Positions 1 through 64,000 of a stretch of 64,000 nt of DNA are shown here, in pieces. The translations under genes were made by a program, and so were the position numbers. The first letter of the stretch is position 1. Each line of letters opens with the position of its first letter. The notes beneath the pieces were generated by a model. That model was not told the origin of the DNA and made no database searches. It saw nothing but the letters and a program-made list of their open reading frames with translations. Source of the stretch: Betaproteobacteria bacterium (GTDB lineage: Bacteria > Pseudomonadota > Gammaproteobacteria > Burkholderiales > SG8-41); NCBI GenBank assembly GCA_046339595.1, contig JBKDUF010000011.1, positions 14,009 through 78,008 of the forward strand. The letters are read 5' to 3'.

Positions 1-576
1 GGTCGCCACCAGTGCCGGGCCGCCGCCCTTGAACGGCACATGCACCATGCTGATGCCGGCCAGCGACTTGAGCAGCTCGCCCGCGAGGTGCGATGAACTG
101 CCGACACCCGCCGACGGAAAGTTGAGCGTGCCCGGCTTCGCTTTCGCCAGCGCGATCAGGTCCTTGATCGACTTCACCGGCAGCGAAGGATGCGCGACGA
201 GAATGTTCGGCGTGATCGCCACCAGGCTCACCGGCGCGAAATCCTTCACCGGATCAAAGCCGAGTTTCCTGAACAGGCTGACATTGACCGCGTTCGGCGC
301 AACGTTGCCCATCAGCAGCGTGTAGCCGTCGGGAGCCGCGCGCGCGGCGAGTTCGGTGCCGATGTTGCCGGTGGCGCCGCCGCGGTTGTCGACCACCACC
401 TGCTGGCCCAGTGTCTGCGTCAGCTGCTCAGCCATCACGCGGCCGACCTGGTCGGTGCCGCCGCCCGGCGGATAGGCGACGATCATGCGGATTGGCCGCA
501 GCGGATAGCTCGCAGCCGCCTGCACGACACCAGCAAGCAACAGCAATGGGATCAGCAAGTATTTGATTTTATTCAT
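1..576 (-). CDS. Bug/TctC-family (tripartite tricarboxylate transporter) substrate-binding protein, N-terminal part only; C-terminus lies beyond the window edge
   Basis: Own minus-strand translation from ATG at 576-574: MNKIKYLLIPLLLLAGVVQAAASYPLRPIRMIVAYPPGGGTDQVGRVMAEQL...VVVDNRGGATGNIG. It has a signal peptide and the same motifs as the complete Bug paralogs in this window. It is absent from the ORF track because it runs off the edge. Confidence 0.8.
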   Translation of the reverse strand, partial: MNKIKYLLIPLLLLAGVVQAAASYPLRPIRMIVAYPPGGGTDQVGRVMAEQLTQTLGQQVVVDNRGGATGNIGTELAARAAPDGYTLLMGNVAPNAVNVSLFRKLGFDPVKDFAPVSLVAITPNILVAHPSLPVKSIKDLIALAKAKPGTLNFPSAGVGSSSHLAGELLKSLAGISMVHVPFKGGGPALVAT

Positions 577-579
577 TTT

Positions 580-1668
580 TTATTGAGCCAAAGGGAGGGT
601 CACGGAACGGCCGGTGGCCATCGAATGTTCGATTGCCAGCGTCACCTCCAGGTTGAGCCGCGCCTCGCGCGGTCTGGCCAGCGTGCAGGCCTTGCCCATT
701 GCCAGATGGTCGAGCCAGGCGCGGGTCTCGTTGGCGATCGGTCCCCAGAATTCGCCCAGCGCCCAGTCGCCGGGCGTGCCGCTTTGCAGGAACACCATGT
801 TGACGGTGTGGTCCGGCAGATAGACATGCGGAATGCCTTTCTCGGTGTACATCAGCTGGTCGGTGTGGTCGTCGTCGAGGATCATCACGCCGTCAGTGCC
901 GACCACTTCCACGCGCGCCGCGTGGCCCAGCGCCGGATATTTTTCAGGCAGCGCGTAGCTGATGCCGAGGTTGACCACCGCGCCGTCCTCATAGGTCAGG
1001 ATCGCGTAGCTGATGTCTTCCACCTCGGGATAACCGGCCGCCTTCAGCACGCCTTTCTGCCCGCGCGCATAGACCTCGGTGAGGCGGTGGCCCTCATGGA
1101 ACCAGTTCATCAGGTCCACGTAATAGGTCAGCGCATCCACCACCGGGGTCGCGTGCGGATTGCGCTGGAGCATGCCCAGCGCCTGTGAGCGTGAATTGAA
1201 CACCCGTGCCGCGGCGCCGGTCAGGCGGCCGATGCGGCCCTGCACGATCTGCTCCTTGGCGATCTGGTAACGCTCCTTGTAGCGGCGGCTGTAGCCGACG
1301 TGCACGGAGACGCCGGATTTTTCGATGGTGCGGATCACCTGGTCGGCGTCGGCCAGCGACAGCGCGATCGGCTTTTCCACCAGCACCGGCTTGCCGAGTT
1401 CCAGCGCCCTCAGGATCGGCGCCAGGTGCTCGCCTTCGCTGGTGGACACGATCACCGCGTTGACCTCGGGGTGGGCGATGATCGCGTCGTTGTCGGTGGA
1501 ATGTGCAGCAGCGCCGACCTTTTTCGCCAGCGCCTCGGCTTTTCTGCCGTCCTGGTCGGCGGTGGCGATGAAGCGCACCGCGGGATGTCCGGCCGCGAGC
1601 TGCGCGCGCAGGCCGCCAATGCGGCCCGAGCCGATGACGGCAAGGCCTATGCTTTTGCGTTCGATGAT
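580..1668 (-). CDS. Gfo/Idh/MocA family NAD(P)-dependent oxidoreductase (start codon apparently non-canonical)
   Basis: The ORF 580..1578 translation is typical of the family (EKPIALSLADAD motif). The Rossmann GxGxxG segment (IGLAVIGSGRIGG) lies in frame upstream of the first canonical start. GGAGGAG at 1672-1678 precedes ATC ATC at 1668-1663. Confidence 0.8.
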   Translation of the reverse strand: MIERKSIGLAVIGSGRIGGLRAQLAAGHPAVRFIATADQDGRKAEALAKKVGAAAHSTDNDAIIAHPEVNAVIVSTSEGEHLAPILRALELGKPVLVEKPIALSLADADQVIRTIEKSGVSVHVGYSRRYKERYQIAKEQIVQGRIGRLTGAAARVFNSRSQALGMLQRNPHATPVVDALTYYVDLMNWFHEGHRLTEVYARGQKGVLKAAGYPEVEDISYAILTYEDGAVVNLGISYALPEKYPALGHAARVEVVGTDGVMILDDDHTDQLMYTEKGIPHVYLPDHTVNMVFLQSGTPGDWALGEFWGPIANETRAWLDHLAMGKACTLARPREARLNLEVTLAIEHSMATGRSVTLPLAQ

Positions 1669-1802
1669 GTTCTCCTCCGGCGGCCCGCAGCGGCACCGCC
1701 CCTGCGATGATGGCGCATCATGGCGTTATTCTGTTCTTCACCGTTACGCGCGGATGCCCGAGTCTAGCGTCTGGTGGCGGCGTCAGACAAGGCGACGCCC
1801 GC

Positions 1803-3419
1803 TCAGTGGCGTGACGGCGGCGCGAGATCCACCGCCCGCGAGCGCAGGGCCTTGTCCTCGCGCAGCTGCGCCTTGGCGATCTTGTGCGTGGGGGTGTGCG
1901 GCAGCTCATCAACAAAGGCGACAAAGCGCGGCACTTTCTGCGGCGCCAGCCGCGCGCGGCACCAGTCGGCAATCTCCTGCGCGTTGACCGTGGCGCCCGG
2001 TTTGAGCGCGCAGACGACGAAGATTTCGTCCTCGCCCATCTCGGAGGGCACGGCGATGGTACCGGCTTCGGCCACGGCCGGGTGTTCGCCGACGACGCGG
2101 TCAAGCTCGGCGGCAGCGATGTTCTCGCCGCGGCGGCGGATGATGTCGCGAATGCGCGAGATGAAATAGAAATAGCCGTCGCTGTCGCGCTTGACCAGGT
2201 CGCCGGTCTTGAACCAGCCGTCGTGGAAGGCGTTTTTCGTCTGCTCCGGGTCGCGGAAGTAGCCCTGCATGATGATCGGCGTCTTCACCCACAGCTCGCC
2301 GGGCTCGCCGTCGGGCAGGTCGCAGCCCTTGTCATCAACCACGCGGCACTGCGCCCAGGGCCTCGCGGGATCCGGATGGCGACCGATCGGGCCCATGCTG
2401 CCGAGCTTCTGCGGGCCCTCATTTTCCACATCAAAGGGATTGCAGGTCACACCGGGGATTTCGGTCATGCCGTAGCCGCCGATGCGGTGCGGAATCCTGA
2501 ATTCATCCTTGAAGGTTGCGTCCATGCTGGCGCGCACGCCGTAGACCTTGCTGATCCTGTGCTCGGGCCGGAACTCGCTGCGCGGCCGCGCGCGCAGGAT
2601 GCTGCCGATCGCCTCGATGATGTTGACCTCGGTGGCGCCGGTCTCCACCGCGGTCTGCCAGAAGGTGGAGGCGGAGAATTTCGGCACGATGATCATGCTC
2701 GCACCCGCGGCCAGTGTGCCGGCCACGGAATAGAACATCGCGTTGATGTGGAACATCGGCAGCACCACCATCACGCGGTCGTCATCCTGCAGGTACATGC
2801 GCTGCACGAAGGCCTCGCCGCCCGTGACGAAGCTCCTCTGGCTGTGCATTGCGCCTTTCGGGAATCCGGTGGTGCCCGAGGTGTAGACGATCAGGCAGGT
2901 GGCGCCGGCATCGACGGTGGCGGGCAAAGCCGCCGCCGGCGCGGCCTGGATCAGTGCATCGAGCAGCGGCGCATCCGTGGCGGCGGCATCGAGCGAGACA
3001 AACCAAGCCGGCGTCTTCAGGCCGGCCGCAGCCTTGCGCGCGACCTCGAGCGTATCGGTGGTCGCGGCCACCGCGCTCACCTCGGCGTGGTGCAGCACAT
3101 ACTTCGCCTCCTCGACGCCGAACTCGGGATTGACCGGCACCATGATCGCGCCCAGCCGCGCCAGGGCAAACAGCATCACCACATGGCCGTCGCAGTTGCG
3201 CGCCATCACGCCGACACGGTCGCCCTGGCCGATGCCGCGCGCGGCCAGCACCTTGGCCGCGGCCTCGGCCTTCAGCGCGAATTCACCCCAGGACCACTGC
3301 CGGTCGCCGCAACGCATGAAGACGCGCGCCGGGTCGCGGGCGGCACGGCTCGCGAGCACGCCGTTCAGGGTGTAGTCGTGTTCAGCATACAGACGCAGGA
3401 CTTCAAGCGGTTTTTTCAT
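1803..3419 (-). CDS. AMP-dependent acyl-CoA synthetase/ligase (ANL superfamily)
   Basis: Carries the YTSGTTGFPKGA AMP-binding motif, GYGMTE, and the C-terminal PRFVAFVDELPHTPTHKIAK. Start chosen at MKKPLEVLRLYAE (3419); the ORF-track start at 3455 is also possible. Confidence 0.85.
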   Translation of the reverse strand: MKKPLEVLRLYAEHDYTLNGVLASRAARDPARVFMRCGDRQWSWGEFALKAEAAAKVLAARGIGQGDRVGVMARNCDGHVVMLFALARLGAIMVPVNPEFGVEEAKYVLHHAEVSAVAATTDTLEVARKAAAGLKTPAWFVSLDAAATDAPLLDALIQAAPAAALPATVDAGATCLIVYTSGTTGFPKGAMHSQRSFVTGGEAFVQRMYLQDDDRVMVVLPMFHINAMFYSVAGTLAAGASMIIVPKFSASTFWQTAVETGATEVNIIEAIGSILRARPRSEFRPEHRISKVYGVRASMDATFKDEFRIPHRIGGYGMTEIPGVTCNPFDVENEGPQKLGSMGPIGRHPDPARPWAQCRVVDDKGCDLPDGEPGELWVKTPIIMQGYFRDPEQTKNAFHDGWFKTGDLVKRDSDGYFYFISRIRDIIRRRGENIAAAELDRVVGEHPAVAEAGTIAVPSEMGEDEIFVVCALKPGATVNAQEIADWCRARLAPQKVPRFVAFVDELPHTPTHKIAKAQLREDKALRSRAVDLAPPSRH

Positions 3420-3496
3420 GTTGTGCGCAGGAGAGTTGAGCGCGGATTCTGGCATACAATCGGCACGATCTTTTCCGCAAAGTCCACATCACAGCC

Positions 3497-4417
3497 ATGA
3501 GCTTCTTCGCCCCGCCCGAACGTTTCACCGCCGACGTTTTCACCGAACTGCCGAAACAATTCCGCCGCACCCGGGTGTCGGCCGAGCGCCTCGCCGGCGG
3601 CCGCCCCGCGCCGCTCGGCGGCTGCTTTCTCGAAGGCCCGTCCTTCGACCGCAAGGGCAACCTCTACGTCACCGACATTCCCTTCGGCCGCATTTTCCGC
3701 ATCTCGCCGAAAGGCAGCTGGGACCTGGTGGTTGAATACGACGGCGAGCCCAACGGCCTGAAGATCCACAAGGACGGCCGCATCTTCGTCACCGATCACA
3801 AGCGCGGCCTGATGCTGCTGGATGCCAGGCGCGGCCGCATCGAATGCCTCGTTTCGCGCTACCACCTGGAAACCTTCAAGGGCCTGAACGACCTGGTGTT
3901 CGCGTCCAACGGCGACCTCTATTTCACCGACCAGGGCCAGAGCGGGCTGCAGAATCCGAGCGGTGCCGTCTACCGGCTGCGCGCGAGCGGCAAACTGGAA
4001 CGCATCGCCGACAACATCCCCAGCCCCAACGGCCTGGTGCTCAATGCGGCGGAAAACACCCTGTTTGTCGCGGTGACCCGCGCCAACGCGGTGTGGCGGC
4101 TGCCGCTGCTGCCCGACGGCACGGTATCGCGCATGGGCGTGTTCATCCAGATGAGTGGCGGACGCGGGCCGGACGGCATGGCAATCGACGAGGACGACGG
4201 CCTGGTGGTTGCCCACCCGGACATGGGCGCGGTGTGGGTGTTCAACCACCGCGGCGAACCGCTGTACCGCATCGACTCGCCGGGTTCGGACGTGGTCACC
4301 AACTGCGCCTTCGGCGTGAAGGACCCGCACATGCTGTGCATCGTCGATTCCGAGGGGGGCGCGATCCTCAGTGCGGAACTGCCGACGCCGGGGCGGAAGA
4401 TGTACGGGCTGTCCTGA
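3497..4417 (+). CDS. SMP-30/gluconolactonase/LRE family protein
   Basis: 306-aa ORF with beta-propeller lactonase-like repeats (GPSFDRKGNLYVTD, PNGLKIHKDGRIFVTD, SPNGLVLN, GPDGMAIDEDDG). Confidence 0.85.
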   Translation: MSFFAPPERFTADVFTELPKQFRRTRVSAERLAGGRPAPLGGCFLEGPSFDRKGNLYVTDIPFGRIFRISPKGSWDLVVEYDGEPNGLKIHKDGRIFVTDHKRGLMLLDARRGRIECLVSRYHLETFKGLNDLVFASNGDLYFTDQGQSGLQNPSGAVYRLRASGKLERIADNIPSPNGLVLNAAENTLFVAVTRANAVWRLPLLPDGTVSRMGVFIQMSGGRGPDGMAIDEDDGLVVAHPDMGAVWVFNHRGEPLYRIDSPGSDVVTNCAFGVKDPHMLCIVDSEGGAILSAELPTPGRKMYGLS

Positions 4418-4424
4418 CTGGGCC

Positions 4425-4510
4425 GTCAATCCGGCGCAAGCCGGAATCCAGAAATCACTGTCGTCATTCAAGAATCAGCACTGAATACCGGTGCATGCCG
4501 GTATGACGAT
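4425..4510. repeat. REP-like intergenic element with two hairpin units; its antisense translation gives the 'IPACAG' peptide typical of spurious ORFs
   Basis: Hairpins ccggc-gcaa-gccgg (about 4431-4444) and ataccgg-tgcatg-ccggtat (4485-4504). The minus-strand reading gives FWIPACAGLT and VIPACTGI. Confidence 0.5.
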
Positions 4511-4518
4511 GCTGGCAT

Positions 4519-4992
4519 TTAATCCCGCAACTCAAACTCGCCGTTGATCTCCACCGCCTGCCCGCGCGGCAGGCCGGCCATGCCGACGGCCGAGCGCGCA
4601 TGGCAGCCGGCCTCGGGCCCGAACAGCTGGTAGAAGAGATCCGATGCACCATCGATCACCTTCGGGTGATCCGGAAAATCCGGCGTGCTGTTGACCATGC
4701 CGAAGAGGCGCACCACACGCTTCACGCGGTCGAGGTCGCCGGCCGCCGCCTTCACCGTGGCGAGGATCGCCAGGGCTGAAGCCTGCGCCGCCTTGTAGCC
4801 CTCTTCCACCGTCATGTCCTGACCGAGCTTGCCGTGTTCCTTGATTTGCATGCCCGGATGGTGCGGGCCGTGGCCCGACACGAACAGCAGGTTGCCGACA
4901 CGCACGCAGCCGCAGCGGTTGGGGTTCGGAAATTTTCGCGGTTGCGGCAGCGTGAAACCCATCGCCGCCAGCCTCGACTCAATCGCGCCCAT
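4519..4992 (-). CDS. RidA/YjgF family protein
   Basis: 157-aa ORF with a family-like core (LLFVSGHGP...GKLGQDMTVEEGYKAAQ...LPRGQAVEINGEFEL). Confidence 0.8.
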   Translation of the reverse strand: MGAIESRLAAMGFTLPQPRKFPNPNRCGCVRVGNLLFVSGHGPHHPGMQIKEHGKLGQDMTVEEGYKAAQASALAILATVKAAAGDLDRVKRVVRLFGMVNSTPDFPDHPKVIDGASDLFYQLFGPEAGCHARSAVGMAGLPRGQAVEINGEFELRD

Positions 4993-6431
4993 CAGCGCAC
5001 CAGCAGGCCGACAAACTCGTCGACCGCCATCGCTTCGAGTTTTTTCTGGTCGGTGCAGGCGGCGACAATCGCGGCCTTCTGCTTGGCGGCGAAGACCATC
5101 GCGGTGTTCTCGTTGAACTTCTTCATCACCGCCGGAATGCCTTCCTTGCGGCGCTTGCGGTGGCCCAGCGGGTAATTGACCTCGACCAGCGGCGTCTTGC
5201 TGCCGTCCTTGAAAAAGACCTGGATCGAGTTGGCGTTGGTGCGCTTGGCCGGGTCGTGGTACTCGCGCTCGTAGCGCTCGTATTCGGTGAGGCGGATTTT
5301 CGCGCGCAGCCTGTCGATGCGCGGATCGGCGGCGATCTCGTCCTCGTAATGCTTGGCGGTCATGTCGCCGAAGATCAGGCCGATCGCCATCATGTACTGC
5401 ATGCAGTGGTCGCGGTCGGCGAAGTTGGCGAGCGGCCCGGTCTTGTCGAGAATCACCATGGTTGAATTGTGGGCGCGGGCCTCGATGTGGCTGACCTCGT
5501 CGAGCCGGTCCTTGACCAGCGGATGCAACTGGATCGCGGCCTCGACGCCGGTCTGGCCGTGGAAGGCGGTCGGATAGGGAATCTTGAACAGCGTGTTCTC
5601 GATGACATAGCTGCCCAGCGGGCGCTGGAACTTGAAGGGCCGGCCCTTGAACAGCACATCATAAAAGCCCCACTTCGGCGCGGTCAGCGCCGAGGGGTAG
5701 CCCATCTCGCCCTTTTTCGCGAGCAGCGACAGCCATACCGCGCGTGCCGAGGCATCGCCCGCGGCCCAGGACTTGCGCGCGCCGGTGTTGGGCTTGCGGC
5801 GGTAGGTCGCCAGCGCATGGCCATCAACCCAGGCATTGGACAGCGCATTGACGGTCTCTTCCAGCGTGCAGCCGATCAGCGAGGAAATGGCGGCGGTGCT
5901 GGCGATCTTGACCAGGATGGTGTGGTCGAGGCCGGCGGAGGTGAAGCCGTTCTCCAGCGCGAGGCCGCCCTGCACTTCATAGGCCTTGATGATCGCCGTG
6001 AGCACCTCACGCATGGTCAGCGGCTTCTGGCCCGCGGCACGGCGGGTGCGCGACAGCCAGTCGGCGGTCATCAGGATCGCGCCGATGTTGTCGGAGGGAT
6101 GGATCACCGTGCGGCCGTAGAAGGCATCGTTGAAATCCAGCCAGCGGATCAGCGCGCCGGCGTTGAAGGCCGCGGTCACCGGATCGAGCACGTAAGGGGT
6201 GCCGGGCACACGCGCGCCATTGGGCACGATGGTGCCGGGCACCACGGGCCCGAGCAGTTTGGTGCAGTCGGGGTAGCCCAGCGCCTCGAAGGCACAGGCC
6301 AGGCTGTCGATCAGCGTCAGCCGCGCCGTTTCGTAGGCGAGCTTGCTCGCCGGCTTGTAGCCGTGCGCATACTTCGCCAGGTCGGTGATGACCCTGTCCG
6401 GTTGCGGGCGTTTGTTGTCGACAGCGGTCAT
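4992..6431 (-). CDS. MmgE/PrpD family protein (2-methylcitrate dehydratase-like)
   Basis: Long ORF with PrpD-like sequence throughout (DSLACAFEALGYPDC, HPSDNIGAIL, AYEVQGGLALEN). Start set at MTAVDNKRP (6431), which follows AAGGAG. There is a 1-nt overlap with the downstream RidA gene. Confidence 0.85.
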   Translation of the reverse strand: MTAVDNKRPQPDRVITDLAKYAHGYKPASKLAYETARLTLIDSLACAFEALGYPDCTKLLGPVVPGTIVPNGARVPGTPYVLDPVTAAFNAGALIRWLDFNDAFYGRTVIHPSDNIGAILMTADWLSRTRRAAGQKPLTMREVLTAIIKAYEVQGGLALENGFTSAGLDHTILVKIASTAAISSLIGCTLEETVNALSNAWVDGHALATYRRKPNTGARKSWAAGDASARAVWLSLLAKKGEMGYPSALTAPKWGFYDVLFKGRPFKFQRPLGSYVIENTLFKIPYPTAFHGQTGVEAAIQLHPLVKDRLDEVSHIEARAHNSTMVILDKTGPLANFADRDHCMQYMMAIGLIFGDMTAKHYEDEIAADPRIDRLRAKIRLTEYERYEREYHDPAKRTNANSIQVFFKDGSKTPLVEVNYPLGHRKRRKEGIPAVMKKFNENTAMVFAAKQKAAIVAACTDQKKLEAMAVDEFVGLLVR

Positions 6432-6460
6432 TCCATAACTCCTTGATTTATTTGCTAATT

Positions 6461-7429
6461 TCATTCGGGCTTGATGCCGGCCGACTTGACCAGCCTGCCC
6501 CACTTCGCGGCCTCGGATTTGAGGTACTGCGCAAACTCCGCCGGCGTGTCACCCACCGGCTCCAGGCCCGCCTTCATCATGCGCTCGGCGATGGCCGGCT
6601 CCTGTAGCGTGGCGACAATCTCCTGGTGCAGGCGCTCGATTGCCGCGCGCGGCGTGCCGGCCGGCGCGACGACGCCGTTCCAGTTGTTCGCCTCATAACC
6701 CTTGACGCCGGCTTCGGCGATGGTCGGCATTTCCGGAAACAGCGGCGAGCGTTTCGCCTTGCCGACACCGAGGCCGCGCAGCTTGCCGGCGCGGATATGC
6801 GGCTGCGCGGTGGTCAGGTTGGCCATCATCAGGTTGAGCCGGCCGGCGACGAGGTCGGCCACCGCCGGGGCGCCGCCCTTGTACGGCACATGGATCGCCT
6901 GCACACCGGCCATGCTCTCGAACAGCGCCATCGCAAGATGGCCCGCGCCACCGATGCCGCTGGAGCCGTAGGTGTATTTGCCGGGCGCGGCCTTGAGCAG
7001 CGTCACCAGTTCCGCCACCGTGTTCGCCGGCATCGAAGGATGCACCGCCAGCAGGTTGGTCGAACCGGCGACGTTGCCCACCGCGGCAAAATCCCGCTCG
7101 AGCACGTACGACACCTTCGGATACAGCGCGGGATTCACCGCCAGCGGCGGCGTGGCCATCAGCAGGGTGTAGCCGTCGGGAGTGGCACGCTGCACGATCT
7201 CGGTGCCGATCAGCGTCCCGCCGCCGGTGCGGTTGTCGATGACCACCTGCTGGCCGAGGCGCTCGGACAGCCGCGCGCCGGTGATGCGCGCCACGGTATC
7301 AGTGGAGCCGCCGGCTGAATACGGCACGACGAGGCGGATCGGGCGCTGCGGATAGGCGGTCTGGGCGGCAGCCTGCACTGTGGCGGCCAGACCCAGCACG
7401 AGAACGGCGGAAAAACACAAGGGCTTCAT
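6461..7429 (-). CDS. Bug/TctC-family substrate-binding protein
   Basis: MKPLCFSAVLVLGLAATVQAAAQTAYPQRPIRLVVPYSAGGSTD...VIDNRTGGG...YTYGSSGIGGAGHL. The upstream part of the 422-aa track ORF looks like a non-coding extension. Confidence 0.9.
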   Translation of the reverse strand: MKPLCFSAVLVLGLAATVQAAAQTAYPQRPIRLVVPYSAGGSTDTVARITGARLSERLGQQVVIDNRTGGGTLIGTEIVQRATPDGYTLLMATPPLAVNPALYPKVSYVLERDFAAVGNVAGSTNLLAVHPSMPANTVAELVTLLKAAPGKYTYGSSGIGGAGHLAMALFESMAGVQAIHVPYKGGAPAVADLVAGRLNLMMANLTTAQPHIRAGKLRGLGVGKAKRSPLFPEMPTIAEAGVKGYEANNWNGVVAPAGTPRAAIERLHQEIVATLQEPAIAERMMKAGLEPVGDTPAEFAQYLKSEAAKWGRLVKSAGIKPE

Positions 7430-7500
7430 GCAGCGACTCCTTTCGGAAACGGGGGGCTCCTCAGGGAATCCGTCCTTGTTATGGTCATGGCAGTAGCTGT

Positions 7501-8130
7501 TCAATCGCCGCCGGGCGCCGCATCCAGCGGGATGCGCGGCAACTCGAAGCGGTCGGTGGTGCGGCAGTAGCCGCCCTTGCCGGCCAGGCGGCCGATGGGA
7601 TTGATCGCGCCGACATCGACATGGAAACGCTCGTTGACGATGCCGTCGTGGTAATGGAAATACACCACCTCGCCGAACACCACGTGATAGGGCTTGCGCC
7701 CCATTTCGACGATCTGCATCAGCCGGCATTCCATCGCCACCGGCGCCTCGGCGATGCGTGGCACACGCACCTTGCGCGAGGGCAGCGTGGTGAATCCGGC
7801 GCGCCTGAGCTCATCCACGCCATACGGGTAATCCACGGCGCAGACGTTCATCTGGTCCTTGATCGCGTCGCTGACGATGTGCACCACGAACTCCGGCGTC
7901 TCGCGGATGTTGCGCACGGTGTCCTTGTCGCGGCCAGAGCGGTCGCCGACCGAGAACATGAGCATCGCCGGGTCGGAACCCACGGCATTGAAAAAGCTGA
8001 ACGGGGCTGCATTGGGGCCGTCCCGGCCTACGGTGGTGACCAGCGCGATCGGCCGCGGCGTCACCGTGCCCACCATCAGCTTGTACTGGTCCTGCCAGGA
8101 AATCTGCGCGGCATCGAGTTCGGTCATCAT
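7501..8130 (-). CDS. Flavin reductase family protein (FMN-binding split barrel)
   Basis: MMTELDAAQISWQDQYKLMVGTVTPRPIALVTTVGRDGPNAAPFSFFNAV is the typical flavin reductase-like domain signature. Confidence 0.8.
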   Translation of the reverse strand: MMTELDAAQISWQDQYKLMVGTVTPRPIALVTTVGRDGPNAAPFSFFNAVGSDPAMLMFSVGDRSGRDKDTVRNIRETPEFVVHIVSDAIKDQMNVCAVDYPYGVDELRRAGFTTLPSRKVRVPRIAEAPVAMECRLMQIVEMGRKPYHVVFGEVVYFHYHDGIVNERFHVDVGAINPIGRLAGKGGYCRTTDRFELPRIPLDAAPGGD

Positions 8131-8221
8131 TTTGGCCCCGGGGTATGAGCGGCCGATTCTAGCAGCGCGGTCGGTGGCGGCGGGCGGTGCTTCCACATGC
8201 TGCGCGGCGCCGGTGATGCCC

Positions 8222-8253
8222 AAAAAAACGCCCGCGACGGGCGCGGGCGTTTC
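8222..8253 (-). terminator. Rho-independent terminator downstream of the Bug gene 8278..9249
   Basis: Perfect 9-bp GC-rich stem (acgcccgcg 8228-8236 / cgcgggcgt 8242-8250) with a 5-nt loop. On the minus strand it is followed by a run of seven T (A7 at 8222-8228 on plus). Confidence 0.65.
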
Positions 8254-8277
8254 GGCTTGCTCGGAGACGCTGCGGGA

Positions 8278-9249
8278 TCAGTCGGCCACCACGTTCGCAG
8301 CCCGGATCACCTTGGCGTATTTCTCGGTCTCACGCTTGAAGTAGGCCGCGAGTTCCTCGGGCGTGCTGCCCACCGGCTCACCGCCCTCCTTGCGGATGAA
8401 GTCGTTCACTTCGGGCGCCTTGAGCGCCTTCAGGATCTCGCTGTTGAGGCGTGCGACGATATCCTTCGAGGTGCCGCGCGGGAAGAACATGGCATACCAG
8501 TTGTCAGCCTCGAAGCCGGGAAACATCGAGTTCATGGTTGGCAGATCCGGGAAGGTCGAGGAGCGCTTGGCGGTGGTCACCGCGAGGGCACGGGCCTTGC
8601 CCGACTTGATGAAGGGTTGCGCGGCCAGCGCGGTGGCGAAGGAAAAGTCCGACTCGCCGCTGATCTGCGCCACCATCGCCGGGCCGCCACCCTTGTACGG
8701 CACCGGGGTGACCTTGGCGCCGCCGAAGAGCTTGAACATCTCGATCGACAGGTGGCTGGTGGTGCCGGAGCCGTTGTGGGCGCCGATCAGGTTGGAGTTG
8801 GGGCGCTTGGCGAGGGCCACGAATTCCTTGAGGGTTTTCACCGGCACGCTGGGATGCACCACCAGCACCAGCGGCACCGAAGACACCCAGCTCACCGGCT
8901 CAAGGTCGGCAAGGGGATTGAATTTGAGGCGCTTCGCGAACAGTTCGACATTGACGGCGAGGGAAGCCGTGGTGAAGAGGATGTTGTAGCCGTCGGTCGG
9001 GGCCCGTGCAACGAACTCGGCGCCGATCAGGCCGGAGGCGCCGGCCCGGTTCTCGACCAGGAAGTTCTGGCCCATGTTCTGCTGGAATTTCTGCGCAAGC
9101 AGACGGCCCTGGATATCGGTGCCGCCGCCGGCGCCGAAGGGGACGATGATGCGCACCGGTTTCACCGGCCATGCCTGGGCCAGCACCGGGCCGGCGATCA
9201 GCGCCAGCGCCGCGGCGCCGGCGGTCAATCCTTGCTTGAGCAGTTTCAT
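8278..9249 (-). CDS. Bug/TctC-family substrate-binding protein
   Basis: MKLLKQGLTAGAAALALIAGPVLAQAWPVKPVRIIVPFGAGGGTD...LVENRAGASG...GAHNGSGTTSHL. Confidence 0.9.
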   Translation of the reverse strand: MKLLKQGLTAGAAALALIAGPVLAQAWPVKPVRIIVPFGAGGGTDIQGRLLAQKFQQNMGQNFLVENRAGASGLIGAEFVARAPTDGYNILFTTASLAVNVELFAKRLKFNPLADLEPVSWVSSVPLVLVVHPSVPVKTLKEFVALAKRPNSNLIGAHNGSGTTSHLSIEMFKLFGGAKVTPVPYKGGGPAMVAQISGESDFSFATALAAQPFIKSGKARALAVTTAKRSSTFPDLPTMNSMFPGFEADNWYAMFFPRGTSKDIVARLNSEILKALKAPEVNDFIRKEGGEPVGSTPEELAAYFKRETEKYAKVIRAANVVAD

Positions 9250-9288
9250 CGGTTTCTCCTCGTTTGTTTTAGATAGTCGCGGACAATA

Positions 9289-10212
9289 TCAGCCGCGGTA
9301 AATCGGTTCCGGCTGCGTGAAGAACGCGTGCAGGATATGGTACACCGTGAGGTAATTGATCTGCTGGAAGCTCGCATGCGAGATGCCGGCCATCACCGCG
9401 AACTGCTTGTCCGGATTGGGCAGGCGGTTGAAGAACTCGATCAGGTCTTCCATGCTGGCGATACCGTCGAACTGGCCGCGCATGATGATGGTGGCCGCCT
9501 TGATCTTCACCGGGTCGACCACGGGCAGGTTGGCGCACATGTCGAGATAGGTGCCGGTGGGCACCGAATCATCGAGCGCCAGAATGGCGTCGGCAAATGC
9601 CTCGATCACCTTTTCCTCGGCACAGCCCGGATGGTCACGGTTGAAAATGGAGTGGACAAAGGCGCGGTCGATCGGGCGGCGCTTCATCGACTTCCACTGG
9701 TCGAGTTTCTTCGCACGCTCTTCGAGCGTCGGGCTGCCCTTGCCGGTCCAGACGAAGGCGTCCAGCGCGAGACGCGACACGCGTGCGGGTTGGCGCTCGG
9801 CGAACATCGCGGCACGCAGCGCGCCCGATGAGATGCCGTAGACCATGAACTGCTTCGTGCCGCGGGTCTTCATGATGTAGTCGCTGGCGGCGGCGAGGTC
9901 ATCGGCGCCGTTGGCGATGTCGAAATACAGGTCGCGCTTCTTGTCGGAGCGGCCGTAGCCCTCCATGTCCACGCACCAGGTGTTGAAGCCGCGGTGGGCG
10001 AACCAGTCCATCACCGAAGAGTGCGGGCGGCCCGGCACCTGCAGGTCAAAGGTGGGCTGGGACGCCATCGACGAGCCGTGCACGAACAGGATGGTGCCCT
10101 TGGCGCCCCTGCCGTCGGTCGCGGGTTTCTCCCACAGGAACAGGTTGACGTCGCCCTTGCGGGTCCAGTGTTCGCGCCCGGTCACCGCGGGCGTGGCAGT
10201 TGCTTGTGTCAT
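9289..10212 (-). CDS. Alpha/beta hydrolase
   Basis: Oxyanion-hole region ILFVHGSS and nucleophile elbow MVYGISSGA (GxSxG). Start set at MTQATATPAV (10212). Confidence 0.75.
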   Translation of the reverse strand: MTQATATPAVTGREHWTRKGDVNLFLWEKPATDGRGAKGTILFVHGSSMASQPTFDLQVPGRPHSSVMDWFAHRGFNTWCVDMEGYGRSDKKRDLYFDIANGADDLAAASDYIMKTRGTKQFMVYGISSGALRAAMFAERQPARVSRLALDAFVWTGKGSPTLEERAKKLDQWKSMKRRPIDRAFVHSIFNRDHPGCAEEKVIEAFADAILALDDSVPTGTYLDMCANLPVVDPVKIKAATIIMRGQFDGIASMEDLIEFFNRLPNPDKQFAVMAGISHASFQQINYLTVYHILHAFFTQPEPIYRG

Positions 10213-10396
10213 TCTGATTTTTCCTGACTGGGCATGAGGCACAAAAAGGTGCGGAAGTCTAGGATACGGAACCCGTCCCGTCAAACATCGGTGCGGCCTT
10301 TATAATCCATTCGCTTGTCCTTGTTTTTAAATGTTTTTTTGTCCAGGACCGGACGGCCGCCAGAGCCGCCGCCGCGCCATACACAGAGGAACCGCT

Positions 10397-11194
10397 GTGA
10401 CCGCCCACTATTCCACCCAGTTCCGCTGCATCCGTGACGAAGTCAGCCCCGAGGAATGGCAAACCCGGCTCGATCTCGCCGCCTGCTACCGCCTGACCGA
10501 CGCCTACGGCATGACCGACCTGATCTACAACCACATCACGGCACGTATCCCCGGCGACAAGGAACACCTGCTGATCAATCTCTACGGCCTGATCTACAGG
10601 GAAATCACCGCGTCCAGCCTGGTCAAGATCGATCTGGAAGGCAACATCCTGTGGAAGCCGGAGACCGACTACGGCATCAACAAGTCCGGCTACGTGATCC
10701 ACGGCGCGATCCACCGCGCCCGCCCCGAGCTCAAATGCGTGATGCACACCCACACCCGCGCCGGCATGGCGGTGTCATCCCAGCAATGCGGCCTGCTGCC
10801 GATGACCCAGACCTCAATGCGCTTTGTCGGCCACATCGGCTACCACGACTACGAGGGTCCGGCGATCGACCTCGCCGAGCGTGAGCGCCTGGTGCGCGAC
10901 CTCGGACCCCATGACGCGCTGATCCTGCGCAACCACGGCCTGCTCACCTGCGGCGCCACCATCCAGCAGGCCTTCAACACGATGTACCAGCTGGAACTGT
11001 CCTGCCGCGCCCAGGTCGATGCGCTGGCCGGCGGCCAGGCCATCAACCTGCCGCCGAAGGCAGTGCTCGAACACACCGCCAACCTCTACCAGCCGGGCAC
11101 CCGCCGCCCCTACGGTGTGCTGGAATGGCATGCCCTGCTGCGCCAGCTCGACGCCGAACAGCGCAACTCAGGCTATCCGCCGCACTGGCACTGA
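10397..11194 (+). CDS. Class II aldolase/adducin family protein
   Basis: YVIHGAIHRARPELKCVMHTHTRAG and NHGLLTCG motifs. A GTG start at 10397 follows AGAGGA. The ORF-track start at 10331 is an alternative. Confidence 0.8.
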   Translation: MTAHYSTQFRCIRDEVSPEEWQTRLDLAACYRLTDAYGMTDLIYNHITARIPGDKEHLLINLYGLIYREITASSLVKIDLEGNILWKPETDYGINKSGYVIHGAIHRARPELKCVMHTHTRAGMAVSSQQCGLLPMTQTSMRFVGHIGYHDYEGPAIDLAERERLVRDLGPHDALILRNHGLLTCGATIQQAFNTMYQLELSCRAQVDALAGGQAINLPPKAVLEHTANLYQPGTRRPYGVLEWHALLRQLDAEQRNSGYPPHWH

Positions 11195-11257
11195 AGCACC
11201 GCTCGACAGAATGCACGGGGCACGCCGGAAAACAGCGCGCCGCCACTCATCGCCGCA

Positions 11258-12253
11258 TCAAAACACCGGTCTTTCCCGGAAGTGGCTCTCGCGCGCGATG
11301 GTGCGCACGCGTACGGGCTCGATGCGGTTGCCCTTGAGCACCTCGAGCGTGACCTCGACACCGGCATCACCGCTTTTCCACAGGCGCGTATACAGATCCG
11401 CCTGTCCGGCAACCGGCTGGCCGCCGAAACCGACAATGATGTCGCCGGCGCGCAATCCCGCCTCATCGGCAGGCCCTTCGGGATTGACGCGCGTGACAAT
11501 CACCTTGCCCTGCACTTCCTGTGAACTGATGCCCAGCCAGGGGCGCGGCTTCGCGGTCGCCCGGCCATTGGCAATGAAATCGCCGAGCACCGGCTTCATC
11601 GCGTCAATGGGCACGAACAGGTTGCCCGGCACCGCACCCTGGCCGACGGCATCACCCACCGCCAGCGAACCGATGCCCAGCAGCTGGCCCTCGCGCGAGA
11701 GCAACGCGGCGCCCTGCCAGTTGACTGTCGCCGGCGCGGTGTAGATCGCTTCGTCGAGCAGGTATTCCCAGTAGCCGACAAAAGGCCGCTTGGACACCAC
11801 GTAGGCCGGCGCCACTCCGTCAAAGCCGACGATCAGCACCACATCGCGCAGCTTCACCGCGGCCGACTGGCCCAGATCAACCGGCTTCACCGGCAGCGGC
11901 TGCAGCGATTTGACGAGCCCCAGCCCGGTCACGTTGTCAGTGCCGATGACGGTGGCGGGAAAACGGCGGCCATCCGTGGTGGACAGTTCCACGGTATCGG
12001 CTTCGGTCACCAGATAGCCGATGGTCATCACCAGTCCGCTGGAATCGATGACCACGCCGGTGCCTTCACGCGTGGTGCCGAGACTGCGCGCGCTGCGCGC
12101 GTTGGGCACGGTCTTCACGGTGAGCTTCACCACCGACAGCTCGTCAACGGTCATCTCGCGCTCGGCCGCAGACGCGGCCGGGACGGCCAGCAGCAGGACT
12201 GCGGCGAGCAGGGGCAGCAAGGGACGGCGCAGGCAGGACAGCAAGGCGCTCAT
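11258..12253 (-). CDS. Secreted HtrA/DegP-like (S1C fold) PDZ-domain protein with a substituted catalytic triad (probable pseudoprotease)
   Basis: It has a signal peptide (LLPLLAAVLLLAVPAASA), a trypsin-like core alignable by eye to DegP, and a PDZ-like C-terminus (VNPEGPADEAGLRAGDIIVGFGGQPV). The triad positions read TIGYLV (His->Tyr), GLGLV (Asp->Gly) and NWQGAAL (Ser->Gln). Confidence 0.75.
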   Translation of the reverse strand: MSALLSCLRRPLLPLLAAVLLLAVPAASAAEREMTVDELSVVKLTVKTVPNARSARSLGTTREGTGVVIDSSGLVMTIGYLVTEADTVELSTTDGRRFPATVIGTDNVTGLGLVKSLQPLPVKPVDLGQSAAVKLRDVVLIVGFDGVAPAYVVSKRPFVGYWEYLLDEAIYTAPATVNWQGAALLSREGQLLGIGSLAVGDAVGQGAVPGNLFVPIDAMKPVLGDFIANGRATAKPRPWLGISSQEVQGKVIVTRVNPEGPADEAGLRAGDIIVGFGGQPVAGQADLYTRLWKSGDAGVEVTLEVLKGNRIEPVRVRTIARESHFRERPVF

Positions 12254-12371
12254 GGCATGTTCTCCGCAGGATCGGGTGAAATGCTACGACGATTGCCCCC
12301 CGCGCGAAAGCCTCCCGCGGGTTTGGCGCTACAATGACCCACTTATTTCGCGGATTGTGGAGGACAAGGAC

Positions 12372-13145
12372 ATGGATCTCGGACTCAAAGGCAAGGTTGC
12401 GCTGGTTACCGGCGGCACCGAAGGCATCGGCAAGGCCACCGCGCTGACACTCGCTCGGGAAGGCGCCAGAGTCGCCATCTGCGCCCGCGGCAAAGCCCTG
12501 CTCGACGCCACCGCGGCGGATATCACCAGAGCCGGCGGCGAGGTATTGGCCGTGGTGGCGGACATGAGCAAGGCTGCCGACTGCAAGCGCTTCGTCGAGG
12601 AAGCCGAGCAGAAATTCGGCCGCATCGACATCCTGGTCAACAATGCGGGCACCTCCAAGCGCGGCAAGTTCCTCGAGCTGCAGGACGAGGAATGGGCCGC
12701 CGACATCGAGCTCAAGGTTTTCGGCGCCATCCGCTGCACCCGCCTCGCCATCCCGCACATGAAAAAACAGGGCGGCGGACGCATCATCAACATCACCATC
12801 TCCGGCGCCAAGCAGCCGGCAGCCGAGTCCTACCCGACCTCGGTTTCGCGTGCGGCGGGGCTGGCCATGACCAAGGCCCTGTCCAAGGAATTCGCGCCCG
12901 ACAACATCCTCGTCAACACCATCTGCATCGGCAAGATCAAGTCCGGCCAGCATGAGCGCCGCTTCACGAAGGATGGCATCAGCGCGGATCAGTATTACAG
13001 CGGACTGGGCAAGGACATTCCGATGAAGCGCGTCGGCGAAGCCCAGGAGGTGGCCAACGTGATCACCTTCCTCGCCTCGAACGCGGCAAGCTACGTCACC
13101 GGCACCAGCATCAACCTCGACGGCGGCATTTCGGGCACGCTCTGA
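12372..13145 (+). CDS. SDR family oxidoreductase
   Basis: MDLGLKGKVALVTGGTEGIGKA (TGxxxGIG), NNAG, and a YxxxK region (YPTSVSRAAGLAMTKAL). Confidence 0.9.
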   Translation: MDLGLKGKVALVTGGTEGIGKATALTLAREGARVAICARGKALLDATAADITRAGGEVLAVVADMSKAADCKRFVEEAEQKFGRIDILVNNAGTSKRGKFLELQDEEWAADIELKVFGAIRCTRLAIPHMKKQGGGRIINITISGAKQPAAESYPTSVSRAAGLAMTKALSKEFAPDNILVNTICIGKIKSGQHERRFTKDGISADQYYSGLGKDIPMKRVGEAQEVANVITFLASNAASYVTGTSINLDGGISGTL

Positions 13146-13166
13146 AGCTGCTGACCTGCCTGCAAA

Positions 13167-13197
13167 CAAAACGGCCCCGCACTGCGGGGCCGTTTTG
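13167..13197. terminator. Bidirectional rho-independent terminator between the SDR gene (+) and tRNA-Thr (-)
   Basis: acggccccgca (13171-13181) pairs perfectly with tgcggggccgt (13183-13193). It is flanked by an A-rich run on the left and TTTT on the right. Confidence 0.7.
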
Positions 13198-13203
13198 CAT
13201 GGT

Positions 13204-13279
13204 TGGTGCCGGAAATAGGAGTCGAACCTACGACCTTCGCATTACGAATGCGCTGCTCTACCAACTGAGCTATTCCGGC
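13204..13279 (-). tRNA. tRNA-Thr (anticodon CGU), CCA-encoded
   Basis: The reverse complement GCCGGAATAGCTCAGTTGGTAGAGCAGCGCATTCGTAATGCGAAGGTCGTAGGTTCGACTCCTATTTCCGGCACCA is 76 nt. It has a 7-bp acceptor stem, the D-loop AGCTCAGTTGGTAGAGC, the anticodon loop TTCGTAA and the T-arm GGTTCGA. From memory, it is almost identical to E. coli tRNA-Thr(CGU). Confidence 0.95.
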
Positions 13280-13316
13280 GGCGCCGGCCATCACCGTCAG
13301 GCCGGAATTCAATATT

Positions 13317-13766
13317 TTAACCCAGGCCCGAAACGCCGGCGCTGCGCACGCGAACGATGACGTCCACGCCTTCGGTCACCATGCCGGCAGGCAGCTCCGG
13401 CAGTCCGCTGAGCCGCAGGCCATCTGCCGGGATATCGGTGATCTCGCCGGTATCGACGTTGTAGAGATGGTGGTGGGGACCGGTGTTGGGGTCGTAGAAC
13501 ACCCGCTTTGGATCAACGATCACCTCACGGACGAGGCCGCGGTCGCGGAACAGGTTGAGCGTGTTGTACACCGTGGCCTTGGAAGTCTCGGCATGGCGCT
13601 CATTGGCCTGATGCAGGATCTGTTCAGCGGAAAGGTGCTGGCAGCGTGCAAACAGCACCCTGGCAATTTCCAGGCGCTGGTGGGTCGGCGCAATGCCGTG
13701 CCTGCGCAGCAGCGCACTGAGAGTCGGGCGATCGTAAGGTATTACTTGCAAAGGCGCAGCGTCCAT
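13317..13766 (-). CDS. Fur-family transcriptional regulator of the Irr (iron response regulator) type
   Basis: 149 aa. The winged-helix region is ATVYNTLNLFRDRGLVREV, followed by FYDPNTGPHHHLYNVDTGEITDI. This matches the Irr HHH motif region as I recall it from Bradyrhizobium Irr. No CxxC zinc-site cysteines are present. Confidence 0.75.
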   Translation of the reverse strand: MDAAPLQVIPYDRPTLSALLRRHGIAPTHQRLEIARVLFARCQHLSAEQILHQANERHAETSKATVYNTLNLFRDRGLVREVIVDPKRVFYDPNTGPHHHLYNVDTGEITDIPADGLRLSGLPELPAGMVTEGVDVIVRVRSAGVSGLG

Positions 13767-13782
13767 TAAGAATCATTCTAAT
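13766..13782. promoter_or_regulatory. Fur/Irr-type operator-like 7-3-7 palindrome abutting the start codon of the Irr-like gene
   Basis: TTAAGAA-TCA-TTCTAAT matches 12 of 14 specified positions of the ICE consensus TTTAGAA-N3-TTCTAAA (consensus from memory). Confidence 0.35.
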
Positions 13783-13979
13783 TCACTGTTTGGACTTTGT
13801 CTAATCACGTTGCCCGGGAGATGCGGTTGGCTGCAAAGGTCAGAGGCTCCAGAAGCTGCGGCATAGCTCAAGAAAAACTGTCATCCTGCCGCCGATCCCG
13901 GCCATACGCCCATTTGTCGGCGAAGTCTGACAGCAACATACAATCGCTTTATCCTCCAATCCCATAAAAAGGTGAAGTC

Positions 13980-14402
13980 ATGCTGAAGTATCAAATCCAA
14001 GGATTCAACCTGATTGAACTGCTGGTGGCGATCGCCATCATCGGGATTCTTTCGGCCATCGCAATACCCCAATATTTCGCGTACACCATTCGCGGCAAGA
14101 TATCCGAGGCCACTGCTGGGCTGAGCGAGTTGCGGCTGCGCGCCGAGAGATTTTTTTCCGACAACCGCACCTACGTCGGTTTCAATACCACTATCGCCAA
14201 CGCGCGCAATTTCACCTATGCCTGCACCACACCTTCAGCCACCGAGTTCACCTGCACCGCGACGGGTGTTGCCGGTGCGGGCCTGGGCGGTTTTGCCTAC
14301 ACCATCAACCACGCCAACGTGCGCACTTCAACCTTCACCGGCGTCAGCGGCTGGAACAACTCAACCACCTGCTGGGTGACCAAAAAGGGCGAAACGTGCT
14401 GA
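13980..14402 (+). CDS. Type IV pilin (PilE/PilA-like, prepilin-type N-terminal cleavage/methylation domain)
   Basis: MLKYQIQG/FNLIELLVAIAIIGILSAIAIPQY is a class III signal with Gly-1, Phe+1 and Glu+5. There is a C-terminal Cys pair (CWVTKKGETC). An AAGGTG RBS precedes the ATG. GC content is visibly lower than in the neighbours. Confidence 0.85.
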   Translation: MLKYQIQGFNLIELLVAIAIIGILSAIAIPQYFAYTIRGKISEATAGLSELRLRAERFFSDNRTYVGFNTTIANARNFTYACTTPSATEFTCTATGVAGAGLGGFAYTINHANVRTSTFTGVSGWNNSTTCWVTKKGETC

Positions 14403-15001
14403 TTGGCAAGTCCAATGCCAGAAATCTCGGCTTCACGGTCATCGAACTGGTGGTCACGCTCGCGCTGTTCGGAGTGCTGCTGGCCCTGGGTATTCCCGCC
14501 TTCACCACCTTCATCCAGAACACCCAGATCAAGAACGCTGCCGATAATGTTCTCAATGGCCTGACCATTGCCAGGGCCGAGGCCATTCACCGCAACGCAC
14601 CAGTACGTTTCCAGCTGGTCAGCAACATGACGGCCACCTGCGAGATCAGCTCCACCAGCGCCAGCTGGATCGTGAGCCTGGACGACGCTGCCGGGCAGTG
14701 TGAAATCGCCCCTTCGGAGACCACGGCGCCGCGTATCATCCAGAAATACGCCCAGCAGGAAAGCTCTCCCAGGGTCACGATCAATGCCACCGGGGGCGGC
14801 ATGGTGATTTTCACCGGGCTTGGCAGGGTCTCGGGTGCAGGCACCACGCAGATCGACTTCGCTCATGCCAACAGCGTCTGCGAGCATGTCAACGCCGCAG
14901 GCACCTCGCGCTGCCTGCGCTTGCTGATCGGCAGCGGCGGCGGAACAAAGCTGTGCGACCCCAAGGTCAGCAGCACCACCGATCCCCGTCATTGCAGCTG
15001 A
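14396..15001 (+). CDS. fimT: GspH/FimT family minor pilin
   Basis: NLG/FTVIELVVTLALFGVLLALGIPAF prepilin motif. The GTG start overlaps the pilin stop by 7 nt. The gene lies upstream of pilV. Confidence 0.75.
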   Translation: MLIGKSNARNLGFTVIELVVTLALFGVLLALGIPAFTTFIQNTQIKNAADNVLNGLTIARAEAIHRNAPVRFQLVSNMTATCEISSTSASWIVSLDDAAGQCEIAPSETTAPRIIQKYAQQESSPRVTINATGGGMVIFTGLGRVSGAGTTQIDFAHANSVCEHVNAAGTSRCLRLLIGSGGGTKLCDPKVSSTTDPRHCS

Positions 15002-15009
15002 GCCCCGCG

Positions 15010-15447
15010 ATGAACGCACCCCTGCAAAATCGCAGCCCGGGCCACGCCACCCAGAAAGGCGTGATGCTGATCGAAGCCCTGATCGGACTGCTCATTTTTA
15101 TGCTGGGCATCCTGGCACTGATTGGCATGCAGGGCATCGCCATGCAATACACCATCGACGCAAAATACCGCTCTGAGGCGAGTTTCCTGGCCAACCAGAT
15201 CATCGGCACGATGTGGGTGGACCGCGCCAACCTGGGGGCATACGACACCAGCGTCGGCGGAGGCACCACCGCCCGTACCGCCTGGGTTTCCAGCGTGCGG
15301 GAAACCCTTCCAGGCGCCACAGGCGCCAATGCACCGGCCATCGCGGTGAACGGCCGTCAGGCGACCGTCACCGTGTCCTGGCAACGCCCCGGAGATGCCG
15401 CGCCCAGCCGCCATCAGGCCGTGGCCCAGATCAACGATGCGCTGTGA
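15010..15447 (+). CDS. pilV: Type IV pilus modification protein PilV (minor pilin)
   Basis: MNAPLQNRSPGHATQKG/VMLIEALIGLLIFMLGILAL, plus its position in the operon. Confidence 0.8.
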   Translation: MNAPLQNRSPGHATQKGVMLIEALIGLLIFMLGILALIGMQGIAMQYTIDAKYRSEASFLANQIIGTMWVDRANLGAYDTSVGGGTTARTAWVSSVRETLPGATGANAPAIAVNGRQATVTVSWQRPGDAAPSRHQAVAQINDAL

Positions 15448-15456
15448 GCATTAACA

Positions 15457-16545
15457 ATGACTGATCACCGCCAATCGGGTCTCAGCCTGGTCGAATTACT
15501 GGTCGCGGTGGTGATCGGCCTCCTCGGCATCCTGGCAATGACCCAGGTCTACCTGATGAGCGAGCAGTTCAATCGCTCCACCGCCGGTGAAGGCAGCGCC
15601 CAGACCGGGGGCCTTATCGCGCTTTACACGATGGAACGGGATATCCGCATGTCGGGCTACGGCATTGCCGACTCGACCGCGCTGGGCTGCGGCATCGTCG
15701 ACTGGTATTACGAGCCGAAATACTCCAAAACCATTGATGCCTCTTCCACGCTGCCCAACATTACCCTGTCACCCGTGGCCATCACCACCAACGGCAGCAA
15801 CCCCGACAGCATCTCCATCATGTTCACGACCTCTTCGGAACGCACCATGCCGGGCAGGATCATGGGCTTCAATGCCGCTGACTCGGAGGTCACGGTCGAC
15901 GGTACCGCGGGCTTCCGCAATAACGACCTGGTGCTGCTCGTCAATCTCACTGGCACCCCGCGCTGCACGATGACCAAGGTCACCCAAGTGCTGCCTGCAA
16001 CCCAGGTATTGCAGATGCTTTCGGTTCCCACCGCGCCCAACAACCCGCCGTCCTGGGGCTCCTTCCCGGGCACCTACGCCAATGGCGACCTCATCCTGAA
16101 CCTGGGCAACCCGGTAATACGCACCTACTCCATCAACAACAATAAGCTGCGCGTCACCGACTCGCTGCTGCAGGCAGCCGGCTCCGCAGCCTCCGACCTT
16201 GTCGACGGCGTGGTCGACCTGCGCGCCCAATACGGCATGGACAACGGAGTGGGCGGGGTGGCGAACGACGGCATCGTCGACCAGTACACGAACAGCAGCC
16301 CCACCACCTCCGAGCAATGGCAGCAGCTGCTCTCGGTCCGGCTCGGCTTGCTGGCGCGTATCGGCGTTTACGAGAAACCCGCCACGGGCGCCAACTGCGA
16401 TGCCACCACCACGGCCCGGACCTGGTCTGGAGGCACGTTTTCCCGGCTTGACCTCGCCACGCTGACCAGCGAGGACCGCTGCTACCGCTACCGGGTGTTC
16501 GAGACGGTGATCCCCCTGCGCAACATGATCTGGAGGGCCTCGTGA
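15457..16545 (+). CDS. pilW: Type IV pilus minor pilin PilW
   Basis: MTDHRQSG/LSLVELLVAVVIGLLGILAM. Size (362 aa) and position fit PilW. Confidence 0.8.
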   Translation: MTDHRQSGLSLVELLVAVVIGLLGILAMTQVYLMSEQFNRSTAGEGSAQTGGLIALYTMERDIRMSGYGIADSTALGCGIVDWYYEPKYSKTIDASSTLPNITLSPVAITTNGSNPDSISIMFTTSSERTMPGRIMGFNAADSEVTVDGTAGFRNNDLVLLVNLTGTPRCTMTKVTQVLPATQVLQMLSVPTAPNNPPSWGSFPGTYANGDLILNLGNPVIRTYSINNNKLRVTDSLLQAAGSAASDLVDGVVDLRAQYGMDNGVGGVANDGIVDQYTNSSPTTSEQWQQLLSVRLGLLARIGVYEKPATGANCDATTTARTWSGGTFSRLDLATLTSEDRCYRYRVFETVIPLRNMIWRAS

Positions 16546-17129
16546 TGCACAACTCACCTGCCGGCGAGCGCGGCGTGGTGCTGTTTACAGCACTGATCGT
16601 GCTGGTGGCGATGACGCTGGCAGGCATTGCCCTGATGCGCCGCGTCGACAGTGGCACGCTGATCGCCGCCAATCAGGCTTTCCGCCAGGCCGCCACCCAT
16701 ATCGCAGACCTTGGCATCGAAGCCGCCCGCAACTGGCTGACCACCACCAGTGTCTCCCTGAATGCCGATTCCGGCGCCAGCGCTTACTACTCCACCTGGC
16801 AGGAAAATATAGATCTCCTGGGCAATGACCCCGGCAAGACCGACTTTGACTGGGGCACTGCCACCGTGACCACTGGCGCCCATGCCGGACCCGCCGGCTA
16901 CACGGTACGATACGTCATTCACCGCCTGTGCCAGGTTTCCGGCAATCCCCTCAGCGCAAACTGCGTCCGAACCAATGTCAGCGCGACCTCGACCCAGACC
17001 AGCACCCGTGGTGCCGCAGCCTATGGCCAGTACGCCATATCGGTCCCGGTCTCCGCGATGTACCGGATAACCGTGCGGGTTGAGGGCCCCCGCAACACCC
17101 TGAGCTACGTCCAGGCCACCGTCTTCTAG
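16542..17129 (+). CDS. pilX: Pilus assembly protein PilX (PilX N-terminal domain)
   Basis: ERGVVLFTALIVLVAMTLAGIALMR hydrophobic N-terminus without Glu+5. There is a 4-nt overlap with pilW. Confidence 0.75.
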   Translation: MMHNSPAGERGVVLFTALIVLVAMTLAGIALMRRVDSGTLIAANQAFRQAATHIADLGIEAARNWLTTTSVSLNADSGASAYYSTWQENIDLLGNDPGKTDFDWGTATVTTGAHAGPAGYTVRYVIHRLCQVSGNPLSANCVRTNVSATSTQTSTRGAAAYGQYAISVPVSAMYRITVRVEGPRNTLSYVQATVF

Positions 17130-17156
17130 CAAACCCCCAGACCCAGGAACCACGCC

Positions 17157-20100
17157 ATGCGCTCAAGATTGAATTCCAGGCAGCTCCAGGCCGCGATACC
17201 CGCCCTCGCCATGCTGGGCGCGGCGCTGGGCGCACACGCTGCCGCCACAGACATCGCCAGCGGGCCGCTGGGCCAGCCCGCCACCAGCGTCAAGCCGAAT
17301 GTCCTGCTGATCCTCGATGACTCCGGCTCGATGTCGCTGCAATACACGCCGGATAACATCCCGAGCTGCCTCAGTTCGCGAGACCTCGGGTTCGCAGCGG
17401 TCCCGCCTGTCAACCCGCTGAGCTGCTTGTCCTTTGAACCGCCGTCGCGGTCAGCACAGTTGAACACACAGTATTACAACCCGCGCATCCGCTATTTTCC
17501 GGCGGTCAACTACGACGGCAGCTCCAAAGGCGAGATGAACGCGGCAGCGACCAGCAACTGGACCGCCGTGCCTACCGACAATGTCAGCACGACAACTGAT
17601 AACTCGGGGCGGGTTGGCCCCAACTGGAATTCATGGGTCAACGTCTCGACCTTCAACCTGGCGAGCGGCTTTCCCGACCAAGTCTACTGCACCAGCCCGA
17701 CAGCCGATGTCAACGACACCAGCGTTTGCAAAAGCAACAGCTCCTATACCTACCCCAACGTCGAGTTCGGCTTCCGCGCGGAAGTGTCTGGCACGCCCAA
17801 ACTCAAACTGGGCGCGCCCTACTACTACGAGATCCTAGCCACGGAATTCTGCACCAACATCTCGCTCACCAACTGCGTCAGCGCCCAGGCGCCGACCGTG
17901 GTGGGCGGTGTAACCTACGACGTGCCGGCGCCGGTGCGCTATTGCGACAGCGTCAATCTCACCAACTGCCGGGCCCGCTACGACAGCACGTTTCGTTTCC
18001 CGAAGTATCTGGGAAACGTGACATCGGCCCCGACGCCGGGCGCGAGCGCCCGGGGAACGCTCGTCGTGACCCAGGGCGATGCGGGACCGATCACCATCAA
18101 CCAGATCACCATCACCAGGCCGGGGTCAACCGTACCGGTGAATCTGCTAGGCACCCCGCTCACCCTCGCGGCCACCAACTCCGACGGCAATATCTTTACA
18201 GCCGGCACCGCCATCCGCGACCGCATCAACGCCAATTTTGGAGGCCACGGTTACGTGGCCTTGAGCGTTGTCTACAATGGTGCCGCCAAAACAGCCACCG
18301 TAACCATCGCGACCCCCGCCGTGTCCGCCGATGACAACGGCTCGGTCATCAATGTCATTGCGCCGGCGACCACGCCGACCACACCCGCCTCGATCAGCTT
18401 CAACATCGGTAGCGCCGACAACGCCGCAGACAAAGTCAACTCGATCGGCATCGGACCCGGCGGCGGCCCGGTCACCAGCCTGGTCACCGGGACCATCACC
18501 TGCGGGTCGGGCTGCACCAATAACAGCATGGCCACCCTGGTGCGCAGCCGGATCAACGACAACACCGCCACCCATGGCTACACCGCCAGCGGAATCAACA
18601 ACACGGTCACCATCACCGCGCCCGCCGGCACCGGCAGTGAGCGAAACGGCTGGCCCCTGGTTTTTTCACAATCCGGCCTCTCCGCCGTGACCGGCTCCCT
18701 CGCCAACGGCATCACTCCCGGCGATCTGGCCCACACCAAGGTCAATTTCTCGGGGGGCATTTCGCCCTCCGGAACCGCCTGGTCGCGGCAAAATGTCGGC
18801 CTATTTGTGCGCACCGACATCGTCCCGGGGCAGGACTTTCCGCGTCATCCCGGGCGCACTGATTGCGCAAGTCCGACCGTCTGCACCTACAGCGAGGAAA
18901 TGACCAACTTCGCCAACTGGTTCGCCTATTACCGCACCCGCATGCACATGGCGAAAACAGCCATCGGCCGCGCCTTCGTCCCCCTGGGCAGCGACTACCG
19001 CGTCGGATTCAAGGTCATCAACCACACCGCCGCCCGCTTCCTTGCGGTCAATGATTTCACCACCAATGCCGGCGGCCAAAAACAGAGTTTTTTCACCCAG
19101 CTCTACAACACCCCCCCCTCGGGCGGAACCCCCCTTCCATCGGCGCTCTCCCGCGCCGGCCGCTACTACGGCAACAAACAGCCCGACGGCATGCCAGCGA
19201 GCCCGATCCAGCTCGCCTGCCAGCCCAGCTACGCCATCCTGACCACCGACGGGATTTGGGGCGCAGGCGGGGCCTTTCAGCTGGACGGCAGCACACTTGT
19301 CGGGGACCAGGACGGCGTTAACTCGGGGTTCTCCACCCGGGCCGTCGGCGCCTTTGACGCGTTGCAAGTCGGCAATACGCTGGCCGACGTGGCCATGTAT
19401 TACTACAAGACCGATCTGCGGACCGACCTGGCCAACCAGGTGCCGTCAACCCAGAAGGACAGCGCCTCCCACCAGCGCATGGTGACTTTCACCGTCGGCA
19501 TGGGCGTCTCCGGACTGCTCACATACGACCCCAACTACGAAGCCCAGACCAGCGGTGATTTTTTTGACATCAAGCAGGGCACCAAGAACTGGCCGTCACC
19601 CTTTACCAGTAGCGAGGCCAAAGTCGATGACCTTTGGCATGCCGCTGTCAACGGACGCGGCACCTACTTCAGCGCCCAGGACCCCTCAACTCTGGCCAAC
19701 GGCCTGGCCGAAACCCTCAACGCGGTTCAAGCGCGGCTGGGCGCCGGCGCCGCCGCGGCCACCTCCAACCTGCAACCGGTGGCCGGCGACAATTTTGCCT
19801 TTACCGCCCAGTATGAAACCGTGAACTGGACCGGAGACCTCAAAGCCAGAACCATCGACCTGAGCAACGGCATCGTGTCCACACGCGAGCTATGGTCGGC
19901 GCAGACCCTGCTCAACAGCCGCTCGCACACCACCCGCAAGATCTACACCTTTGATGCGGCCGACACCGTCATCGGTGCCACGGTCACCGTCAACGGCGTT
20001 GCGCGCGCCCAGAACGCCAACCGTCTGCGCAGCTTCTGCCCGCCTGACACCCCCAGCGCCGAGAATCCCGCCTGCAGCGACGGCGGACTGCTCAGCGCCA

Positions 20101-21965
20101 GCGAGATATCAACCCATTTCAATCCCCTGGGTGGAGCCAACGGTGCACTGCTCCAATCCGTGCCGTGGTCCGTGGACGGCAGCAATCGCCATCTGGTGGC
20201 CACCGGCGCGACCCTGGTCAACTACCTGCGCGGAGACCGGACCAACGAATTATCCAGCTTTACCGCGAGTGGACTCACCGACCTTTACCGCGAGCGCACG
20301 GCGGTGCTCGGGGATATCGTGAACGCGCAGCCGGCCTACATGAAAGTGCCGCCATTCCAGTATGGCGACCCGTTTTACGGCGATTTCAAGAGTAATAACG
20401 CCGCCCGGATCGGTACGGTCTTCGCCGCGGCCAACGACGGCATGCTGCATGCGTTCGAGACTGATCCGGACAACAACCCTTATTTCCAGACCGCGGGCAT
20501 TGGCACACCGGTAACTTCCGACGATACCTTCACCGGCACCCTCAACACCAGCCCGATCAACGGCGAGGGCGCAGAGCGTTGGGCCTACATCCCGACCCTG
20601 GTGTTTCCGACCCTGAAGCGGCTGGCCGAAAGCAATTACGCGACCAACCACCGCTTCCTCACCGATGGCTCGCCGGTCCTGGGCGATGTTTGCTTCGGAC
20701 ACACCACTGCAGTTCCCTGTTCGAGCGTCTCGAACTGGAAAACAATCCTGGTGGCCGGACTCAATGCCGGCGGGCGTGGCTTTTACGCCCTGGATGTCAC
20801 CGATCCAGCCAATCCGCGGGGGCTTTGGGAACTCAAGGGCGGCACCGGAACCACCTGCCTCAACGACACCCAGGCGAACTCCGGCACTTTCGGCGAGGAC
20901 TGCAACATCGGCCTGTCCTTCGGCAACCCGATCATCGTCAAGCGTCCCTCTGACGGGCGCTGGGTGGTGCTGCTGACCTCGGGCTACAACAACATCAGCC
21001 CCGGTAACGGCAAAGGCTATCTCTACGTGGTCGACGCCCAGACCGGCATGATCCTGCAGCGCCTTGGCACCGGCGCTGGTTGCGACGGCGTCAGCGCCAC
21101 CGCTCCCTGCAGCGCCGGCACTGTCGATCCCAGCGGCTTGTCGCGCATCAATGCCTGGGTGAACGACGCCAGCGAGAACAACACTGCACTGAGCGTCTAC
21201 GGCGGTGATCTCAAGGGCAACCTTTGGCGCTTCCAGCTCGAAAACACCACGGGGGTTGCCGCCAACACGGTGACCCGCATCACCACCTTGGTTGACAGCG
21301 TCGGGCAAGCCCAGCCTTTGACAACCCGCCCTGAACTGTCAATGATCGCCAACAGCCGCATCGTCTATGTCGGCACGGGCAAGCTGCTTGGCAACTCGGA
21401 CCGCATAAACGCCGCGCGCCAGAGCGTGTATGCGATCAAGGATCCCATGACCAATTCAACCTCGCCGGTCTACACCGCCATCCGCGGTGCAACCGGCTTC
21501 GTGCAGCAAACGCTCAGCCTGATCGACGGAGAGACCGACCGCCGCACCACCACTAACAATTCAGTCAACCTGTCCAATGACAACGGCTGGTATGTCGACC
21601 TGCCCGATGGCGGTGGTTCGGATCCTTCGGAAAGGGTCAACGTCGACCCGGTGCTGCAGCTGGGAACCCTGGTGGTGCCGTCGAACATACCCGCTGAGGA
21701 GGACTGTCTCGCGGGAGGCTTTGGATGGATCAATTTCATGGACGCGCGCAGCGGCAGCTTCGTCCCCGGCGTCAGCCAGAACCTGTCAGGCACGCGCATC
21801 GGCTCCTCTCTTGTGGTCGGCATCAACGTCGTGCAACTGCCCGGCGGCTCGGTCAGAACCATCGTCACCACAGCTGAAAACCAGCAGTTGACACAGGAAA
21901 CCCCGGCCGCCGCCACGACCACCCAGGGTCGCCGCGTCTCCTGGCGTGAACTGTTTGTCGACTGA
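17157..21965 (+). CDS. pilY1: PilY1-like type IV pilus tip-associated adhesin, unusually long (1602 aa), with an N-terminal split vWA domain and a C-terminal PilY1/PilC beta-propeller region
   Basis: It has a signal peptide. The vWA MIDAS motif is VLLILDDSGSMS (aa 49-60). The remaining vWA elements are SGGTPL (aa 655-660) and ILTTDG (aa 694-699). The C-terminal half is PilY1-like (GDIVNAQP, FAAANDGMLHAF, ILVAGLNAGGRGFYALDVTDP, GYLYVVDAQTG). Confidence 0.85.
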   Translation: MRSRLNSRQLQAAIPALAMLGAALGAHAAATDIASGPLGQPATSVKPNVLLILDDSGSMSLQYTPDNIPSCLSSRDLGFAAVPPVNPLSCLSFEPPSRSAQLNTQYYNPRIRYFPAVNYDGSSKGEMNAAATSNWTAVPTDNVSTTTDNSGRVGPNWNSWVNVSTFNLASGFPDQVYCTSPTADVNDTSVCKSNSSYTYPNVEFGFRAEVSGTPKLKLGAPYYYEILATEFCTNISLTNCVSAQAPTVVGGVTYDVPAPVRYCDSVNLTNCRARYDSTFRFPKYLGNVTSAPTPGASARGTLVVTQGDAGPITINQITITRPGSTVPVNLLGTPLTLAATNSDGNIFTAGTAIRDRINANFGGHGYVALSVVYNGAAKTATVTIATPAVSADDNGSVINVIAPATTPTTPASISFNIGSADNAADKVNSIGIGPGGGPVTSLVTGTITCGSGCTNNSMATLVRSRINDNTATHGYTASGINNTVTITAPAGTGSERNGWPLVFSQSGLSAVTGSLANGITPGDLAHTKVNFSGGISPSGTAWSRQNVGLFVRTDIVPGQDFPRHPGRTDCASPTVCTYSEEMTNFANWFAYYRTRMHMAKTAIGRAFVPLGSDYRVGFKVINHTAARFLAVNDFTTNAGGQKQSFFTQLYNTPPSGGTPLPSALSRAGRYYGNKQPDGMPASPIQLACQPSYAILTTDGIWGAGGAFQLDGSTLVGDQDGVNSGFSTRAVGAFDALQVGNTLADVAMYYYKTDLRTDLANQVPSTQKDSASHQRMVTFTVGMGVSGLLTYDPNYEAQTSGDFFDIKQGTKNWPSPFTSSEAKVDDLWHAAVNGRGTYFSAQDPSTLANGLAETLNAVQARLGAGAAAATSNLQPVAGDNFAFTAQYETVNWTGDLKARTIDLSNGIVSTRELWSAQTLLNSRSHTTRKIYTFDAADTVIGATVTVNGVARAQNANRLRSFCPPDTPSAENPACSDGGLLSASEISTHFNPLGGANGALLQSVPWSVDGSNRHLVATGATLVNYLRGDRTNELSSFTASGLTDLYRERTAVLGDIVNAQPAYMKVPPFQYGDPFYGDFKSNNAARIGTVFAAANDGMLHAFETDPDNNPYFQTAGIGTPVTSDDTFTGTLNTSPINGEGAERWAYIPTLVFPTLKRLAESNYATNHRFLTDGSPVLGDVCFGHTTAVPCSSVSNWKTILVAGLNAGGRGFYALDVTDPANPRGLWELKGGTGTTCLNDTQANSGTFGEDCNIGLSFGNPIIVKRPSDGRWVVLLTSGYNNISPGNGKGYLYVVDAQTGMILQRLGTGAGCDGVSATAPCSAGTVDPSGLSRINAWVNDASENNTALSVYGGDLKGNLWRFQLENTTGVAANTVTRITTLVDSVGQAQPLTTRPELSMIANSRIVYVGTGKLLGNSDRINAARQSVYAIKDPMTNSTSPVYTAIRGATGFVQQTLSLIDGETDRRTTTNNSVNLSNDNGWYVDLPDGGGSDPSERVNVDPVLQLGTLVVPSNIPAEEDCLAGGFGWINFMDARSGSFVPGVSQNLSGTRIGSSLVVGINVVQLPGGSVRTIVTTAENQQLTQETPAAATTTQGRRVSWRELFVD

Positions 21966-21987
21966 TTCGCCGGATCTCCACCCGGTC

Positions 21988-22632
21988 ATGCCGGCTGCAA
22001 AAATGACTTTCCATCCGCCACTTGTCCGGCTTGGCAGTGCACTCGGCGTGTCTGTGATGCTGCACGCCCTCCTGCTCCTCGGCGGCTGGCGAGGATACGG
22101 CGGTACGGGCTGGTCCCTGGCGGGCAGTCCCGCGCTGCCGCTTTCGGCGACCCTCCATGCCGGAGACCCCATGGCCAGAGTATCGGCGCCGCATCCGCCC
22201 GGGCCGGACTTGCGCAGTCCAGTTGACGGTGTTGAGACATCCACTGCCAGCCCCGAACGCAAGAGGCCGGGCCCGGATCATCCAGTTGCGCTGTTTCCGC
22301 CGCTGCACTACTACCCGGCGCGTGAACTGGATGTACGGCCGCAAATCCGCACCCAAATCGAACCCGCTTACCCAGCCAGTGCATCTGAGCAGGCGCAGTC
22401 GGCGGTAATTCGCGTGAGGATCCTCATTGATGCCAGTGGCGGTGTCGATAGCATCAGCGCACTGGACCGCAACAGTACAGACCCCTTCGCACTGGCGGCC
22501 ATCACCGCTTTCCGCGCAGCTCGCTACTTGCCCGGTATGAGGGCAGGCGTGGCTGTGCCAAGCGAAATCATCGTCGAGGTGAATTTTGAAAGCCTGAAAA
22601 CCGCCGAAGCCTTCCAGCGCCAGCGCTATTGA
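21988..22632 (+). CDS. TonB C-terminal-domain-like membrane-anchored protein, apparently co-transcribed with pilY1
   Basis: TM helix LGSALGVSVMLHALLLLGGW, then a Pro-rich linker. The C-terminus IEPAYPASA...AVIRVRILIDASGGVDSISALDRNSTDPFALAAITAFRAARYLPGMRAGVAVPSEIIVEVNFE follows the TonB_C pattern. The start is uncertain: 21946 overlaps pilY1 by 20 nt, and 21988 and 22003 are alternatives. Confidence 0.65.
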   Translation: MPAAKMTFHPPLVRLGSALGVSVMLHALLLLGGWRGYGGTGWSLAGSPALPLSATLHAGDPMARVSAPHPPGPDLRSPVDGVETSTASPERKRPGPDHPVALFPPLHYYPARELDVRPQIRTQIEPAYPASASEQAQSAVIRVRILIDASGGVDSISALDRNSTDPFALAAITAFRAARYLPGMRAGVAVPSEIIVEVNFESLKTAEAFQRQRY

Positions 22633-22650
22633 ATGACCCGCAACACGGGA

Positions 22651-23586
22651 TCAGGCGCAGCCCGTTGGAGCAAGCCCTTTGGGCAGCGGAAAGGTGATGT
22701 TTTCGGTGATGCCAGGCAGCGTGTGCACCCCAGTCGCGCCCAGCCCGCGCAGACGTTCAATCACGGCCTGCACCAGCACTTCCGGCGCAGAGGCTCCGGC
22801 AGTGATGCCGACCACTTTCTTTCCGGACACCCACTCCGGCCGCAGTTCGCCGGCATTGTCAACCATGTAGGCGGGAACGCCCTGTTGCTCGGCAACCTCG
22901 CGCAGCCGGTTGGAGTTGGAACTGTTGGGCGAACCGACCACGACCACCACCTCGCAGCGCTGCGCCAGCACCTTGACCGCGTCCTGGCGGTTCTGGGTGG
23001 CGTAGCAGATATCATCCTTTTTCGGCCCCACGATCCTCGAAAAACGCGCCTTCAGCGCGGCTACGGTGCGCGCGGCATCGTCCATGGAGAGCGTGGTCTG
23101 GGTGACATAGGCGAGGTTGTTCTCGTCGCCGACAACCAGTGATGCCACATCCTCCGGCGCCTCGACCAGATACATGCCGCCCTCGCTCTGGCCCATGGTG
23201 CCCTCCACCTCGGGATGGCCGCGGTGGCCGATCATCACGATCTCACGGCCCTGCTCGCGCATCTTCGCCACCTCGACATGCACCTTGGTCACCAGCGGGC
23301 AGGTCGCATCAAACACCTTGAGCCCGCGGGCCTCGGCTTCGCGGCGCACTTCCTGCGATACACCGTGGGCACTGAAAATCAGCGTGCTGCCGGCGGGCAC
23401 TTCGTCCAGTGTCTCGACAAACACCGCGCCCTTGCCGCGCAGGTCGTTGACGACACAGCTGTTGTGCACGACTTCGTGGCGCACGTAGATCGGCGCGCCG
23501 TGGAGTGCGAGCGCGCGCTCGACGATCTCGATCGCGCGATCGACGCCGGCGCAGAAACCACGGGGATTGGCGAGCAGGACTTGCAT
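22651..23586 (-). CDS. ispH: 4-hydroxy-3-methylbut-2-enyl diphosphate reductase
   Basis: [23 protein letters not shown]...HEVVHN...SAHGVS...[10 protein letters not shown] are canonical IspH/LytB motifs. Confidence 0.95.
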
Positions 23587-23657
23587 GGCGCGGATTATAG
23601 CCTGGGGTAAATGCCGGACATCGGGCGTTGAAAAATTATATCAATAAAATCAAATAC

Positions 23658-24137
23658 TTATGACCGTTCTGGAGCCGCTTTGGCTTGCGGCCGCAGGCCG
23701 TCCCAGATCAGCAGCGCGGCGCCGCAGGTGATTGCAGAGTCGGCGACATTGAACGCCGGCCAGTGCCAGCCCGCGGCATGGAAATCGAGGAAATCCACCA
23801 CCGCACCCAGCAGCACGCGATCAATGACGTTGCCGATGGCCCCGCCCAATACCAGCGCCAGCGAGGCGCAAAACAGCGTCTGCCGCGGATGCCGATGCAG
23901 GAGCCAGATGATCCAGACCGAAGCGACCAGCGCGATGCCGATGAAAAATTCGCGCTGCCAGCCGCCCGCACCGGCGAGGAAACTGAAGGCTGCGCCGGTG
24001 TTGTAGACCAGCACCAGGTTGAAAAAAGCCGTCACTTCCAGCGGCGGCCGGCCGGCAAGTGCCGCCACCGCTTCATGCTTGGTCCACTGGTCGATCACGA
24101 CCACGACGGCGGACAGAAGCAGCCAGCGCCACATCAT
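23658..24137 (-). CDS. lspA: Lipoprotein signal peptidase (signal peptidase II)
   Basis: 159-aa polytopic protein with [16 protein letters not shown] and [10 protein letters not shown] motifs. There is a 4-nt overlap with ileS. Confidence 0.95.
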
Positions 24138-26944
24138 GCAAAGCTCCGCGCTTCACCGGCACCGAACAGGTTGGAGGTGCAGCGGCCGCAGAGTTCGGGA
24201 TGCTGCGGGTCATGGCCGACATCGGCGCGGTAGTGCCAGCAGCGCTCGCATTTGGCGTGCGTGCTGGGCCGCACCGTGACGCGGACACCGTCGCCGGGCG
24301 CTTGAACGACGCCGGCACTGGAGGTGATCATGACAAACCGCAGGTCATCGCCCAGGCGCTGCAGCGCGCCGAACGACACCGGGTCCGGCACCGCGATTTC
24401 GATCTCGGCCTGCAGGGAGGAGCCCACCGCGCCCTGCGCGCGCTGGTCCTCGATACGCTTGTTGACCTCGTTGCGGATGTCGCGCACGGCCTTCCAGGCA
24501 TCCTGCGCGTCCGGGAGCAGGGTCCGTGGCGGCAGGGCATGCCAGTCCTCTTCAAACAGGCTGCCGCCGTTGTCCCCGCGAAACACCTGCCACGCTTCCT
24601 CGGCCGTGAAGCTGAGCACCGGCGCGAGCAGCTTCACCAGCGTCGCGGTGATGTGCCAGAGCGCGCTCTGCGCCGAGCGCCGCGCCGGCGAATCTGCACC
24701 GGCGGTGTAGAGCCGGTCCTTGAGGATGTCGAGGTAAAACGCGCCGAGGTCCTCGGAGCAGAAGGCCGTCAGTTCCTTGACGACACTGTGGAATTCGTAA
24801 CGCTCGTAACCCGCCGCCGCGCGCTGCTGCAGGGCGCGCGTCAGCTCCAGCGCGTAGCGGTCAATCTCCAGCCACTGCTCCAACGGCAGCGCCTGCTTCG
24901 CCGGATCAAAATCATTCACATTGGCCAGCAGGAAGCGCAGCGTGTTGCGGATGCGCCGGTACGACTCGACCACACGCTTGAGGATCTCCTTGGAGATCGA
25001 CAGCTCGCCGGAATAGTCCGTGCTGGCCACCCATAGGCGCAGGATGTCGGCGCCGAGCTCGTCCATCACCTGCTGCGGCACGATGACGTTGCCCTTGGAC
25101 TTGCTCATCTTCTTGCCCTGGCCGTCGACGACAAAGCCGTGGGTGAGCAGCGCCTGATACGGCGCGCGGCCGTCGGTCATGCAGCCGGTGAGCAGCGAGG
25201 AATGAAACCAGCCGCGGTGCTGGTCGGAGCCTTCGAGGTAGAGATCCGCGGGGAAGGCGCTGTCTGCGGCGTGCGAGCCGCGCAGCACCGTCAGGTGGGT
25301 GGTGCCGGAATCGAACCAGACGTCGAGCGTGTCCTTGATTTTTTCATACTGCGCAGCCTCGGCACCGAGCAGCTCCGCCGGGTCGAGTGCCTGCCAGGCC
25401 TCGATCCCCTGCTGCTCGACGCGCTGCGCCACCTGCTCGAGCAGTTCCGGCGTGCGCGGATGCAGCGCGCCGGTTTCCCTGTGCACGAAAAACGGCATCG
25501 GCACGCCCCACTGACGCTGCCGCGACAGCGTCCAGTCCGGGCGGTTGGCGATCATTGCGTGCAGCCGCGCCTGGCCCCAGGCCGGGAAGAACCGCGTCGC
25601 CTCGACGGCTCGCAACGCGGTGCTGCGCAGTGTTTCCTTCGGCTTCACGCCGTTGTAGCCCGGCACAGCCTCCATCCCCGCGAACCACTGCGTGGTCGCG
25701 CGCAGGATGATCGGCGTCTTGTGCCGCCAGCAGTGCATGGTGCTGTGCAGATCGCTGCGGTTCGCGAAGAGCACACCCTGCTCTTCGAGGTGGGCAATGA
25801 TCAGCGGATTGGCTTTCCAGATCATCAAGCCGCCGAACAGCGGCAGCGAGGCGGCGTATTTGCCGTCACCCTGCACCGGCTTCAGGATTTCATCGTCCTT
25901 CAGTCCGTGCTGGCGGCAGGAATGGAAGTCCTCCACGCCATAGGCGGGCGCGGCGTGAACCATGCCGGTACCGGCTTCCAGCGTCACATAGTCCGCCAGA
26001 TACACCGGCGACAGGCGGTCGTAGAAGGGATGACGGAATTTGACGAGCTCCAGCGCGGCGCCCTTGCACGAGGCCAGTGTGCTGCCGCTCAGGCCATAAC
26101 GCTCCAGGCAGGCCGCCTGCAGGTCAGCGGCCAGGATCAGCAGTCCCTTTTCGGTGTCGACCAGGTGGTAGGTGAATTCGGGATGCGCATTCAGCGCCTG
26201 GTTCGCCGGCAGCGTCCACGGCGTCGTGGTCCAGATCACCGCAAAGCCGGGCTTGTCCGGCAGCGCCGGCAGACCGAAGGCCTTCGCCACTTTCTCCGGC
26301 TCGGCAAACGGAAATCCGACATCGACCGCCGGGTCCTTGCGATCCTCGTATTCGACTTCCGCCTCGGCCAGCGCCGAGCCGCAGTCGAAACACCAGTTCA
26401 CCGGCTTCAGCCCGCGATAGACGTAACCCTTTTCCAGCAGCTTGCCCAGCGCGCGGATCTCGTCGGCCTCGTTGCGGCAGGCCATGGTCAAGTACGGCCG
26501 GTCCCAGTCGCCGAGCACGCCGAGGCGCTGGAAATCCTTTTTCTGGCGCTCCACCTGCTCGGTGGCGTAGGCGCGGCACAGCTTCTGCGTTTGCGCGGTG
26601 GGCAGGTGCTTGCCGTGCTGCTTCTCGATCTGCACTTCGATCGGCATGCCGTGGCAGTCCCAGCCCGGCACGTACGGCGCATCAAAACCCGACAGCGACT
26701 TCGACTTGACGATGATGTCCTTCAGGATCTTGTTGACGGCATGGCCGATGTGGATGTCGCCGTTGGCGTACGGCGGGCCGTCGTGCAGCACGAAACGCTT
26801 GCGGCCCTGTTTGGCCTCGCGGATGCGCTGGTAGTACCGCCGCTCGCGCCACTGCTCGAGCATCTTCGGTTCGCGTTTGGCCAGATCGCCGCGCATCGGA
26901 AACGGCGTGTCGGGCAGGTTCAGGGTTTTTTTGTAATCAGCCAT
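24134..26944 (-). CDS. ileS: Isoleucine--tRNA ligase
   Basis: 936 aa with HIGH ([11 protein letters not shown]) and KMSKS motifs and C-terminal zinc-finger cysteines (CERCWHY...CGRC). Confidence 0.97.
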
Positions 26945-26968
26945 GGGGATTCATGTGGTGCTGCGGAT

Positions 26969-27904
26969 TCAGGCGGCGCGGCGCGCGAAGTAGGCCCGGG
27001 TATCGGCCACGTCGCGCGCGATCTGCTGCTTCAGCGTTTCCAGATCGACATACTTGGCCTCGTCGCGGAACTTGTGCAGAAACTCGACCCGCACCCGCTC
27101 GCCGTAGATGTCCTCGTTGAAATCAAAAATGAAAACTTCGAGCACGGGGGCGGCACCCTGTGCCTTCACCGTCGGGCGCACGCCGAGGCTGGCCACACCC
27201 TGCAGCCGCGCGCCCGAGGCACGCAGCAGTTCCACCGCAAAAATGCCGGTGAATGGCGGCCGCGGCTGGGTGATGCGCACGTTGGCAGTGGGAAAACCGA
27301 GCTGGCGACCCAGGCGGTCGCCGGCAACCACGCGGCCGCTGATGCTGAAAGAACGCCCCAGCAGCTGCGCGGCCTGTTCCAGCGCGCCGGCAGCCAGCAC
27401 CTCGCGTACCGCGGTGCTCGACACCCGTTGGCCGCCGGACTCGACCGTGGCCATGCCCTCCACCTCGTAACCGAAGGCCTCGGACTGCGCGCGCAGCATC
27501 GCAAGGTCGCCAGCGCGGCGCGCGCCGAAACGGAAGTCATCGCCGACCTGGAGCCAGCGCACGCCGAGGCCGCGGGCGAGTATGCGCGCGATGAACTCCT
27601 GCGCGGTGACCTGGGCCAGCGCGAAATTGAAACGCAGCACATACGCGCGGTCGACCCCTTCGGCCGCCAGCAGCTCGAGCTTGTCGCGCATCGAGGTCAG
27701 GCGCACCGGCGCCTGGTCTGGCGCGAAAAACTCGCGTGGATGCGGTTCGAAGGTCATCACGCAGGCCGGCAGGCCGCGCGCATGCGCGGCCGCACGCAGC
27801 TTGGCCAGCATGGCCTGGTGGCCGCGATGTACGCCGTCGAAATTGCCGATGGTCAGCGCGACGGGGCTGGAGGCAGCGTCTGGCACGCTGCGCAGGATCT
27901 GCAT
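26969..27904 (-). CDS. ribF: Bifunctional riboflavin kinase/FAD synthetase
   Basis: ALTIGNFDGVHRGHQAM. The C-terminal riboflavin kinase part contains GFPTAN. Confidence 0.95.
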   Translation of the reverse strand: MQILRSVPDAASSPVALTIGNFDGVHRGHQAMLAKLRAAAHARGLPACVMTFEPHPREFFAPDQAPVRLTSMRDKLELLAAEGVDRAYVLRFNFALAQVTAQEFIARILARGLGVRWLQVGDDFRFGARRAGDLAMLRAQSEAFGYEVEGMATVESGGQRVSSTAVREVLAAGALEQAAQLLGRSFSISGRVVAGDRLGRQLGFPTANVRITQPRPPFTGIFAVELLRASGARLQGVASLGVRPTVKAQGAAPVLEVFIFDFNEDIYGERVRVEFLHKFRDEAKYVDLETLKQQIARDVADTRAYFARRAA

Positions 27905-27927
27905 GGCAAGGCCTGGAGCCCGGAAGG

Positions 27928-27958
27928 CACGCTAAAAGTCTGAATTTTAGCGTGTTTT
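27928..27958 (+). terminator. Terminator-like hairpin with a T-run in plus orientation, between two minus-strand genes
   Basis: Perfect 10-bp stem cacgctaaaa (27928-27937) / ttttagcgtg (27945-27954), with a 7-nt loop and then TTTT. Confidence 0.35.
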
Positions 27959-27967
27959 CGCAGGCCG

Positions 27968-28738
27968 TCAGGCCACGTGCATGCGCTCCAGCGTCTGTGC
28001 AGGAACCTGCACCCGCGCAAACACCTGTCCGAGCAGGATCAGCGCGGGGCCGCCGCTGTGGGCGGCAGCGGTGGCGGCCAGGTCGGCCAGCCGCGTCGGC
28101 AGCACGCGCTCGCCCGGCAGGCTGGCGTTCTCGACGATCAGGGCAGGCAGGTCAGGGCTGGCGCCGCGGCCCATCAGCGTTCGCGCAATCATTTCAGCCT
28201 CGCCGACGCCCATGTACAGCACACAGGTGTCCGCAGCCAGCGCGCTGCGCGCCCAGTCATGGGCATCCTCGCCGCTTCCGGCACGGGGCGTGACGAAGGT
28301 GATGCTGCGGGACAGGCCGCGCCGGGTCAGCGAAGTGCGGACCAGTGCCGCCGCGCCGAGGGCCGCGGTGACGCCAGGGACCACCTCGCAGGACACGCCC
28401 GCGGCTTCCAGCGTATCAATTTCCTCCTGCGCACGGCCGAACAGCATCGGGTCGCCGCCCTTGAGCCGCACCACCACGCGATGGATGCGCGCGGCATCGA
28501 CCAGCCGCTTGTTGATGAAACGCTGGGCGGTCGAATGCCAGCCGCAGCGCTTGCCGACCGCAATCTTCTCCGCCCCGGCCGCCAGGGCCAGGGTCTCGGG
28601 GTGCACCAGCGCGTCATGGAACACGATATCCGCGCGCTTGAGCAGTTCTGCCGCGCGCAGCGTCAGCAGGTCCGGCGCACCCGGGCCCGCGCCCACCAGA
28701 TACACCGTGCCCCTGACGTTGGTCCCGCCAGCGCGCAT
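27968..28738 (-). CDS. cobA: Uroporphyrinogen-III C-methyltransferase (SUMT; siroheme branch)
   Basis: VYLVGAGPGAPDLLTLRAAELLKRADIVFHDALV...VVRLKGGDP. It contains only the methyltransferase domain (256 aa). Confidence 0.9.
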   Translation of the reverse strand: MRAGGTNVRGTVYLVGAGPGAPDLLTLRAAELLKRADIVFHDALVHPETLALAAGAEKIAVGKRCGWHSTAQRFINKRLVDAARIHRVVVRLKGGDPMLFGRAQEEIDTLEAAGVSCEVVPGVTAALGAAALVRTSLTRRGLSRSITFVTPRAGSGEDAHDWARSALAADTCVLYMGVGEAEMIARTLMGRGASPDLPALIVENASLPGERVLPTRLADLAATAAAHSGGPALILLGQVFARVQVPAQTLERMHVA

Positions 28739-29256
28739 CAGGCGGCCTCCAGGTTGCGGCGACGATACAGCGGCAGCGGCTGGTCTGCCGCGGCCTGATA
28801 GCTGTCGCTGAAATCGCGGAAAGCGGACAGCGCCGCTTCGGCTTCAATGCCGTCGTTGAGCTCAAACGCGTCAAAGCCGCAGCGCGCGAGGTAGTGCAGC
28901 TGGTCACGCTGCACGTCGCCGAAGGCACGCAGCTCGCCCTGCCAGCCGTGGCGCTCGCGCAGCAGGCGCGCGATCGAATAGCCGCGGCCGTCGGTGAACT
29001 GCGGAAAGCGCACTGCGATCAGTGCGATGCGCCCCAAGCTGTCCGCAAGCGCGGCCGGGTCCTCGTGACTGTCGAGCCAGACGCCGATGCGGCCGGTGCT
29101 TCGGTCCAGCAATTCGTCGGCGAGCCCGCGCCACAAGCCCAGCGGGATCAGCACGTCACCGGTCGCGGGAACAGTGGGCAGCCCACCGTCCGCGGTCCAG
29201 TCAAGCCGCAGCCAGCCGTCGGTCGCGATGTTCGCGTTTTTGATGAGCGTTGCCAT
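28738..29256 (-). CDS. DUF934 domain-containing protein (sulfite-reductase-associated)
   Basis: IAVRFPQFTDGRGYSIARLLRERHGWQGELRAFGDVQRDQLHYLARCGFDAFEL is the typical DUF934 core. The gene lies directly downstream of the sulfite reductase. Confidence 0.85.
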   Translation of the reverse strand: MATLIKNANIATDGWLRLDWTADGGLPTVPATGDVLIPLGLWRGLADELLDRSTGRIGVWLDSHEDPAALADSLGRIALIAVRFPQFTDGRGYSIARLLRERHGWQGELRAFGDVQRDQLHYLARCGFDAFELNDGIEAEAALSAFRDFSDSYQAAADQPLPLYRRRNLEAA

Positions 29257-30910
29257 ACACGGACTCCTTGAACGGTTCGATGCCGATACGCCGCACCACG
29301 TCGATGAAGCGTTCTTCCTCGCTGTCGCGTTGCGCGAGGTAGGTCTGGATCAGTTTTTCGATCACGTCCGGCACCTCGTCCTGCGCGAACGAAGGGCCGA
29401 TCACCTTGCCCAGCGAGGCGGCATTCCCCTGCGCGCCACCGATCGACACCTGGTAGAACTCGGCACCCTGCTTGTCGACGCCGAGGATGCCGATGTGGCC
29501 GACATGGTGGTGGCCGCAGGAATTCATGCAGCCCGAGATGTTGAGGTCGAGCTCGCCGATGTCATGCTGGTAGTCGAGATCATCGAAGCGGCGCTGGATC
29601 GCCTCGGCCACCGGAATCGACTTGGCATTGGCCAGCGAGCAGAAATCGCCCCCGGGGCAGGCAATGATGTTGCTGATCAGGCCGATGTTCGGCGTGGCGA
29701 GACCCAGGGCCTTCGCCTCCTGCCAAAGCGCGTAAAGATCACTCTGGCGCACATCCGACAGGATCAGGTTCTGTTCATGCGACACCCGCAGTTCGCCAAA
29801 GCTGTAGCGGCCGGCGAGGTCGGCCACCGCATCCATCTGCTCGGCAGTGGCGTCCCCCGGCGGCACGCCGGTCTTTTTCAGCGACAGCGTGACCGCGGCA
29901 TAACCCGGCTGTTTGTGCGCATGCACGTTGCGGCCGGCCCAGCGTGCAAAACCCGGCTCGCGTGCCAGCGCCTGCGTGTACTGCACCGACAATGCATCGA
30001 GCTTCTGGTACTGCGGACGGGTGAAGCGGCGCTCGATGCGCGCGATTTCCGCAGCGGTCAGCGTGATCGGGCCGTCCTTGAGCTGCGCCCACTCGGCCTC
30101 GACCTGCTCGCGGAACACGGCCGGCGTGGTCTCCTTGACCAGGATCTTGATGCGCGCCTTGTATTTGTTATCGCGGCGGCCGTGGCGGTTGTACACGCGC
30201 AGGATCGCCTCAAGGTAGGACAGCAGGTGCTGCCAGGGCAGGAATTCGCGGATCACCGTGCCGATGATCGGCGTGCGTCCGAGACCGCCGCCAACGAGCA
30301 CGCGGAAACCGGTTTCGCCATCGGCACCGCGCACCGCCTGCAGACCGATGTCATGGACCTGGATCGCCGCGCGGTCGTGTTCGGCACCGGACACCGCAAT
30401 CTTGAACTTGCGCGGCAGGTAGGCAAATTCCGGATGGAACGTCGACCACTGGCGGATCAGCTCGCACCACACCAGCGGATCAACGATCTCGTCCGGCGCG
30501 ACACCGGCGAGGTGGTCGGTGGTGGTGTTGCGGATGCAGTTGCCGCTGGTCTGGATGGCATGCATCTGCACCGTGGCGAGGTGCGCCAGGATGTCCGGCA
30601 CATCCTCCAGCTTCGGCCAATTGAACTGGATGTTCTGGCGGGTGCTGAAATGGCCGGAGCCGCGATCCCATTTGCGGGCGATGTAAGCAAGCGCTCGCAG
30701 CTGCTTGGAGGACAGCAGGCCATACGGGATGGCCACCCGAAGCATCGGTGCAAATCGTTGAATGTAAAGACCGTTTTGCAGCCGGAGTGGGCGGAAATTG
30801 TCTTCGGACAAGGCCCCGGCAAGAAAACGCCGGGTCTGGTCGCGGAACTGCGCCACCCGTTCATCCACCAGTTGCTGATCGATTGCGTCGTATTGATACA
30901 TGCGCGGCAC
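29201..30910 (-). CDS. Nitrite/sulfite reductase hemoprotein (CysI-like assimilatory sulfite reductase)
   Basis: 569 aa. The siroheme/4Fe-4S cysteine cluster region is IIACPGGDFCSLANAK...ISGCMNSCGHHHVGHIGI. Confidence 0.9.
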   Translation of the reverse strand: MPRMYQYDAIDQQLVDERVAQFRDQTRRFLAGALSEDNFRPLRLQNGLYIQRFAPMLRVAIPYGLLSSKQLRALAYIARKWDRGSGHFSTRQNIQFNWPKLEDVPDILAHLATVQMHAIQTSGNCIRNTTTDHLAGVAPDEIVDPLVWCELIRQWSTFHPEFAYLPRKFKIAVSGAEHDRAAIQVHDIGLQAVRGADGETGFRVLVGGGLGRTPIIGTVIREFLPWQHLLSYLEAILRVYNRHGRRDNKYKARIKILVKETTPAVFREQVEAEWAQLKDGPITLTAAEIARIERRFTRPQYQKLDALSVQYTQALAREPGFARWAGRNVHAHKQPGYAAVTLSLKKTGVPPGDATAEQMDAVADLAGRYSFGELRVSHEQNLILSDVRQSDLYALWQEAKALGLATPNIGLISNIIACPGGDFCSLANAKSIPVAEAIQRRFDDLDYQHDIGELDLNISGCMNSCGHHHVGHIGILGVDKQGAEFYQVSIGGAQGNAASLGKVIGPSFAQDEVPDVIEKLIQTYLAQRDSEEERFIDVVRRIGIEPFKESVYGNAHQKREHRDRRLAAA

Positions 30911-31022
30911 CCGTGATCTGACACCGCCGATGCTAGAAACTCCCCTTATATATCGTCCAAGAATATGTTATTACTTGTTAATATCCTTAGATTATATAAA
31001 GCCTTAGACTTGGATTAAGTCA
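30911..31022. promoter_or_regulatory. AT-rich divergent control region between the sulfite reductase operon and cysB
   Basis: A 112-bp stretch that is strikingly AT-rich in a GC-rich genome (ttatatatcgtccaagaatatgttattacttgttaatatccttagattatataaag). The geometry is that of a LysR-type divergent promoter. Confidence 0.5.
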
Positions 31023-32000
31023 TTGAATTTACAGCAATTAAAATATCTGCGCGAAATCGCCCGCAACGGCCTCAAAGTGTCCGACGCGGCGGAAGCCCTG
31101 TTCACCTCCCAGCCCGGTATCAGCAAGCAGATCAAACTGCTGGAGGAAGAACTCGGGGTGACCATTCTGGTGCGCAACGGCAAGCGCATCACCGCCCTCA
31201 CGGAGCCGGGCCGGATCGTGCTCGACATTGCCGAGCGCATCCTGCGCGACACCGAAAACCTGCGCTCGGTGGGCGAAGAATTCCGTGCCGGCGGCCGCGG
31301 CACGCTGGTCATCGCCACCACCCATACCCAGGCGCGTTACGCGTTGCCGCCGGTGGTGTCGCGCTTCACCCAGCGCTATCCGCAGGTGCGGCTGACGCTG
31401 CGCGAGGGCAGCCCGGCGCAGATCGCGGACATGTTGCGCGAAGGCAAGGCGGAAGTCGGCATCGCCACCGAATCCGACGAAAGCTTCGCCGACCTGGTGA
31501 TGCTGCCCTGCGCACAATGGAAGCGCAGCGTGATCACGCCGCTGCGCCATCCGCTGCTCAGCGCAGGTCCGCTGACACTGCAGAAGATCGCGCAATACCC
31601 GCTGATCACCTACGACTTCGCTTTCACCCCCAACTCGCCGATCCAGCGCGCTTTCGATGCCGCGGGCATCCGGCCCAACATCGTGCTCACCGCGATCGCC
31701 GCCGACGTGATCAAGGCCTACGTCGAGCAGGGCATGGGCATCGGCATCCTGGCCAAGATGGCCTTTGATCCGGCGCGCGACTTCGGCGTGCGCCTGATCA
31801 ACGCCGACCACCTGTTCGAGGCGAGTACCACGCGCATCGCACTGCGGCCCAACGCCTGGCTGCGCGGCTATGTCTACGACTTCATCGAACTGTTCGCACC
31901 GTCGCTGAAGCGGCCAGCCGTGGATGCAGCGCTGAAAACCGCAGCCGCGCAAGGCGCGGCAGCAAGCGCCGGCCTTGAGAGTGCGGAGCCCGGCGTGTAG
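31023..32000 (+). CDS. cysB: CysB/Cbl-family LysR-type transcriptional regulator
   Basis: (TTG start) MNLQQLKYLREIARNGLKVSDAAEALFTSQPGISKQIKLLEEELGV closely follows the CysB N-terminal HTH. It is divergent from the sulfite reductase genes. Confidence 0.85.
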   Translation: MNLQQLKYLREIARNGLKVSDAAEALFTSQPGISKQIKLLEEELGVTILVRNGKRITALTEPGRIVLDIAERILRDTENLRSVGEEFRAGGRGTLVIATTHTQARYALPPVVSRFTQRYPQVRLTLREGSPAQIADMLREGKAEVGIATESDESFADLVMLPCAQWKRSVITPLRHPLLSAGPLTLQKIAQYPLITYDFAFTPNSPIQRAFDAAGIRPNIVLTAIAADVIKAYVEQGMGIGILAKMAFDPARDFGVRLINADHLFEASTTRIALRPNAWLRGYVYDFIELFAPSLKRPAVDAALKTAAAQGAAASAGLESAEPGV

Positions 32001-32031
32001 ATTGGCGCATCCCCCCCGACCGGAGCCCGTG

Positions 32032-33003
32032 ATGCCCGCCCTGCACCGTCTCGCCATCCTGCTCTTCGCCGCACTGCCCGCGACAGCGGTCGCCCAGAAA
32101 GACGACTTTCCGGCACGCGCAGTGCGCATGATCGTGCCCTTCCCGGTGGCCGGCGCCACCGACATCCTCGCCCGCGTCGTTGCCCAGAAAACCGGCGAAC
32201 AGCTCGGCCAGCAGGTGGTGGTGGACAACCGTCCCGGTGCCGGCGGCACGCTGGGCTCGCGCGTGGCGGTCACTGCGACCCCCGACGGCTACACGCTGCT
32301 GATGGGCACCACCAGCACCCATGCCATCGGCCCGCACCTGTATTCGAAGAAACCCTATGACCCGCTGACCGATTTCACCCACATCACCCAGGTTGCGACC
32401 TCGCCCAACGTGCTGCTGGTCGCCGCACAGGTGCCGGCCCAGTCGATCAAGGAACTGGTGGCCCTGGCGAAGGCGCAACCGGGCAAGCTCAACTACGGCT
32501 CCTCGGGCACCGGCACCCAGTTCCATCTCTCAGGCGAACTGCTGAAGCTGCTTGCCGGCATCAACATCGTGCATGTCCCCTACAAGGGCACGGCCCTCGT
32601 TTACCCCGAGATGATCAGCGGCACCATCCAGATCCTGTTTGACGTGCCGCCGGTGGCCCTGCCTTTCATCAAGCAGGGCCGCGTGCGCGCCCTCGGTGTC
32701 TCCGGCAGGAAACGCGCCGCGGTGCTGCCCGATGTGCCCACCATCATCGAAGCCGGCATCGCCGGTTACGACGCCGACCTCTGGTTCGGCCTGTTCGCGC
32801 CACCGAAAGCGCGCCCGGACCGCATCAAGCGCGTGCATGCCGAAGTGGTGAAGGCCCTCGCTTCCGGCGAAGTGCGCGAGCGCTTTGCCGCGCTCGGCGC
32901 CGACGGCATCGGCAACAGCCCGGCGGCCTTCAGCGAGTTCCTTGCCGCCGAGAATGCCAAATGGCAGAAGGTGGTCGTAGCCTCGGGCGCACGCATCGAC
33001 TGA
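32032..33003 (+). CDS. Bug/TctC-family substrate-binding protein
   Basis: MPALHRLAILLFAALPATAVAQKDDFPARAVRMIVPFPVAGATD...VVDNRPGAGG...NYGSSGTGTQFHL. Confidence 0.9.
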   Translation: MPALHRLAILLFAALPATAVAQKDDFPARAVRMIVPFPVAGATDILARVVAQKTGEQLGQQVVVDNRPGAGGTLGSRVAVTATPDGYTLLMGTTSTHAIGPHLYSKKPYDPLTDFTHITQVATSPNVLLVAAQVPAQSIKELVALAKAQPGKLNYGSSGTGTQFHLSGELLKLLAGINIVHVPYKGTALVYPEMISGTIQILFDVPPVALPFIKQGRVRALGVSGRKRAAVLPDVPTIIEAGIAGYDADLWFGLFAPPKARPDRIKRVHAEVVKALASGEVRERFAALGADGIGNSPAAFSEFLAAENAKWQKVVVASGARID

Positions 33004-33055
33004 ACCGAATCTGCGCCGCGGCCTTTGCAATTCGCGGGCTGCTGCGGTAGCGTGT

Positions 33056-33092
33056 AAATGCCTCGCCGGCGGATGCCGCGGGGCATTTGTTC
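33056..33092 (+). terminator. Probable rho-independent terminator after the Bug gene
   Basis: aaatgcctcgc...gcggggcattt forms an imperfect stem of about 11 bp (one G-U pair), followed by the T-rich gttcattt. Confidence 0.4.
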
Positions 33093-33237
33093 ATTTCCGG
33101 GTCAAACACCATGATCGACTTGAGCCCCTCCCGCACCCGCCGGGTGGTGATCGGCTACGGCGCCCAGCTCCATGCGAGCCAGGCCGGCTGTTCCGAACCC
33201 GCCACCGACCCATTCATTGATTGCTGAAAGGAACGCC

Positions 33238-34140
33238 ATGAACACCGCACCGTCGTCTTCGCATACCCTGCTCACCCGCGCCCTGCGCACCCTCGCGATG
33301 GCCCTGGGCCTCGCCGCACTCACCGCCGCACCCGTCCTGGCACAACAGGCACAGCAGGTGCTGAGGGTCACCACCATCCCCGAGGAAGCCGCCACCGAAC
33401 AGATCCGCAAGTTCGGCCCGATCACGCGCTACCTTGAACGCACCCTCGGCATGAAAGTCGAGTTCACCCCGGTCAACGACTACCCGGCCGCGGTCGAGGC
33501 GCTGGTCAACCGGCAGGTGGATCTCGTCTGGTTCGGCGGCTTCACCCACGTCCAGGCGCAGCTGCGCTCCGGCGGCAAGGTGATCCCGATCGCGCAGCGC
33601 GAAGAAGACAGCCAGTTCCGCTCGGTGTTCATCGCCCAGACCGACTCCGGCATCAAGACCCTGCAGGACCTGCGCGGCAAGCAGGTCAGCTTCGGCTCGC
33701 AGTCGAGCACTTCGGGCCATCTGATGCCGCGCAGCTTCCTGCTCGAAGCCAAGATCGATCCCGAAAAGGACTTCAAGCGCATCGCCTACTCCGGCGCGCA
33801 CGACGCCACGATCGCCTCGGTGGTCGGCGGCCGCGTTGATGCGGCGGCACTGGACATCACCGTCTGGCGCAGGTTCGTCGAAGACAAGAAGGTGGACACC
33901 AGCAAGGTCAACGTGTTCTTCACCACGCCGCCGTTCTTCAACTACAACTGGTCGGTGCACGCCGACATGCCGGCCGCCCTGCGTGAACGCATCACCAAGG
34001 CCCTGCTCGCACTGTCGATGAACGATCCCGAAGGCAAGGAAATCCTGACGCTGAACCGCGCCACCAAATACATCCCGACCCGTGCCGAGAACTACAAGGG
34101 CCTCGAAACCGCAGGCCGCAGCGCCGGCCTGATCAAGTAA
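33238..34140 (+). CDS. PhnD-family (phosphonate/phosphite-type) ABC transporter periplasmic substrate-binding protein
   Basis: Signal peptide, then LRVTTIPEEA...VDLVWFGGFTHVQA...FGSQSSTSGHLMPR, which are typical PhnD family features. An AAAGGAA RBS is present. Confidence 0.8.
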   Translation: MNTAPSSSHTLLTRALRTLAMALGLAALTAAPVLAQQAQQVLRVTTIPEEAATEQIRKFGPITRYLERTLGMKVEFTPVNDYPAAVEALVNRQVDLVWFGGFTHVQAQLRSGGKVIPIAQREEDSQFRSVFIAQTDSGIKTLQDLRGKQVSFGSQSSTSGHLMPRSFLLEAKIDPEKDFKRIAYSGAHDATIASVVGGRVDAAALDITVWRRFVEDKKVDTSKVNVFFTTPPFFNYNWSVHADMPAALRERITKALLALSMNDPEGKEILTLNRATKYIPTRAENYKGLETAGRSAGLIK

Positions 34141-34150
34141 GCCGCGCGCC

Positions 34151-34981
34151 ATGCACATCAGCCTGCGCGGGCTGGCAGCCCGCCATCCCGCGGCCGCGCC
34201 GGACAGCGTGCCCGCGCTGCAACCGGTCTCGCTCGACATTACGGCCAGCGAGCAGGTTGCGGTGATCGGCCCCTCCGGCGCCGGCAAGACCACCCTGCTG
34301 CACGCACTCGCCTGCGCCCTCAGACCGGCGGCTGGCGGTTTGACGCTGGACGGCGTGGATCCATGGACGCTGCCGGTGTCGAAGCTGCAGCAGTTGCGGG
34401 GACGGCTGTTTCTGGCGCCACAGACGCCGCCGCTGCCGCCACGGCAGCGGGTCATCTCCGCGGTGCTGGCCGGCCGGCTGCCGCGGCAATCGCTGCTGGC
34501 CAGCCTGCGTTCACTGATCTATCCCACCGGCATCGCGCAGGCCGAATCCGCGCTCACCCGCTTCGACCTCGCGCACAAGTTGTGGGACCGCGTTGACCGC
34601 CTCTCCGGCGGTGAACGCCAGCGTGTGGGCCTCGCACGGGCGCTGCTGTCCTCGGCTTCGCTGTGGCTGGTGGATGAGCCGCTGTCCTCGCTGGATCCCT
34701 CGCGCGCGAAGCTGGCGATCGAGACCCTGACCGCCGCCGCGCGGGAAGCCGGCGCCACGCTGGTATGCACGCTGCACCAGGTCGATGTCGCAACTCGCTT
34801 CCCGCGCGTGCTCGGCCTGCGCGACGGGCGGCTGCACTTCGACCTGCCTGGCGCCGAAGTCAGCGCCGAACGCCTGCGCGAGCTCTATGCCCAGCATGAA
34901 CACGAACTGCTGGGCGGACCTGCCGCCGCGGGCGACACCCCGCCACCGCCGCCACAGGCGCCGGTGATGTACTGCCGCTGA
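34151..34981 (+). CDS. PhnC-type ABC transporter ATP-binding protein
   Basis: Walker A GPSGAGKTT, signature LSGGERQRV, Walker B LWLVDEPLSSLD. Confidence 0.9.
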   Translation: MHISLRGLAARHPAAAPDSVPALQPVSLDITASEQVAVIGPSGAGKTTLLHALACALRPAAGGLTLDGVDPWTLPVSKLQQLRGRLFLAPQTPPLPPRQRVISAVLAGRLPRQSLLASLRSLIYPTGIAQAESALTRFDLAHKLWDRVDRLSGGERQRVGLARALLSSASLWLVDEPLSSLDPSRAKLAIETLTAAAREAGATLVCTLHQVDVATRFPRVLGLRDGRLHFDLPGAEVSAERLRELYAQHEHELLGGPAAAGDTPPPPPQAPVMYCR

Positions 34982-34997
34982 GAAGCCGCCAGCCATC

Positions 34998-35846
34998 ATG
35001 CAAGAACCGGCGGCCGCACCGGCACTGCCTTCCCCCCGACACCGCGACCCGGCTTGGACAGGACGCGTGTTCTGGCTGCTGGCCGCCGCCGTGCTGGTCG
35101 CACCGGCGCTGGTCGCCACCGAATTCAAGCCTTGGCTGCTGTTCGAGCCGGATGCCCTTAAGGCCACCCGGCGCTTCATCGCCGATTTCCTGCCGCCGAA
35201 AATCGAAGGCGAGTTCCTCTGGCTGGTGCTGGTCGAGTGCTGGCGCACTGTGGCCATCGCCACCGCCGGCATGGCGCTGGCCCTGGTGATCGCGATTCCG
35301 CTGACACTCATTTCAACCAACGCGATCTCGATCTCCGCGCTGGGTGGACGCATGCACACGCTGCCTCTGTTCGTGAGGCAGGCAACACGCTGGCTGCTGA
35401 TCGTGCTGAGGAGCATCCCGGAACTGGTGTGGGCGCTGGTGTTCGTGCGCGTGGTCGGCCTCGGCCCCACCGCCGGCGTGCTCGCCATTGCGCTCACCTA
35501 CGGCGGCATGCTGGGCAAGGTATACGGCGAGATCCTCGAGAGCGATGAAACCCACACCACCCGCACGCTTCTGCGCAACGGCGCGGGCCGCCTGCAGGCC
35601 TTTTTCTACGGGCTGCTGCCGCACAGCGCGCCCGAACTCACCAGCTACACGGTGTACCGCTGGGAATGCGCGATCCGCTCCTCCGCGGTGCTCGGATTCG
35701 TCGGCGCCGGCGGTCTCGGCCAGCAGATGGACAACTCGATGAAGATGTTCCAGGGCTCGGAAGTGGCAACCATGCTGATCGTGTTCATGCTGCTCGTCGC
35801 GCTTGCCGACCAGGTCAGCGCATGGCTGCGGAAGAATCTCGCATGA
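34998..35846 (+). CDS. PhnE-type ABC transporter permease
   Basis: Polytopic protein. The conserved PhnE C-terminal block is YRWECAIRSSAVLGFVGAGGLGQ. Confidence 0.85.
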   Translation: MQEPAAAPALPSPRHRDPAWTGRVFWLLAAAVLVAPALVATEFKPWLLFEPDALKATRRFIADFLPPKIEGEFLWLVLVECWRTVAIATAGMALALVIAIPLTLISTNAISISALGGRMHTLPLFVRQATRWLLIVLRSIPELVWALVFVRVVGLGPTAGVLAIALTYGGMLGKVYGEILESDETHTTRTLLRNGAGRLQAFFYGLLPHSAPELTSYTVYRWECAIRSSAVLGFVGAGGLGQQMDNSMKMFQGSEVATMLIVFMLLVALADQVSAWLRKNLA

Positions 35847-36685
35847 ATGCCCCGCGCCAGGATTCAGCCAAGGCCGCCAATGAAGCCTGGCGGATGCCGC
35901 CGCGGCTGTTCAGCGCGCGCTGCACGATGTGCTGGTTCCTGTTCGGCCTCGTCGCGCTGACCGCGGCGAGTTTCTGGACACTCGACCTGCAGTGGGCAAG
36001 GTTCCTCTCCGCCGACGCCCTGCGCAAGATGGGCCGCTTCCTCGGCGAGCTGATGTCGCCATCCACCGACCCTGCCTTCCTGCTCAAGCTCGCGCGCGCG
36101 AGCTTCGAGACGCTGGCGATGTCGGCGCTGGGCCCGCTGCTCGCGGCCAGCGCCGGTCTCGCGCTGGCGCTGCCCGCGAGCCGCACCCATGCCGCGGACC
36201 CTGCCTGGTGGCGCGCGCCGACCCGGCTCGCGCTCAACGCGCTGCGCTCGATCCCGGAACTGGTCTGGGCTGCGCTGCTGATCATTGCCGCCGGCCTCGG
36301 CCCCTTTGCCGGCACGCTGGCACTGGCCCTGCACACCACCGGCGTACTCGGCCGGCTGTTTGCCGAAGCGGTCGAAAATGCGCCGCCGGGGCCGGCCTTC
36401 GCGCTGCGCACCCGGGTCGTCGGCGAACTGGGCGTGTTCTGCTACGCCACGCTGCCGCAGATCCTGCCGCAGCTGCTCTCCTACACCCTGTATCGCTGGG
36501 AGAACAACATACGCGCTGCTGCGGTGCTCGGCGTGGTGGGCGGCGGCGGGCTCGGCCAGATGCTGGCCTTCCACATGGGGCTGTTCCACATGAACGAGAC
36601 CAGCACTGTGCTCATCGCGATGCTGCTGCTGGTCGCGCTGGTGGATGCGCTGTCGTATGTCGCGCGCTGGATCATGCAGCGCTGA
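35843..36685 (+). CDS. PhnE-type ABC transporter permease (second copy)
   Basis: ATGA start/stop overlap with the preceding permease. Conserved block [23 protein letters not shown]. Confidence 0.85.
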   Translation: MNAPRQDSAKAANEAWRMPPRLFSARCTMCWFLFGLVALTAASFWTLDLQWARFLSADALRKMGRFLGELMSPSTDPAFLLKLARASFETLAMSALGPLLAASAGLALALPASRTHAADPAWWRAPTRLALNALRSIPELVWAALLIIAAGLGPFAGTLALALHTTGVLGRLFAEAVENAPPGPAFALRTRVVGELGVFCYATLPQILPQLLSYTLYRWENNIRAAAVLGVVGGGGLGQMLAFHMGLFHMNETSTVLIAMLLLVALVDALSYVARWIMQR

Positions 36686-36697
36686 GCGGTGCCGCGC

Positions 36698-38230
36698 TCA
36701 GGCGCGGCGGTTGAAGTCGCGCCAGCGGAATCCGAACAGCCACAGCATGCCGAAGTAGGTGAAGCCGCCGGCAAGCACCAGTCCTGCGAGCTTCAGCACG
36801 CGATCCATCGCGCCGGAAGCAAGCCAGGCCGCTGTTGGTCCGGCAAGCCACCACAGCACGATGCCCATCGCGTACACCGCCAGCGCGAGCTTGAGCGTGA
36901 ATACCGCCCAGCCCGGCTGCGGCCGGAAAATGCCGCGGCGGCGCAGGCCGATCAGCAGCAGTGTCGCATTCAGGCACGCGCCCAGGCTGATCGCCAGCGC
37001 AAGGCCGGCATGCTTGAGCTGCCACACCAGCGCCAGATTGAGCAGCTGGGTCACCGCCAGCGTCACCAGCGCGATCTTCACCGGCGTGCGGATGTCCTGC
37101 TGCGCATAGAAGCCCGGCGCCAGCACCTTCACCGCGATCAGGGCGACCAGACCCACGGCATAAGCAACCAGCGCATGGCGGGTGTTGATGACATCAGTGG
37201 CGGTAAAAGCGCCGTAGTGGAACAGCGTGGCCCCCAGCGGCACAGCCAGCACCGCCAGCGCCACAGCCGCGGGCATCGCCAGCAGCAGGGTCAGCCGCAG
37301 CCCCCAGTCGAGGAGCTCCGAATAGGCCTGCGGATTCTGCTCGGCATGGCGTTTTGCGAGGCTGGGCAGCAGGATCGTGCCCAGCGCGACACCCAGCAGC
37401 CCCGCCGGAAACTCCATCAGGCGGTCGGCGAAGTACAGCCAGGTCACGCTGCCGGTGACGAGGAATGAGGCGAAGATGTTGTTGATGAGCAGGCTGACCT
37501 GCCCCACCGACACCCCGAACACCGCCGGCGCCATCTGCCGCAGCACCCGCTGCACGCCCTCGTCGCGCAGGCTGAAACGCGGCCGCGGCAGCACCCCTGC
37601 ACGGGCCAGAAACGGAATCTGGAAAACCAGCTGCAGCACCCCGCCCGCGAACACCGCCCAGGCCAGCGCTTTCACCGGCGGATCGAAATACGGCGCGGCG
37701 AGCAGCGCAAAGCCGATGAAGGAGAGGTTGAGCAGCGTCGGCGTGAACGCCGGCACCGCGAAGCGGCTCCAGGTGTTGAGAATGCCGCCGGCCAGCGCCG
37801 TCAGCGCGATGAACAGGATGTAGGGAAAGACAATACGCAGCAGTTCCACCGTCAGCGCGAATTTCTCCGGGGTCGCGGTGAAACCGGGTGCGGTCACCGC
37901 GATGATCCACGGCGCGGCGAGCATGCCCGCCACGCTCACCAGCAGCAGCGCCACGCTGAGCACGCCGCTGACATGGTTGATCAGCGCGCGCGCCTCGTCC
38001 TCGCCACGGCGGTTCCTGTATTCGGCAAGGATCGGCACGAAGGCCTGGGAGAAGGCGCCCTCGGCAAACAGCCGCCGCAGCAGGTTCGGAATCTTGAAGG
38101 CGACGAAGAACGCGTCGGTGGCCAGACCCGCGCCAAAGACACGGGCAATCACCGCGTCGCGTACGAAACCGAGCACCCGCGACACCAGCGTCATGCTGCT
38201 GACTGTCGACAAGGCCTTGATTAAATTCAT
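36698..38230 (-). CDS. murJ: Murein biosynthesis integral membrane protein MurJ (lipid II flippase)
   Basis: [35 protein letters not shown]...[26 protein letters not shown] is the canonical MurJ/MviN N-terminus. It shows the conserved divergent arrangement with rpsT. Confidence 0.95.
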
Positions 38231-38272
38231 TTATTTTGCTCGGGAGGGGCGAAGGGCGCGGTACTGGGCAGC

Positions 38273-38301
38273 TTGCGGAAAAGGCCCAAGTTCTTTATCA
38301 T
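38273..38301 (+). promoter_or_regulatory. Candidate sigma-70 promoter of rpsT
   Basis: TTGCGG (38273-38278), a 17-nt spacer, then TATCAT (38296-38301), about 35 nt upstream of the rpsT ATG. Confidence 0.35.
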
Positions 38302-38335
38302 TGCGCCCTTTTTCCGAACGGAATCCGGAGTTTAC

Positions 38336-38599
38336 ATGGCCAACACTGCTTCAGCCAAAAAAGCCGCCCGCCAGGCCGTGAAGCGCCGCGCCCGCAATGG
38401 CGCCCAGCGTTCAGAGCTGCGCACCGCGATCAAGGATGTACGCAAGGCCATCGCCGCCGGCGACAAGGCTGCCGCGAGGACCGTGTTCCAGAAATCGGTG
38501 AGCACCATTGATTCGATCGCCGACAAGGACATCATCCGCAAGAACACCGCGGCGCGCTACAAGAGCCGCCTGTCGGCCGCAATCAAGGCGATGGCCTGA
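38336..38599 (+). CDS. rpsT: 30S ribosomal protein S20
   Basis: [41 protein letters not shown] precedes the ATG at 38336. Confidence 0.95.
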
Positions 38600-38642
38600 T
38601 CATCCCCTCAGCGGCGCCCCGGCGCCGCAGCGGGCCGCCAGC

Positions 38643-38984
38643 TCAAGGCGGCCCTCCGGTGGCCGGTGTCTCCGGCCGCCTGACCCGGCGCCCCGGCCGC
38701 ATCCTCAGCCGGTTGTCTCTCGCGAACTGCAGCAAAAGGGCAAAACCCTGGGGATTTACCGTCTCCAGCGCGCGGTCCACTGCGACACAATGGTTACCGC
38801 CGGCAAAGATCGGTTCCAGGCAGGGCGAGTATTCAAGATGACCGCTTTCGCTGAGCACCGAAAACACGCTGGACAGCCGTTCCGCCCAGTCGCCGGGACG
38901 AAACGGTTCACCGTGGCCGGTGATGCCCTTAATGACGATTTCCGGTGCATCATTGAACATGCCGTCCTGCCGCCCTGTCAGCAA
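38643..38984 (-). CDS. DUF3579 domain-containing protein
   Basis: GEPFRPGDWAERLSSVF...SPCLEP...LLLQFARDNRL resembles the DUF3579 family as I recall it (FRPSDWAERL motif). MFNDAPEIV at 38960 is an alternative start. Confidence 0.65.
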   Translation of the reverse strand: MLTGRQDGMFNDAPEIVIKGITGHGEPFRPGDWAERLSSVFSVLSESGHLEYSPCLEPIFAGGNHCVAVDRALETVNPQGFALLLQFARDNRLRMRPGRRVRRPETPATGGPP

Positions 38985-39079
38985 AAAAGTCCAGCAGAAT
39001 CAGCGCATAAGCCGCGCATTGCAGCGGAAAATTCACTTGCCAAGCGAAGCCGCCATGGCCGAAAATTCACATTGATCAC

Positions 39080-39109
39080 CGGCGGCGTCAGGCCGCCGTC
39101 TGTTTTTTT
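39080..39109 (+). terminator. Orphan rho-independent terminator (plus orientation) upstream of argD
   Basis: Stem cggcggc (39080-39086) / gccgccg (39092-39098), loop gtcag, then tctg and a run of seven T (39103-39109). No plus-strand gene ends here. Confidence 0.5.
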
Positions 39110-39180
39110 GTAGCCTGCACGGCGGGGTCGCGGCAGCGGCCCGGGACCGGCGATATTGGCCGCGCGAAACGGCGGCCTTG

Positions 39181-40386
39181 ATGAGCGAGCACACCATGTC
39201 ACATGTCATGAACACCTATGCCCGCCTGCCCGTCGCCTTTGAACGCGGCGAAGGCGTCTGGCTGTGGGATACGCAGGGCAAGCGCTATCTGGACGCGCTG
39301 GCGGGCGTGGCCGTGAACGCGGTCGGCCACAGCCATCCGATACTGGTGGCGGCGCTGCGCGAACAGGTCGGCAAGCTGATCCACACCTCCAACATCTACC
39401 AGGTCTCGGCGCAGGAAAAACTCGCCGACCGCATCGCCGCCGCCTCCGGCATGGACAGCGTGTTTTTCTGCAATTCCGGCGCCGAAGCCAACGAGGCGGC
39501 TATCAAGCTCGCGCGTTACTACGGCCACAAGAAGGGCGTGGAAATTCCCGCGGTCGTGGTGCTCGAGAAGTCCTTCCACGGCCGCACCATGGCCACGCTG
39601 GCGGCCCCCGGCAGCCGCAAGGTGCAGGCCGGCTTCGAGCCGCTGGTGACCGGATTCGTGCGCGTGCCCTTCAACGACCTGGAGGCCGTTCGTCGCGTCG
39701 CCGCCTCCAACCGCAACGTGGTCGCCGTACTCGCCGAGCTGGTGCAGGGCGAAGGCGGGGTCAGCGTCTGCAGCGATGATTACCTGAAGGGCCTGCGCGA
39801 GATCTGCGACGCCAACGGCTGGCTGCTGATGCTCGACGAAGTGCAGACCGGCATGGGCCGCACCGGCAAGATGTTCGCCTTCCAGCACTACGGCGTGATG
39901 CCCGACGTGATCACCCTCGCCAAGGGCCTCGGCGGCGGTGTGCCCATCGGCGCCTGCGTGGCCCGCGGTGAAGCCGCCACGCTGTTCAAGCCGGGCAGCC
40001 ACGGCTCGACCTTCGGCGGCAACCTGCTTGCCAGCACCGCCGCGCTCGCCACCATCGACATCATCGAATCCGAGGGCCTGTGCCGCAACGCCGCCGAGGT
40101 GGGCGAGCTCATCCTGTCCGGGCTCCGGCGCGCGCTGGCCGAAACGCCCGGCGTGCGCGACATCCGCGGCAAGGGCATGATGATCGGCGTCGAGCTCGAC
40201 CGCCCCTGCGGCGAACTGGTGAAAACCGCGCTCGAGGCCGGCCTGCTGATCAACGTCACCGCCGAGAACGTGGTACGGCTGGTGCCGCCGCTGGTGATGT
40301 CCCGCGCCGAAGCCGACCAGCTGGTCGGCCAGCTGGCGCCGATGATCCGCACATTCCTGATGAAAGCCGCCCCCGCCGCCGCCTGA
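39181..40386 (+). CDS. argD: Acetylornithine aminotransferase (class III PLP aminotransferase)
   Basis: MNTYARLPVAFERGEGVWLWD, FCNSGAEANEAAIKLAR, DEVQTGMGRTG, and TLAKGLGGG (PLP lysine). The start is uncertain among 39181, 39196 and 39208. Confidence 0.9.
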   Translation: MSEHTMSHVMNTYARLPVAFERGEGVWLWDTQGKRYLDALAGVAVNAVGHSHPILVAALREQVGKLIHTSNIYQVSAQEKLADRIAAASGMDSVFFCNSGAEANEAAIKLARYYGHKKGVEIPAVVVLEKSFHGRTMATLAAPGSRKVQAGFEPLVTGFVRVPFNDLEAVRRVAASNRNVVAVLAELVQGEGGVSVCSDDYLKGLREICDANGWLLMLDEVQTGMGRTGKMFAFQHYGVMPDVITLAKGLGGGVPIGACVARGEAATLFKPGSHGSTFGGNLLASTAALATIDIIESEGLCRNAAEVGELILSGLRRALAETPGVRDIRGKGMMIGVELDRPCGELVKTALEAGLLINVTAENVVRLVPPLVMSRAEADQLVGQLAPMIRTFLMKAAPAAA

Positions 40387-40421
40387 TGCGCGCGGCGCGC
40401 CCGCTGCGCCGGGGATACCCC

Positions 40422-41345
40422 ATGCCACTTCGCCACTACCTGCAATTCAAGGATTTCAGCGCCGAGGAATACGAACACCTGTTCGCCCGCGCGCACTGGA
40501 TCAAGACGCGCTTCAAGCGCTACGAGCCGTATCTGCCGCTGCACGACCGCACGCTGGCGATGATCTTCGAGAAGAACTCCACGCGGACCCGCGTCTCGTT
40601 CGAGGCCGGCATGCTGCAGATGGGGGGCACCGTGATCAACCTCACCTCCAGCCAGACCCAGCTCTCGCGCGGCGAGCCGATCGAGGATGTCGCGCGGGTC
40701 ATTACGCGCATGGTCGACCTGGTGATGATCCGCACCTTCGAGCAGCTGATCATCGAGCGCTTCGCGGCCTACTCGCGGGTGCCGGTGATCAATGGCCTCA
40801 CCAACGAGTACCACCCCTGCCAGATCCTCGCCGATATCTTCACCTACATCGAGCACCGCGGCTCGATCCGCGGCAGGACCGTGGCCTGGATCGGCGACTC
40901 CAACAACGTCTGCAACACCTGGCTGCAGGCCGCCGAGGTACTCGGCTTCAACGTCCATGTCTCGACACCGCCCGGCTACGAAGTCGAGCCCGAACGCGCC
41001 GGCCTCTACGGCACCGACCACTACGAGGAATTCCCCGATCCGATGGATGCGGTGAAGGGCGCCGACCTGGTCACCACCGACGTCTGGACCAGCATGGGCT
41101 TCGAGGCCGAGAACGAAGAGCGCAAGCGCGACTTCGAGGACTGGTGCATCGACGCCGACATGATGAACGCCGCCAAGCCTGACGCCCTGTTCATGCACTG
41201 CCTGCCCGCCCACCGCGGCGAGGAAGTCACCGCCGAAGTCATCGACGGCCCGCAGAGCGTGGTCTGGGATGAAGCTGAAAACCGTCTCCATGCGCAGAAG
41301 GCCCTGATGGAATTTCTGCTGCTGGGCCACGTGGAATCCAAGTAA
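40422..41345 (+). CDS. argF: Ornithine carbamoyltransferase
   Basis: [21 protein letters not shown] and [12 protein letters not shown] motifs. Confidence 0.95.
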
Positions 41346-41359
41346 CCCCCCTGAAAATC

Positions 41360-42589
<1,230 letters not shown>

Positions 42590-42612
42590 ACGCACCGCAA
42601 CAGGAGCATCCG

Positions 42613-42921
42613 ATGTCCCAGTTCGACAACGTTTCCGTCGTCAAGAAAGCCAACGTCTATTTCGACGGCAAGTGCGTCAGCCACACCGTGATCCTTGCCG
42701 GTGGCGTGCGCAAATCGGTGGGTGTGATCCTGCCCTCGACCCTCAAGTTCAACACCGACGCCCCCGAGCGCATGGAGATCATCGCCGGCCACGGCCGTTA
42801 CCGCCTTGCCGGCAGCGACTGGAAAACGGTCCGGGAAGGCGAGAGCTTCGACGTGCCTGGCAAGTCGAGCTTCGACATCGAGGCGGTCGAGGCCCTGCAC
42901 TACGTGTGCCATTTCGGTTAA
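42613..42921 (+). CDS. ppnP: Pyrimidine/purine nucleoside phosphorylase PpnP (DUF1255/YaiE)
   Basis: [26 protein letters not shown]. The size is right for the small cupin family (102 aa). Confidence 0.85.
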
Positions 42922-42936
42922 GGCCCGCCAGCAACA

Positions 42937-43533
42937 ATGACCACCATCGTCGTGGTGCGCAAGGGCCGCACGGTTGCAATCGCTGCCGACACCATGACCA
43001 AGTGGGGCGCAGCCAAGGAAAGCGCGGCCTATGTCGCCAACAACGGCAAATTGCTGCAGGTCGGCGACACCTGGCTGGGCCTCACCGGCAATGCCACCTT
43101 CAAGACCATCCTGCGCGACTACTTCGGCAGGCCCAAGGTGCGCGCCCGTTTTGATTCACCGCTGGAAATCTTCCGCACCTGGCAGGACCTGCACACTGCG
43201 CTGAAGAACGACTACTTCCTGCACATCGGCGGCCAGGACGACGAGCCGCTCGAATCCACGCGCTTTGACGCGCTGATCGCCAACCCGCAGGGCATCTTCG
43301 GCGTGGTCGCTCACCGCACCGTGCAGGAATTCACCCGTTACTACGCCTTCGGCAGCGGCAGCACCTACGCCATGGGCGCGCTGCACGCGCTCTACGACGA
43401 GCCCGGACTCAACGCCGAGGCGCTGGCGCGGCGCGCGGTGGAAACCGCCGCCGAATTCGACGATGCCACCGGCCTGCCGCTGCAAGCCCACCGCATCAGC
43501 CTGAAAGCCGCAAAACCAGCCGCCAAAGCCTGA
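42937..43533 (+). CDS. HslV-like N-terminal-nucleophile (proteasome beta-type) hydrolase with no adjacent HslU; probable betaproteobacterial proteasome homolog (BPH)
   Basis: MTTIVVVRKGRTVAIAADT parallels the HslV N-terminus MTTIVSVRRNGHVVIAGD (Thr nucleophile after Met). AFGSGSTYAMGALHAL parallels AIGSGGPYAQAAARAL. No AAA+ partner gene is in the window. Confidence 0.65.
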   Translation: MTTIVVVRKGRTVAIAADTMTKWGAAKESAAYVANNGKLLQVGDTWLGLTGNATFKTILRDYFGRPKVRARFDSPLEIFRTWQDLHTALKNDYFLHIGGQDDEPLESTRFDALIANPQGIFGVVAHRTVQEFTRYYAFGSGSTYAMGALHALYDEPGLNAEALARRAVETAAEFDDATGLPLQAHRISLKAAKPAAKA

Positions 43534-43599
43534 GGCTGCGCAGCTGCGGCGTATAATCCGCACTGTTCCAACCGCACCCACAACCTCAGGGAGCAGCAC

Positions 43600-44091
43600 A
43601 TGCCCTCGTTCGACATCGTCTCCGAGGTCAACCAGGTCGAAGTGCGCAACGCCGTCGACCAGACCAACAAGGAAGTCTCCACCCGCTTTGATTTCAAGGG
43701 CTCCGATGCCCGCGTCGAAATCAATGACAAGGAAAAAACGCTGACCGTCTTCGCCGACGACGACTTCAAGCTGAGCCAGGTCCGCGACGTGCTCACCGCC
43801 AAGCTCGCCAAGCGCGGCGTCGACACCCGCTGCCTCAAGATGGGTGAGGCCGAAACCATCAGCGGCAACAAGATGAAGCAGCCGGTTACCGTGCGCGAAG
43901 GCATCGAGCAGGAGCTGGCCAAGAAAATCGTCAAGACCATCAAGGACAGCAAGATGAAGGTGCAGGGCAGCATCCAGGGCGACGTGGTGCGCGTGTCGGG
44001 CGCCAAGAAAGACCTGCTGCAGGACGCCATCGCCCTGATCCGCAAGTCCATCACCGACTTCCCGCTGCAGTTCAAGAATTTCCGTGACTGA
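43600..44091 (+). CDS. yajQ: YajQ family nucleotide (cyclic di-GMP)-binding protein
   Basis: [35 protein letters not shown] is the canonical YajQ N-terminus. Confidence 0.9.
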
Positions 44092-45442
44092 ACCGGCCCG
44101 GACCGCAGGCGATCCGCCAGCCCAACCCGCCGCCATCCCCTTCGCCGAGGCTTTCCGCTTCTGGCTCAAGCTCGGCTTCATCAGCTTCGGCGGCCCCGCG
44201 GGACAGATTTCGATCATGCACCAGGAGCTGGTGGAGAAACGGCGCTGGATTTCCGAGCGCCGTTTCCTGCATGCACTGAACTACTGCATGGTGCTGCCCG
44301 GACCCGAGGCGCAACAGCTTGCCACCTACATCGGCTGGCTGATGCACCGCACCTGGGGCGGCATCGTGGCTGGCGGCCTGTTCGTGCTGCCCTCCCTGTT
44401 CATCCTGATCGCACTGTCCTGGATCTACATGGCCTGGGGCAATGTGCCCGCCGTCGCCGGCATCCTCTACGGTATCAAGCCCGCGGTGACCGCGATCGTG
44501 GTCTTCGCTGCTATCCGCATCGGCAGCCGCGCACTCAAAAACCGCGTGCTGTGGGGTTTCGCCGCGGCGGCCTTCATCGGACTCTTTGCGCTTGACCTGC
44601 CCTTTCCGCTGATCGTGATCGGCGCCGGCCGGGCCGGCTGGATCGGCGGCCGGCTGCGGCCGCAGCTCTTCGCCATGGGCGGCGGCCATGGCGCCGCGGA
44701 CAAGGACTACGGCCCGGCGGTGATCGACGATGACACGCCAACACCCGCGCACGCGCGCTTCTCCTGGGGCCGCTTCTACCGCGTGCTCGCCTTCGGCCTC
44801 GCGCTGTGGACCGCGGGCATGGCGATCCTCATCGCCACCTTCGGCTGGGACAGCACGCTGCGCCAGATGGGCTGGTTCTTCACCAAGGCCGCGCTGCTCA
44901 CTTTCGGCGGTGCCTATGCCGTGCTGCCCTATGTCTATCAGGCGGCAGTCGAACACTTCCAGTGGCTGACCGGCCCGCAGATGATCGACGGCCTCGCCCT
45001 GGGCGAAACCACGCCGGGCCCGCTGATCATGGTGGTGGCTTTTGTCGGCTTCGTCGGCGGCTGGACCACCGAATTCCTCGGCACCGACCGCCTGGTCGCG
45101 GCCGGCGCGCTCGCCGCCGCGGTGGTGACCTGGTTCACCTTCCTGCCCAGCTTCATTTTCATCCTGCTCGGTGGCCCACTGGTCGAGACCACCCACGGTG
45201 AACTCAAATTCACCGCCCCGCTCACCGGCATCACCGCCGCGGTGGTCGGCGTGATCCTCAACCTCGCGGTGTTTTTTGCCTACCACGTGTTGTGGCCCGA
45301 GGGCCTGAGCGGCCGCTTCGACTGGCCCTCGGCGGTGATCGGCATCGCCGCCTTTGTCGCACTGTGGCGCTACAAGGTGGGCATCATGCCGGTGATCGGC
45401 GGTTGCGCTCTGGCCGGCGCAGCGTGGACGCTGCTGACCTGA
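44084..45442 (+). CDS. chrA: Chromate efflux transporter (CHR family, two-domain long form)
   Basis: [36 protein letters not shown] in the first half and [19 protein letters not shown] in the second half. The GTG start overlaps yajQ by 8 nt, and a later start is possible. Confidence 0.85.
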
Positions 45443-45454
45443 ACCTGCACGCGC

Positions 45455-46171
45455 TCAGCGCGCGAGGCCCTGTACCCAGCGGTTGTAAATCCGGTCCGCC
45501 ACGGAATTGAGGGCACGCACCTTGTCCTCGATGCCGTCTTCCATCTCTGCAGGCGTCTGCACCGAAGCCACACGCCCGGCCAGCGCCTCAACCTCCTGCG
45601 CCCAGTCGCGGCACCAGCTGCGGATCAGCGCTGGCGTCATCTCGACATGGCACTGCATGCCGATGTGGCGGTCGTTCAGCACATAGCCCTGGTTCGCGCA
45701 CCAGGCGCTTTCCATCAGCCGCGTCGCCCCCGGCGGAATGGCAAAAGTCTCGCCATGCCAGTGGAATGACAGAAAGCGCTTCAGGTCTGCCCCCAGCCAT
45801 TGCCGTGCCAGCGGCCCGTCGAGCACGCGCACCTCGCCCCAGCCGATTTCCTTGACCGGGTTGCGCGTCACCAGCGCACCCAGCGCCTTGGCCAACAGCT
45901 GGCCGCCGAGGCAATGCCCGATCACCGGCACGTCCCGCTCTACCGCATCGCGGATCAGCGCGCATGCGAGCGCCACCCAGGGCAGGTCGTCGTTGACGCT
46001 CATCGGCCCGCCCATGAAGCACAGCCCGGCAAACTCAGCCGGCGACGCCGGCACCGCCTCGCCGGCATCGAGCTTGATGATGCGGTACGGAATCCGGTGC
46101 CGCTCAAGGTACATGGCAAAATAAGCCGGACCTTCAGTCGGGGAGTGGCGAAAAATGGCAACAGGCTTCAT
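45455..46171 (-). CDS. Class I glutamine amidotransferase (GMP synthase-like domain only)
   Basis: MKPVAIFRHSPTEGPAYF, nucleophile elbow VIGHCLGGQ, and the His/Glu region MQCHVE. The 5' extension of the 321-aa track ORF is rejected. Confidence 0.8.
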   Translation of the reverse strand: MKPVAIFRHSPTEGPAYFAMYLERHRIPYRIIKLDAGEAVPASPAEFAGLCFMGGPMSVNDDLPWVALACALIRDAVERDVPVIGHCLGGQLLAKALGALVTRNPVKEIGWGEVRVLDGPLARQWLGADLKRFLSFHWHGETFAIPPGATRLMESAWCANQGYVLNDRHIGMQCHVEMTPALIRSWCRDWAQEVEALAGRVASVQTPAEMEDGIEDKVRALNSVADRIYNRWVQGLAR

Positions 46172-46184
46172 GGGGGCAATGGCG

Positions 46185-46856
46185 ATGCGTCGATTCAAAC
46201 GGTGGATGGATTGTAGGGCCTGCGCGACAGCCGGGCTGTTGCTGATCGCAAGCATGGCCCATGCCAATGACATCAGTGTCGCGGCGCTGTTCCCCGGCAA
46301 GGCCGTGCTGGTGATCAACAGCAGTGCACCGCGCACCGTTTCGGTGGGCCAGACCACACCCGAAGGCATCCGCCTGATCAGCGCCGACAGCAGCAGCGCG
46401 GTGATCGAATTCCAGGGCAAACGCCAGACCCTGGTGCCCGGCGCCAGCGGGCGTTTTGCCGGCGGCAGCCCCGCCTCGGCGTCCAGCGGCCGCGTCGTGC
46501 TGAGCCCCGACGCCCGCGGCCACTACCTCACGCTCGGCCAGATCAACGGCGGCACCGTGCAGTTCCTCGTTGATACCGGCGCCACCAGCATCGCACTGCC
46601 GGCCGCCGAAGCGCGCCGCCTCGGCATCCACTACCTCTCCGGCCAGCGCGGCTACACCGAAACCGCCAACGGCAAGGCCGCCGCCTGGCGGGTCAGGCTC
46701 GACACGGTGAAGGTCGGCGACATCACGCTCCACGGTGTCGATGCCGTGGTGATGGAAGGCGACGGCCTGAAGGTGGTGCTGCTGGGGATGAGTTTTCTGA
46801 ACCGCACGGAGATGCAGCGGGATGGGCAGACGCTGACGTTGACGAAGCGGTTTTAA
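46185..46856 (+). CDS. Retropepsin-like (clan AA) aspartic protease family protein
   Basis: Hydrophobic N-terminus, then GHYLTLGQINGGTVQFLVDTGATSIALP (DTGA active-site motif) and LLGMSFL. The start is uncertain (46155-46206). Confidence 0.8.
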   Translation: MRRFKRWMDCRACATAGLLLIASMAHANDISVAALFPGKAVLVINSSAPRTVSVGQTTPEGIRLISADSSSAVIEFQGKRQTLVPGASGRFAGGSPASASSGRVVLSPDARGHYLTLGQINGGTVQFLVDTGATSIALPAAEARRLGIHYLSGQRGYTETANGKAAAWRVRLDTVKVGDITLHGVDAVVMEGDGLKVVLLGMSFLNRTEMQRDGQTLTLTKRF

Positions 46857-47195
46857 GATAGCCGCGAACAAGTCAGGGGCGACTAATTTTTTGTTTATAC
46901 AATCTCTCTGAACTGACTTATCGAGACTCACATCAGACGCTCAAATAAACGCTAGAAAACAATTATGAACTGGCGCAACCGAACCCGGCAAAGAATGAAA
47001 GATCTCAATCTAAACCATAGCGAAATGGGAAAGATACTTGGGAAAGGCTGTCCAAGGAACGGCAGCGCGACATTGAAGGCGCGATCAAAGTATTTACCAT
47101 TGATCCCCTTAAACATGACTAGCACCAGAACCTAAAGTTACAGGGGTCAATTATTCTTTGAGCGTCCGCATGTAACAAACGCAAAGCGACCAACC

Positions 47196-48443
47196 CTACT
47201 TTTTCTCCGGCGCCCCACCCACCATCGACAGCAGGTGTCCGAACTTGCTGCGTTTGGTGGCAAGGTAGTTCTCGTTGGCCTTGCGCGGCGGCACTTCCAC
47301 CGCGACGCGCTCCACCACCTCCAGGCCGTAGTCGGCGAGCGCCGCGACCTTGTCGGGGTTGTTGGTCATCAGGCGCACCTGGCGGGCGCCGAGGTCGGAG
47401 AGGATGTGCGCGCCGGCGCTGTAGTCGCGCATGTCGGCAGCGAAGCCCAGCGCGTGGTTGGCTTCGACGGTGTCGTGGCCCTGGTCCTGCAGCGCGTAGG
47501 CGCGGATCTTGTTGAGGAGCCCGATGCCGCGGCCCTCATCGAACATGTAGACCAGCACGCCGCGGCCGGCTTCTTCGATCTTGCCTAACGCGGCATCGAG
47601 CTGTTCGCCGCAGTCGCAGCGTTCGGAACCGAAGACGTCGCCGGTCAGGCACTGCGAATGCAGGCGCACCAGCACCGGCTCGCCGTTGTTCACTTCACCT
47701 TTCACCAACGCCACAAAGAGCTGGGTCTCGAGGTTGTCGGCGTAGACGATCATCTTGAATTCGCCGGCCTTGCTGGTCGGCAGCACGGTCTCGGCCTTGC
47801 GCCGGATGTCGCGCTCGCGCTCGCGCCAGGCGGCGAGGTCGTTGATCTTGAGGATCAGGATGTTGTGCTTTTGGGCGAAGGCCTCGAGCTCGGCCATGCG
47901 CGCCATGCTGCCGTCGGGATTCATGATCTCGCAGATCACGCCGGCGGGCTTGAGGCCGGCGAGCCGCGCGAGGTCCACCGCGGCTTCGGTGTGGCCGCGC
48001 CGCGACAGCACGCCGCCATCCACCGCGCGCAGGGTCTGCAGGCGGCCGGGGCGGATCAGGTCGGTCGGCTTGGCGTTGTCGGCAATCGCGACCGCGATGG
48101 TGCGCGCGCGGTCATGCGCGGACATGCCCGAGCCCACACCCTCCCGCGCGTCAATCGGCGTGGCAAAGGCGGTGCCGAATTTGGTCTGGTTGCCGGTGTC
48201 ATCCGTGATCAGCGACAGCCCCAGCGTGCGCAGCCGGTCTTCAGTCAGCGCCAGAGACACCAGGCCGCGCGCCTCGGCGGCCATGAAGTTGATCGCCTCG
48301 GGTGTGGCGCGCTCGGCGGCGACATAGAGGTCGCCCTCGTTCTCGCGCTCCTCGCTGTCCACCAGGATCACCATCTCGCCGCGCCGCACGGCCGGCAGCA
48401 CCTGGCCGACGATGGTGTCGCTGAGGCGGGTGTCGGCGTTCAT
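47196..48443 (-). CDS. ribBA: Bifunctional 3,4-dihydroxy-2-butanone-4-phosphate synthase / GTP cyclohydrolase II
   Basis: VDSEERENEGDL and RRGHTEA (RibB part). HSQCLTGDVFGSERCDCG and FDEGRGIGL (RibA part). Confidence 0.95.
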   Translation of the reverse strand: MNADTRLSDTIVGQVLPAVRRGEMVILVDSEERENEGDLYVAAERATPEAINFMAAEARGLVSLALTEDRLRTLGLSLITDDTGNQTKFGTAFATPIDAREGVGSGMSAHDRARTIAVAIADNAKPTDLIRPGRLQTLRAVDGGVLSRRGHTEAAVDLARLAGLKPAGVICEIMNPDGSMARMAELEAFAQKHNILILKINDLAAWRERERDIRRKAETVLPTSKAGEFKMIVYADNLETQLFVALVKGEVNNGEPVLVRLHSQCLTGDVFGSERCDCGEQLDAALGKIEEAGRGVLVYMFDEGRGIGLLNKIRAYALQDQGHDTVEANHALGFAADMRDYSAGAHILSDLGARQVRLMTNNPDKVAALADYGLEVVERVAVEVPPRKANENYLATKRSKFGHLLSMVGGAPEKK

Positions 48444-48484
48444 TGCGGGCGATCTATAAGTACTTGATTTAATTTAATATTTTT

Positions 48485-49114
48485 TTACAGCTTCGAGGCG
48501 ATCAGGCGCAGGAACTCGGCGCGGGTCACATCCTGGTTGAACTCGCCGGTGAAGGCAGAGGACGTGGCCACCGAATGCTGCTTCTGGATGCCGCGCATGA
48601 TCATGCACATGTGCTGGGCTTCGATCACCACCGCCACACCCGCGGGCTGCAGCGTCTCCTGGATGCAGTCGCGGATCTGCACGGTGAGGCGCTCCTGCAC
48701 CTGCAGGCGGCGCGCAAATGCATCCACCACCCTGGGCAGCTTTGACAGGCCGACGATGCGGCCCTTCGGAATATAGGCGACATGTGCCTTGCCGAAGAAC
48801 GGCAGCATGTGGTGCTCACACAGCGAATAGACCTCGATGTCGCGTACGATCACCATCTGCTGGTAATCCTCGGTGAACATCGCGGACTTCAGGATCTGCG
48901 CGGGGTCGAGATCGTAGCCATGGGTCAGGAACTGCAGCGCCTTGGCTACGCGCTCGGGGGTCTTGACCAGGCCCTCGCGGTTCGGGTCCTCGCCGATGTC
49001 CTCAAGGATGCCGGCGTATTTTTTGGCGATGCGGCGGATGGTCTGCGGGTTGTATTGGTCACTGCGGGTGTAACCGTCAATCTGGCCGGTGTTTGCCGTA
49101 CGGGCTTTGCTCAT
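48485..49114 (-). CDS. folE: GTP cyclohydrolase I (FolE)
   Basis: [46 protein letters not shown]. Confidence 0.95.
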
Positions 49115-49116
49115 GT

Positions 49117-50979
49117 TCAGATCCTCTTCGAGGTTTTGCCGGTGGCCATGGTCGCCAGCCGGTTGCGGATGGACTGGGCGATACCCTCTGCATCAAGCCC
49201 CACGCTCGCCAGTTGCAGCGCCGGATCACCCTGCTCGATAAAGCGGTCGGGCAGCCCCAGCTGCAGCACCTGCACGGTGAGGCCCTGGCGCTCCAGCACT
49301 TCCATCACCGCGCTGCCGGCGCCGCCCATGATCACGTTCTCCTCGACCGTGACGAGCAGGGAGTGGGTCAGCGCGAGGTCGCGCACCAGCGCCTCGTCAA
49401 GCGGCTTCACAAAGCGCATGTTGGCGACGGTGGCGTCGAACTCGTCGGCAATCGCCTGCGCCGGTGCCAGCATCGAACCGAAGCCGAGGATCGCGACCAG
49501 GCCGCTGCCGCGGCGGCGTACTTCGCCCTTGCCCAGCGGCAGCGCAGTGATGTCCTTCTGCACCGGCACGCCGGGGCCACTGCCGCGCGGATAGCGCACG
49601 GCCGCCGGGCTGTTCATCTGGAACGCGGTGGTGAGCATCTGCCGGCATTCGTTTTCGTCGGCTGGCGTCATCACCGTCATGTTGGGCAGGCAGCGCAGGT
49701 AACTCAGGTCGAAGCTGCCGTTGTGGGTGGCGCCGTCAGCGCCGACGAGGCCGCCGCGGTCGAGTGCAAACACCACCGGCAGGTTCTGGATCTGCACGTC
49801 GTGGATCAACTGGTCGTAGCCGCGCTGCAGGAAGGTTGAGTAGATCGCCACCACAGGTTTGTAGCCCTCGCAGGCAATGCCGGCGGCGAAGGTCACCGCA
49901 TGCTGTTCCGCGATGCCCACATCGAAGTAGCGCTTGGGAAACTGCTGCGCGAACTTGACCATGCCCGAGCCTTCGCGCATCGCCGGGGTGATGGCCACCA
50001 GCCGCGGATCCTTCTCCGCCATGTCGCAGAGCCAGTCGCCGAAGACCTGGGTGTAGGTTGGCTTGCCGCCGGACTTGCCGCCCGCGATGCCAGCCTTGTG
50101 GTCGAACTTTGACACGCCGTGGTAGAGAATGGGATCGGCCTCGGCCAGCTTGTAGCCCTGGCCCTTCTTCGTGACCACGTGCAGGAACTGCGGGCCCTTC
50201 AGGCGCTTGATGTTGTGCAGCGTGGGCAGCAGCGCATCAAGGTCGTGGCCGTCGATGGGCCCGATATAGTTGAAGCCGAACTCCTCGAACATCGTGCCCG
50301 GCGTGACCATGCCCTTGACGTGCTCCTCGGCGCGTCGCGCGAGGTCACCCAGCACCTTGGTGCCGAGGTCCTTGGCGGCTGCGTAGAAACGGCCCGACAT
50401 CAGCTTGGCGAGGTACTTGTTCAGCGCGCCCACCGGCGGCGAGATCGACATGTCGTTGTCGTTGAGGATCACCAGCAGGTCAACGTCCATGTCGCCGGCG
50501 TTGTTCAGGGCCTCGAAAGCCATGCCCGCGCTCATCGCGCCGTCGCCGATGATCGCCACCGCTCGGCGCGGCTCGCCCTTGAGCCTGGCCGCGACCGCCA
50601 TACCCAGCGCGGCGCTGATCGAGGTGCTCGAGTGCGCGGTGCCGAAGGTGTCGTATTCGGATTCGGTGCGCTGCGGGAAGCCGGACAGGCCCTGCCACAT
50701 GCGCAGGCTCTTCATGCGCTCGCGGCGACCGGTCAGGATCTTGTGGCCGTAGGTCTGGTGGCCGACATCCCAAACCAGGCGGTCGTGCGGCGTGTCGAAC
50801 ACGTAATGCAGCGCGATGGTGAGTTCCACCGTGCCGAGGTTGGACGAGAGATGGCCGCCGGTCTGGCTCACCGACTCGACCAGGTATTGACGCAGTTCGC
50901 CTGCGAGCCGCGGCAGCTGGCTGCGCTCGAGCTGGCGCAGGTCCGCCGGCGAATTGATCGTTTTCAGCAGTTCGTACAT
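49117..50979 (-). CDS. dxs: 1-deoxy-D-xylulose-5-phosphate synthase
   Basis: [17 protein letters not shown]..., [52 protein letters not shown]. Start chosen at 50979, with 51027 as an alternative. The 732-aa track ORF runs into ispA and is rejected. Confidence 0.93.
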
Positions 50980-51055
50980 CGGCCGCTCCGCGTCGCCTGC
51001 GCCTGCAATGGTCAGTGTGCTGCTCATCGTCGCGCACTCATTGTCATCGATTGTC

Positions 51056-51952
51056 TCAGAACTTGCGCAGCACGATGAAATCGGCGAGTTGTGCCAGCCG
51101 CGTGGCGCGCGCACCAAAAGGCGCGATGGCCGCATGGGCTTGTTCGCGCAACTGCCCTGCCAGTGCACGGGCCTGGGCAATACCCATGGCGCTGACATAG
51201 GTGGGCTTACCCTGCACGGCATCCTTGCCCGCGGTCTTGCCCAGTGTGGCCGAGGGTGTGTCGGCATCGAGCACGTCATCCACCACCTGGAACGCCAGAC
51301 CCACCGCCTTGGCATAGGTATCGATGCGCGTCAGTTCGCCCGCGCCGAGCCCGCCGCCGCAGCGCGCACCGAGTACGGCCGCGGCACGGATCAGCGCGCC
51401 GGTCTTGTGGATATGCATGAATTCAAGTTCCGGCACGCTCAGGGTCTGGCCCACCGCGGCAAGGTCAATGGCCTGGCCGCCGGCCATGCCGCGCGAGCCC
51501 GAGGCCGCCGCCAGCAGCTTGACCATCTCGAGCTGCGCCGCGGGGTCATCGGCCAGGCGGTATTCTCCCATCAACTGAAAGGCGAGGCTTTGCAGTGCAT
51601 CGCCGACGAGCAGCGCGACGGCTTCGTCGAATTCGACATGGCAGGTCGGCTTGCCCCGGCGCAGCACGTCGTCGTCCATGCACGGCAGGTCGTCGTGTAC
51701 CAGCGAATAGCAGTGGATCAGTTCGACCGCGGCGGCGGCAACGGTGACCCGCTCGGGATCGGCCTGTGACACCTCGCCGGCGGCATAGGCGAGCAGCGGG
51801 CGTACGCGCTTGCCGGCGCCGAGCGCGGCATAACGCATCGCCGCGTGCAGGCGCTGCGGCGCGATCTCCGGCGCAGGCAGCGCTTTCTGCAAAAAGGCTT
51901 CGATGCGGGCCTGCCCGGCGGCAGTCCAGGACTGGAAATCGGCAGCGGTCAC
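51056..51952 (-). CDS. ispA: Farnesyl diphosphate synthase (polyprenyl synthetase family)
   Basis: First and second Asp-rich motifs [19 protein letters not shown] and FQVVDDVLD. The xseB-ispA-dxs gene order is the usual one. Confidence 0.93.
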
Positions 51953-51985
51953 GATGGGAAGCGAGGGAAGCGGATGGGCTTGCGC

Positions 51986-52222
51986 TTACTGCTCGGTCGC
52001 GCCGAAGTTTTTCAGCACGCCGTTTTCGAGGATCTTCACCTGCTGCTGGGCATCCTGCAGGCGGGATTGGCAGAACTTGAGCAGGTCGGCGCCACGCTTG
52101 TACGCGGTGAGCGACTCTTCGAGCGGCATCCGCCCCTCTTCCATCGCCTCGACAATTTTTTCTAGCTCGGCCAGCGCGGATTCAAAGCTGGGCTCGGCGG
52201 CGTTTTTGCTTGTTTTGGACAT
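51986..52222 (-). CDS. xseB: Exodeoxyribonuclease VII small subunit
   Basis: 78 aa. FESALAELEKIVEAMEEGRMPLEESLTAYKRGADLLKFCQSRL. Confidence 0.93.
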   Translation of the reverse strand: MSKTSKNAAEPSFESALAELEKIVEAMEEGRMPLEESLTAYKRGADLLKFCQSRLQDAQQQVKILENGVLKNFGATEQ

Positions 52223-52387
52223 GCCGGTGAACCCCGCGAAAAGGATCAGAAATGTAACGCAATCAGGGGCTTGCGGTCAATGCGCGGACACCACTGCAAG
52301 CCGGCTCAGGCATACTTCGCCAACCGGGTTGTAAGGGCGCAGCCGCTGCGCCGACTCAAGCCCGAACCCCTTGCGGAGAGTCATCCC

Positions 52388-53353
52388 ATGCACGCCATGC
52401 TGCCCCTGCTTGAACAGAGCGACTTTCCGGCCATCCGCCGGCGGGCGCCGGACACCCTGCAGGTCAACCTTGGCTACAAATGCAACCAGAGCTGCCTGCA
52501 TTGCCATGTCAACGCCGGGCCGACACGCACCGAGCTGATGGCGCGCGAGACCATCTTCGAGGTGGTTGCCTTTCTCAAGGCGGCGCGGATCCGGACACTC
52601 GACATTACCGGCGGCGCACCGGAACTCAATCCGCATTTCCGCCTGCTGGTGGAATCGGCACGCCAGCTCGGCGTGCGCGTGATCGACCGCTGCAACCTGA
52701 CCATCCTGTTCGAACCCGGCCACGAAGACCTGGCGGAATTTTTCGCCGCGCAGCAGGTCGAGATCACCGCCTCGATGCCCTGTTACCTGGAGGACAACGT
52801 GGATCGCCAGCGTGGCGACGGCGTGTTCAAGTCCAGCATCCGCGCGCTGCAAACCCTCAATGCGCTGGGCTACGGCCGGCCCGGCACCGGCCTTGTGCTG
52901 AACCTGGTCTACAACCCGCAGGGGCCCGTGCTGCCGCCGCCGCAGGCGCCACTGGAGAGGGACTACAAGCAGCACCTGGGTGAAGCCCACGGCATCGTCT
53001 TCAACCAGCTTTACGTGCTGGCCAACATGCCGATCCAGCGCTTTGGCAGCACGCTGGTGAGCAAGGGCCAGTTCGATCCCTACATGCAATTGTTGAAGAG
53101 CACCAGCCGCACCGAAAACCTGGAGACCGTGATGTGCCGCACGCTGCTGTCGGTGGACTGGCAGGGTTATGTCTACGACTGCGATTTCAACCAGATGCTC
53201 GGCCTGCCGCTGGCCTGGAAGGGCAAACCGCGCACGCACCTGCGCGAGCTGCTCGGCGCCGACCTCGACGGCAACCCGATCGCCGTGCGCGACCACTGCT
53301 ACGGCTGCACCGCCGGCCAGGGCTCGAGCTGCGGCGGTGCGCTGGAAAAATGA
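52388..53353 (+). CDS. arsS: Radical SAM/Cys-rich-domain protein of the ArsS type (annotated in databases as arsenosugar biosynthesis radical SAM (seleno)protein)
   Basis: The radical-SAM cluster is NLGYKCNQSCLHCH (CxxxCxxC). The C-terminal Cys-rich tail is DHCYGCTAGQGSSCGGAL. Start at MHAMLPLLEQSDFP (52388). Confidence 0.8.
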   Translation: MHAMLPLLEQSDFPAIRRRAPDTLQVNLGYKCNQSCLHCHVNAGPTRTELMARETIFEVVAFLKAARIRTLDITGGAPELNPHFRLLVESARQLGVRVIDRCNLTILFEPGHEDLAEFFAAQQVEITASMPCYLEDNVDRQRGDGVFKSSIRALQTLNALGYGRPGTGLVLNLVYNPQGPVLPPPQAPLERDYKQHLGEAHGIVFNQLYVLANMPIQRFGSTLVSKGQFDPYMQLLKSTSRTENLETVMCRTLLSVDWQGYVYDCDFNQMLGLPLAWKGKPRTHLRELLGADLDGNPIAVRDHCYGCTAGQGSSCGGALEK

Positions 53354-53384
53354 TCACCCGCCCTTCCACCGAGGAATCATCACC

Positions 53385-54269
53385 ATGAACTTTCGTATGT
53401 GGGTCGCAGGATGTGCCGCCCTTCTGCTCGGTTTCGGCACACAGGCCATTGCCCAATCCTCCCAATCCGGCACCCTGCGCTTCGGTGTAGGCCTGTTCCA
53501 GCCGGACAAGGAACGCAACGACGCCACCTACCGGCCACTCGCCGACCATCTGGCGCAGCAACTCGGCCGCAAGGTCGAACTGCGCACCGTCGATACCTGG
53601 GAAGGGCTCGCGCTGTCGCTCGCCAACGGCGAAACCGACATCGCGCTGATGGGGCCTTGGGGTTATGTGCTGGCCAATCACCAGGCCGGCGCGCAGGCGG
53701 TATCCACCATCCTCTATGACGGCAAACCGGAATACTTCGCGATCATCGTCACCCACCCGAAAAGCGGCATCCAGCGCCTGGATGACCTGAAGGGACGCAG
53801 CTTCGCTTTCGGCGACAAGGGCTCGACCTCGGGTTATCTGATTCCCTTCCACCAGTTCCAGCGCATGGGTATCGATCCCGACAAATTTTTCAGCCGTGTG
53901 CTCTACACCCGACACCAGGCGATCCAGACCCAGGTCACGCGTGGCGAGCTCGATGCCGGCGCCGATTTCAACCGCAACCGCGACACCATGATCAGCGAAG
54001 GCCTGATCAGGGCCGAGGACAGCCGCATCATCTGGACCTCTGCGCCGCTGCCCAACGACGCCGTCGCCGTCAACACCACGCTGGCGAAGGATGCCGCCTT
54101 TGTTGCAAGGCTGCGCAAAGCGCTGGAAGGCGTGGGCCCGGCGCTGGCCAGCAACCCGAAACTGCTGCCTCCGCGTTACACCGGGTTCGTGTCCCGCGAC
54201 AACGGCTTCTACAAGCCGATCCGCGACGCCGGCCTTGAGACCGGGAAGCTGACCCCGGCCAAACGCTGA
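53385..54269 (+). CDS. PhnD-like periplasmic substrate-binding protein, paralog of 33238..34140
   Basis: Signal peptide MNFRMWVAGCAALLLGFGTQAIA. LRFGVGLFQ...TDIALMGPWGYV...FAFGDKGSTSGYLIP matches the PhnD family pattern. A GAGGAA RBS is present. Confidence 0.75.
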   Translation: MNFRMWVAGCAALLLGFGTQAIAQSSQSGTLRFGVGLFQPDKERNDATYRPLADHLAQQLGRKVELRTVDTWEGLALSLANGETDIALMGPWGYVLANHQAGAQAVSTILYDGKPEYFAIIVTHPKSGIQRLDDLKGRSFAFGDKGSTSGYLIPFHQFQRMGIDPDKFFSRVLYTRHQAIQTQVTRGELDAGADFNRNRDTMISEGLIRAEDSRIIWTSAPLPNDAVAVNTTLAKDAAFVARLRKALEGVGPALASNPKLLPPRYTGFVSRDNGFYKPIRDAGLETGKLTPAKR

Positions 54270-54272
54270 GCG

Positions 54273-55151
54273 ATGTTCAAGTCCGGCACGGATCGCACGC
54301 TGCACACCTGGATCGGGGCCTACCTGCTGCTGGTCGCGCTGATCATCAGCCAGTTCATCGCGGCTGGCGATTTCTCCTTCGGCCGCAAGCCCTGGGAGAA
54401 TTTCAAGAAAACCGCGGCCGAGCTGTCGCAGCCGAGTTTTCTCAACATCTGGTTTGGCTCCGATCGCGTTGAATACCGCTCCGATGACGGCCGCGTGCTG
54501 CGGGTGGAGAACCCGCGCGAACGCGAGCGCGAGTTCCTGGCTGCGCTCGGACGCGCAACCTGGACCACCTTCCAGGTGGCCACCCTGGGCTCGTTGCTCG
54601 CCGCCGTGGCTGCGCTGCCCTTCGGCCTGGCCGCGGCACGCAACATGATGTTGCCGCCCGTCATCGCGCAGACGGCGCGGGTCACGCTCGACGTGTTCCG
54701 CTCCATCCATACGCTGGTGTTCGGCCTGCTCTTCGTCGGCGTGATCGGCCTCGGGCCCATGGCCGGCGTATTGGCCATCGCCGCGCACTCCTTCGGCACC
54801 TACGGAAAGCTCTACGCCGAATCCATCGAGACCGCCGATGCCCGCCTGATCCAGTCGGGTGTGGCGCTGGGCCTGAGCCCGCTGCAGACCCTGGTCTACG
54901 GTCTGTGGCGCACCATGCTGCCGCGCTGGATTTCGGTGCACCTGTATGTCTGGGAATTCAATGTCCGCGACTCCACCGTGCTCGGTCTTATTGGCGCCGG
55001 CGGCCTGGGCCTCCTGCTGTCGGAAGCGGTATCGTTGTTCCAGTGGGGACGGCTGGCGACGATCCTGATCGCGATCGTGGCACTGGTGGTCGCCTTCGAC
55101 AACCTGAGCCGCCACATCCGCCACGCCGTCAACCGGCCGCGGGAGCACTGA
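54273..55151 (+). CDS. PhnE-like ABC transporter permease (no cognate ATPase gene adjacent)
   Basis: Polytopic protein. The conserved block is YVWEFNVRDSTVLGLIGAGGLG (compare the PhnE copies at 35-36.7 kb). There is a 3-nt gap after the binding-protein gene. Confidence 0.75.
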   Translation: MFKSGTDRTLHTWIGAYLLLVALIISQFIAAGDFSFGRKPWENFKKTAAELSQPSFLNIWFGSDRVEYRSDDGRVLRVENPREREREFLAALGRATWTTFQVATLGSLLAAVAALPFGLAAARNMMLPPVIAQTARVTLDVFRSIHTLVFGLLFVGVIGLGPMAGVLAIAAHSFGTYGKLYAESIETADARLIQSGVALGLSPLQTLVYGLWRTMLPRWISVHLYVWEFNVRDSTVLGLIGAGGLGLLLSEAVSLFQWGRLATILIAIVALVVAFDNLSRHIRHAVNRPREH

Positions 55152-55152
55152 C

Positions 55153-56148
55153 ATGAACGATACCCACCCGGGCCGCAGCTGCCCGCTGCATTACCGTTAC
55201 GCGGCATCCTCGCTCGATCGCGCGCCGGAAATCACGACTGACACGCTGTATGTCGCAGGCGGGCTCTACGGCAACCGGCCCGCGCTGCACGCGCTAGAAG
55301 CCATGGCCGCGCAGGAGGACGCAGTCCTCGCATTCAACGGGGACTTCAACTGGTTCAACATCGATGCCGCAGCGTTCGCCGACATCAACAGCGGCGTGCT
55401 GCGCCACCATGCGCTGCGCGGCAACGTCGAGACCGAACTCGCCGGGGACGATGACGGCGCCGGCTGCGGCTGCGGGTATCCGGCCACGGTCGGCGACGCC
55501 GAGGTCGCCCGCTCCAACGCCATCCTTGCCAGGCTGCGCGAAACCGCGCGCGCCGCGCTATCACTGCGCGCACGCCTGGCTGCGCTGCCAATGACACTCA
55601 CCGCCGAGGTCGGTGGCCTGCGCGTGGCCCTGGTCCACGGCGACTGCGAATCGCTCGCCGGCTGGAGTTACGATGAATCGGCCCTGCGCGATGCTGCCGG
55701 CGTCGGCCGGGTGGCCGCGCATTGCGCGTCCGCCCGCGCCCGCGTGGTCGCCAGCAGCCATACCTGCCTGCCGGTGGCACTGCGCTTCAGGGCCGGCGGC
55801 CGCGACTGCGCGCTGTTCAACAACGGCGCCGCGGGCATGCCCAACTTCGCCGGCACCGGCTTCGGCATCGTCACCCGCATCGCGACAAGCCCGGCGCCGC
55901 TGCCCGCGCTCTACGGCACGGTGCTCGACGGCGTATATATCGACGCGCTGCCGCTGCATTACAACCGCGAGGCCTGGCAGCACGAGTTCGACGCGCAATG
56001 GCCCGAGGGCAGTGATGGCGCGATGTCCTACGCCGCGCGCATCCGCAACGGCCCGCGCTACGGGCTCAACCGCGCCATGGGGAACGGTATCCGGGTCAAC
56101 AGCAGCCTGCTGCAGCAACTGCAATCCGTTTCAGCAAAGGAAGAATAA
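55153..56148 (+). CDS. Metallophosphoesterase-like protein with degenerate active-site motifs
   Basis: Motif-like blocks are, in order: YVAGGLYGN (DxH lost), FNGDFNWF (GD kept), LRGNVETE (GNHE to GNVE), LVHGD, and SSHTC (GHxH to SHTC). The alignment was done by eye only. Confidence 0.5.
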   Translation: MNDTHPGRSCPLHYRYAASSLDRAPEITTDTLYVAGGLYGNRPALHALEAMAAQEDAVLAFNGDFNWFNIDAAAFADINSGVLRHHALRGNVETELAGDDDGAGCGCGYPATVGDAEVARSNAILARLRETARAALSLRARLAALPMTLTAEVGGLRVALVHGDCESLAGWSYDESALRDAAGVGRVAAHCASARARVVASSHTCLPVALRFRAGGRDCALFNNGAAGMPNFAGTGFGIVTRIATSPAPLPALYGTVLDGVYIDALPLHYNREAWQHEFDAQWPEGSDGAMSYAARIRNGPRYGLNRAMGNGIRVNSSLLQQLQSVSAKEE

Positions 56149-58280
56149 TGAATAAAAACAGGGCGTTACTGGCCATCATCGTAGTCGCCGCGGTGATCGC
56201 GTTTTTCGCCCTCGGGCTGCAGCGCTATCTGTCGCTGGAGTATTTCCAGTCGCAGCGCGGCGCAATCGAGGCGCTGGTCGCCGCGCACCCGCTGCGCGCG
56301 GGCCTGCTGTTTTTCGCGGCCTATGTCGCCGTCACCGGCCTCTCTCTGCCCGGCGCGGCGATCCTGACCCTGGTCGCCGGCGCGATCTTCGGCCTGCTCT
56401 GGGGCACCGTGATCGTGTCCTTCGCCTCGACGCTGGGCGCGACGCTGGCCTTTCTGGCGTCGCGCTTCCTGCTGCGCGACTGGGTACAGCAGAAATTCGG
56501 CGACCGCCTGCGCACTGTCAACGAAGGCGTCGCGCGCGAAGGCGGCTTCTACCTGTTCGCGCTGCGCCTGGTGCCGGTGTTTCCGTTTTTCGCGGTGAAC
56601 CTGCTGATGGGCCTGACGCCGATGCGCACCTGGACCTATTGCTGGGTCAGCCAGCTCGGCATGTTCGCCGGCACGGTGGTTTACGTGTATGCCGGGACCC
56701 AGCTCGGCGAGTTCCGGATATCGGCAGGACTGATCGGCGCATTCGTGCTGCTCGGCCTGTTCCCGCTGCTGGCCAAAAAAATGCTCGATGCGCTGAAGGC
56801 GCGCAAGGTCTATGCCGGCTGGAAAAAACCCGCGCGCTTTGACCGCAACCTGGTAGTGATCGGCGCCGGCGCGGCCGGACTGGTCTCGGCCTACATTGCC
56901 GCAGCGGTCAAGGCCAAGGTCACGCTGGTGGAAAAACACCGCATGGGTGGCGACTGCCTGAACACCGGCTGCGTGCCATCGAAAGCACTGATCAAGTCGG
57001 CCAAGCTGGCGGCCACAATGCGCAGGGCGAGCCATTACGGCCTGAAGGACAGCAGTGCCGATTTTGATTTCGCCGAGGTCATGGAGCGCGTGCAGCGGGT
57101 GATCCGCGACATCGAGCCGCATGATTCGGTCGAGCGCTATACCCGGCTGGGCGTGGAATGCCTCGAGGGCGAGGCGAACATCACCTCGCCGTGGTCGGTC
57201 GAAATCCGGACCGCCGCCGGCAAGCAGACGCTGACCACGCGCGGCATCGTCATTGCCGCCGGCGCGCGGCCCTTGGTGCCGCCGATCCCCGGCATTGACG
57301 AGGTCGGCGCGCTGACCTCGGATACCGTGTGGAACCTGCGCGAACTGCCGAAGCGGCTGGTTGTGCTCGGCGGCGGGCCCATCGGCTGCGAGCTGACCCA
57401 GTGTTTCGCGCGCCTCGGTGCGCAGGTGACGCAGGTCGAAATGCTGCCCCGGCTGATGGTGCGGGAAGACCCGGAAATCTCGGCGGTGGTCGAGACGAGG
57501 TTCCGCGATGAAGGCATCCGCGTGCTCACCGGTCACCAGGCGCAGCGATTCGCCTTGGAAAACGGCGAGAAAGCGCTCTACTGCGAAGCCGGCGGCCAGT
57601 CTGTGCGCATCGCCTTCGACGCCGTGCTCTGCGCGGTGGGCCGCGTCGCCAACACCAGCGGTTATGGCCTGGATGCACTCGGCATTCCGGTGACCAAGGC
57701 ACGCACCGTGGAAGTCAACGAGTTCATGCAGACGAAGTACCCCAACATCCTCGCCTGCGGCGATGTCGCCGGACCGTACCAGTTCACCCACACCGCGGCG
57801 CACACTGCCTGGTACGCGGCAGTCAACGGCCTCTTCGGCAGCCTCGGTAAATTCCGCGCCGATTTTTCCGTGATTCCCTGGGCCACCTTCACTGACCCCG
57901 AAGTCGCCCGCGTCGGCCTCAACGAAACCGAGGCGGGGGACCGGAATATCCCCTACGAAGTCACCATCTACGGCATCGACGACCTCGACCGCGCCATCGC
58001 CGACGGCAACGCCCACGGCCTGGTGAAAGTGCTGACCGTGCCCGGCCGCGACAGAATCCTCGGCGCCACGATAGTCGGCGAGCACGCCGGCGACCTCATC
58101 ACCGAATTCGTGCTGGCGATGAAGCACGGCATCGGTCTCAACAAGATACTCGGCACCATCCACATCTACCCGACGCTGGCCGAAGCCAGCAAATACGTGG
58201 CCGGCAACTGGAAACGCGCCCACGCCCCGAAACGATTGCTGGAATGGGTGGAGCGGTTTCACGCCTGGCGCCGAGGCTGA
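56148..58280 (+). CDS. Fusion protein: N-terminal DedA/TVP38/TMEM64 (SNARE-associated) membrane domain plus C-terminal class I pyridine nucleotide-disulfide oxidoreductase (mercuric reductase/dihydrolipoamide dehydrogenase-like)
   Basis: The first 230 aa or so are polytopic (LSLPGAAILTLVAGAIFG...LRLVPVFPFFAVNLLMG). Next come FAD-binding VVIGAGAAGL, the redox-active disulfide GGDCLNTGCVPSK, NAD-binding VVLGGGPIGCE, and the C-terminal His-Glu region HIYPTLAEA. The start codon shares 1 nt with the upstream stop (TAATG). Confidence 0.85.
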   Translation: MNKNRALLAIIVVAAVIAFFALGLQRYLSLEYFQSQRGAIEALVAAHPLRAGLLFFAAYVAVTGLSLPGAAILTLVAGAIFGLLWGTVIVSFASTLGATLAFLASRFLLRDWVQQKFGDRLRTVNEGVAREGGFYLFALRLVPVFPFFAVNLLMGLTPMRTWTYCWVSQLGMFAGTVVYVYAGTQLGEFRISAGLIGAFVLLGLFPLLAKKMLDALKARKVYAGWKKPARFDRNLVVIGAGAAGLVSAYIAAAVKAKVTLVEKHRMGGDCLNTGCVPSKALIKSAKLAATMRRASHYGLKDSSADFDFAEVMERVQRVIRDIEPHDSVERYTRLGVECLEGEANITSPWSVEIRTAAGKQTLTTRGIVIAAGARPLVPPIPGIDEVGALTSDTVWNLRELPKRLVVLGGGPIGCELTQCFARLGAQVTQVEMLPRLMVREDPEISAVVETRFRDEGIRVLTGHQAQRFALENGEKALYCEAGGQSVRIAFDAVLCAVGRVANTSGYGLDALGIPVTKARTVEVNEFMQTKYPNILACGDVAGPYQFTHTAAHTAWYAAVNGLFGSLGKFRADFSVIPWATFTDPEVARVGLNETEAGDRNIPYEVTIYGIDDLDRAIADGNAHGLVKVLTVPGRDRILGATIVGEHAGDLITEFVLAMKHGIGLNKILGTIHIYPTLAEASKYVAGNWKRAHAPKRLLEWVERFHAWRRG

Positions 58281-58299
58281 ATGTCGCCAGCGGTTTTGA

Positions 58300-58570
58300 A
58301 CTTAAACCCCTTGTGAGCCGCCGAGCAGCACAGCGGTTTCGGGGGATGTCGGCGAGCACTGGGCGAGCAGCGCAAGCCTCACCCGCAGCAACACAGCATC
58401 TCGCCCACGGCGATGGCCATCTTCGAGCGCTCACGCGAGTTGCGCAGCCGCCCGAAATCGCGAGCAGCACAGGGCAGCCCGGAGGGCCGGCGAGCCAGGG
58501 CGGCCTTTTCTTTGGTTACTTTCTTTTGGCCGCACAAAAGAAAGTGACTAGCCGCCGGGCTACCCCCGGC
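58300..58570. repeat. Complex GC-rich intergenic repeat element with internal direct repeats and a long AT-rich hairpin
   Basis: gagcagcacag occurs at 58323-58333 and 58462-58472. A 14-bp hairpin is formed by gttactttcttttg (58515-58528) and caaaagaaagtgac (58535-58548), with one G-U pair. Its translation gives low-complexity pseudo-ORFs on both strands. Confidence 0.5.
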
Positions 58571-58593
58571 GAACTTGACTCTGCAATGACACT

Positions 58594-59430
58594 ATGAATA
58601 TGAGAAAAATTCTCCTCACTCTCCTGCTTGCAGCACTACCCCTGACGGCGCACGCCCAATCCTTCGACCACGACCACAAAGCCTGGTCCGCCATGCTGAA
58701 AAGGCACGTTGTCCTCATCGACGGCGGCAAGGCCTCGCAGGTGCGCTACGCCGGCTTCGCGCAGGACCGCGGCGAACTCAAGGCCTACCTTGCAACGCTG
58801 TCCAGGGTTACGCCGGCCGAATTCAATGCCTGGGACAAGGCGCGGCAGATGGCCTTCCTGATCAATGCCTACAACGCCTTCACGATCGAAAAAATCCTGA
58901 CGCGTTACCCGAACATCCAGTCCATCTGGGACTTCGGCAAGGTCTTCGGCAACCCGTTCAAGGACCGCTACTTCACTCTGCTCGGCCGCGGTTTCTCGCT
59001 CGACATGATCGAGCACGACACGCTGCGCAAACCCGGCGTCTACGACGAACCGCGCGTGCATTTCGCGGTGAACTGCGCCTCGGTGGGCTGCCCGATGCTG
59101 CGTGAGGAAGCCTATGTCGCCGCGCGACTCGACGCACAGCTGGAAGAGCAGACGCGACGCTTCCTGTCCGACCGCAGCCGCAACCGCTACAACGCGCGGG
59201 ACAATGCGCTGGAGGTTTCCGAAATCTTCAGATGGTTCAGCGTGGACTGGACCAGCGGCTACCGTGGCCTGGAAGGGAAAACACCGCCGATCACCTCGCG
59301 CGAGCAGTGGTTCGGGCGGCATGCGGCCCTGCTTGCGGACAGCGCCGAGCATCAGGCCCTGCTGCGGTCGGGCCAGTTCCCGCTGCGCCATCTCGACTAT
59401 GATTGGACGCTCAATAACGCCCGAAAATGA
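58594..59430 (+). CDS. DUF547 domain-containing protein, secreted/periplasmic
   Basis: Signal peptide MNMRKILLTLLLAALPLTAHA. The DUF547-like core is AFLINAYNAFTIEKIL...EPRVHFAVNCASVGCPML. Confidence 0.75.
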   Translation: MNMRKILLTLLLAALPLTAHAQSFDHDHKAWSAMLKRHVVLIDGGKASQVRYAGFAQDRGELKAYLATLSRVTPAEFNAWDKARQMAFLINAYNAFTIEKILTRYPNIQSIWDFGKVFGNPFKDRYFTLLGRGFSLDMIEHDTLRKPGVYDEPRVHFAVNCASVGCPMLREEAYVAARLDAQLEEQTRRFLSDRSRNRYNARDNALEVSEIFRWFSVDWTSGYRGLEGKTPPITSREQWFGRHAALLADSAEHQALLRSGQFPLRHLDYDWTLNNARK

Positions 59431-59436
59431 CCCTGC

Positions 59437-60123
59437 ATGACCCTGTCGATCATCGTCCCGGTGTTGAACGAAGCAGAGGGCATCGTTGCCTCGCTGCAGG
59501 CCCTGGAGCCGCTGCGCGAACGCGGCTGCGAGGTCATCGTGGTGGACGGCGGCAGCAGCGACAACACGGTGGCGCTCGCCATCCCTCTGGCTGACCAGCT
59601 GCTCGTCACCGGCGCCGGGCGCGCGCGCCAGATGAATGCCGGCGCCGCCGCGGCAATCAAGGAAATCCTGTGCTTCCTGCATGCCGACACCCGCCTGCCC
59701 GAGGCCGCCGACGGGCTGATCCGCGCGGGGCTTGCGCGCAGCCGGCGCAGCTGGGGACGGTTCGATGTGCGCATTGAGGGGCGCCATCCGCTGCTGCGCG
59801 TGGTGGCGACGCTGATGAACTGGCGCTCACGGCTAACCGGCATCGCCACCGGCGACCAGGCGATGTTTGTCACCCGCTCGCTGTTCGAGGCCGCGGGCCG
59901 CTTTCCCGAAATCGCGCTGATGGAGGACATCGCGTTCAGCCACCTGCTCCAACGCTACGGACCGCCGCTGTGCATCGCCCATCGCCTGAGCACCTCGGGC
60001 CGGCGCTGGGAGAAGCACGGCGTGCTGCGCACCGTGGTCCTGATGTGGCGGCTGCGCCTCGCCTACCGGCTGGGCGCCGATCCGGATCAGTTGGCTGCGC
60101 GTTATGTCCGCCACGACCGCTGA
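59437..60123 (+). CDS. Family 2 glycosyltransferase of the rSAM/selenodomain-associated 'transferase 2' type (TIGR04283-like)
   Basis: MTLSIIVPVLNEAEGIVASLQALEPLRERGCEVIVVDGGSSDNT is a GT-A N-terminus. Its position with ArsS and DUF2064 partners supports the call. Confidence 0.75.
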   Translation: MTLSIIVPVLNEAEGIVASLQALEPLRERGCEVIVVDGGSSDNTVALAIPLADQLLVTGAGRARQMNAGAAAAIKEILCFLHADTRLPEAADGLIRAGLARSRRSWGRFDVRIEGRHPLLRVVATLMNWRSRLTGIATGDQAMFVTRSLFEAAGRFPEIALMEDIAFSHLLQRYGPPLCIAHRLSTSGRRWEKHGVLRTVVLMWRLRLAYRLGADPDQLAARYVRHDR

Positions 60124-60733
60124 AACTGCGATCCTGGTGTTCGCAAAGGCGCCGCTGGCGGGATACGCCAAAACCCGGCTGATCCCGCTGCTCGGTGCCG
60201 AGGGCGCAGCACAGGCGCAGACGCAACTGCTGCGGCACAGCCTCGCCACCGCCGCTTCCGCGGCGCCGCGGCAACTGCAGCTGTGGTGCGATCCGGATAC
60301 CACGCACCCGGAGCTGCAGGCGGCGACTGCGCGCTTCGGCGCAACACTGCAGACTCAGCTGGGTGCCGACCTCGGCGCGCGCATGGCCCATGGTTTTGGC
60401 ATGGCGCTGGCGGAGGTGCCTGCGGCGATCTGCATCGGCACCGACTGCCCCGCCCTCACCGTCGCGCACCTGCAGCAGGCGGCGGCACGGTTGCGCGATG
60501 GCTGCGCCGCGGTGCTGGTGCCGGCCGAAGACGGCGGCTATGCGCTGATCGGACTGCGTCGCCCGGTCCAGGACATATTCAGCGGCATCGAATGGGGCAG
60601 CGACCGCGTGCTGGCGCAAACCCGTGAGCGCTTGCGCGCGCGCGGCCTGCGCTGGGGTGAACTCGAAACCCTGTGGGATGTCGATCGACCCGCAGACTGG
60701 CTGCGCCTGCTGCGCAGCGGCTTGCTCTCCTGA
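60104..60733 (+). CDS. DUF2064 glycosyltransferase-like protein of the rSAM/selenodomain-associated 'transferase 1' type (TIGR04282-like)
   Basis: AILVFAKAPLAGYAKTRL...IGTDCP...PAEDGGYALIGL are typical DUF2064 motifs. There is a 20-nt overlap with the preceding GT2 gene. Confidence 0.75.
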   Translation: MSATTAETAILVFAKAPLAGYAKTRLIPLLGAEGAAQAQTQLLRHSLATAASAAPRQLQLWCDPDTTHPELQAATARFGATLQTQLGADLGARMAHGFGMALAEVPAAICIGTDCPALTVAHLQQAAARLRDGCAAVLVPAEDGGYALIGLRRPVQDIFSGIEWGSDRVLAQTRERLRARGLRWGELETLWDVDRPADWLRLLRSGLLS

Positions 60734-60992
60734 TTGCCCTTACCCGGAACCCGCTGGCGCAATTACAACAGGCACGACGCAAAAGATTTATGTTTCAAAA
60801 ACAATTACTTAATCGCGATGGCCCGCCCAGCCCCAATGGCCTTTAGGGAAAATCTAGTTGCCTTTTACGGGGCCTTGGGGAAGAATGGCGCCTCTTTTTT
60901 GCCATCCCGGCCATCGCTGGAAAACCCTTTTAGAATCAGGCCCTTGAAGGCCCCCTGACAGGTCACCCAACCGCCGCAATACACACCGCTGC

Positions 60993-62093
60993 ATGTCCGA
61001 CCTCTCCAGCGTTGCCGCGCTCGACGCGTCCTCCTCGACGCAACTCCCGGTTCATTGGTATTTCGATCCACAAATCCACGCGCTCGAACTGCAGCGGCTG
61101 TTCGAACGCGGTCCCGGTTATGTCGGCCATGAACTGATGGTGCCGAACCGCGGCGATTACCACGCGCTCGCCTGGCTCGACAACGCGCAGGCGCTGGTAC
61201 GCAACGACGGCGGCGTCGAACTGATCTCCAACATCTGCCGCCATCGCCAGGCGGTGATCCTCAAGGACCGCGGCAACACGCAGAACATCATCTGCCCGCT
61301 GCACCGCTGGACCTATGGTCTCGACGGCAAGCTCCTGGGCGCGCCGCATTTTCCGGAAACCCCCTGCCTGGACCTCGCGCGCACGCCGCTGCAGAACTGG
61401 AACGGCCTGCTTTTCGCCGGCCGCCGCGACATCGCGCGGGACCTCGCCGGGCTCGGCGTGATGAAGGATCTTGATTTCAGCGGCTACATGCTCGACCGCG
61501 TCGAGATCGACGAATACGCCTGCAACTGGAAAACCTTCATCGAGGTGTACCTCGAGGACTACCACGTCGAGCCCTTCCATCCGGGCCTCGGGCGCTTCGT
61601 CAATGTCAACGATCTGCGCTGGGAATTCGGCGACTGGTATAGCGTGCAGACCTGCGGCGTCGCCAACCGCCTGGCACGACCGGGCAGCCCGGTCTATCAG
61701 CGCTGGCATGAGCAGGTCTTGCGCTACGGTGGAGGCGAACAGCCCGCACACGGCGCGATCTGGCTGACCTATTTCCCCAACATCACGGTGGAGTGGTATC
61801 CGCATGTGCTGGTAGTGAGCACGGTGGTGCCGCGCGGCCCCGAGGCCTGCAGCAACGTGGTCGAGTTCTACTACCCCGAAGACATTGCCCTGTTCGAACG
61901 CGAGTTCGTCGAGGCCGAGCAGGCGGCCTATCGCGAGACGGCGGTTGAAGATGCCGAAATCATCGCCCGCATGACCGAAGGACGCCGCGCCCTGTGGAAA
62001 CAGGGCCGCAACGAGGTCGGTCCGTACCAGTCGCCCTACGAGGACGGCATGCTGCACTTTCACCAGTTCCTGCGGCGGGAACTGGCACCGTAA
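60993..62093 (+). CDS. Rieske (2Fe-2S) aromatic-ring-hydroxylating oxygenase alpha-subunit-like protein
   Basis: Rieske motif CRHRQAVI...CPLHRWTY. The non-heme iron region is EDYHVEPFHPG. Confidence 0.85.
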   Translation: MSDLSSVAALDASSSTQLPVHWYFDPQIHALELQRLFERGPGYVGHELMVPNRGDYHALAWLDNAQALVRNDGGVELISNICRHRQAVILKDRGNTQNIICPLHRWTYGLDGKLLGAPHFPETPCLDLARTPLQNWNGLLFAGRRDIARDLAGLGVMKDLDFSGYMLDRVEIDEYACNWKTFIEVYLEDYHVEPFHPGLGRFVNVNDLRWEFGDWYSVQTCGVANRLARPGSPVYQRWHEQVLRYGGGEQPAHGAIWLTYFPNITVEWYPHVLVVSTVVPRGPEACSNVVEFYYPEDIALFEREFVEAEQAAYRETAVEDAEIIARMTEGRRALWKQGRNEVGPYQSPYEDGMLHFHQFLRRELAP

Positions 62094-62254
62094 TCCGGAA
62101 AATAATCAATTAAATCAAAAGCTTGAATTGATTCTCCAGCAGCCCTTGCTGGATCACGGTGCTGCCGGCAGCATGTTCGGCGCTTGATTTTCGTTCGCCG
62201 TTTGCTACCTTTGCCCCCTCCTGCGAATCCCGTTCCTCCCTTCCAGACGCCGCA

Positions 62255-63106
62255 ATGCCTTACTCCACCCTGATCAGCGTCGCTGACGCTGCCGAACACC
62301 TGCGCGACCCCGACTGGGTGTTCTGCGACTGCCGCCACGACCTCGCCGATTACAGCGCTGGCTACCGCGACTATCGCAACGGCCACATCCCCGGCGCGCG
62401 CTTCCTGCATCTCGATGTGGATCTCTCCGGCCCCAAGACCGGGCTCAACGGTCGCCATCCGCTGCCGCATCCGGCCACGTTCAGCCTGCGCCTGGGCGCC
62501 TTGGGCATCGATAACGGCAAGCAGGTTGTCGCCTACGACGACAGCGGCGGACCCTACGCGGCGCGGCTGTGGTGGATGCTGCGCTGGCTGGGACATGAAA
62601 ACGTCGCCGTACTCGACGGCGGCTGGTCGGCCTGGAGCCGGGCCAAGCTGCCATACACGGTCGAGCAGCCGCAGTTTCCGGCGGCGATGTTCGCCGGCAA
62701 GCCCCGGGCCGATATCGCGGTGGACAGCCAGCAGGTGCTGTCGCAGCTGAACAATCCGCAGGCAAGGATTGTCGATGCCCGAGCTGCCGACCGCTTCCGG
62801 GGCGAAGACGAAACCCTCGATCCGGTGGCCGGCCACATCCCCGGCGCGCTGAACCGGCCGTTCAAGCTCAACCTCGGCGAGGACGGCTGCTTCAAGCCGC
62901 AGGCTGCATTGAAGTCCGAATTCACGGCGCTGCTCAACGGTACTGCGCCACCCTCGGTGATCCACCAGTGCGGCTCCGGTGTCACCGCCTGCCACAACCT
63001 GCTCGCGATGGAGGCTGCAGGCTTGACGGGCTCGCGGCTGTATCCGGGTTCATGGAGCGAATGGATCAGCGACCGCCGCAGGCCGGTGGCCACCGGCGTA
63101 ACCTGA
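62255..63106 (+). CDS. Rhodanese-domain sulfurtransferase (thiosulfate/3-mercaptopyruvate sulfurtransferase-like)
   Basis: Two rhodanese domains. The active-site loop is HQCGSGVTAC, and the tail is YPGSWSEW. Confidence 0.85.
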   Translation: MPYSTLISVADAAEHLRDPDWVFCDCRHDLADYSAGYRDYRNGHIPGARFLHLDVDLSGPKTGLNGRHPLPHPATFSLRLGALGIDNGKQVVAYDDSGGPYAARLWWMLRWLGHENVAVLDGGWSAWSRAKLPYTVEQPQFPAAMFAGKPRADIAVDSQQVLSQLNNPQARIVDARAADRFRGEDETLDPVAGHIPGALNRPFKLNLGEDGCFKPQAALKSEFTALLNGTAPPSVIHQCGSGVTACHNLLAMEAAGLTGSRLYPGSWSEWISDRRRPVATGVT

Positions 63107-63125
63107 GACCGCGGACGACAGGCCG

Positions 63126-63500
63126 GTGCGACTGCTGCTCGCCGACCTTGTCCTGATCCTGCATTTCGCGATCGCGCTGTTCATCGTCGGCGCGCTGCCG
63201 CTGGTCTGGCTGGGCGCAGCCGCAGGCTGGCGCTGGGTGCGCCATTTCGGCTTCCGCGTGCTGCACCTGTTCGCCATTCTCCTCGTCGCCGCACAGGCCG
63301 TGGCCGGCCTGTGGTGTCCGCTGACGCTGCTGGAGGACGCGTTGCGCGGAGGACCCGGCGAGCGCAGCTTCATCGCGCGCTGGGTGCATGCCCTGCTCTA
63401 TTACGACCTGCCGCTGTGGGTGTTCACCGCGGCCTATATCGCCTTTGCCGCGCTGGTGGTATTGACCTGGTGGCGGGTGCCGCCACAGCGGCGCCATTAA
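63126..63500 (+). CDS. DUF2784 domain-containing membrane protein
   Basis: GTG start. LLADLVLILHFAIALFIVGALPLVWLG...LWCPLTLLE is recalled as the DUF2784 pattern. Confidence 0.6.
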   Translation: MRLLLADLVLILHFAIALFIVGALPLVWLGAAAGWRWVRHFGFRVLHLFAILLVAAQAVAGLWCPLTLLEDALRGGPGERSFIARWVHALLYYDLPLWVFTAAYIAFAALVVLTWWRVPPQRRH

Positions 63501-63551
63501 AGCAACGGGGGTGCCGCGGCGCCCCCGTACCCAGCAGCCCTGCGCGACGGT

Positions 63552-64000
63552 TCAGGTCAGCGCCTCGGCCCAGATGTTGCGAGCCCAGCCCCAGGCATAA
63601 ATGCCCTCGGCCTGGCTCGCCGCTGTCGACACACCGCCGCTGCCCTTGACCGGGGCGATGGTCTTCTGCGAGGGGTCGTAGCGGTGTACCGAGGCGACAT
63701 GCATCGCGCTGTCGGCGCTGACAAAGCTGTAGCAGGTGTTCATCATCATGGTGTCGGCATTCACCGGCTGGCCCTTCATCAGCGCGATCACACCCGCCGC
63801 ACAGACCTTGGCGTGCTGGTTGGCCATGCTGCCCGACTTGGGCATCGCCGGGGCTGACAGCGTGGCATCGCCGAGCACATGCACGCCCTTCACCGCGAGC
63901 GATTCGCAGGTTGTCCAGTCCACGCCGCACCAGCGGTTGTTGGCGGTGATCAGGCCGCTGCGCGCAGCGATGTCGGCGGCGCGCTGCGCCGGCACCACGT
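63552..64000 (-). CDS. Flavocytochrome c sulfide dehydrogenase flavoprotein subunit (FccB/SoxF-like), C-terminal part; N-terminus lies beyond the window end
   Basis: VHVLGDATLSAPAMPKSGSMANQHAKVCAAGVIALM...CYSFV...GIYAWGWARNIWAEAL is the typical FCSD flavin-binding C-terminus. Confidence 0.8.
   Translation of the reverse strand, partial: VVPAQRAADIAARSGLITANNRWCGVDWTTCESLAVKGVHVLGDATLSAPAMPKSGSMANQHAKVCAAGVIALMKGQPVNADTMMMNTCYSFVSADSAMHVASVHRYDPSQKTIAPVKGSGGVSTAASQAEGIYAWGWARNIWAEALT

Follow-up and report, generated by a model that had tools for sequence, protein, structure and literature searches.

Gene content and layout of the ArsS cluster

The window analyzed here, a 64,000-nt stretch from an uncultured freshwater Burkholderiales bacterium whose genome is a 142-contig MAG of 98% completeness, carries eight ORFs on the forward strand at 52388-60733, with a paralogous transporter set upstream of them:

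33418..36622, + strand: paralogous phnD-phnC-phnE-phnE set, found by tblastn, 18 kb upstream of the cluster
52388..53353, + strand: ArsS, then a 31-nt gap
53385..54269, + strand: PhnD-like binding protein, 3 nt to the next gene
54273..55151, + strand: PhnE-type ABC permease, 1 nt to the next gene
55153..56148, + strand: 331-aa phosphoesterase-fold protein, 1-nt overlap with the DedA-reductase gene
56148..58280, + strand: DedA/VTT-disulfide reductase fusion, followed by the spacer
58281..58593, no strand: 313-nt spacer, with two adjacent hairpins directly 5' of the DUF547 gene
58594..59430, + strand: DUF547 protein, 6 nt to the GT2 gene
59437..60123, + strand: GT2 glycosyltransferase, 20-nt overlap with the DUF2064 gene
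60104..60733, + strand: DUF2064 protein, last gene of the cluster

All eight ORFs lie where the sequence-only reading had placed them, and its spacings and family assignments agree with the ORF coordinates and our HMM searches. The arrangement is far from chance, with the same gene order found again in dozens of genomes from many families, and a gene-neighborhood comparison identified the six genes flanking ArsS as conserved neighbors in relatives. Genome counts below refer to 301 genomes of the order, 107 of them ArsS-positive and 194 ArsS-negative.

ArsS, a radical SAM enzyme with a Cys-rich DUF3641 C-terminal domain, matched TIGR04167 at 455 bits (cut-off, 300) as well as PF12345 and PF04055. 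It is the Cys form, with no in-frame TGA, and Cys32, Cys36, and Cys39 (CxxxCxxC) and seven more cysteines are at least 97% conserved (n = 91 homologs). The family 2 glycosyltransferase is of the TIGR04283 type (274 bits; cut-off, 182), and the DUF2064 protein, which belongs to the CofC/MobA-like nucleotidyltransferase fold family, matched TIGR04282 (196 bits; cut-off, 134), PF09837, and, weakly, CofC (TIGR03552). ArsS creates the As-C bond in arsenosugars. It is known to adenosylate DMAs(III) to DDMAA (PMC13598754), and in Synechocystis its substrates are the products of ArsM, with arsS being cotranscribed with arsM (bioRxiv 10.1101/2022.09.23.509062). Compared with ArsM-ArsS of Synechocystis sp. 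PCC 6803 and the NCBIfam families TIGR04167, TIGR04282, and TIGR04283, the present cluster has all three families above their curated cut-offs, and the same core lies beside an ArsM-like gene in other members of the order. However, ArsM was not found in the present genome, and the cluster encloses genes for an importer and for a phosphoesterase-fold protein with four invariant cysteines (Cys4). The published scheme has only two genes and assigns no role to the DedA-reductase and the DUF547 protein, which are conserved members here.

The DedA-reductase, a conserved neighbor of ArsS in relatives, consists of a DedA/VTT membrane domain (PF09335) fused to a class I FAD-dependent pyridine nucleotide-disulfide reductase (Pyr_redox_2, PF07992; Pyr_redox_dim, PF02852). 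Like MerA and the rest of the class I flavoprotein disulfide reductases, it has FAD and NAD(P)H domains and a redox CxxxxC (C270xxxxC275, invariant among 79 homologs), but its scores fall under the MerA, Lpd, and GR cut-offs alike, it lacks a C-terminal Cys pair, and it is fused to a membrane domain. The DUF547 protein (PF04784, 91 bits) has a signal peptide and is predicted to be periplasmic; its C161xxxxC166 motif is invariant (n = 60 homologs), and its AF2 model (pLDDT 85) found no fold match in the PDB. The spacer between these two genes was described earlier as repeat-filled; a 12-nt word does occur three times in it, along with a 14-nt inverted repeat (I1), but these fill it only in part. 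Its hairpins, at 58515-58548 and about 58553-58570, are both also present in the relatives L071 and L045, and one of their pairs is compensatory. The spacer had no match in Rfam, showed no consensus promoter or terminator, and was not found elsewhere in its own genome as a dispersed repeat.

The entry module

The 331-aa protein had no match in Pfam or NCBIfam and no sequence-level match in the PDB, while its AF2 model (pLDDT 92) gave SapH (3qfn), 1nnw, and 3rqz as the top Foldseek matches, and its earlier description as metallophosphoesterase-like thus holds for the fold and not for family profiles. It shares the fold of calcineurin-like metallophosphoesterases of the SapH, YfcE, or PF1218608 type (Foldseek E value, 8e-10; TM-score, 0.72 on target) and, at one metal site, keeps all four ligands (D64, N91, H162, and H203), whereas substitutions have removed the DxH motif and the final His of the second site and four invariant cysteines (C10, C105, C107, and C205) are added, all of these ligands and cysteines being conserved among 91 homologs. 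The protein occurs in 54/301 genomes, often on a separate contig from ArsS, and all 54 are ArsS-positive, so that this orphan family is strictly bound to ArsS. An ArsM-like gene was found in none of the 95 loci with the 331-aa gene versus 7 of the 21 loci without it. At the genome level, however, the two are not mutually exclusive (16/35 ArsS-positive genomes with ArsM-like genes versus 38/72 without), so the protein is no simple replacement for ArsM. Arsenate reductases have arisen from phosphatase folds twice, in the unrelated LMW-PTP-type ArsC and Cdc25-type Acr2. The 331-aa protein resembles them in joining a phosphoryl-handling scaffold to cysteines in an arsenic context, but its fold is unrelated, and the analogy serves as a lead only.

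The binding protein has a signal peptide and matched PF12974 (190 bits) and TIGR01098 (164 bits; cut-off, 112), remaining under the PhnD equivalog cut-off (164 versus 261). Among solved structures, the closest is that of the hypophosphite binder HtxB (5me4), which matched over the full length at 168 bits. W52 and the capping pair D206-R178 of HtxB are kept, but N128 and F158 are replaced by Ser and His, the third-oxygen ligands of the PtxB type (5o2j), a swap that fits a "hybrid" binder class without an assigned ligand (PMC5700983). The protein is thus a periplasmic member of the PhnD/PtxB/HtxB family with a predicted mixed HtxB/PtxB "hybrid" pocket, which would fit phosphite or selenite as well as an arsenical. 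The pocket residues W72, S147, H177, R197, and D225 are invariant in nine ArsS-linked members. The arsenite and arsenate binders AioX and ArrX belong to the same protein family and set a precedent for the binding of arsenic oxyanions, but they are distant (52 to 57 bits) and act as sensor partners of two-component systems, not as transporter subunits.

The permease matched TIGR01097 at 223 bits (cut-off, 217). No ATPase gene adjoins phnD-phnE, in agreement with the earlier description of the pair as half of an importer, and the cluster differs in this from the HtxBCDE hypophosphite and PtxABC phosphite importers. A PhnC ATPase gene follows phnE in four relatives (L034, L107, L148, and L150). 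One explanation would be that PhnD-PhnE is a decaying, nonfunctional remnant and that the cluster works without import. We regard this as quite unlikely, since both ORFs are intact and above their family cut-offs, every pocket residue is invariant, the same ATPase-less order occurs in three other MAGs (L092, L093, and L098), and a phnC paralog lies in the upstream set. The latter is a PhnC-like tblastn match at C11:48240-48896 (window 34232-34888), 39% identical to the cluster-linked PhnC of G042 and flanked by PhnD-like and PhnE-like matches, and the paralog set is a possible donor of the missing ATPase.

What is new is the entry module: the 331-aa protein, the binding-protein subfamily, and an alternative 462-aa permease found in sister genomes are all bound to ArsS. 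The binding-protein subfamily occurs in 23/301 genomes, and the permease in eight, all of which are ArsS-positive (23/23 and 8/8, respectively). PhnD-PhnE(-PhnC) lies immediately 5' of the phosphoesterase-like gene, even in modules away from ArsS. In the ArsS tree, the window ArsS is nested among 13 permease-type clusters, indicating that PhnDE recently replaced the 462-aa permease in the same slot in this genome. The window ArsS is 89% identical to ArsS of the permease-type sisters.

These observations bear on the proposal that PhnD-PhnE is an unrelated scavenger of phosphite or hypophosphite that landed in the operon, with ArsS being fed by an unrecognized methyltransferase or by As(III) entering via general routes. 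The relationship to HtxB, the missing ATPase gene, and the absence of any dedicated transporter from many clusters that carry the phosphoesterase-like gene (42 of 90 tree rows) would fit such an origin. However, the binder subfamily is confined to ArsS-positive genomes and usually stands directly 5' of the phosphoesterase-like gene, PhnDE was swapped into ArsS clusters repeatedly, with the other ArsS-bound permease filling the slot in sister genomes, and the HtxB residues barring a third oxygen are not conserved in the binder. The link here is to ArsS and not, as for HtxBCDE and PtxABC, to phosphite or hypophosphite oxidation genes, none of which lies within the cluster since there is no extra ORF among its eight genes. 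On balance, an unrelated importer appears rather unlikely.

Arsenic, selenium, and phosphorus as the element handled

The absence of arsM noted earlier for the window extends to the whole genome: the best hits were 62.7 bits to NF008823 (cut-off, 263), 19.7 bits to NF038099 (cut-off, 400), and 54 bits by tblastn with a cluster-linked ArsM-like protein. By these three tests arsM is absent from the 98%-complete genome, although a missed copy is conceivable in a MAG of 142 contigs. The lack of ars genes and of selD, also noted earlier for the window, does not extend to the whole genome. Contig C81 carries an operon of arsR, an ArsI/CadI-family gene, an LMW-PTP-type arsC-like gene, and acr3, and a selD with an in-frame TGA is present on a different contig from the cluster.

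ArsS, GT2, and DUF2064 are physically joined to an ArsM-like gene in seven relatives (L051-L057), of which five also have the DedA-reductase and three DUF547; L052 and L054-L056 carry, after these, an ArsC-like gene, a PiT-type transporter, or an aquaporin, with the ArsC-like gene linked in three relatives. The cluster-linked methyltransferases score below every curated ArsM cut-off. ArsM-like genes are enriched with ArsS (35/107 ArsS-positive versus 10/194 ArsS-negative genomes). In the ArsS tree, the ArsM-linked and PhnDE/phosphoesterase-linked forms interleave, with sister pairs across cluster types in L150/L051 (support, 100/99) and, weakly supported, L148/L056 (94/52). Because the core is joined to ArsM-like genes in relatives and the ArsS types interleave, arsenic is the best reading for the cluster core. 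The earlier view that the arsenosugar paradigm does not explain this cluster therefore fails for the core, while the supply of the ArsS substrate is indeed left unexplained by it.

Selenium has its own claim. Selenite or a related species would be imported and reduced by the DedA-reductase, and ArsS and the transferases would build a seleno-sugar or seleno-lipid, the arsenosugar name then fitting the ArsM-linked relatives only. The association of selD with ArsS is as strong as that of ArsM (102/107 ArsS-positive versus 128/194 ArsS-negative genomes), the genome's own selD has its in-frame TGA, selenocysteine forms of ArsS exist in the family (PMC13188914), and a DedA protein has been tied to selenite uptake (PMC11422209). 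The predicted three-oxygen pocket with its aromatic cap would suit selenite, and the binder weakly matched the putative selenate binder TIGR04553, although at 100 bits this is far under the cut-off of 250. However, selD occurs in 76% of the order's genomes, so its association with ArsS may reflect lifestyle or genome size, and its location on another contig, the ArsM-like and ArsC-like linkages, and the interleaving of both cluster types speak against selenium. Among the ArsM-like, ArsC-like, and transporter gap genes that were annotated, none is a selenium gene. We consider a selenium pathway improbable.

Phosphorus would require new C-P chemistry, in which ArsS of importer-type clusters adenosylates reduced phosphorus (a tautomer of phosphite or hypophosphite) and the product passes to the phosphoesterase-fold protein. 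The nearness of the binder to HtxB and PtxB, the partner's fold with one intact metal site, and the ArsS mechanism of radical addition to a lone-pair center are compatible with this. ArsS-type adenosylation of reduced phosphorus is, to our knowledge, without precedent, and the 89% identity to ArsS of permease-type sisters, the interleaving with ArsM-linked forms, and the lack of adjacent phosphonate biosynthesis or catabolism genes make it very unlikely.

A proposed path for an imported arsenical

We propose, at about an even chance of being right, that the cluster represents a variant of the conserved ArsS ("arsenosugar-type") cluster that does without ArsM and contains a substrate-acquisition module, and in which a ready-made or inorganic arsenical is imported, reduced or handed over, and then adenosylated by ArsS. 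The HtxB/PtxB-like protein would bind a small arsenical oxyanion that has no more than three oxygens and a single non-oxygen position, such as methylarsonate or dimethylarsinate from other microbes, or arsenite, and PhnE would import it with an ATPase borrowed from the phnDCEE paralog set. The Cys4 phosphoesterase-fold protein may then take over the compound, either carrying it as As(III) or reducing its pentavalent form through thiols, a role made plausible by the two phosphatase folds that already gave arsenate reductases. Using NAD(P)H, the flavoprotein disulfide reductase part of the DedA fusion could restore the dithiols in the cytoplasm. By homology to the characterized cyanobacterial enzyme, ArsS would add the 5'-deoxyadenosyl radical to trivalent arsenic, yielding 5'-deoxy-5'-arsinoyl-adenosine. 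After the loss of adenine, the CofC-like TIGR04282 protein may activate the arsenoribose and the GT2 TIGR04283 protein may move it onto an acceptor, with the DedA domain and, in the periplasm, the DUF547 protein with its CxxxxC motif possibly handling the product at or across the membrane. Seen this way, the cluster would be a widespread variant of the known arsenosugar-type pathway.

Gene layout and predicted protein families

The sequence-only reading had placed eight ORFs at window positions 52388-60733, encoding ArsS, a PhnD-like binding protein, a PhnE-like permease, a metallophosphoesterase-like protein (331 aa), a DedA-reductase, and DUF547, GT2, and DUF2064 proteins. We recovered all of them on the plus strand at the stated positions; the intervals between them are 31, 3, 1, −1, 313, 6, and −20 nt. 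A profile search of all eight proteins upheld seven of the eight family assignments. ArsS matched TIGR04167 with 455.5 bits (curated cut-off, 300) over model positions 2-303; it has the radical SAM CxxxCxxC motif (C32, C36, and C39), a Cys-rich DUF3641 C-terminal domain (PF12345, 181 bits), and conserved C250, C265, C304, C307, and C315. The GT2 and DUF2064 proteins beside it matched TIGR04283 (274 bits versus 182) and TIGR04282 (196 bits versus 134), respectively, and NCBIfam already gives this core the name arsenosugar biosynthesis.

The binding protein (53385-54269, plus strand) scored above the broad TIGR01098 cut-off, missed the PhnD equivalog (TIGR03431, 164 versus 261), and was also under the cut-off of the putative selenate-binder model TIGR04553. 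PhnE passed its equivalog cut-off narrowly (TIGR01097, 223 versus 217). No ORF for a PhnC ATPase was found within 52388-60733, so that the importer, if it works, does so without an ATPase of its own. The closest phnC-like gene (34232-34888) belongs to a phnD-C-E-E paralog set 18 kb upstream, which could lend its ATPase. This ATPase-less order might also mark a decaying importer, a reading we consider improbable; the MAGs L092, L093, and L098 share the same order.

In the DedA-reductase, a VTT/DedA domain (PF09335, 81.7 versus 33.9, residues 71-184) is joined to a full class I flavoprotein disulfide reductase, the redox CxxxxC of which was invariant in the homolog alignment. Unlike MerA, this reductase has no C-terminal Cys pair, and it stayed under the MerA equivalog cut-off (TIGR02053, 361 versus 454). 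The DUF547 protein (58594-59430; PF04784, 91.3 versus 27) carries a signal peptide, and its CxxxxC motif is invariant. Its structural model was confident (pLDDT 85) and gave no structural relative in the PDB at an E value of ≤0.001, and no sequence match; as modeled, the fold is absent from the PDB and thus an unsolved one.

For the remaining protein, the product of 55153-56148 (plus strand), the name metallophosphoesterase-like proved right for the fold and wrong for the sequence family. It had no sequence match in Pfam or NCBIfam, and a profile search of PDB sequences was also empty. Its AlphaFold model (pLDDT 92) adopts a calcineurin-like phosphoesterase fold, with Foldseek probabilities of 1.0 to 3qfn, 1nnw, and 3rqz, and the closest solved folds were those of SapH, PF1218608, and a Sphaerobacter metallophosphoesterase. 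Calcineurin-like enzymes carry the full dinuclear ligand set DxH, GD, GNHE, H, and GHxH, whereas this protein lacks the full set and reads GGLYGN at motif I, GNVE at motif III, and SHTC at motif V. Across 91 distinct homologs, with identities down to 38%, the four ligands of one metal site are kept (D64, N91, H162, and H203), the other site is without the DxH motif and the last His, and four cysteines (C10, C105, C107, and C205) are invariant.

The 313-nt spacer between the DedA-reductase and DUF547 genes (58281-58593) contains two neighboring hairpins (58507-58570) directly upstream of the DUF547 start. These are kept in the genus-level relatives L071 and L045, with one compensatory base-pair change, and are followed by a shared AACTTGA word. 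They could be an operator, an mRNA-stabilizing element, or a processing site inside the operon. Scans of the spacer for a consensus promoter, a consensus terminator, and Rfam families gave no match, and a dispersed repeat was ruled out within the organism's own genome. Sequence spanning the spacer was matched in DNA metagenome runs only; the sole metatranscriptome, a tiny one, had none.

Association with ArsS and exchange of transporters

We surveyed 301 high-quality genomes across the order, representing 144 genera, and found ArsS in 107 genomes and 51 genera. Their neighborhoods proved conserved and modular. Across 35 loci centered on ArsS and 80 centered on the phosphoesterase-like gene, the arrangement that recurred began with ArsS and an optional transporter and continued with the phosphoesterase-like gene, DedA-reductase, DUF547, GT2, and DUF2064. 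The transporter slot had three states, namely PhnD-PhnE with or without PhnC, a 462-aa permease, or empty. The permease is represented by the following gene.

L042:10576-11964, minus strand, 462-aa multi-pass permease; present in 7 further genomes

It was without a Pfam family, with only a faint sodium/solute symporter match, and in this sample was confined to the position immediately after ArsS and before the phosphoesterase-like gene. It is a candidate for a dedicated transporter family.

The phosphoesterase-like protein occurred in 54 genomes, all of them ArsS-positive (0/194 ArsS-negative genomes; p = 6e-30), and its gene and ArsS were often on separate contigs. Likewise, every genome with the binding-protein subfamily (23 genomes) or the 462-aa permease (8 genomes) was ArsS-positive. 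These counts are uncorrected for shared ancestry; even so, such all-or-none patterns across many families are hard to explain otherwise.

In a maximum-likelihood tree of 90 ArsS proteins, the window's ArsS was nested in a clade of 14 rows (support, 100/98), the 13 others being accompanied by the 462-aa permease, and its sister, the ArsS of L071, is 89% identical. This placement indicates that the enzyme is the same and that PhnD-PhnE took the place of the permease in situ and recently. PhnDE-linked and ArsM-linked ArsS proteins were sisters in two pairs, L150/L051 (support, 100/99) and, with weak support, L148/L056 (94/52), and the PhnDE state required seven changes for its seven rows and so implies repeated swaps. 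ArsS is the constant companion of an orphan Cys4 phosphoesterase-fold family and of two transporters that are unrelated to each other, and these modules are swapped in one slot. What is particular to the window is an HtxB/PtxB-hybrid ABC importer in place of the permease, together with the importer's lack of an ATPase of its own.

Several other genes were seen at these loci. A secreted DUF302 protein recurs by ArsS clusters. Its gene either lies divergently upstream or separates PhnC from the phosphoesterase-like gene, and the window's own genome lacks it.

L034:13894-14400, DUF302 protein
L071, L073, L076, L078, L079, L082, L083, L090, and L093, DUF302 protein upstream of ArsS

A patatin-like phospholipase gene (L143:9042-10343) lies between the phosphoesterase-like gene and DedA-reductase, with similarly sized gaps in L124, L127, and L149, and hints at a lipid product or substrate. 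Two lineage-specific inserts encode redox enzymes: an HI0933-like flavoprotein that separates ArsS from the phosphoesterase-like gene (L094:8643-9971) and an MsrA-domain protein that separates PhnC from it (L150:4470-5696).

Predicted ligands of the binding protein

The hypophosphite binder HtxB was by far the best solved relative of the binding protein (168 bits), followed by PtxB, PhnD, ArrX (arsenate), and AioX (arsenite) at 50 to 80 bits. In HtxB, W52, N128, and F158 exclude a third oxygen, and D206-R178 forms a cap (PMC5700983). The window's protein shares with HtxB a capping Trp, here W72, and an Asp-Arg ion pair, here D225 and R197, but differs from it in having Ser for N128 and His for F158, which are the third-oxygen ligands of the PtxB type. 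All five pocket residues were invariant in nine ArsS-linked binding proteins. By its residues, the pocket matches a "hybrid" class of PhnD-family binders reported with its ligand unassigned (PMC5700983), and it would fit an anion with up to three oxygens plus one hydrogen, lone pair, or methyl group. Because this description covers arsenite, methylarsonate, selenite, and phosphite alike, the pocket does not discriminate between the elements.

An importer that scavenges phosphorus and is unrelated to the rest of the cluster would agree with the kinship to HtxB, and we regard it as unlikely; even where a PhnD-type gene is distant from ArsS, it still adjoins the phosphoesterase-like gene. New carbon-phosphorus chemistry, for which phosphite would be a suitable ligand, appears highly improbable.

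Arsenic genes and the proposed pathway

The assembly (3.3 Mb in 142 contigs, 98% complete; the window is on contig C11) has close relatives among uncultured Burkholderiales/Betaproteobacteria MAGs, and the window sequence turns up again in freshwater metagenomes. The absence of arsM, the gene for the usual partner of ArsS, was confirmed genome-wide: the best profile scores were 62.7 bits versus 263 for NF008823 and 19.7 versus 400 for the arsenosugar-type model NF038099, and a tblastn search with a relative's cluster-linked ArsM-like protein gave at best 54 bits. The accompanying statement of no ars genes and no selD holds for the window alone, and the genome carries both elsewhere.

G000:C81:27518-30442, conventional ars operon (arsR, ArsI/CadI-family gene, LMW-PTP-type arsC-like gene, and acr3)
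G000:C138:10294-13407 (region), selD (in-frame TGA) and a divergently oriented 648-aa ORF

The ArsI/CadI-family VOC gene of the ars operon (137 bits versus 116) encodes a Cys-Cys pair; it fits, and does not prove, an organism exposed to methylated arsenic from other makers. The in-frame TGA suggests that SelD is probably selenocysteine containing, and the 648-aa ORF is tentatively MnmC-like, judged on its N-terminal sequence alone. Across the order, selD was present in 102/107 ArsS-positive and 128/194 ArsS-negative genomes. This association, though strong, is weak and uninformative as evidence because 76% of the order's genomes have selD, and we give a selenium pathway little credence.

ArsM-like genes (E ≤1e-30) were found in 35/107 ArsS-positive and 10/194 ArsS-negative genomes (odds ratio, 8.9), leaving about two-thirds of ArsS-positive genomes without one. 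Seven relatives, belonging to several families, carry ArsS, GT2, and DUF2064 at one locus with an ArsM-like methyltransferase of approximately 346 aa; DedA-reductase is kept in five of these loci and DUF547 in three. The best match of the methyltransferases was arsenite methyltransferase, under all curated cut-offs, and "ArsM-like" is therefore the correct term. An ArsM-like gene was present in 0/95 loci with the phosphoesterase-like gene versus 7/21 loci without it. Mutual exclusion failed at the genome level (16/35 versus 38/72; p = 0.54), and this coexistence rejects a strict replacement of ArsM by the phosphoesterase-like protein, the exclusion being confined to loci.

In four loci, L052 and L054 to L056, a gene for a probable DUF3047 protein stands between the core and the ArsM-like gene. 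Next comes a gene for an LMW-PTP ArsC-like protein and/or a PiT-type transporter in three of the four loci and an aquaporin in one. Pfam upheld the DUF3047 assignment for three secreted proteins.

L053:9766-10530, secreted DUF3047 protein
L056:10726-11463, secreted DUF3047 protein
L061:5514-6239, secreted DUF3047 protein

DUF3047 is a further orphan family tied to the ArsS neighborhood. It comes after DUF2064 in clusters linked to ArsM and also in a single cluster that contains the phosphoesterase-like gene.

To our knowledge, characterization of arsenosugar synthesis stops at its second step (ArsM, then ArsS), later enzymes and an ArsM bypass are undescribed, and no bacterial reductase of pentavalent methylarsenicals is identified. 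Our literature search found no functional work on TIGR04282, TIGR04283, DUF3641, DUF547, or the DedA-reductase fusion. We see an even chance that the cluster runs the ArsS organoarsenical pathway in a form fed by uptake. In such a pathway, an arsenical would be imported by the cluster's uptake module and reduced via thiols, or handed over; ArsS would adenosylate the arsenic compound; the arsenoribose would be activated and then transferred; and a membrane or periplasmic step may form part of the route. The ArsS step alone has biochemistry behind it, by analogy with another organism: adenosylation of DMAs(III) to DDMAA is shown for the cyanobacterial enzyme only (PMC13598754; bioRxiv 10.1101/2022.09.23.509062). 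We infer the other steps from linkage, co-occurrence, and conserved residues.

It also seems quite unlikely that, in the importer-type clusters, the ArsS-type enzyme adenosylates not arsenic but another lone-pair oxyanion that the HtxB/PtxB-like binder delivers, either selenite or a compound of reduced phosphorus, with the phosphoesterase-like protein, DedA-reductase, and DUF547 as dedicated handling proteins. If true, carbon-selenium or carbon-phosphorus bonds would be formed by an enzymatic route not described before, and any substrate other than arsenic would mean new radical SAM chemistry. The ArsS-bound families and their exchange in one slot provide concrete candidates for taking up and reducing arsenic in methylated or inorganic form, and they place the DedA-reductase fusion, DUF547, and the "hybrid" PhnD-family binders in a functional context for the first time.
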